Shown in pieces: positions 1-32,000 of a stretch of 32,000 bases of DNA. Location: NCBI RefSeq assembly GCF_000185985.2, contig NC_014909.2, positions 240,001 through 272,000 of the forward strand, written 5' to 3'. Each line of letters begins with the position of its first letter. The stretch's first letter is position 1. This DNA is from Candidatus Saccharimonadota bacterium (GTDB lineage: Bacteria; Pseudomonadota; Gammaproteobacteria; Enterobacterales; Enterobacteriaceae). The translations under genes and the position numbers were made by a program. The notes below the pieces were generated by a model. It worked only from the letters and a program-made list of their open reading frames with translations, had not been told where the DNA came from and made no database searches.

Positions 1-420
1 GAACGGCAGTTCGTCAATTATTATAAGAAAGCTGCCCGTATTAAAGGAAATACTGGTGAAATTTTATTGCAATTATTAGAAAGTAGATTAGATAATGTTG
101 TATATCGTATGGGGTTTGGCTCGACAAGAGCTGAATCAAGGCAGTTGGTTAGCCATAAATCTGTTGTAGTAAATGGCCGTGTTGTAAATATACCATCTTA
201 TCAGGTTATGTCAGATACTGTTATTCAAATAAGTACTCGATCTAAACATCAAACTAGGATTCATGCTGCTTTAGAAATTGCTGAACAACAACGGGAGCGT
301 GTATTGTGGATTGAAGTTGATTCTATAAAATTAAAAGGTTTTTTTAAACGACGGCCTGAACGCAGTGAATTATCTGCAAATATTGATGAACATTTAATTG
401 TTGAATTATATTCAAAGTAA
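1..420 (+). CDS. rpsD: 30S ribosomal protein S4, 3' part (5' end lies upstream of the window)
   Basis: Frame 1 is open from base 1 ([40 protein letters not shown]...[10 protein letters not shown]). It is colinear with the C-terminal ~140 aa of E. coli S4. rpoA and rplQ follow, as in the alpha operon. Confidence 0.97.
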
Positions 421-460
421 ATTCAACTCAGTATTAGATTGAGATTGCACAGAGGTAATT

Positions 461-1465
461 ATGCAGAGTCCTGAAAAGGAGTTTTTAAAACCGAGGTTAA
501 TAAATATAGAAAAAATTTCTGAAGTACATGCCAAAATTACTTTAGAACCGTTAGAAAGAGGTTTTGGTCATACGTTAGGGAATGCCTTACGTCGTGTTTT
601 GTTATCTTCTATGCCTGGATGCGCAGTAACAGAAGTTGAAATTGACGGAGTGTTACATGAATATGGGATAAAAGAAGGTATTCGGGAGGATGTTTTAGAA
701 ATTTTGCTTAATTTAAAGACATTGGCAATTGCAATTGAAGGCAAAGATAGTATGATATTATCTTTAAAGAAATCTGGAGTGGGTCCGGTAGTGGCAAGTG
801 ATATTTTGTATGATAGCAGTATTGTTAAAATAGTTAATCCAGCACATGTTATTTGTGTTATAACAGATGATCATGCAATTTTAAGTATGCGTATTAAAGT
901 TCAACGTGGTAGAGGTTATGTGCCAGCTTTTTCTAAGTTTAATTCTATTCTTGATGAACAGCAGACGGCAATACCAATCGGCCGATTGGTATTAGATGCA
1001 TGTTATAGTCCTGTAGAAAGAGTGTCTTACACTGTAGAGGCAGCTCGAGTTGAAAAGCGTACAGATTTAGATAAATTAATTATTGATATGGAAACAAATG
1101 GAACAATAGATCCTGAAGAAGCTATTCGCCGAGCCGCTACTATTTTATCTGATCAATTATCTACATTTATTGATTTAAATAATGTTTATCAACCTGAAAT
1201 TAAAGAAGATAAGCCAGAGTTTGATCCTGCTTTATTACATCTTGTTGATGATTTAGAATTAACTGTACGTTCAGCGAATTGTTTAAAAGCTGAATCTATT
1301 CACTATATAGGAGATTTAGTTCAAAAGACAGAGGTAGAGTTATTAAAAACTCCTAATTTAGGAAAAAAATCTTTAACTGAAATAAAAGATGTATTGGCTT
1401 CTAGGGGATTATCTTTGGGTATGTGTTTAGAAAAATGGCCTCCAAAAAGTTTTACTGATCGGTAA
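461..1465 (+). CDS. rpoA: DNA-directed RNA polymerase alpha subunit
   Basis: 334-aa ORF with full-length similarity to E. coli RpoA (329 aa): LKPRL..., [12 protein letters not shown], and the C-terminal domain [14 protein letters not shown]...IGDLVQ. Alpha-operon context. Confidence 0.98.
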
Positions 1466-1517
1466 TAGCAATAAATTTAATTTCATTTAATATAATTTAA
1501 AGTTAGAAAATTTTGTT

Positions 1518-1892
1518 ATGAAACATCGCAAAAAAATTTTTAAATTAAATAAAAATAGTTCTCATCGAAAAGCTATATTTAAAAATATGGTAATTTCATT
1601 GATTACACATACTATAATTAAAACTACTTTATCTAAAGCTAAAGTATTGCGACAAATTGTTGAACCTATAATTACTAGAGGTAAACTAGATACAGTTTCA
1701 AATAGGAGATTAGTTTTTTCTAAAATTAGAAATGATGATGTTGTTAGTAAGTTATTCACTAAGGTTAGTCCTCATTTTTTGAATAGATCTGGAGGATATA
1801 CTCGCATATTAAAATGTGGTTTTAGAAAAGGTGATAATGCGCCTATGGCATATATAGAATTGATTGACAGAAATAAAATTTCACAATCATAA
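1518..1892 (+). CDS. rplQ: 50S ribosomal protein L17
   Basis: 124-aa [19 protein letters not shown]...[24 protein letters not shown] matches E. coli L17 end to end. Confidence 0.97.
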
Positions 1893-1907
1893 AATTAAAT
1901 TTTTTTT

Positions 1908-2942
1908 TCATTTTAGCACAGCATTAATAGGAAACCATAACGAGTATGAATTTAAAAGACATTTAACAGGGGTTTTTTTCTTACCTGGTATTTGTAATAT
2001 GGTAAGTATAATTGTGCCATTTCCGGTAGCAACATAAATCCCCTTGGAATTGATTTTTAATATGGTTCCAGGAGTAAGAAAAGAATATGAATGTAGGTTA
2101 TCATTTCTTAGTAAGGAATGAAAAGGATGAGAAGGGTGAGGCTTGGTGGTGGTGATAGAAGAATTATTATTGATTTCGGCCCCCCATACCTTGATACGTT
2201 TTGTTTTTAACTGAAAGTAACTGATGGGCCATGGATTAAAAGCTCGAATACGCCTTTCTAACTCCTCTGCTGAATTTTTCCAATTAATACGAGCTTCTAA
2301 CTTACTTACTTTAGGTGCGTAAGTTGCATATAACGGATTTTGAGGTATGTTTTTGCATGTGCCCATTGTTATATGGTGCATTGTTTGTAATAGTGCTACA
2401 GATCCTATATAAGCTAATTTCTTGCAAAGAGAATAGCTAGTCTCTTTTGGTAAAATCTTACAGGATTGAGTATATAAAATATTACCAGTATCTATCCCAG
2501 AGTCTATTTGGATAATAGATATTCCTGTTATAATGTCTCCGTGTTCTAATGCTCTCTGTATTGGAGCAGGCCCCCTCCAACGCGGTAATAATGAACCATG
2601 TACATTGATGCATCCTAACTTAGGAATGCTTAATATTTCTTTGCTTAAAATTAAACCATACGATACAACTATTATTATATCTATGTTACGGTGTTTGATT
2701 ATTTGTAAGATTTGAAACATAGATAGAGTGTTGGATTGAAATAAAGGTAAGTTGTACGTTCGTATTATATGATATATTGAGAAATAATGTTGTGTTTTTT
2801 TATTTAGAATTTGGGGTTCTTGAGTAAAGATTGCAATTATTGTATGTGCAGAACAATTTATTAATGTGTATAAATGATATGCAGCAAATTCGCCTGTTCC
2901 AAAAAAAACGATACGTAATATTTGTTGTAGTTGAAATTTCAT
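1908..2942 (-). CDS. fmt: methionyl-tRNA formyltransferase (with a lineage-specific ~26-aa insertion in the C-terminal domain)
   Basis: 344-aa ORF with motifs INVHGSLLPRWRGPAPIQRA and RAFNPWP. It lies downstream of def, as in the def-fmt operon. Confidence 0.95.
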   Translation of the reverse strand: MKFQLQQILRIVFFGTGEFAAYHLYTLINCSAHTIIAIFTQEPQILNKKTQHYFSIYHIIRTYNLPLFQSNTLSMFQILQIIKHRNIDIIIVVSYGLILSKEILSIPKLGCINVHGSLLPRWRGPAPIQRALEHGDIITGISIIQIDSGIDTGNILYTQSCKILPKETSYSLCKKLAYIGSVALLQTMHHITMGTCKNIPQNPLYATYAPKVSKLEARINWKNSAEELERRIRAFNPWPISYFQLKTKRIKVWGAEINNNSSITTTKPHPSHPFHSLLRNDNLHSYSFLTPGTILKINSKGIYVATGNGTIILTILQIPGKKKTPVKCLLNSYSLWFPINAVLK

Positions 2943-2982
2943 AAATTTTATGTAAATTTGTTGAATAGTTTAAATAAAAAAT

Positions 2983-3489
2983 TTATTTATTTAATAATTT
3001 AGTCCATTTTTGGATTTTTTTATTAATTCTTTTAATTTTAAGTGGAGATAAATAATCAATAAATAACTTACCTAGTAAATGATCTATTTCATGTTGAATA
3101 CAAACTGATAATAAATCAGTTGCTGTTATTTCAAATATATTTCCATCTTGATTTAATGATCTAACTATTATTTGTTTTGATCTAGGAATAGATTCTTTAA
3201 TTTTTGGAATAGACAAACATCCTTCTACAGTATGAATAATACCTATTTTTTTTATAATAATGGGATTAATAAATACTAAACGTTGTGTAATATTTTGATA
3301 TAAATCAATAACAATTATTTGTTGATCAATATCAACTTGTGTTGCTGCTAAACCAATCCCTTGTTGAGCGTACATAGTGTCAAACATATCGAATATTATT
3401 CGTTTAGTATGTTTTGAAATTTTAGAAACAAACTTTGCAGTTTTTCTAAGTCTTTTGTCTGGGTAATGTAGTATTTTTAATATAGACAT
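2983..3489 (-). CDS. def: peptide deformylase
   Basis: Motifs GIGLAATQ, EGCLS and QHEIDHL are present. The ORF track starts at a TTG at 3510. The ATG at 3489 (MSILKILHYPDKRLRK) aligns with the E. coli N-terminus (MSVLQVLHIPDERLRK) and gives 168 aa. Confidence 0.93.
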   Translation of the reverse strand: MSILKILHYPDKRLRKTAKFVSKISKHTKRIIFDMFDTMYAQQGIGLAATQVDIDQQIIVIDLYQNITQRLVFINPIIIKKIGIIHTVEGCLSIPKIKESIPRSKQIIVRSLNQDGNIFEITATDLLSVCIQHEIDHLLGKLFIDYLSPLKIKRINKKIQKWTKLLNK

Positions 3490-3834
3490 AGTATCTGTTT
3501 TGGTTGACAAAAAACATCAAAAAATTTTAAAAATTTGTTTCAATAAATTAACATATATTTATGATTTTGAATATAAAAAATATAGAATGAAATTACGTAT
3601 TTGTATTAGTTTATTTTAAGATTAAAATATAAATTTTTAATAAATAAAAATTTTTATTTTATATAATAATAATGTTTTTGATAGAATAATAAATTTATTA
3701 ATAAAAATAGATACACATGCATTAAATAATTAAACATTTTTATTTTTATAAAATAAAATATATAAGATATGGCGTTATGCTGACTATCTATTGACACAGT
3801 CATATTTTTGCAACACACTTTAATATATTAAAAA

Positions 3835-4410
3835 ATGATAATTAATTCTATTACTGAATATAGTATTAAAAATTTATCTATGCAGTTGAAAAAGAATAGA
3901 GTGATAATATATCCAACAGAATCAGTATTTGGGTTAGGATGTAATCCTGATAGCGAAAGTGCAATACGTACTTTATTAAAAATAAAGCGTCGATCATGGA
4001 AAAAAGGGTTAATTTTGGTTGCTGCTAATTATTCTCAACTTTTAAAATATGTTGATGATCGATTATTAAGTGATAATCAACGATTACTAGTTTTTTCTAC
4101 TTGGCCAGGACCGGTAACATGGGTATTTCCAGCTCGAGTTGGTACTCCATATTGGTTAACTGGCCAATTTTCTTCTATCGCGGTACGAGTAAGTGATTTT
4201 AAACCAATACGGTATCTTTGTTTAGATTTTGGAAAACCTTTAGTATCTACTAGTGCAAATTTATCGGGATATCCTCCTGCTCGTACTGTCATAGAAGTTC
4301 ATAATCAATTTAGGTATTATAACTTACCTATAATGCATCACAATGTGTTAGGATTACCTTGCCCTTCAGAAATTCGAGATGTTGTTTCTGGAAGAATTAT
4401 TCGTAAATAA
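3835..4410 (+). CDS. tsaC: threonylcarbamoyl-AMP synthase (t6A tRNA modification)
   Basis: 191-aa ORF. YPTESVFGLGCNP, WPGPVTWVF and KPLVSTSANLSG match E. coli TsaC/YrdC. aroE follows, as in E. coli. Confidence 0.93.
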   Translation: MIINSITEYSIKNLSMQLKKNRVIIYPTESVFGLGCNPDSESAIRTLLKIKRRSWKKGLILVAANYSQLLKYVDDRLLSDNQRLLVFSTWPGPVTWVFPARVGTPYWLTGQFSSIAVRVSDFKPIRYLCLDFGKPLVSTSANLSGYPPARTVIEVHNQFRYYNLPIMHHNVLGLPCPSEIRDVVSGRIIRK

Positions 4411-4424
4411 TTTTATTTGTATGT

Positions 4425-5339
4425 ATGGAGGTCAAATTGAGTGCTTTTGCCGTTTTTGGAAATCCAATCAAACATAGTAAATCAGCAGAAATTTATTCTT
4501 TATTTGCAAAAGAAATAGGAATCTCTAGTAAATATGATTTAAGGTTAGTATCTAAAATAGAAGATTTTGATATTGTTGTACGTAATTTTTTTGATACAGG
4601 AGGATTAGGAGCAAATTTTACTGTTCCTTTTAAAGAACGCGCCTTTTTTTTATGTAATCAATTAACTGATCGAGCGCTTATGGCTAACGCTGTAAATACC
4701 ATAAAAAAAAGATCTGATAATTCTTTATTAGGAGATAATACAGATGGAATAGGATTGATGAATGATTTAAAACGTTTATGTTGGCTTGATTTTGATGATT
4801 CAATTATTGAAATGAATGAAAATAAAAATTTGTCTAGTCGAAAAAGTGATACTCATATTTTATTAATTGGAGCTGGAGGTGCTGCAAGAGGTATTATTCC
4901 GATGTTATTAAATATTAAAGGGTGCTACATTAATGTAGTAAATAGAACTTTATTGAATGCTCAAAAATTAGTTTATTATTATCATAGCATAGGATGTCAA
5001 AATATATCTTATATTGATATTAATAAATTAAAATTCCATCATGGATATAATATAAAAAAATATGATCTTATTATTAATGCTTCTTCTAGTAGCATGAGTC
5101 ATGTTATTCCAATGATTCCATCGTTTTTAGTTAGTTGTTTTACTAAATGTTATGATGTTTTTTATCAAAATCAAGATACTGTATTTATAACATGGTGTAA
5201 AAAACATGGATCAAATTATTGTTCAGATGGATTAGGGATGCTGGTAGAGCAAGCAGCATATGCATTTTATTTGTGGCATAATATATTTCCTTCTGTTAAA
5301 TCGGTAATTGATTTTTTAAAATCAAAAAATTATGTATGA
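4425..5339 (+). CDS. aroE: shikimate 5-dehydrogenase (with an ~18-aa insertion before the NADP-binding GAGGA loop)
   Basis: 304-aa ORF. FAVFGNPIKHSKS, LGDNTDGIG, LLIGAGGAARG and DGLGMLVEQAA are colinear with E. coli AroE (272 aa). Confidence 0.93.
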   Translation: MEVKLSAFAVFGNPIKHSKSAEIYSLFAKEIGISSKYDLRLVSKIEDFDIVVRNFFDTGGLGANFTVPFKERAFFLCNQLTDRALMANAVNTIKKRSDNSLLGDNTDGIGLMNDLKRLCWLDFDDSIIEMNENKNLSSRKSDTHILLIGAGGAARGIIPMLLNIKGCYINVVNRTLLNAQKLVYYYHSIGCQNISYIDINKLKFHHGYNIKKYDLIINASSSSMSHVIPMIPSFLVSCFTKCYDVFYQNQDTVFITWCKKHGSNYCSDGLGMLVEQAAYAFYLWHNIFPSVKSVIDFLKSKNYV

Positions 5340-5496
5340 CGTAAATAAATAAAAGTTTTTTATCTTTTTGTATACGTAAATGTATATTGAATATGAATAT
5401 AATAAAATTAATGATTTGATTTATGTTCAAAAAAAGAGGATAATAGAAAGAGCCATAATATTTTTTAAAAGGTCGGGTTGATATTGAATGATTTTT

Positions 5497-5616
5497 AACT
5501 TGGTGGCATTAGCGCGATAGAACCACCTGATTCCATTTCGAACTCAGAAGTTAAATGTCGTGGTACCGATGGTAGTGTGAGGAATCCTCATGCGAGAGTA
5601 GGGGGCTGCCAAGTTG
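5497..5616 (+). rRNA. rrf: 5S ribosomal RNA, not adjacent to any 23S or 16S gene in this window
   Basis: 120 nt align position for position with E. coli 5S (…TAGCGCG.T.G..CCACCTGA..CCAT..CGAACTCAGAAGT.AAA…CCGATGGTAGTGTG.GG…C.CATGCGAGAGTAGGG..CTGCCA.G…). Helix I is kept by complementary ends (aacttggtggc / gctgccaagtt). This is the GC-richest patch of the spacer. Confidence 0.93.
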
Positions 5617-5829
5617 TTTCTATAAAAATGGGGTATGTTAATTAAAATATTTTTATTCTGATTATTACAGTATAATGTGAAATCTGAATTTTATTAACGA
5701 AATCAATGGAGTTTAAGGTTGGGAAGTATGTTCTATATTATAGAAAATATAATTTAAGAATTCATGTTTATAATGATGTGTTTGGTGTATTACATTATGT
5801 GTATTTAAATGCATCGATTATTGAAATTT

Positions 5830-6600
5830 TTATGGGTATAAATCCTTTTTATTTCTTAGGTTTCTGAAAATTTTCCATTCTTTTCCTGTTTTAGGAAAAC
5901 AATTTAACGCATATTTTAAGTTTTTGTTGTTATTATTACAACGGAAAAAAAGATTAATTTTTAGTTCTAATGCTAATGTCATTGGGGCAAAGATTCTTTG
6001 TTGTCTTCTGTGTAATGTGGTAATTTTTTTATTATACTTAACAATTTCTGGATCTTCAGGTAATATAGAAAGTGCGAAATTAAGGTTTGATAAAGTATAT
6101 TCATGCCCAGGGTAAAGTTCGGTATTTTCTGGAAAGCATTGAATTTTTAAAAAAGATTGATACATATGTCTTATTAACCCAGTTTGGACCTTTCCACACC
6201 CAGCAGAAAATAAAGTATCTCCAGTAAATAACCAAGAGTTGTAATAAAATCCAATATGATTCAGTGTGTGTCCTGGCAAACCGATCACCATAACTTTTTT
6301 ATTTAGTAAAAAAAATTCGTCTTTATCTGAAACTGTTACTAGTTTAGTACCTGTATTGAGGATATCTATAGGGCCATAGATTTGAACGTTTGGAAAATGT
6401 TTTATTAACTCATATATACCGTTAATATGATCATGATGATTATGAGTTAATAATATTGCTTTTAAAATAAGTTTTAATTTATTAAGTATTTTTAATACTT
6501 GTACAAACTCTCCAGGATCAACTATTATGCATTCATTTAATTGATTATATATCACCCAAATATAATTAGTTTTTAAAGTGAGAATTGTAATAATTTTCAT
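5830..6600 (-). CDS. gloB: hydroxyacylglutathione hydrolase (glyoxalase II)
   Basis: 256-aa ORF with the metallo-beta-lactamase motif LLTHNHHDHINGI and GHT..H. Length and order are as in E. coli GloB (251 aa), next to rnhA-dnaQ. Confidence 0.92.
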   Translation of the reverse strand: MKIITILTLKTNYIWVIYNQLNECIIVDPGEFVQVLKILNKLKLILKAILLTHNHHDHINGIYELIKHFPNVQIYGPIDILNTGTKLVTVSDKDEFFLLNKKVMVIGLPGHTLNHIGFYYNSWLFTGDTLFSAGCGKVQTGLIRHMYQSFLKIQCFPENTELYPGHEYTLSNLNFALSILPEDPEIVKYNKKITTLHRRQQRIFAPMTLALELKINLFFRCNNNNKNLKYALNCFPKTGKEWKIFRNLRNKKDLYP

Positions 6601-6802
6601 TGAGGTTATTATTCAGAATAAAAATATTTATTTTTTAAATTTAGTTAAGTTACAATACTATCGTAATAGTGTTAGCAAAGTTTTAATGTGTGTAATGATT
6701 GCGCCTTTAAATATATTAAATCTTTTTTAAATTTAAGATATAAATGAAATTTTTGTAAAGGTATTTTTATACTTTTTTAAAATTATAAGAAATTATTTTA
6801 AT

Positions 6803-7297
6803 TTAAGTGATGATATTATTATCATATAATATAATTGGGCTGTTATCATAATCTTTATTTAAAGGGTGTTTAGCAGCTTTTCGAGCTAATTGATCGCACC
6901 GTTCATTACTTGGATGTCCGGTATGACTTTTTAACCAATGCCAATTTTTGATACTATGAGAATGTATTGCTGAATTTAAACGACGCCATAAATCTATATT
7001 TTTTATTAATTTTTCTTCAGCAGTTTTCCAATGATGTTTTTTCCAAATGTGAATCCATTGAGTAATACCAATCAATAAATATTGACTATCACTATACAGA
7101 GTTACTTGACAAGGATTTTTAAGTGATTCTAGAGCAATAATTGCTGCCATTAGTTCCATTCGATTGTTAGTAGTAAGATAATATCCAGCACTAAATTCTT
7201 TTTTATATTGTTTATAACGTAATATTGCAGCGCAACCACCTGGGCCTGGGTTTCCAAGACATGATCCGTCAGTAAAAATTTCTATTTGTTTATGCAT
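6803..7297 (-). CDS. rnhA: ribonuclease HI
   Basis: [21 protein letters not shown]...[10 protein letters not shown]...DSQY...HAGHP.NERCD matches E. coli RNase HI. The track ORF begins at a TTG at 7327. The ATG at 7297 aligns with the E. coli start. The gene is divergent from dnaQ, as in E. coli. Confidence 0.93.
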
Positions 7298-7353
7298 ACT
7301 TAATGTATTATAGTGTAATTTAAACAAATAATCGTGGTATAAAAACAGGAATT

Positions 7354-8109
7354 ATGAATATCAATACTACAAGATATGTGATTTTAGATACAGAAACCAC
7401 CGGAATGAATAAATTTGGAATTCATTATGAAGGGCACAAAATTATTGAAATTGGTGCAGTCGAAATAATCAACCGTAGTTTAACAAAAAATAAATTTCAT
7501 GTTTATTTAAATCCCAATAGACCTGTTGATTCTGAAGCTTTCAAAATACATGGAATTAGTGATCGGTTTTTAAAAGATAAACCAGTTTTTTCAGATATTT
7601 CAAATAAATTTTTATCATTTATTTGTGGTAGTAATTTAGTTATTCATAATGCATCATTTGATGTTGGTTTTTTAAATTTTGAATTAAGAGAAACAAATTT
7701 GAAGTATAAAACTCTTGAAACTTATTGTTCTATTATTGATAGTTTAAAGTTAGCTCGTAATTTATTTCCAGGTCAACGTAACAGTTTGGATGCATTATGT
7801 GAACGTTATTTTATTGATATTAGTCAACGTAATTTGCACAATGCATTAATTGATGCTCAGATTTTGGCTTATGTGTTTTTAGCCATGACTGGGGGTCAGA
7901 CAGAAATGCAATTAACTAATGATATTATAAATTTGGATAAAAATACATCTGTTCTTAGTGATATGCAACGCTCATATAATGTAGATACTCAAGAAATAAA
8001 GTCTTTAAATATTATTTATGCTACTGTAGAAGAAAAGACAAATCATAATAGATATTTAGAATTAATAGAAAAACAGAGTGGTAAATGTTTATGGAAGAAA
8101 TGTAATTGA
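7354..8109 (+). CDS. dnaQ: DNA polymerase III epsilon (proofreading 3'-5' exonuclease) subunit
   Basis: 251-aa ORF. All three exonuclease motifs are intact: ExoI LDTETTG, ExoII HNASFDVGFL, ExoIII HNALIDAQILAYVF. Confidence 0.95.
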   Translation: MNINTTRYVILDTETTGMNKFGIHYEGHKIIEIGAVEIINRSLTKNKFHVYLNPNRPVDSEAFKIHGISDRFLKDKPVFSDISNKFLSFICGSNLVIHNASFDVGFLNFELRETNLKYKTLETYCSIIDSLKLARNLFPGQRNSLDALCERYFIDISQRNLHNALIDAQILAYVFLAMTGGQTEMQLTNDIINLDKNTSVLSDMQRSYNVDTQEIKSLNIIYATVEEKTNHNRYLELIEKQSGKCLWKKCN

Positions 8110-8180
8110 TAATATGTTGTTTTGTAAAAAAGTATAAATATCATTAAATTTATGGTGTTTTTATTTTATAGAAATTAGAG

Positions 8181-8209
8181 TTGAATCATATTTATTCTAT
8201 ATATAGAAT
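8181..8209 (+). promoter_or_regulatory. candidate sigma70 promoter for gmhA (-35 TTGAAT 8181-8186, 17-bp spacer, -10 TAGAAT 8204-8209)
   Basis: The hexamers and spacing are seen directly, about 43 nt upstream of the gmhA ATG. In DNA this AT-rich such matches arise easily by chance. Confidence 0.3.
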
Positions 8210-8251
8210 AGATTGGATGATATGGATTTTTGTTTATTTTTGGGGGATATT

Positions 8252-8842
8252 ATGTATGGTAATTTAATTTTTAATGAATTTAATAAAATTATAGGTATGA
8301 TGAAAATTTTTTTGAAAAATAGTAATGGTGTTGATGAAATATTAATATCTGCGAAACTGATTTCAGATGCGTTTAAGCTGGGCGGAAAAGTATTATCTTG
8401 TGGAAATGGTGGATCACTTTGTCATGCTATGCATTTTGCAGAAGAATTAACTGGACGTTATCGTGAAAATAGAATAGGATATCCAGCAATAGCTATATCT
8501 GATCCATCTTATTTATCATGTGTAAGTAATGATTTTGGCTATGAAAATGTTTTTTCTCGTTATGTTAAATCTATAGGGAATAAAAAAGATGTATTGTTAG
8601 CGATTTCTAGTTCTGGGGAATCAGTAAATATTTTAAATGCTATAGAAGAAGCGCATAATATAGGAATGAAAGTAATTTTTTTAACTAGAGAAAGTAAACT
8701 AAAAAATAAATTTTCTAGTTATGTTGATGTAGAAATTTGTGCTCCTTTTTCAAGACATTTGGATCATATTCAGGAAATGCATATGAAAATTATTCATGTA
8801 CTTGTCTTAATAATAGAAAAAGAAATGTTATCTACTGTTTAA
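8252..8842 (+). CDS. gmhA: D-sedoheptulose-7-phosphate isomerase (LPS core heptose pathway)
   Basis: KVLSCGNGGS.CHAMHFAEELTGRYRENR.GYPAIAISD and the C-terminus IEKEM match E. coli GmhA. The ATG at 8252 (MYGNLI..., preceded by GGGGGA) aligns with the E. coli MYQDLI start. The track start at 8213 is an upstream TTG. Confidence 0.93.
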   Translation: MYGNLIFNEFNKIIGMMKIFLKNSNGVDEILISAKLISDAFKLGGKVLSCGNGGSLCHAMHFAEELTGRYRENRIGYPAIAISDPSYLSCVSNDFGYENVFSRYVKSIGNKKDVLLAISSSGESVNILNAIEEAHNIGMKVIFLTRESKLKNKFSSYVDVEICAPFSRHLDHIQEMHMKIIHVLVLIIEKEMLSTV

Positions 8843-8890
8843 AATATATATTTTAAACAGTAGATAACATTTCTTTTTCTATTATTAAGA
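8805..8890 (+). repeat. 86-bp perfect palindrome (43-bp arms, centre 8847/8848). The left arm is the last 36 nt of gmhA coding sequence, its stop codon (8840-8842) and 5 nt beyond. Probable 3' hairpin or terminator.
   Basis: I checked it base by base. The reverse complement of 8805-8847 (tcttaataatagaaaaagaaatgttatctactgtttaaaatat) equals 8848-8890 exactly. Pairing stops at 8804/8891. Confidence 0.95.
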
Positions 8891-8949
8891 AATCTCCATA
8901 TTTTAATTTTATTATATATAGATAGGTTTAGATTTTGTTGTTAATTTAT

Positions 8950-9023
8950 GCCGATATAGCTATAATTGGAAGAGCAGTGCATTCGTAATGCAAAGGGTAT
9001 AGGTTCGAATCCTATTATCGGCA
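8950..9023 (+). tRNA. thrW: tRNA-Thr (anticodon CGU), no encoded 3' CCA
   Basis: The cloverleaf can be drawn: acceptor gccgata/tatcggc, anticodon loop ttCGTaa, T-arm atagg-ttcgaat-cctat. It is near-identical in the acceptor, anticodon and T arms to E. coli thrW as I recall it. The discriminator A is followed by taaaag. Confidence 0.92.
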
Positions 9024-9196
9024 TAAAAGATTATGCCTATAATAATGTGTTTGTAATAACAAAGGATATATTATAATGATATTGTATACATCATATACCT
9101 CAATTTATTATATATTTAAATTTTAATAAAAATAAAATATAAAAAAGAAATTTTATTAAAATAAAATTTGTGTGTTATATGTACGGTAATAAGGTG

Positions 9197-9229
9197 AATC
9201 TGTCTCAATTATTATAATTGAGACAGATT
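9197..9229 (-). terminator. perfect 15-bp stem / 3-nt loop hairpin at the ahpC 3' end. One arm is the last 5 codons and the loop is the stop codon.
   Basis: aatctgtctcaatta-tta-taattgagacagatt; the arms are exact reverse complements. No U-tract follows immediately on the mRNA strand, so a terminator function is an inference. Confidence 0.5.
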
Positions 9230-9811
9230 GTTGGATAAATATTCTTCTACACTTTTTTGTGATGCATGTAGACCTGATTTATTTTTATTCCATTGAGCAG
9301 GACACAAAAGTCCGTGGGTTTCATGAAATTGAATAGCATCAACCATTCTAATCATTTCATCAAAATTTCTTCCAAATGGCAAATCATTAACAACTTGATG
9401 ACGTATTATACCTGATTTATCTATTAAGAAAGAGGCGCGTAATCCCACTCCTTTGCTAGAGTGTTCTATTCTATACTTTTTGATTATTTCTCTTTTTACA
9501 TCAGATACCATTGGATACTGTACAAATCCAATTCCACCTTTATTTACTGGTAATTGTCTCCAAGCATTATGTACAAATACAGAATCTATAGAAACGCCAA
9601 TAACTTCTACCTCTCTGTTCTGAAACTCGAAATAACGTTTGTCGCACGCAATAAGTTCTGATGGACAGACAAAAGTGAAGTCCATTGGCCAAAAAAAGAC
9701 TACTGATTTTTTATTTTTAATATGTTGAAATAAATTGAAATTATCAATTATTTTGCCATCATTTAATACGGCAGGCGCAGTAAAATCAGGAGCGCTATAA
9801 CTAACTAACAT
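9212..9811 (-). CDS. ahpC: 2-Cys peroxiredoxin (alkyl hydroperoxide reductase C / TsaA type)
   Basis: 199-aa ORF. The peroxidatic Cys lies in FWPMDFTFVCPSE and the resolving Cys in HGLLCPAQW. Typical AhpC/Prx1 length. Confidence 0.9.
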   Translation of the reverse strand: MLVSYSAPDFTAPAVLNDGKIIDNFNLFQHIKNKKSVVFFWPMDFTFVCPSELIACDKRYFEFQNREVEVIGVSIDSVFVHNAWRQLPVNKGGIGFVQYPMVSDVKREIIKKYRIEHSSKGVGLRASFLIDKSGIIRHQVVNDLPFGRNFDEMIRMVDAIQFHETHGLLCPAQWNKNKSGLHASQKSVEEYLSNNLSQL

Positions 9812-10076
9812 AATTTTTCCTCTTTATAATATTTATTAATACATTTTGTTTATTTTTTAGATATTAATTTTTTAACTAATTTTACTATCATGATTATAAT
9901 AAAAATATGTTTAATTGCATATATACACATGCAAAAATTTATTTTTACATATAAATGCCTTGCTATTTTTGTTGTTGATAAGAATTGATTTATTTATTTA
10001 AATACCCCAATATTATTATATTATATTTGTATATCATAATCATTCAGGTAAAAATGAATTTAAAATTAAAAGTATA

Positions 10077-10453
10077 ATGGAAATAATAATTTTAAATTTA
10101 TTTAACCTACAGAGTGTATATTCAACTATCCTAGTCTCAAAAGAAATGAATGTTAATAATTATAGGTAAATCAAGTAAATGATAATAATTTACATTATTT
10201 TTCAGATCTTTCCAACAAATTATCTAGAGAATTTGTTAATATTTGATGATATTTAATTAATTCCAGAAAGACTGTATGAATTCTACAATTTAGTAAAAAA
10301 GTTATAATACTGATATATAAAACATATGTAGAGAGAGAGTAATAATAAAGATTTTGCTTACATCTTCAAGCTTATTGGATTATTGTAACGAGGTTTAAAA
10401 TGGGTTTGGAAAAAGAATTAAATGGATTTAATGCATATCATGAGAATTTATAA
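10077..10453 (+). pseudogene. queA: eroded relic of queA (S-adenosylmethionine:tRNA ribosyltransferase-isomerase)
   Basis: Four colinear patches resemble conserved QueA blocks. NLQSVYS (10104-10124) resembles LYQTVYS. NLHYFSDLSNKLSREFV (10187-) resembles GLHFDEPLLEKLRAKGV. IILIY (10304-) resembles IFIYPG. RFCLHLQAYWIIVTRF...NAY (10349-) resembles TNFHLPESTLIMLVSAF...NAY. The last three patches share one frame but are interrupted by stop codons (TGA TGA, TGA, TAA TAA TAA) and by deletions. The position and strand, upstream of tgt, match the E. coli queA-tgt order. Confidence 0.45.
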
Positions 10454-11252
10454 TTGTACTTATAATACATTACTGAAATTTATTTTAATAATGTAATAAA
10501 TATTATTATTGTATATACATATTAAATATATGTTAGACACAATTCCTATTTTTTATACTTTAAAACATTCATTGTGAATCTATAGACTATGAATAATATC
10601 AACCTAGCCTATGGATTTCAAAATGAATCAAGCGTGTTTTAATAATAGGGTTGAATTATAATATTCCGTTGCATGATACATTCAAAAACTAGGAGTTAAT
10701 ATAATTTATATTATATTATATATAGGATTTACTAATATTTATCCAGTATGATAATACTGGATTTAGAATTATATTATATATGATGAATATACAATAGTTT
10801 CTTAGGATATAATAGAGGTTATATATGTTATAAAAGTCGAAATAGTCGATTAATAGTAGTAATGAGGCTTTTGTAGTAAAAAAAATTAGAAACTTTATTG
10901 ACATATTTAGTACAAAATTAATTATTGATTTATTTTTAGAGATTTTAAGATTTTTATTTTTTTATAATCATCAGTGTAAAATTATTAATGTTTTATTTGT
11001 TAATTTGCATTTGCCAAAAAAAATTAATTATTTGGTTTCGATTTTTCAAGATATTGAAATATATTATATGTATATTATTAAATTGTTAATTTAAGTTATA
11101 GATTGCTTAGTAATGTAAATTTTGTGTGTTGATTGCTTGTAATTTAACTGCGAAAGAATATGTATATTTATAAATTATCATCTAAATATTATTTGAAAAA
11201 TATACACATATGTTATATATAATATATTAATTAATTTGATTTAGGATTTTGA

Positions 11253-12374
<1,122 letters not shown>

Positions 12375-12441
12375 TAATTATTATAGATTAATATTATTAC
12401 AGCATAAGTAATGTATTTAATATCTTATAAAGGAAACGTAC

Positions 12442-12789
12442 ATGAGTTGGTTAATTAACAAAGTGTGGGCAAATAGTAATACTGTAGATCAAGGGAATCC
12501 TTATTCGTTGATAATAATGTTGTTGTTATTTGCTATAATATTTTACTTTGTAATCTTTAGACCGCAACAAAAACGTAATAAAGAACATAAAGAGTTATTA
12601 AATTCCATTACTAAAGGAGATGAAATTATAACTAGTGGGGGATTGGTGGGTCGTGTACTTAGGATAACAGAAACAGGATATATTTTTATTACGTTAAATT
12701 TCAAGGATACTGATATTAATAATGAGGTATTAATTAAAAAAGATTGTGTTACTGCTATTTTGCCAAAAGGAACTGTGAAGGCATTGTAG
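12442..12789 (+). CDS. yajC: preprotein translocase accessory subunit YajC
   Basis: 115-aa ORF. FRPQQKR.KEHK.L..SI.KGDE..T.GGLVGRV and the C-terminus LPKGT.KAL match E. coli YajC. It lies between tgt and secD. Confidence 0.94.
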   Translation: MSWLINKVWANSNTVDQGNPYSLIIMLLLFAIIFYFVIFRPQQKRNKEHKELLNSITKGDEIITSGGLVGRVLRITETGYIFITLNFKDTDINNEVLIKKDCVTAILPKGTVKAL

Positions 12790-12823
12790 TTTGTGTATAT
12801 TATTTTATTCAAAATAAAATATT

Positions 12824-14677
12824 GTGATTAATTCTTATCCGATATGGAAATATGTAATTGTTTTTCTGGTATTAATTATAGGGTGTATATATATGTTACC
12901 AAATTTATATCAGGAAAATTATGCAATATCTATTGTTAAAAATGATTTAAGTAATTGTAATATCTATAGTATATCAAAAAGCAATATTTTAAACATTTTA
13001 AAAAAAGAGAAAATAATTAGTAAATCTATTTTTTTTCATGATGATAAAATTCAAATATGTTTTTTTTCTGAATTAGATCAAAAACGAGCTTATGGAGTGT
13101 TGTTTTCTATTTTTTCTGAAAATTTTTCAGTATCTTGCTTAAAAATACCAGATATGCCAAATTGGTTATATTTAATTGGCGCTAAACCAATACAGTTAGG
13201 TTTAGATTTAAAGGGAGGACTGTATTTAATTATTCGAGTAGATATTCAAACTATGTTGAATAAATTGCAAGATTATTATTTTAATAATTTTAAATCTATT
13301 TTAAATGAAAATAATATTTTTTATTTAAGATTAAATAAAATAAATGATTATGATTTGAAGATTGTTTTTGAAAATGCTGATATTAGAAATAAATCAATAT
13401 TGTATTTGTCTAAAATATATCCAGAACTAATTTTTTATACTAAAGAAGAGTGTATAGTGTGTATTAGTTTTTCTAAAGAATATATACATACGATGTGTGA
13501 ATATGCAATTCAACAAAATTCTAATATCTTACGTCATCGTATAAATCAATTACAAATTACTGAACCCTTAATACATCGTTATGGTTCTGATTGTATTGTG
13601 ATAGAATTACCGGGTATTCAAGATTCTTCAAAAATTAAAACAATATTTAACAATGCTGCAAGTCTTGAATTTCGTTTAGTTAATACTAAAATAAATGAAT
13701 TTCAAATTAATAATAATTTTATTCCAGAAGATTCTGAAATAAAATTAGACAGTAATGGTAATATAATTGCTTTATACAAAAAGGTAATTTTAACTGGAGA
13801 TCACATTATTGGTGCTAATTTAAATTTTGATGAATATCATCGACCTAGAGTAAATATATTGTTGGATAATTTAGGAAGCTTAATTATTTCTAAATTTACT
13901 CAGGATAATATTGGGAAAGTCATGGCTACTTTGTTTGTAGAATATAAAGATACTGGGGAAAAGGACAAGCAAGGCTATTCGATTTTATACAGATATGATA
14001 AAGTTATTAATATAGCTACTATACAATCGAAATTGTCTCATAATTTTTGTATTATTGGAATTAATAATGTAAAAGAAGCACGTTATTTATCATCATTATT
14101 AAGTATGGGATCGTTAATAGCACCTATTTATATTGAAGAAGAAAGAGTGATTGGACCTACACTCGGTAAAAAAAATATTGCTCAAGGAATAACGGCATGT
14201 GTTTTAGGAATACTGATTTCAATATTTTTTATGATTACATGGTATCGTTTTTTCGGGTTAATTGCTGGAGTTGCACTTATTGTAAATTTAATACTTATGG
14301 TAAGTTTAATGTCATTAATACCTGGAGTTATATTAACTATGCCTAGTATAGCAGGTGTTATACTAACTTTAGCAGTTTCTATTGATTCAAATGTATTAAT
14401 AAATGAACGTATTAAAGAAGAAATAAAACAAGGAAAACCTATGCAGTACTCTATATATGTAGGATATAGAAAGGCATTTACTAGTATTATTGATGCTAAT
14501 ATTACTACTATTATTGTTTCCATTATATTATATATAATTAGCACTGGGCCTATTCAAGGGTTTGCTATGGTTACTATTATTGGAGTAGGTACTTCTATGT
14601 TTACATCTATTATAGGAACTCGAGCTTTTGTTAATTTAATTTATGGAAAAAGATATATAAAAAAGCTTTCCATTTAA
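12824..14677 (+). CDS. secD: protein translocase subunit SecD (GTG start)
   Basis: 617-aa ORF. The N-terminus (M)INSYPIWKYV aligns with E. coli MLNRYPLWKYV. The multi-TM C-terminal half is conserved. yajC-secD-secF operon order. Confidence 0.95.
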   Translation: MINSYPIWKYVIVFLVLIIGCIYMLPNLYQENYAISIVKNDLSNCNIYSISKSNILNILKKEKIISKSIFFHDDKIQICFFSELDQKRAYGVLFSIFSENFSVSCLKIPDMPNWLYLIGAKPIQLGLDLKGGLYLIIRVDIQTMLNKLQDYYFNNFKSILNENNIFYLRLNKINDYDLKIVFENADIRNKSILYLSKIYPELIFYTKEECIVCISFSKEYIHTMCEYAIQQNSNILRHRINQLQITEPLIHRYGSDCIVIELPGIQDSSKIKTIFNNAASLEFRLVNTKINEFQINNNFIPEDSEIKLDSNGNIIALYKKVILTGDHIIGANLNFDEYHRPRVNILLDNLGSLIISKFTQDNIGKVMATLFVEYKDTGEKDKQGYSILYRYDKVINIATIQSKLSHNFCIIGINNVKEARYLSSLLSMGSLIAPIYIEEERVIGPTLGKKNIAQGITACVLGILISIFFMITWYRFFGLIAGVALIVNLILMVSLMSLIPGVILTMPSIAGVILTLAVSIDSNVLINERIKEEIKQGKPMQYSIYVGYRKAFTSIIDANITTIIVSIILYIISTGPIQGFAMVTIIGVGTSMFTSIIGTRAFVNLIYGKRYIKKLSI

Positions 14678-14705
14678 TTCAAATATTGAATATATTGAGA
14701 TAGTG

Positions 14706-15623
14706 ATGCCAAAAATTAAAGATTTTACTCCGCATAATAAAGTGTATGATTTTATTTTTTATGGACGTGATGTATTTTTTGTTTTTATATTTTTATGCGC
14801 TATATCATTTATTGTTATGAAATTGTATAATTTTAATTGGGGTTTAGATTTTACTGGAGGGCTTTTAATTGAGGTAGTTTCAGATAAAGATCTTGATATT
14901 GATAAAATACGAAATTCTTTTATTAAATTTGGATTTAAAACGCCTGTAATACAATATTTAAATAATACAAATGGAGGGGTGATTATACGAGTACCTTTAA
15001 TGAAAGGTGTTAGTTGTTTTAGTCAACAAATCGAAAAAGAGATTTTAAATATTTTAGATCATGGAATTAATCACCAATTTGTTATGCAACAGATAAATTG
15101 GATCGGACCAAATTCTAGTAAAAATTTAATAAAAACTACAATAATTGCTTTTTTTATGACGTTTTTGTGTATTTTTTTGTATATAACATATCGATTCGAG
15201 TTGACATTATCGATAGCAACTTTTATTTCTTTGATCTATGATATCATAATTACTTTAGGTTTTTTATCTGTATTTTATATAGAAATTAATTCAACAACTA
15301 TTACCGCATTAATATCATCAATGGGATATTCTTTAAATGATAAAATTGTGATTTTTGATAGAATTAGAGAAAATTTTAGTTGTATGTCTAAATTATCTTG
15401 TTATGCAGTATTTAATCGTTCATTAACTCAAGTGTTAAATAGAACTATTATTACTTCAGTAACAACTATTATGGTATTATTAATATTATTAATTTTTGGT
15501 GGAGCTATGTTATATGAATTTTCCATAACTTTATTATTTGGAGTAATAATAGGAACTATATCATCTATATATGTAGCTTCATTTTTAGCGTTTAGGTTAA
15601 AAGATATTAATATATCTAGTTAA
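14706..15623 (+). CDS. secF: protein translocase subunit SecF
   Basis: NWGLDFTGG and the conserved TM core match E. coli SecF. I prefer the ATG at 14706 to the adjacent GTG at 14703 used by the ORF track; the two cannot be distinguished from sequence. Confidence 0.93.
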   Translation: MPKIKDFTPHNKVYDFIFYGRDVFFVFIFLCAISFIVMKLYNFNWGLDFTGGLLIEVVSDKDLDIDKIRNSFIKFGFKTPVIQYLNNTNGGVIIRVPLMKGVSCFSQQIEKEILNILDHGINHQFVMQQINWIGPNSSKNLIKTTIIAFFMTFLCIFLYITYRFELTLSIATFISLIYDIIITLGFLSVFYIEINSTTITALISSMGYSLNDKIVIFDRIRENFSCMSKLSCYAVFNRSLTQVLNRTIITSVTTIMVLLILLIFGGAMLYEFSITLLFGVIIGTISSIYVASFLAFRLKDINISS

Positions 15624-15652
15624 CAGTATTTGTTAATTTGTTAATTGCATGG

Positions 15653-15668
15653 AACGATGGGTATCGTT
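15653..15668 (+). terminator. short hairpin (aacgat-gggt-atcgtt) followed by gtgttatttt, downstream of secF
   Basis: 6-bp stem, 4-nt loop and a T-rich tail are seen directly, 30 nt after the secF stop. The stem is weak. Confidence 0.3.
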
Positions 15669-15805
15669 GTGTTATTTTGGAGTGTTTGTTAAATATATAA
15701 AATCAATTGAAATTTTAAATAAAAAATAACTTATTATTTTTTGTTATATATTTATATTGCAGTAAATTATAAATAATAATAAGTGTATAATAATATTATT
15801 TTAAT

Positions 15806-16957
15806 ATGATAAAGAATGTTATTCCTGAAGATATAGGTTATTTATCCAGAGCATTTCAATTAGCTCGAAAAGGTCGATTTACGACGATGCCTAATCCTAA
15901 TGTAGGGTGTGTTATTGTAAAAGATAATCATGTTATAGGAGAAGGGTATCATATGCGTGCTGGGGAAAATCATGCTGAAATAAACGCATTAAGTGTTGCT
16001 GGAAATTTTGCGAAAGGTGCTACTGCATATGTTACATTAGAACCATGTAGTCATTATGGCCGTACCCCTCCTTGTACTACAGCTTTAATTAAATCGGGAA
16101 TTAAACGTGTTGTTGTATCTATGTTAGATCCTCATCCTGATTTAACGGGTCGTGGAATACAATTATTAAAGCAATCAGGTATTTTAGTGAGTCACAGTAT
16201 TATGTTATCAGAAGCTGAGTCGATCAACAAGGGTTTTATTAAACGCATACGCACAGGAATGCCTTGGATTAAACTAAAATTAGCTTCATCCTTAGATGGT
16301 CGGGTTGCTATGTCTTCTGGGGAAAGCAAATGGATTACTTCTGTGCAATCACGACAAGATGTACAATGTTTTAGGGCAGAAAGTGACGTAATTCTTTCTA
16401 CTGCTTCAACTGTACTAATGGATAATCCTAGGTTAAATGTACGATGGTCATGTTTTTCAAAAGAAATGAAAAATATATATATTAATGGTAATCAAATTAG
16501 ACATCCACTACGGGTTATTATAGATAGTACTAATCGTATTTTACCGACTCATCGTTTTATACAAAATGAGGGAGGGGTCATTTTAGTTCGAATAAAGAAA
16601 GATAATTTGAATTGGCCTAAATCAGTAGAACAATTATTAGTTTCCCCAATCGTTAATAAGTCTGGATTAAATCAGATTAATTTGAAAAAATTGATGCAGT
16701 ACTTAGCGTGTTATTTAAAAATCAATAGTGTGTGGGTAGAATCTGGGCCAACTCTTTCTGGAGCGTTATTAGATATAGGATTAGTAGATGAAGTAATTTT
16801 ATATCAAGCTATAAAGTTTTTAGGGTCTAATGCAAAACCTTTATGTTTGTTACCAAATCTAAATAAATTATCAGATATTAAAACTTTTAAATTAATTGAT
16901 ATAACAAGTATAGGCCCAGATATTCGTTTGATATTGCAACCAAATACTGTTGTATAA
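15806..16957 (+). CDS. ribD: bifunctional riboflavin biosynthesis protein RibD (pyrimidine deaminase / uracil reductase)
   Basis: 383-aa ORF. The deaminase zinc motifs HAEINAL and PCSHYGRTPPC are followed by a reductase domain (KLASSLDGR...GESKWIT). Colinear with E. coli RibD. Confidence 0.95.
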   Translation: MIKNVIPEDIGYLSRAFQLARKGRFTTMPNPNVGCVIVKDNHVIGEGYHMRAGENHAEINALSVAGNFAKGATAYVTLEPCSHYGRTPPCTTALIKSGIKRVVVSMLDPHPDLTGRGIQLLKQSGILVSHSIMLSEAESINKGFIKRIRTGMPWIKLKLASSLDGRVAMSSGESKWITSVQSRQDVQCFRAESDVILSTASTVLMDNPRLNVRWSCFSKEMKNIYINGNQIRHPLRVIIDSTNRILPTHRFIQNEGGVILVRIKKDNLNWPKSVEQLLVSPIVNKSGLNQINLKKLMQYLACYLKINSVWVESGPTLSGALLDIGLVDEVILYQAIKFLGSNAKPLCLLPNLNKLSDIKTFKLIDITSIGPDIRLILQPNTVV

Positions 16958-17065
16958 TTTGAATTTTTTAATTTTTATTTATCCTTGAAGGATAAGAAAT
17001 AATTATTTAGTATGATAGGTAATGTGTATATGTGCAATATGGTTATATTATGGTGAAATTAATAA

Positions 17066-17569
17066 ATGAACGTTATTGAAAGTAATAATGTAGTGACTAA
17101 TGCAGTGAAAATCGCTATTGTTGTTGCTAGATTTAATCGCTTTATTAATAATAATTTATTAGATGGAGCCATAGATGTATTAAGGCGAATTGGTTGCGTG
17201 AAAGATCAAAATATTACCGTTGTTTGGGTACCTGGGGCATATGAATTATCGTTAGCAATAAAAGCTTTAGCTATTACGAATTCTATTCGTAATAATAATA
17301 AGAATAAGAATAACTATGATGCTTTGATAGCATTAGGTACAATTATACGTGGAGAAACTGAGCATTTTCATTTTATTTCTAGATCGTGTAGCGCTCAACT
17401 AACTAAAATTTCTATTGATAATATTTTACCAATAGGATTAGGTTTGCTTGTTACTAATAATGTAAAACAAGCTGTAGAACGTGCCGGGATTAAAGATAAA
17501 AATAAAGGAGCTGAAGCTGCTTTAGCAGTTTTAGAAATGATTAATATATTAAAATTATTAAATTATTAA
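17066..17569 (+). CDS. ribH: 6,7-dimethyl-8-ribityllumazine synthase (with a ~10-aa Asn/Lys insertion)
   Basis: 167-aa ORF. ARFN.FIN, VWVPGAYEL, ALG..IRG.T.HF and GNKGAEAALA.LEM match E. coli RibE/RibH (156 aa). Confidence 0.94.
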   Translation: MNVIESNNVVTNAVKIAIVVARFNRFINNNLLDGAIDVLRRIGCVKDQNITVVWVPGAYELSLAIKALAITNSIRNNNKNKNNYDALIALGTIIRGETEHFHFISRSCSAQLTKISIDNILPIGLGLLVTNNVKQAVERAGIKDKNKGAEAALAVLEMINILKLLNY

Positions 17570-17615
17570 TTAATAAATTATTGGTAGATTTTAAGTAAAA
17601 AAAGAGAAATTAAAA

Positions 17616-18038
17616 GTGAAATTTATAACTCGGCGTCTTGCTCGTTTATGCGCATTACAAGCATTGTATTCTTGGCAATTTTCTAAAAACGATTTAATAG
17701 AAATAGAAAATTATATTGTTTCAATACAAAATATTCAGAATTTTGATATTTCTTATTTTCGTGAATTATATATAGGGGTGATAAACTGTATCTCAGATTT
17801 AGATAAATTAATGATTCCTTATTTATTTAGAGATTTAAAGACAATAGGTTATGTAGAATATTCAGTATTATTAATTGCATTATTTGAATTAACTCAATGT
17901 TACGATATACCTTATAAAGTTGTTATGAATGAAGCTATAGAATTAGCAAAAATTTTTGGATCTGAAAAAAGTTACAAATTTATTAATGGAGTGTTAAATA
18001 AAATAGTGACAGAAAAATTATTTATACCAATCAAATAA
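17616..18038 (+). CDS. nusB: transcription antitermination factor NusB (GTG start)
   Basis: 140-aa ORF. RRLAR.CALQALYSWQ.S.ND, YFREL and PYKV..NEAIELAK.FG....KF.NGVL.K match E. coli NusB. Confidence 0.94.
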   Translation: MKFITRRLARLCALQALYSWQFSKNDLIEIENYIVSIQNIQNFDISYFRELYIGVINCISDLDKLMIPYLFRDLKTIGYVEYSVLLIALFELTQCYDIPYKVVMNEAIELAKIFGSEKSYKFINGVLNKIVTEKLFIPIK

Positions 18039-18134
18039 ATAAAATATTCTTTTTATTAAATTTAAGCATAATTTTTTCTATGATCTTCTTTTAGAAGATT
18101 AATATTTTTATGAAATGTATTATCTTTATTTATA

Positions 18135-18608
18135 ATGTGTAATATGAAAATTATGTACTTTTTTGCAACTGGTTTTGGTATAGGTAAAATATCAATTATG
18201 ATGCCTGTTGTGGGTACTATAGCATCGTTATTAGCAATTCCGATGTGGTGGGGGTTGGTATATTTTTTTTCTTACCAGACATATTTTATTTTTTTGATAT
18301 TAGGGATAATATTTGGAATTTATTTATGTGGTAAAGTTACTAAATTTATTGGGATTCATGATCATCAATCAATTGTTTGGGATGAGTTTGTTGGTATGTG
18401 GATTACATTAATTGTGGTACCGTTATATAGTTGGATGTGGATAGTTGTTGCTTTTTTGTTATTTAGAGTATTTGATGTAATAAAACCTTGGCCAATTTCT
18501 TGGTGTGATCGTGTAATAAAAGGTGGATTTGGGATTATTATTGATGATATATTAGCTGGGTTTATCTCTATTCACATTATTTTATTTTTTATGCAAATAT
18601 TTCCTTAA
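18135..18608 (+). CDS. pgpA: phosphatidylglycerophosphatase A
   Basis: 157-aa membrane ORF. GFG.G, HDH.SIVWDEF.GMWITL, KPWPI.W.DR and GGFGI.IDDI.AG match E. coli PgpA. The start is ambiguous among ATGs at 18135, 18144 and 18153. Confidence 0.9.
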   Translation: MCNMKIMYFFATGFGIGKISIMMPVVGTIASLLAIPMWWGLVYFFSYQTYFIFLILGIIFGIYLCGKVTKFIGIHDHQSIVWDEFVGMWITLIVVPLYSWMWIVVAFLLFRVFDVIKPWPISWCDRVIKGGFGIIIDDILAGFISIHIILFFMQIFP

Positions 18609-18696
18609 TACTTACTCTTATTACAGTAATTCTTCTGTATTAAACGCAATATGCTATTAATAATCATAATATTTCATATATTTAATTAAGGTTAAA

Positions 18697-20582
18697 TTAT
18701 TGCATTATAATCCAATCCATAATTTTTTTATAGATTCCTGAGCTGTCTAATCCTAATTCGGATAGTATTTCTGTTCGAGATCCTTGCTGAATAAAGAAAT
18801 CAGGTAAACCAATATTCAGAATAGGAATCAATAATTTATTATTGCGCATAAGTATTTCATTAACTCCGCTTCCAGCTCCTCCTGTTATTGCATTTTCTTC
18901 TAGAGTAATTAAAGCTTGATGATTTTTAGCAAGATTTTTTATCAACGTTTCGTCAAGAGGTTTAACAAATCTCATATCTACTAATGTAGCATTTAATTGT
19001 AATGCTACATTGTATGCAGCTTTTAACAAAGCTCCAAAATTAAGAATAGCAATGTGTTGTCCATGATGGCGTATAATTCCTTTATTTAATGGTATTGAGT
19101 ATAATTGTTTGATATTATTATCATTAGGTATATTGTTATTAGTGGTATATTCTTTAGGATACCGTACAATACTAGGCCCTTTTTGATATAGGTATCCTGT
19201 ATTTAACATTAATTTGCATTCATATGCATCACTTGGTGTCATGATAATAGTATTAGGAATGCAACGTAGATACGATAAATCAAAGGCTCCTTGATGAGTT
19301 TGCCCGTCTGCCCCTACGATTCCTCCTCTATCTATAGCAAATAATACTGGTAATTTTTGAATTGCTATATCATGAATAAATTGATCATAAGCTCTTTGTA
19401 AGAACGTTGAATAAATAGCAACTACAGGTTTATATCCTGCAATAGCTAGCCCAGCTGCAAAAGTTACAGCATGTTGTTCAGCAATAGCAACATCAAAGTA
19501 TTGTTTTGGATATTTTTTGGAAAATTTACTCATTCCGGAACCTTCTCTCATAGCTGGTGTAATCCCTATAATTTTATTATCTTGTGTTGCAATTTGACAT
19601 AACCATTCTCCAAATACTTCAGAATAGGTAATATTTTTTTTAATATTATGTTGATTAGTAGGTATAATTCCACTATTTAAATTGAATTTAGGCACAGCAT
19701 GCCATTTGATTGGATCTTTTTCTGCAGGTTTATATCCATACCCTTTTTTAGTAATGATGTGTAAAAATTGAGGTCCTTTTTTAGTATTACGTATGTTTCT
19801 TAAATTATGTATTAATTTGTATACATTGTGTCCATCTATAGGACCAATACAATTAAAACCAAGATTTTTAAATAATTCCATAGCAATAGTGAAATTATTT
19901 TCTTCATGATTGATAAAAATATTTCTGCATAATTTTTTAATATTGGATGTGATATTTAAATATTTTTTTTTTTAGTTTTACAGGAAGAAGTATGTAATGC
20001 TCCTACATTTTCTGAAATAGACATATCATTGTCATTTAGAATAATTAGCAAATTAGTCGATTTAACTGTTCCAGCATGATTTATTGCTTCAAAAGCCATA
20101 CCAGCAGTTAATGCTCCATCGCCTATTATACATACTGTATGTCGATTTAACATTTCTCGTTCTGCAGCAATAGCTAATCCTAACCCTGCACTAATTGAAG
20201 TAGAAGAATGCCCCACTGATAATACATCATATTTACTTTCATCTCTGCAAGGAAATGGATGCAGTCCATTACGTTGTCGGATACTGTAGATACGTTTCTT
20301 TCGACCTGTTAGTATTTTATGGGGATAGGATTGGTGTCCTACGTCCCAAATAAGATAATCAAAAGGAGTGTTATATACATAATGTAATGCTACTGTGAGC
20401 TCAACGACTCCTAGTCCAGATGCAAAATGTCCACTAGATTTACTTACACTATTTAATAGAAATTGTCTTAATTCATTACATAATTTGTTTAATTTATTTT
20501 CAGGTAATTGACGTAATTCTTCAGGAGTATTAATAAATTCTAGTATAGAGTATATGTTAGAATCATCATTTATCATATGCAT
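18697..20582 (-). pseudogene. dxs: 1-deoxy-D-xylulose-5-phosphate synthase. The reading frame is broken once, inside an A11 tract (fragments 19956..20582 and 18697..19881). It is otherwise intact and may be expressed via slippage.
   Basis: The N-terminal fragment carries [20 protein letters not shown] and the TPP motif [14 protein letters not shown]. The C-terminal fragment carries [19 protein letters not shown] and [20 protein letters not shown]. Together they are colinear with E. coli Dxs (620 aa). Confidence 0.92.
19963..19973 (-). other. poly(A)11 tract on the dxs coding strand (T11 on + strand); site of the frameshift
   Basis: Counted directly: ...tgt aaa act AAAAAAAAAAA t att taa. The downstream frame opens within the tract. 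Confidence 0.95.
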
Positions 20583-21255
20583 ATGTTTTGTAGTTGAAGT
20601 GTGGTATAAATTATTTAGTTTTTTGCTATTGTAAAATATATTCTATAAATTTGAATAGAACATTGCTATTATATTTAAATTTATTGGTACATTCTAATTT
20701 GTAATAAAGTTTGTTTTATATATGATTTACATCATAAATTAATTTGATTTTAATTATAGTAATAATTGTGTACATTACATAATGTTTTTTTACTTTTAAA
20801 ATTCAATTTATAGCTTGTGTAAGAATACTAATAATAATTTCGTATAGATTATGTTGAATATAATTTATAAAAGAATAGATTTTATTTTAATTAATAATAA
20901 CATTAGAGATAAGTTATTAACAGAATATTATTTCAAATAATTAAAATAAGGCAATGTTTAAATTTTATTTATGTGTTACATATATTTTCGTGCTTGGATG
21001 ATATATAGACATATTTAATTTGTTTTTAAATTACATTATTATAATTAATTGATTTTTAAAATAAAAAGAGATGTATCTTAATTTATCATGATAATTTTAT
21101 TATTTTTTTATTTTAATTTATTTTTTTTAGAAGAAATTTTTAGGGTATTAACAATCTGCATGATACATTAACGCTTTGTGATTAATAATATTTTTATTCA
21201 CAAAATTAAGAAATGTATTTAAATAAATTTTAGGTAAGCGTTATTAAAAAGATTT

Positions 21256-22755
21256 ATGAAAATTATTATTAAATTTTCGCCTGAAATCATTATAAAAAGT
21301 CGTTCTGTACGAGTTTTTTTTATAAATGTTCTTGTAAAAAATATAAAAAAAGTTTTAAAACAATATAATACATTGGCTTTATTGAGAGTGCATTGGGATA
21401 ATATTGAAATACAATCTGAATGTGGAAGTTATTTAGAAATTTCTAAAATATTAGTCAATGTTCCTGGAATTCATTCCGTGTTATGGGTTCACGATAGTAT
21501 TATTAACTCTTTAGAAGATATTTATAATCAGGTTATACGTACAAAATATTATACTCAATTGTTAGGAAAAACTTTTTGTGTTCGGGTAAAGCGTCGAGGT
21601 AATCATATTGTTACTTCTCAAGACGTTGAACGTTATATAGGAAGTAGATTACATGAAAGTATCAACGATACTTCTGTTAATTTAGTTAACCCTGAGGTAA
21701 CTATATATTTAAATATTCGGGATAGTTTTTTATTTATAGTTCTTGAACGTTTTAAGGGATTAGGAGGATTTCCTGTTGGAACTCAACAAGAGTCTTTATC
21801 TTTAATTTCTGGAGGATTTGATTCTACTGTTGCTAGTTATATGTTAATTCGTCGAGGGTGTAAAGTACATTATTGTTTTTTTAATTTAATTGGTAATATT
21901 ACGCACACTATTGAAGTTTATAAAATAATATCTTATTTATGGAATAAATTCAGTGGGTCACATAAGGTGAAATTAATTTCTGTTGATTTTTCAATAGTAG
22001 TAAAAGAATTATTTATGAAAATAAAAAACAATTATATAGGAATTATACTAAAACGTATGATGATTAGAGCTGCGTCTACTTTAGCGTCTCATTACAAAAT
22101 TAAATCATTGGTTACAGGAGAATCATTAGGTCAGGTTTCTAGCCAAACGTTAGACAACTTAATTTTAATTAATAATGTTGTATCTTCTTCTGATTGCATA
22201 GTATTCAGACCTTTAATCGTTCATGATAAAGAATCAATTATTAAATTAGCTCGTCAAATTGGCACAGAAGAACTGTCTAGAACTATTCCAGAATATTGTG
22301 GTTTAATTTCAAAAAGGTCTTGTGCGAAAGCAAAAAAAAAGGCTATTGAATTAGAAGAAGGTAATTTTAATTTTTCAATATTAGATAAAGCTATATCTCA
22401 AGCTCATATAATAAATGTAAATAATATTCTTCAATATATAGAAGATATTCGTGCTATCAAAATAGAAACTCAAACAGAGTTAAACTCCCAAGATATAATA
22501 GTAGATATTCGATCAGAATATGAACAACAGAGGAATCCTATTAATATTCCACTTGATATTAAAATAAAAAAGATACCTTTTTATAAATTAAAGGATCAAT
22601 TTCCAAAGCTTGATCAAAATAAGATATATCTATTGTATTGTGATCAAGGCATAATGAGTCGTCTACAAGCAATTCATTTATTGCAACAAGGTTTTCATAA
22701 TGTAAAAGTATATCGTAGTAATTTGTTGCTTGTTAATACAAAAATTAATAGGTGA
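21256..22755 (+). CDS. thiI: tRNA 4-thiouridine(8) synthase / thiazole sulfur carrier ThiI, with C-terminal rhodanese domain
   Basis: 499-aa ORF. MKIIIKFSPEIIIKSRSVR aligns with E. coli MKFIIKLFPEITIKSQSVR. It has the PP-loop SGGFDS. The rhodanese active-site Cys is kept (LLYCDQGIMSRLQA). Confidence 0.94.
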   Translation: MKIIIKFSPEIIIKSRSVRVFFINVLVKNIKKVLKQYNTLALLRVHWDNIEIQSECGSYLEISKILVNVPGIHSVLWVHDSIINSLEDIYNQVIRTKYYTQLLGKTFCVRVKRRGNHIVTSQDVERYIGSRLHESINDTSVNLVNPEVTIYLNIRDSFLFIVLERFKGLGGFPVGTQQESLSLISGGFDSTVASYMLIRRGCKVHYCFFNLIGNITHTIEVYKIISYLWNKFSGSHKVKLISVDFSIVVKELFMKIKNNYIGIILKRMMIRAASTLASHYKIKSLVTGESLGQVSSQTLDNLILINNVVSSSDCIVFRPLIVHDKESIIKLARQIGTEELSRTIPEYCGLISKRSCAKAKKKAIELEEGNFNFSILDKAISQAHIINVNNILQYIEDIRAIKIETQTELNSQDIIVDIRSEYEQQRNPINIPLDIKIKKIPFYKLKDQFPKLDQNKIYLLYCDQGIMSRLQAIHLLQQGFHNVKVYRSNLLLVNTKINR

Positions 22756-22916
22756 AATTATTGGGTATGAGTTATATATTATGTATGAAGCATGTATTGT
22801 TGTGTAGGAATAATGTTGATGTATACATAAATATACGAAACATACACATAAAATGCTCAAAAAATTGGTTTATATTCAAAACATACGTATAATGTGATTA
22901 TAGGTGTAAATAAAAT

Positions 22917-24104
22917 TTATAATTTATAATGTATAATGATATTAAGTAAGGTGATAATAAATGTTGTAAACAGTATTGATTGTATTCCGTATACTTCTAA
23001 CAATAGACCACCTGTAACTCCTCCTAATCCTACTCCTAAAAATTGTCCGATAGAATAAATACTGATAGAAGTTCCTTGGTATTTAGAAGGTGATTTTTTA
23101 CTAATTAAATCAGGTAAAATTGATTCTATCAAATTAAATGCTATAAAGAACAGTAGTATACCAACTAATAATAACCATAAGCTTTTTATAGCAATGAGCA
23201 TTATGAATTCAGATAAAGCTAGAATATGTATAGATATAGTTAATATTTTGCTTTTATTTATTCTTGTATGCATGTAAAAAAGATATGGCAATAAAATTAG
23301 TATAGAAATTAATATGATAATAGCATACGTTCTATGATATGTATTAGGTATACATCCTAATGCAGTCATGATTTTTGGCCAAATAACAAAATTTAATATT
23401 AGAACGGTATGTAAGGAAAAAATATGAAAATTTAATTTTAATAATTCTGAGTTAGTAAGAATAATTTTAATATTATTTAATATATCTCTTAAATTTATAT
23501 TATGATCTAAATTATTAGATGATGAATCTTTTTTGGGTATTAAACAAAAAGCCAATATTATAGTAAATCCTGTAATTAGAGTGATAATTTGAAATAATCC
23601 ATGTAATCCGATAGTGTTTGCAATACAAGGTCCAATAATTATGGAACCTGTAAAGGTTATACCAAAACTTATTCCTAGGATAGCCATAGCTTGAGTTCTA
23701 TTATGTTCTTGTATTGATTCTAATAATAAAGTTATAATAACACTTCCTATTGCTCCAATACCTTGTAATGCTCTACCAATAATGAGCCCCCAAATCTCAT
23801 TTGTTATTGCTGCTATTTCACTGCCTACAGCAGCTATTATCAGTCCAATGATAATCATAGGTTTTCTTCCAATTTGATCGGACATTAAACCAAAGGGTAA
23901 TTGAAAAATTATTTGCATAATCCCGTATATTCCTATTGAGATTCCTACTAAATATTCATAGGATCCGTTTAAGGATATTGCGTAAATAGGTAATATTGGT
24001 AATACCATAAATATTCCTGACATACGTAATGCAAATATCATACTTAATATACACGTTAAGCGTAATTCAGTACTAGTTATTTGGATGTTATGTAACATAA
24101 ACAT
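22917..24104 (-). CDS. yajR: MFS transporter YajR (12-TM core only; C-terminal cytosolic domain absent)
   Basis: 395-aa ORF. LRMSGIFMVLPIL, motif A GLMSDQIGRKPMII, GRALQGIGAIG, LLKLNF and FNL.E..LP.LISK.SP..Y.GT are colinear with E. coli YajR (454 aa). It lies next to cyoE, as in E. coli. Confidence 0.9.
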   Translation of the reverse strand: MFMLHNIQITSTELRLTCILSMIFALRMSGIFMVLPILPIYAISLNGSYEYLVGISIGIYGIMQIIFQLPFGLMSDQIGRKPMIIIGLIIAAVGSEIAAITNEIWGLIIGRALQGIGAIGSVIITLLLESIQEHNRTQAMAILGISFGITFTGSIIIGPCIANTIGLHGLFQIITLITGFTIILAFCLIPKKDSSSNNLDHNINLRDILNNIKIILTNSELLKLNFHIFSLHTVLILNFVIWPKIMTALGCIPNTYHRTYAIIILISILILLPYLFYMHTRINKSKILTISIHILALSEFIMLIAIKSLWLLLVGILLFFIAFNLIESILPDLISKKSPSKYQGTSISIYSIGQFLGVGLGGVTGGLLLEVYGIQSILFTTFIITLLNIIIHYKL

Positions 24105-24278
24105 TATGTTAGCTTAATTAAGCTATAATTGATATTTTTATGTTATTAAAAATCATATTTTTAAGTAATTAAAATTAAGAATATATTTTTTGTTATTATT
24201 ATGTAATCCAATTCTTATTAATTTTTTATAATTAAGATAAAATGCATTATTTTTAATCACGAAGTTAAATTATACTAT

Positions 24279-25163
24279 TTACCATATGCTACGACAAATT
24301 TTTACATCTAATGATAACATAAGATTTAGAAGTATTATGATAATAATTGATAGAATAAACATTTTCTTTGCCCATACAGAATCATTATTAATATATTTAT
24401 ATTTATACCATCCTGTGTATAACCAAAATAAATTAAAAATGCTAATTATACATAAAAATATATAACTAGTGTAACCTTTCACAGTTAATAATATTGTAGA
24501 TAAACAAAATCCTAGAATACCTGTAAGAATATGTATTCTAGTTATATGCATCCCTTTTTTTATAAAAAAGGTTGGAATTAAAGCATTTTTATAGTCGATA
24601 TGTCTGAAAATAGTTATCGAATAAGAATGTGGAATTTGCCAGAAACTAAAAATCATTAACAATATTAAAGCTCCGCAATCAAATGTATTGGTTACGGTAC
24701 AATATCCAATTACTGGAGGCATTGCTCCAGATAGACTGCCTGCGATCATACCATAACTTGATTTGCGTTTCATGTATAAACTATATAAAACTACATAAAT
24801 AATAAATCCTATTGCCGATAAAAAAATAGTATAGAAATTTTTTATATTATAAAGTAATAAAAATCCTGAAATGTTTAGTATTAATGCATAAAATATACTA
24901 TTTTTTATTGAAAGTATTTTTTTTTGTTGAGCTAATATTCGAGTATTTGTTCTCATCATAATCGCATCAATGTCTCGATCAATAATATTATTTAGAACAC
25001 AACTAGAAGCGATTACCAAAGCTAATCCAATAATCATATTGATTAATATCATGTAGTTGATATGTTGTTCTTGGGATGCCATTAAAAATCCTCCTATAGA
25101 GGACATTATATTTCCTATCACAATACCTGGTTTTATTAAAGAAAAATAATATTGAATAATCAT
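24279..25163 (-). CDS. cyoE: protoheme IX farnesyltransferase (heme O synthase)
   Basis: 294-aa ORF. KPGI..GN, NN.IDRDID, YSLYMKR.S.YG...GSLSGA.PPVIGYC and WQ.PHSY match E. coli CyoE. Confidence 0.95.
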   Translation of the reverse strand: MIIQYYFSLIKPGIVIGNIMSSIGGFLMASQEQHINYMILINMIIGLALVIASSCVLNNIIDRDIDAIMMRTNTRILAQQKKILSIKNSIFYALILNISGFLLLYNIKNFYTIFLSAIGFIIYVVLYSLYMKRKSSYGMIAGSLSGAMPPVIGYCTVTNTFDCGALILLMIFSFWQIPHSYSITIFRHIDYKNALIPTFFIKKGMHITRIHILTGILGFCLSTILLTVKGYTSYIFLCIISIFNLFWLYTGWYKYKYINNDSVWAKKMFILSIIIIILLNLMLSLDVKICRSIW

Positions 25164-25199
25164 ATTGTTTAATATATGAAGTATATTATCTGCATTATT

Positions 25200-25502
25200 T
25201 TACATCATTAAGTTATGATGTAAATGAGTCATTATCCATACGCTACCTAATACAAGAATAAATACAATAAATATTGTAAATATTAAAGATGTAATAATCC
25301 ATTTTCGATCAGATATGTGTATCAAGTGCAAAAAGTAAACTAGATGAATATAAATTTGAATTAATGCGCAAGATATAGTTATAATTAGGAGTATTTTTTT
25401 ATCAAAAATATTATATTGAATAGTATAGAAAGGAATTATTGTTAAAATCAAAGATAATACAAACCCAATGAAATATGAGGTATTTGAATTATTATTATTC
25501 AT
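25200..25502 (-). CDS. cyoD: cytochrome bo3 ubiquinol oxidase subunit IV
   Basis: 100-aa three-TM ORF in the cyoC-cyoD-cyoE position. GF.LS.ILT.IPF and GS.WIM..L match CyoD. Confidence 0.9.
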   Translation of the reverse strand: MNNNNSNTSYFIGFVLSLILTIIPFYTIQYNIFDKKILLIITISCALIQIYIHLVYFLHLIHISDRKWIITSLIFTIFIVFILVLGSVWIMTHLHHNLMM

Positions 25503-25506
25503 ATAA

Positions 25507-26103
25507 TTATAAAATTCCTATCAGATATACTATAGTGAATACACATATCCATACAATATCTAGAAAATGCCAGAACAAACTTAGACATTGTAATCGAATT
25601 AGATTAGTTTGTGTCAGTCCATTTAAGGTTAGTTGTATAATCATAATAATAATCCAAATTAAACCTACTATCACATGAATTCCATGTGTACCTATTAATA
25701 TAAAAAATGATGAAAAGAATGCATTGTAACATGGGGTATATCCATGATGAATTAGATGGAAAAATTCATAGATTTCTAGTATAATAAAACATAACCCTAA
25801 TAATTCGGTTATGCAAATCCATTGCATAAATTTTTGCGCCCAAGTTTTATTTATATAAAACATACTTTTACAGCAAGCAAGACTACTTAATAACAAAAGT
25901 ACTGTTTCTGAAAAAATAAAATTTAAATTGAAAATACTGTTATTATGATCGTCAAACACCGTTATATTTAAATGCTTACTTAATACTATATGCATAGCAA
26001 ACAAACTAGCAAATAGAATACAATCACTCATTATATACAACCAAAAACCAAATATTACTCTTTTATTTATATCAAACTGAAGAGTTGTGTTTATTGTGTG
26101 CAT
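25507..26103 (-). CDS. cyoC: cytochrome bo3 ubiquinol oxidase subunit III
   Basis: IFGFW.Y.MSDCILF, EIYEF.HLI, GTHG.HV..GLIW and [21 protein letters not shown] match E. coli CyoC. The ATG at 26103 is preferred to the TTG at 26109. Either start overlaps the cyoB 3' end (stop at 26072-26074). Confidence 0.93.
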
Positions 26104-28057
26104 GTTCAATTTCTTTAATTATATTTGAAGGGACATAATACTCAGTATTATTATTAAATGTATGCGCTATCCATATTCCTATTATTCCAAATAAACTTAA
26201 TATCGATAACCACCATATGTACCAAATCATGCTAAATCCAAATAGCAGACTAAAAAAAGCGATTAAGATTCCATCATGTGTATTTTTAGGCATATGTATA
26301 GGTTCGTATGTTTTATTTTTACAAAGTGTAACATTTTTTCGATTTTCTATATACCAGAATACATTGCGATTATTATTAATAATTGGAATATGTGCAAAGT
26401 TATAAAAAGGAGGGGGAGAAGAGGTAGCCCATTCTAATGTAGATCCGTTCCAAGGGTCTGAGTTGTCATGATAATTATTATATTTGTCTCGATTAAATAC
26501 GCTAATTATTATTTGAATACATTGACATAGGATTCCTAATCCAATTAGGAATGTCCCTATTGCTGCTGTTATTAACATGGGGGAAAATATAGTATCAATA
26601 TTTTGACTTAAACGTCTAGTCATACCCATAAATCCTAAAATATATAAAGGCATAAATGCTATATAAAAACCAATTATCCAGAGCCAAAAGGCACATTTGC
26701 CCCAATTTTCGTGTAAAGTATACCCAAAAGCTTTTGGGAACCAATACGACATCCCAGCAAAGCAACCAAATAATACTCCTCCAATAATAACATTATGAAA
26801 ATGAGCAACTAAAAATAGACTGTTATGCAGTAAAAAGTCAATTCCAGGTATTGCTAGCAACACTCCTGTCATACCTCCTATTGAAAAAGTAATAATAAAT
26901 CCTATTGCCCACAACATCGGGGTTTTAAAAATTATTTTTCCTTGATACATGGTGAATAACCAATTAAATACCTTTACTCCCGTAGGGATTGCAATAATCA
27001 TAGTCATAATTCCAAAAAAAGCATTTACATTGGATCCGGCTCCCATGGTAAAAAAATGATGTAACCATACACAAAAAGATAAAGCAGTAATAGCAATGGT
27101 AGCCCATATTAAAGTTGTGTATCCAAATATTTTTTTTTGAGAGAAAGTAGAAACAATTTCCGAAAATATTCCAAATGCAGGTAGTGCTAAAATATAAACT
27201 TCAGGATGTCCCCATGCCCAAAATAAATTGATATACATCATCATATTACCACCGAGATCATTAGTAAAAAAATGAGTTCCTAAATAACGATCAAAAGTTA
27301 GTAATGCAATTGTTACAGTAAGAATAGGAAACGCTACAATAATTAATGCATTTGTACATAATGCTGTCCAAGTAAATACTGGAATTTTCATCATGGACAT
27401 ACCTGGGGCTCTCATATATAAAATAGTAGTAAAAAAATTTATGCCAGTTAAAGTAGTACCAATTCCAGAGATTTGAATGCTCCATATCCAATAATCTACT
27501 CCAACATCAGGACTATATTCTTTACTTGATAATGGTGGATAAGCTGCCCATCCAGTTTGGGCAAATTCCCCTATTCCTAAAGATAAATTAATTAATATAA
27601 CTCCAACCATAAATAACCAAAAACTTAAAGAATTAAGAAATGGAAAAGCTACATCCCTAGCTCCAATTTGTAGCGGAACTATTATATTCATTAAGCCTAT
27701 TACAAATGGAGTTGCCATAAATATAATCATGATTACCCCGTGAGCTGTAACTACTTGATCATAATGATGTACAGAAAGAAACTCAGATAGTCCAAGAGAT
27801 GAGAGTGCTTGTTGAGTGCGCATCATAATTGCATCAGCAAAACCCCGTAAGAACATGATACATGATACCATGACATACATTATACCAATTTTTTTATGAT
27901 CCACAGAGGTAAGCCATTCATTCCATAAATACGTCCATTTTTTATAGTAAGTAACAGTACCTATCACCAAAGTGCTAAAAATAAAAACTACAGCTATTGT
28001 TGACATAATAATTGGATCATGATATGGAATGGAATGTATCGTTAACTTTCCGAGCAT
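26072..28057 (-). CDS. cyoB: cytochrome bo3 ubiquinol oxidase subunit I
   Basis: 661-aa ORF, near-colinear with E. coli CyoB (663 aa). Shared blocks include [38 protein letters not shown] and [16 protein letters not shown]. Confidence 0.98.
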
Positions 28058-28143
28058 TATATATACCTTTTTTATTTAGAAGAATTTTAATTACTTACAG
28101 TTGTCAGTCAGTGTATAGAATTTAAAAGTTATATTTTTTATTG

Positions 28144-29016
28144 TTAATGTTTAAATTTATTGATAACACTATCAAATAAATTAGGTTGTATATTAGAAAA
28201 ATAAGTAATGGAATCAAACATACTAGGTTTTGCTAATTTTTCATAAGCATTCATGTTATTAAGATGATGTATGGATCTTTGAGCTTTCTGTACCCATTGG
28301 GTAAATTCTTTTTTGTTGTTTGTAGCAATTACTATAAATTTCATTCCTGAGAATCCTTGTCCGCTAAAATTTGAAGAAATTCCTTTATATTTGCCAGGTT
28401 TATTAGCAATTAAATTTAGTTGTGTTTGCATACCAGCCATAGCATAAATTTGACTACCTAGTTGAGGAATAAAAAAAGAGTTCATTACTGAATTAGAAGT
28501 AATATTAAAACGTATTGGAACATTTGCTGGGAAAACAAGTTCATTAATAATTGCTATGTTATGTTGAGGATAAATGAAAAGCCATTTCCAATTTAATGCA
28601 ATAACATTTACAATAATAGGATCAACTATTTTTGAATCCAAATAAATAGGATTTTTTGGATCTAATTTGTGTGTTGAATGCCATGTTAATATACTTAATA
28701 TAATAATTATTATTATTGGAATAATCCATGTGGCGTATTCTATTTTTTTAGACTCAATCCAATTGGGATTGTATTTAGTATGGGTATTATTTGTTGCACG
28801 GTATTTTATGGTAAACAATAGAGTCATTATGATTACAGGAATTACTATGATAAGCATCATACCAAAAGCAATGATTATTAAAGAACGTTCTTCTAGCCCT
28901 ATGGAACCTTTAGGGTGCATTAGCACTAAATGATCACATCCATTTAATAGGATTATTGAACTATATATAAAAAAAAAGGTACATTTTTTTATATATTTAT
29001 TTGTAAGAATGTTCAT
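28144..29016 (-). CDS. cyoA: cytochrome bo3 ubiquinol oxidase subunit II (lipoprotein; short C-terminus)
   Basis: 290-aa ORF with lipobox LLNGC. KYRA.N, SNSVMNSFFIP.LGSQIYAMAGMQT.L.LIAN.PG.Y.G and GFSGMKF match E. coli CyoA (315 aa). The His-rich C-terminal tail is missing. Confidence 0.95.
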   Translation of the reverse strand: MNILTNKYIKKCTFFFIYSSIILLNGCDHLVLMHPKGSIGLEERSLIIIAFGMMLIIVIPVIIMTLLFTIKYRATNNTHTKYNPNWIESKKIEYATWIIPIIIIIILSILTWHSTHKLDPKNPIYLDSKIVDPIIVNVIALNWKWLFIYPQHNIAIINELVFPANVPIRFNITSNSVMNSFFIPQLGSQIYAMAGMQTQLNLIANKPGKYKGISSNFSGQGFSGMKFIVIATNNKKEFTQWVQKAQRSIHHLNNMNAYEKLAKPSMFDSITYFSNIQPNLFDSVINKFKH

Positions 29017-29420
29017 ATCTTAACAATTGTTTAAAATCTCATGTGTTCATTTTACTTTAAAAATTTAATACTGTAAATAAGTAACTATATTTTGTATAGA
29101 ACTAAAATATATATATTTTTTTTATTGAAAAATTGAAATTACATGTAGTTTTTACTATATATAGTTTTTTTCAATGGTAAGTTACTATTTTATATATTAA
29201 ATGATTATATATGAAGATATAAGTTGATTTTAATCATATTAAAATAGGTTTATTTTGAAAATATTTAAGTTTATAAATTTTAATATAAAAATTGGTATAA
29301 TATTTATTTGAAAAAGATTTGTATATATTCGTATTATAACAGGTTTATTTTATTGACAATAATTTTATGTAATCAACTGTTTATTTATTTTGATATAAAA
29401 ATTTATATTTTATGTGCTTT

Positions 29421-29471
29421 ATGATAAGAGAAGTAAATGATAAAGATATTGGTGTTTTTAAAAAATTATAG
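29421..29471 (+). pseudogene. bolA: possible 5' relic of bolA (16-codon ORF MIREVNDKDIGVFKKL*)
   Basis: It starts MIRE, like E. coli BolA (MMIRERIEEKL...). It lies on the expected strand and in the expected order (bolA-tig-clpP) inside a 1.09-kb spacer. The match is very short. Confidence 0.3.
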
Positions 29472-29680
29472 AATTTGTATAAATATAATATTTTTAGCTC
29501 ATGTGTTATTATTGATAATAATAAAATTAAATTCGAATTTTTATTAGATGTATATGAGTAATTAATACGCTAGTATTTTATAATATGATTGTGAAAGTAA
29601 ATTTAGTAAGTTTGTGGAAAGAAAATATTAAAAATTTATTTTTAATAATACATCACAATATTTATTGATAATTAAGAAAT

Positions 29681-29794
29681 ATGAAAATATATATCGAAAC
29701 ATACGATGTAAAATCAATTACAAATTTTATGTTTTATATTTTTTTATGTATAAAATTGCACGATGTAATTGTTGTTGATAATGAGTATGATTAA
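29681..29794 (+). pseudogene. tig: possible 5' relic of tig (trigger factor; 37-codon ORF MKIYIETYDVKSITNF...)
   Basis: The N-terminus MKIYIET resembles trigger-factor MQVSVET. It has the correct strand and position, between the bolA-like relic and clpP. The rest of the ~1.3-kb gene is absent. Confidence 0.3.
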
Positions 29795-30103
29795 ATGCTG
29801 ATTTTTTATATTTTTATTAAAAATAGCATGATGTAATGCATAGATATTAAATTAACATTTATACACTAAATAATAATATTTATACATAATTAGTTAATTA
29901 ATATATTCTTATTTTGTTATGTAATAATAGTAATATGTTATAGTTATATAATTAAATACAGTGCTGGTATGATTTTTTTTGATGTTTTTATAAATTTCTA
30001 TTTTTACTATATCATAATAATAAAATGATTCAAGATATCAGTAATTCTTTTTTTATATTTTATTTTAGTAGGATAAAAGATATATTAATTTATAGGAGAA
30101 TAT

Positions 30104-30751
30104 ATGAAGGAAATTAGGTGGATATATGGTGGCAATACTACTCTTCAAAATTTGAATTATAACATGGGGATAATTCCTATAGTTATTGAACAAACTGCTC
30201 GAGGAGAACGTGCATATGATATTTTTTCTTTATTATTAAAAGAACGAATTATTTTTATAACAGATACCATAGAGAATCATACCGCTAATTCTATTGTAGC
30301 TCAGATGATGTTTTTAGAATCAGAGAATCCTACGAAGGATATTCATTTATATATTAATTCTCCTGGAGGGTTAATTACTGCTGGAATGTCTATATATGAC
30401 ACTATTCAATTTATAAAACCTGATGTTAGCACTTATTGTATGGGGCAAGCTGCTTCAATGGGGGCTTTTTTGTTAGCTGCTGGAGCTAAAGGAAAAAGGT
30501 TTTGTTTACCAAATGCGCGTGTAATGATTCATCAACCATTAGGTTCTTTTCAAGGACAAGCTACTGACATTGCTATTCATACTAAAGAAATATTACAGGT
30601 TAAAAACAATATAAACAAATTAATAGCGAAACATACAGGGAAATCTATTGATATAGTTATCAAAGACATGGAAAGGGATTGTTTTTTATCTGCTGATGAG
30701 GCTATGGATTATGGATTAGTAGATTGTGTCTTGAGTAAACGAATTCCATAA
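30104..30751 (+). CDS. clpP: ATP-dependent Clp protease proteolytic subunit
   Basis: 215-aa ORF preceded by [63 protein letters not shown] and MIHQPLG carry the Ser-His-Asp triad context. Confidence 0.97.
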
Positions 30752-30932
30752 AATATTTTATGTTCTTATTTATTGATTGGGATTGAGGTAAATATATATA
30801 AGTTCATTTAAATTAGTGTACTCAATTTTAGTATATTATTTATTGGTTAGTCTATAATTTTTTGAGAGAATAATAATTGTTGATTTATATAATTTATAGT
30901 TTTACAATTTTAATATAGGTAATTAAAAAATT

Positions 30933-32000
30933 ATGCATGATAATCATGATCATCATTCAAAAGAGGCATTATATTGTTCATTTTGTGGAAAAAATCAATT
31001 ACAAGTGTTGAGGTTAATTAGTGGAGTATCAGCGTCAATTTGTAATACATGTATTGATTTATGCAACAATATTATTAGTCGAGAATTACAGAGTAATTCA
31101 GTTGTGGTACATAATGAGAATATAGAAAAATTTTTTACTCCTCGTGATATAGGTAATTATTTAGATAGTTATATTATTGGTCAAGAATGTGCTAAAAAAA
31201 TATTATCAGTAGCAATATATAATCATTATAAACGATTAAAATATCAAAATCAGAAGTTTGATAAGAATGCTAATAAAATAAACGATAATTATGGTGGTGA
31301 TATAGAATTATTTAAAAGTAATATTTTGTTAGTCGGGCCTACAGGTAGTGGTAAAACTTTGTTAGCAGAAACATTAGCTAGATTTCTTGAGGTACCATTT
31401 GCTATATCTGATGCCACTACACTGACTGAAGCTGGGTATGTTGGTGAAGATGTAGAAAATGTAATTCAAAAATTATTACATAGATGTGATTACAATATAA
31501 ACAAAGCTCAGCGGGGTATTATTTATATTGATGAAATAGATAAAATTGCTAAAAAATCGGAAAATATTTCTATAACTAGAGATGTATCTGGAGAAGGAGT
31601 TCAACAAGCTTTATTGAAATTAATTGAGGGAACTATAGCTTCTATTCCTCCTAAGGGGGGTAGAAAACATCCCCAGCAAGAGTTTATTAAGCTAGATACT
31701 ACTAATATTTTATTTATTTGCGGGGGATCTTTTTTTGGTTTAAATAAAATTATTGAACAACGGATATCTGAAAAACGTACTATTGGATTTCACACGTTTC
31801 CAAGAATGAAAGTAAATAAAGATTTTGAGTATGCATTACTTGATAAAGTTGAACCTGAAGATTTAATCAAATTTGGATTAATACCAGAATTTATAGGGAG
31901 ATTCCCTATAATTTCCGTTTTGGATGAATTAAAAGAATATGAGTTAATTAAAATTTTAACAGATCCAAAAAATGCTTTAATAAAACAGTATAAAACTTTA
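30933..32000 (+). CDS. clpX: ATP-dependent Clp protease ATP-binding subunit ClpX, 5' part (runs off the window end)
   Basis: I translated it by hand from the ATG at 30933; it stays open for 356 codons to base 32000. It has the zinc-finger LYCSFCGK...ICNTCIDLC, Walker [16 protein letters not shown], Walker [10 protein letters not shown], and [18 protein letters not shown]. It is absent from the ORF track only because there is no stop codon in the window. Confidence 0.96.

Follow-up and report, generated by a model that had tools for sequence, protein, structure and literature searches.

A frameshift within an A11 tract divides dxs of Candidatus Blochmannia vafer in a variable loop: a candidate for rescue by slippage

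We analyzed a stretch of 32,000 nucleotides (the window) from the genome of Candidatus Blochmannia vafer BVAF, a symbiont of carpenter ants. The window contains dxs, the gene of the enzyme Dxs, which makes DXP, the compound from which both isoprenoids and vitamin B6 derive. This gene is not one uninterrupted frame in B. vafer. A genomic run of 11 A (A11; T11 on the plus strand, 19963–19973) separates 208 codons in the zero frame from 424 codons in the -1 frame, all on the minus strand. The 5′ part (19956–20582, minus strand; 208 codons and TAA) codes for the N-terminal portion of domain I, with H49, H80, and the GDG...NDN thiamine-diphosphate (ThDP) motif. The 3′ part (18697–19971, minus strand; 424 sense codons and TAA) opens at the tract's third A, codes for the rest of domain I and for domains II and III, and carries E370, R398, R420, D427, and H431. 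The tract itself covers dxs codons 204–207, which as written specify Lys-Lys-Lys-Asn. The first open reading frame (ORF; 20582 to 19956) ends in TGT AAA ACT AAA AAA AAA AAT ATT TAA, with the closing TAA (19956–19958, minus strand) two codons past the tract, and the unrescued product would have 208 residues. A preliminary description of the locus had placed a single frameshift in this A11, and its coordinates agree with ours.

The last stop codon of the -1 frame is a TAA (19972–19974, minus strand) formed by a T and the first two A's of the tract. This codon had been described as the only one blocking that frame; it is indeed the last, but a second TAA lies two codons upstream, which leaves the conclusion on the frames unchanged. 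By direct reading of the sequence, both frames are open over 13 nt (19959–19971, minus strand), comprising nine A's and TATT, and any inserted base or -1 shift within these 13 nt gives full-length Dxs. If the tract is read as A12, a single ORF of 628 codons results, and if it is read as A9, one of 627 codons; A10 or A11 does not restore the frame. The fusion by A12 or A9, the colinearity of the product with Escherichia coli Dxs, and the linker quoted for it had all been given correctly. The first ATG of the downstream frame (19879–19881, minus strand) is codon Met236 after correction and falls where a variable loop has its C-terminal end; it has no Shine-Dalgarno match, and is the only candidate start for a separately translated C-terminal fragment.

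A11 is the longest homopolymer in the window, followed by five runs of nine, and the earlier statement that it is the longest coding run holds. By our own arithmetic, about 0.7 A/T runs of 11 nt are expected per 32 kb on both strands at the window GC content of 26.6%, and such a run by itself is unremarkable. The non-random part is its exact coincidence with the sole frame break of an otherwise intact and strongly conserved dxs.

Dxs corrected to A12 scores 851.5 bits against TIGR00204 (cut-off 465.95), covering positions 3–615 of the 616 in the profile, and 864 bits against the E. coli structure 2o1s, with query residues 10–626 aligned in a colinear manner to chain residues 7–620. After the correction the only stop codon is the terminal one, and dxs has no second lesion. 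The corrected protein keeps GDG...NDN and the counterparts of E. coli H49, H80, E370, R398, R420, D427, and H431, as anticipated in the preliminary description, which had found neither half otherwise damaged. Lys replaces E. coli R478, a difference shared with 22 of the 28 sequences aligned and with Mycobacterium tuberculosis. The marks of a decaying pseudogene (several disabling lesions, loss of the ORF, raised dN/dS) were not found in dxs, which has one lesion and an omega of 0.13. Elsewhere in the window, the spacer with the queA relic (9812–11267), in contrast, has no ORF longer than 62 aa, and its three-frame translations gave no Pfam signal.

The A11 tract falls in a domain I loop that is variable and disordered and that is dispensable in other DXPS enzymes. 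Mean column identity in this loop is 0.46, compared with 0.80–0.86 elsewhere in the Dxs alignment, and the AF2 model has pLDDT below 50 at residues 185–231. Replacement of the equivalent loop by a glycine linker in Klebsiella pneumoniae (residues 197–240) and M. tuberculosis (190–234) left the enzymes active (PMC10504544, PMC9068908). Given this position, gain or loss of lysines here should leave every product functional.

The frameshift is specific to B. vafer. The orthologous site is A8 in B. floridanus and A7 in the symbiont of Camponotus modoc, in frame in both, and Dxs is full length in all other sampled Blochmannia (about 25). All 28 aligned relatives have single-frame proteins of 617–633 residues, none of them split, and a conserved programmed frameshift was rejected as an explanation, since all relatives are in frame. 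A homology search of a collection of 5.8 billion proteins returned no relative closer than B. floridanus, and a search for sister-strain fragments with the C-terminal half alone had the same species as its best match (81%). Peptide patterns of the corrected Dxs revealed no close relative among GTDB species genomes, where the best match was Providencia siddallii (62%). Exact-sequence look-ups of the two dxs ORFs gave no record, which is compatible with annotation as a frameshifted gene or as a pseudogene without translation. The frameshifts of dnaX and ytfM are, unlike that of dxs, conserved across species (PMC3017870). This confinement to one species counts against reading dxs as a gene maintained over the long term in its frameshifted form.

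Constraint on the protein is not relaxed. The omega of 0.13 between B. vafer and B. floridanus is the lowest among six neighboring genes, and lineage-unique amino-acid changes number 32 in B. vafer vs. 36 in B. floridanus (6 vs. 13 in the N-terminal half, 26 vs. 23 in the C-terminal half), and neither half of Dxs has an excess along the vafer lineage. Branch omega values for the post-frameshift half, derived from pairwise distances, are about 0.14 for the vafer branch and about 0.15 for the floridanus branch, and the published fold-increase in protein evolution is 1–1.5 (PMC3017870). The acceleration test on Dxs has low power against a recent event. By a decay estimate, a lesion-free downstream half has a probability of at least 0.05 up to 0.012–0.043 neutral substitutions per site, so that a loss of constraint on this half, if there was one, could have lasted for at most about 3–9% of the vafer branch. 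The sole lower bound on the age of the lesion is the dS of 0.0017 between two genotypes of one colony, both of which, as published variant calling implies, have the dxs frameshift. The earlier derivation of continued selection on dxs from the lack of other lesions fails, because a pseudogene younger than about 0.012–0.043 substitutions per site would look identical.

Frameshifts in poly(A/T) tracts of eight B. vafer genes, dxs among them, were reported with the genome, and transcriptional slippage was proposed (Williams and Wernegreen, 2010; PMC3017870). The dxs frameshift and its slippage reading are therefore already known since 2010, our analyses agree with those of the genome authors, and the present observation is a correct rediscovery. 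We consider a genuine one-base deletion from A12 to A11, in a gene that is leaky and not dead and is rescued by slippage of RNA polymerase, to be the best explanation, with a probability of roughly 55%. The tract would have expanded from the A7–A8 (Lys-Lys) of relatives within the non-conserved, disordered surface loop of domain I, which accepts length changes, and would then have lost one base of its lysine-coding poly(A). Slippage of RNA polymerase on the T11 template would produce some transcripts with A12 (or A9 or A15), and their normal translation would yield full-length Dxs of 628 residues with a stretch of Lys3–5 in the loop; some of the enzyme may also come from A11 mRNA by ribosome sliding or -1 slippage. 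The lowered supply of Dxs could still feed two pathways retained in B. vafer, the DXP-dependent route to vitamin B6 and the MEP route to isoprenoids. Slippage probably takes place at the dxs tract of B. vafer and may provide enough enzyme for selection to continue.

Enterobacterial RNA polymerase slips on A/T runs of at least nine, including A11 in lacZ and A10 in Buchnera mur genes (PMC6260861). The precedent named in the preliminary description, Tamas 2008, exists, and as quoted in PMC5009743 it found 12–50% corrected transcripts in genes of Buchnera and Blochmannia. Deletions were reported to be the favored outcome for E. coli RNA polymerase on A11 in vitro (PMC6260861). Loss of one base leaves A10, which is still out of frame, and such a bias counts against rescue by slippage. 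The slippage rescue suggested earlier is the same as the 2010 proposal of the genome authors, but slippage is not the sole route, ribosome sliding being realistic at A11.

One of the known systems closest to dxs is the class of Tamas 2008 (Buchnera mur genes, a histidine gene of Blochmannia pennsylvanicus; Wernegreen et al., 2010; as cited in PMC5009743, PMC3017870, and PMC6260861), in which Williams and Wernegreen (2010) place dxs of B. vafer itself. Its members have a coding-strand poly(A) of at least 10, a tract indel as the only lesion, no accelerated evolution, and an AT-rich gammaproteobacterial insect symbiont as the host genome. The frameshift of dxs likewise falls within a coding-strand A/T run of about nine or more, as the sole lesion and with no acceleration of protein evolution, given the low power of that comparison against a recent event. 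The best cases of the class are conserved across populations or species, whereas the dxs frameshift occurs in one species. Slippage in free-living bacteria (dnaX A9 of Thermus thermophilus, mxiE T9 and spa13 A10 of Shigella, transposases of IS elements) follows the mechanism proposed for dxs, in which the RNA-DNA hybrid realigns on an A/T run of at least nine and transcripts of mixed length result. These sites are, however, conserved and programmed for two products or for regulation, while the dxs tract arose by accident in one lineage, within a variable loop.

If Dxs is made only via homopolymer expression errors, an obligate mutualist runs an essential step on leaky decoding, and the dxs lesion marks where B6 provisioning could drop out of the symbiosis. 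The phenomenon was shown experimentally in 2008 and recognized for dxs in 2010, and dxs is a further example of it, not a discovery. Added by the re-analysis are the location in a dispensable loop, an upper bound on the time the gene could have been dead, and the position of A11 at the threshold of ribosome sliding, by which the rescue of dxs need not be transcriptional.

The base call at the tract is reliable. Homopolymers are the classic place for length miscalls, and the available text of the genome paper mentions no Sanger check of the dxs tract, so a sequencing or consensus artefact (a genome with A12 in truth, or a mixed population, and dxs intact) has to be weighed. However, the genome was finished by majority calling from Illumina reads of 100 nt, which cross the entire tract, at a depth of 542x (930x on re-analysis). 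No coding homopolymer had an indel above the 18% threshold of the variant calling, and the two genotypes differ in coding sequence by just two indels, both of 3 nt and neither of them frameshifting. The genome authors also examined the dxs site and drew it in their Figure 4 (PMC3017870). An assembly error is unlikely given this read depth and the lack of a frameshifting coding indel; the alternative, raised in the preliminary description, is largely closed by the published data, and we regard an artefact of any such kind as very improbable. A different possibility is that the deletion of one base from A12 inactivated dxs recently, with the slippage product too scarce and DXP-dependent metabolism starting to go. 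The restriction of the frameshift to B. vafer agrees with this, as does the intact downstream half over the range of neutral substitutions given above, and the genome paper itself concedes the possibility that "these frameshifts are recent" (PMC3017870). Parallel losses of the terpenoid-pathway genes ispADFGH have occurred in several Blochmannia lineages, and ispA is gone beside dxs in the window, so that loss of dxs would not be out of character. Against recent inactivation, dxs is full length in all other sampled Blochmannia, including lineages without isp or without pdx genes. In B. vafer, ispD, ispF, ispG, and ispH are intact and served as references for the floridanus pseudogenes (PeerJ 2015, Table S1), and the B6 pathway is conserved in Camponotus Blochmannia (PeerJ 2015); both pathways would be useless without DXP. 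Moreover, the downstream half has no excess of amino-acid changes, and some in-frame mRNA is expected regardless, as enterobacterial RNA polymerase slips on A/T runs of this length. Taken with these points, a dead dxs is unlikely, and the leaky gene rescued by slippage is preferred.

Rescue might also be mainly translational, with ribosomes that pause on AAA-AAA-AAA of accurately copied A11 mRNA and slide, or make a -1 slip, at A AAA AAA, giving the same protein as an A12 transcript. The zero frame contains this slippery heptamer and the downstream ORF is in the -1 frame, as in the -1 frameshifting of E. coli dnaX (A AAA AAG), and a shift is accepted anywhere in the last nine A's, within the overlap of 13 nt. 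In a reconstituted E. coli system, A11 gave robust ribosome sliding and A9 or A10 little (PMC4363877; cf. Koutmou et al., 2015), which makes sliding a realistic second route that may operate in dxs. The dnaX site, however, has Shine-Dalgarno and hairpin stimulators, and the dxs tract has neither, nor is it conserved in relatives: the fold of 19880–19985 has an MFE of -7.4 kcal/mol (z = -0.86), with no structure within 10 nt of the tract and the tract-proximal 55 nt unpaired, no notable inverted repeats were found near the tract, and nothing like GGAGG occurs in the sequence CATACTTCTTCCTGTAAAACT upstream. Sliding would also scatter ribosomes over several frames, limiting the yield in the correct one, and it normally cuts output, which differs from the restoration of frame proposed for dxs. 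The direct endosymbiont precedent is length heterogeneity of mRNA. A predominantly translational rescue is, on this evidence, rather improbable. Finally, an active enzyme of two pieces could form non-covalently from the N-terminal product of 208 residues and a C-terminal fragment with its start at Met236 (ATG 19881), a residue specific to B. vafer; we hold this scenario to be highly doubtful. It is conceivable in that the frameshift takes away only a loop whose cutting or deletion spares both fold and activity. The zero-frame stop after residue 208 and Met236, just before the conserved LF..LGFN core, mark the two edges of the loop. Loop-deleted DXPS of Deinococcus radiodurans, M. tuberculosis, Pseudomonas aeruginosa, and K. 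pneumoniae retain activity without the same non-conserved loop in which dxs is broken; trypsin cleaves E. coli DXPS within its loop, at K227, whichever of the two conformations it adopts; split-chain transketolases exist (6yaj, 6yak); and Met occurs at position 236 only in B. vafer among 29 aligned sequences. On the other hand, the loop-deleted enzymes are single chains covalently joined by a glycine linker, unlike the split dxs, natural split transketolases divide between domains and not inside domain I, and there is no split relative. No Shine-Dalgarno match precedes ATG 19881 (duplex with the anti-Shine-Dalgarno +0.2 kcal/mol), a check that is uninformative here, since a match is likewise absent from roughly one in two true starts of the window, that of dxs among them. 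Promoter-like sites are not enriched in 18500–21300 (23 vs. 24.8 ± 4.8 in shuffles), and the only terminator-like site of this region is within coding sequence. One start codon per 29-codon AT-rich stretch is expected by chance in our own estimate. Such an enzyme, if real, would be a natural split ThDP enzyme, independent of slippage.

The dxs gene of the carpenter-ant symbiont Candidatus Blochmannia vafer is split by a frameshift within an A11 tract of the minus (coding) strand, which is T11 at 19963–19973 on the + strand. The 5' ORF (20582→19956, minus strand) has 208 residues and ends in ...TGT AAA ACT AAA AAA AAA AAT ATT TAA. The downstream part, offset by -1, is open on the same strand from 19971, the third A of the tract, to 18697 (424 codons plus stop), and the last stop upstream in that frame is the TAA made by T19974 and the first two A's of the tract. 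Both frames are open over a single stretch of 13 nt, so any rescue of dxs must occur in the tract. Edited in silico, A12 gives one ORF of 628 codons and A9 one of 627, and neither A10 nor A11 gives a single ORF. The tract is the longest homopolymer of the window, followed by five runs of 9; an 11-mer alone is not improbable at 26.6% GC, and the signal is its coincidence with the sole break in a conserved gene.

The protein translated after correction to A12 is Dxs (851.5 bits against TIGR00204, cut-off 466), colinear with E. coli Dxs 2o1s across residues 7–620 (864 bits) and closest to that of B. floridanus (81% identity). The corrected protein retains every catalytic and ThDP-binding residue, with R478 replaced by Lys as in most Blochmannia. 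The feature is real, and the preliminary description had it right: a gene split at an 11-nt poly(A), with matching coordinates and codons, fused by A12 or A9, in the longest homopolymer, with a product colinear with E. coli Dxs and conserved catalytic motifs. The Lys at the substrate-binding Arg478 position (~19150–19152) is found in B. vafer and 22 of the 28 aligned sequences; M. tuberculosis DXPS has the same change (Lys473), considered functionally interchangeable (PMC9068908).

The observation and its interpretation are a correct rediscovery, since both had been published for dxs of this very genome. Williams and Wernegreen (2010; BMC Genomics 11:687, PMC3017870) described indels in poly(A)/poly(T) tracts of eight B. 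vafer genes and proposed transcriptional slippage as the correction; of these genes, dnaG, dxs, pth, and ribF are frameshifted in B. vafer only and evolve at 1–1.5 times the rates of the floridanus lineage. In subsequent work on Blochmannia, genes of this kind are counted as intact. That A11 is a sequencing or consensus artefact is highly improbable. The genome was built from Illumina reads, its consensus called anew with all the data (542x), and a 930x re-analysis with 100-nt reads separated two colony genotypes, 382 SNPs and 37 indels apart. All 23 homopolymer indels between them fall between genes, and coding sequence has just two indels, of 3 nt each; hence A11 is present in both genotypes.

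Comparison of tract length in sister species, proposed in the preliminary description, was run on two relatives and gave A8 in B. floridanus (CAA CAA AAA AAA TAT, Lys-Lys) and A7 in the C. modoc symbiont (TCA AAA AAA GTA). Given such lengths in relatives, the tract grew in B. vafer, most simply to A12 (Lys4), before losing one A. It occupies codons 204–207, in a loop that separates the NDN motif from the LF..LGFN core, varies in length, and has a mean column identity of 0.46, vs. 0.80–0.86 elsewhere (29 sequences). Residues 185–231 have pLDDT below 50 when the corrected protein is modelled with AlphaFold2; the model as a whole is of moderate quality (mean pLDDT 66.6, pTM 0.68). Crystals of the D. 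radiodurans enzyme do not resolve the DXPS loop, trypsin cleaves it at K227 in the E. coli enzyme, and replacement of the equivalent loop by six or seven glycines left activity in K. pneumoniae (197–240), P. aeruginosa, and M. tuberculosis (190–234; PMC10504544, PMC9068908). As the loop is dispensable, Lys3, Lys4, and Lys5 products should all function, and a slippery tract could grow there without cost.

Selection was assessed on dxs and five neighbouring genes aligned from B. vafer, B. floridanus (L005), and the C. modoc symbiont (L006). Omega of dxs between B. vafer and B. floridanus is 0.13, the lowest of the six (0.13–0.34). With C. modoc as outgroup, lineage-unique amino-acid changes number 32 in B. 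vafer and 36 in B. floridanus (6 vs. 13 before the tract, 26 vs. 23 after it), and least-squares branch omegas of the post-frameshift half, from pairwise distances, are ~0.14 and ~0.15, respectively. In the downstream frame 208 of 3816 possible single-base changes create a stop; with an indel-to-substitution ratio from published polymorphism data, this half would remain free of lesions, with a probability no lower than 0.05, through no more than 0.012–0.043 neutral substitutions per site, and amino-acid counts give a similar bound (~0.02). The bound is 3–9% of the vafer branch (dS ~0.49) and well above the 0.0017 dS between the colony genotypes, so dxs is "maintained, or recently broken" and selection data cannot choose. 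The earlier argument that selection persists because no other lesion is present therefore does not hold, as a break within that bound would look alike. An old pseudogene beside the single-lesion dxs is exemplified by the 1.46-kb spacer upstream of tgt (9812–11267), described in the literature as a degraded queA relic, in which no ORF exceeds 62 aa and Pfam finds no match in three forward frames.

The lesion-free half is compatible with a recent true pseudogene. The loss of ispA from the dxs–thiI spacer in B. vafer and B. floridanus and the repeated loss of terpenoid genes within Blochmannia also favour this reading, which is nevertheless unlikely: by published accounts, ispD/F/G/H are intact and the DXP-dependent B6 pathway is kept in B. 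vafer, so both DXP consumers are present. B. floridanus is reported to keep dxs with ispD/F/G/H pseudogenised and B. obliquus to keep it after loss of pdxABHJ, and every other sampled Blochmannia Dxs (~25, including uncultured assemblies) is full length. The best explanation, to which we give a probability of roughly 55%, is that dxs truly lost one A (A12 to A11) in a loop that tolerates change, and that slippage on the tract allows leaky expression. RNA polymerase would add one A, giving an A12 transcript and Lys4 Dxs. The enterobacterial enzyme slips on A/T runs of at least 9, including lacZ A11 and Buchnera mur A10 (PMC6260861), and PMC5009743 gives 12–50% corrected transcripts for Buchnera and Blochmannia genes, in line with the precedent cited earlier.

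Ribosome sliding is a realistic second route: A AAA AAA stands in the zero frame, the ORF to be reached lies at -1, and ribosomes of a reconstituted E. coli system slide robustly on A11 and little on A9/A10 (PMC4363877). Rescue chiefly by the ribosome is quite improbable. A -1 shift on A11 mRNA would yield the same protein as the A12 transcript, so only RNA-level data separate the two. Programmed frameshifting was rejected: the tract has no stimulators (the downstream fold has z = -0.86 and nothing like a Shine-Dalgarno element lies upstream), and relatives do not share the arrangement. More speculative is a two-piece enzyme, its C-terminal part starting at the vafer-specific Met236 (ATG 19881) at the loop end; it is very unlikely, and no Shine-Dalgarno match precedes this ATG, though this is uninformative in this genome.

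Four more 9-nt A/T runs lie in intact genes, thiI (22332–22340), cyoE (24917–24925), cyoB (27130–27138), and cyoA (28969–28977), three being in-frame A9 on the coding strand. At this length, the published threshold for RNA polymerase slippage, they probably yield some out-of-frame transcripts and are candidates for future frameshifts.

The adjacent ThiI has the exact sequence of ADV33638.1 from B. vafer str. BVAF (722,585-bp genome). By family assignments the window reads rpsD-rpoA-rplQ, fmt, def, tsaC, aroE, 5S rRNA, gloB, rnhA, dnaQ, gmhA, tRNA-Thr, ahpC, spacer, tgt-yajC-secD-secF-ribD-ribH-nusB-pgpA, dxs, spacer, thiI, yajR, cyoEDCBA, clpP, in agreement with the published Blochmannia order (PeerJ 2015 Table S3). 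The dxs–thiI spacer (20583–21255, 673 bp) is ORF-free and takes the place of ispA and xseB in E. coli; its only IspA trace is an insignificant C-terminus match at 20629–20682 (E = 2.3). In the comparison with L005 (2224–3000) and L006 (2050–2976), the C. modoc symbiont has an intact ispA, but B. floridanus and B. vafer lack the gene; cyoE (24279–25163), a farnesyl-diphosphate consumer, and cyoABCD are intact despite its loss. The mechanical cyoC ORF (25507–26109) starts with TTG at 26109 and shares 38 nt with the 3' end of cyoB (26072–28057), an ORF-calling artefact; its family match begins only at residue 19, so the genuine start probably lies further downstream. A lone 5S rRNA gene (5499–5614, 80 bits) stands apart from any 16S/23S gene in the window, and tRNA-Thr(CGT) at 8949–9024 is the sole tRNA in the 32 kb. 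At 18039–18134 pgpA directly follows nusB; thiL of the E. coli nusB-thiL-pgpA order is absent from all three loci examined, and thiamine-phosphate kinase therefore appears to have been lost across Blochmannia.
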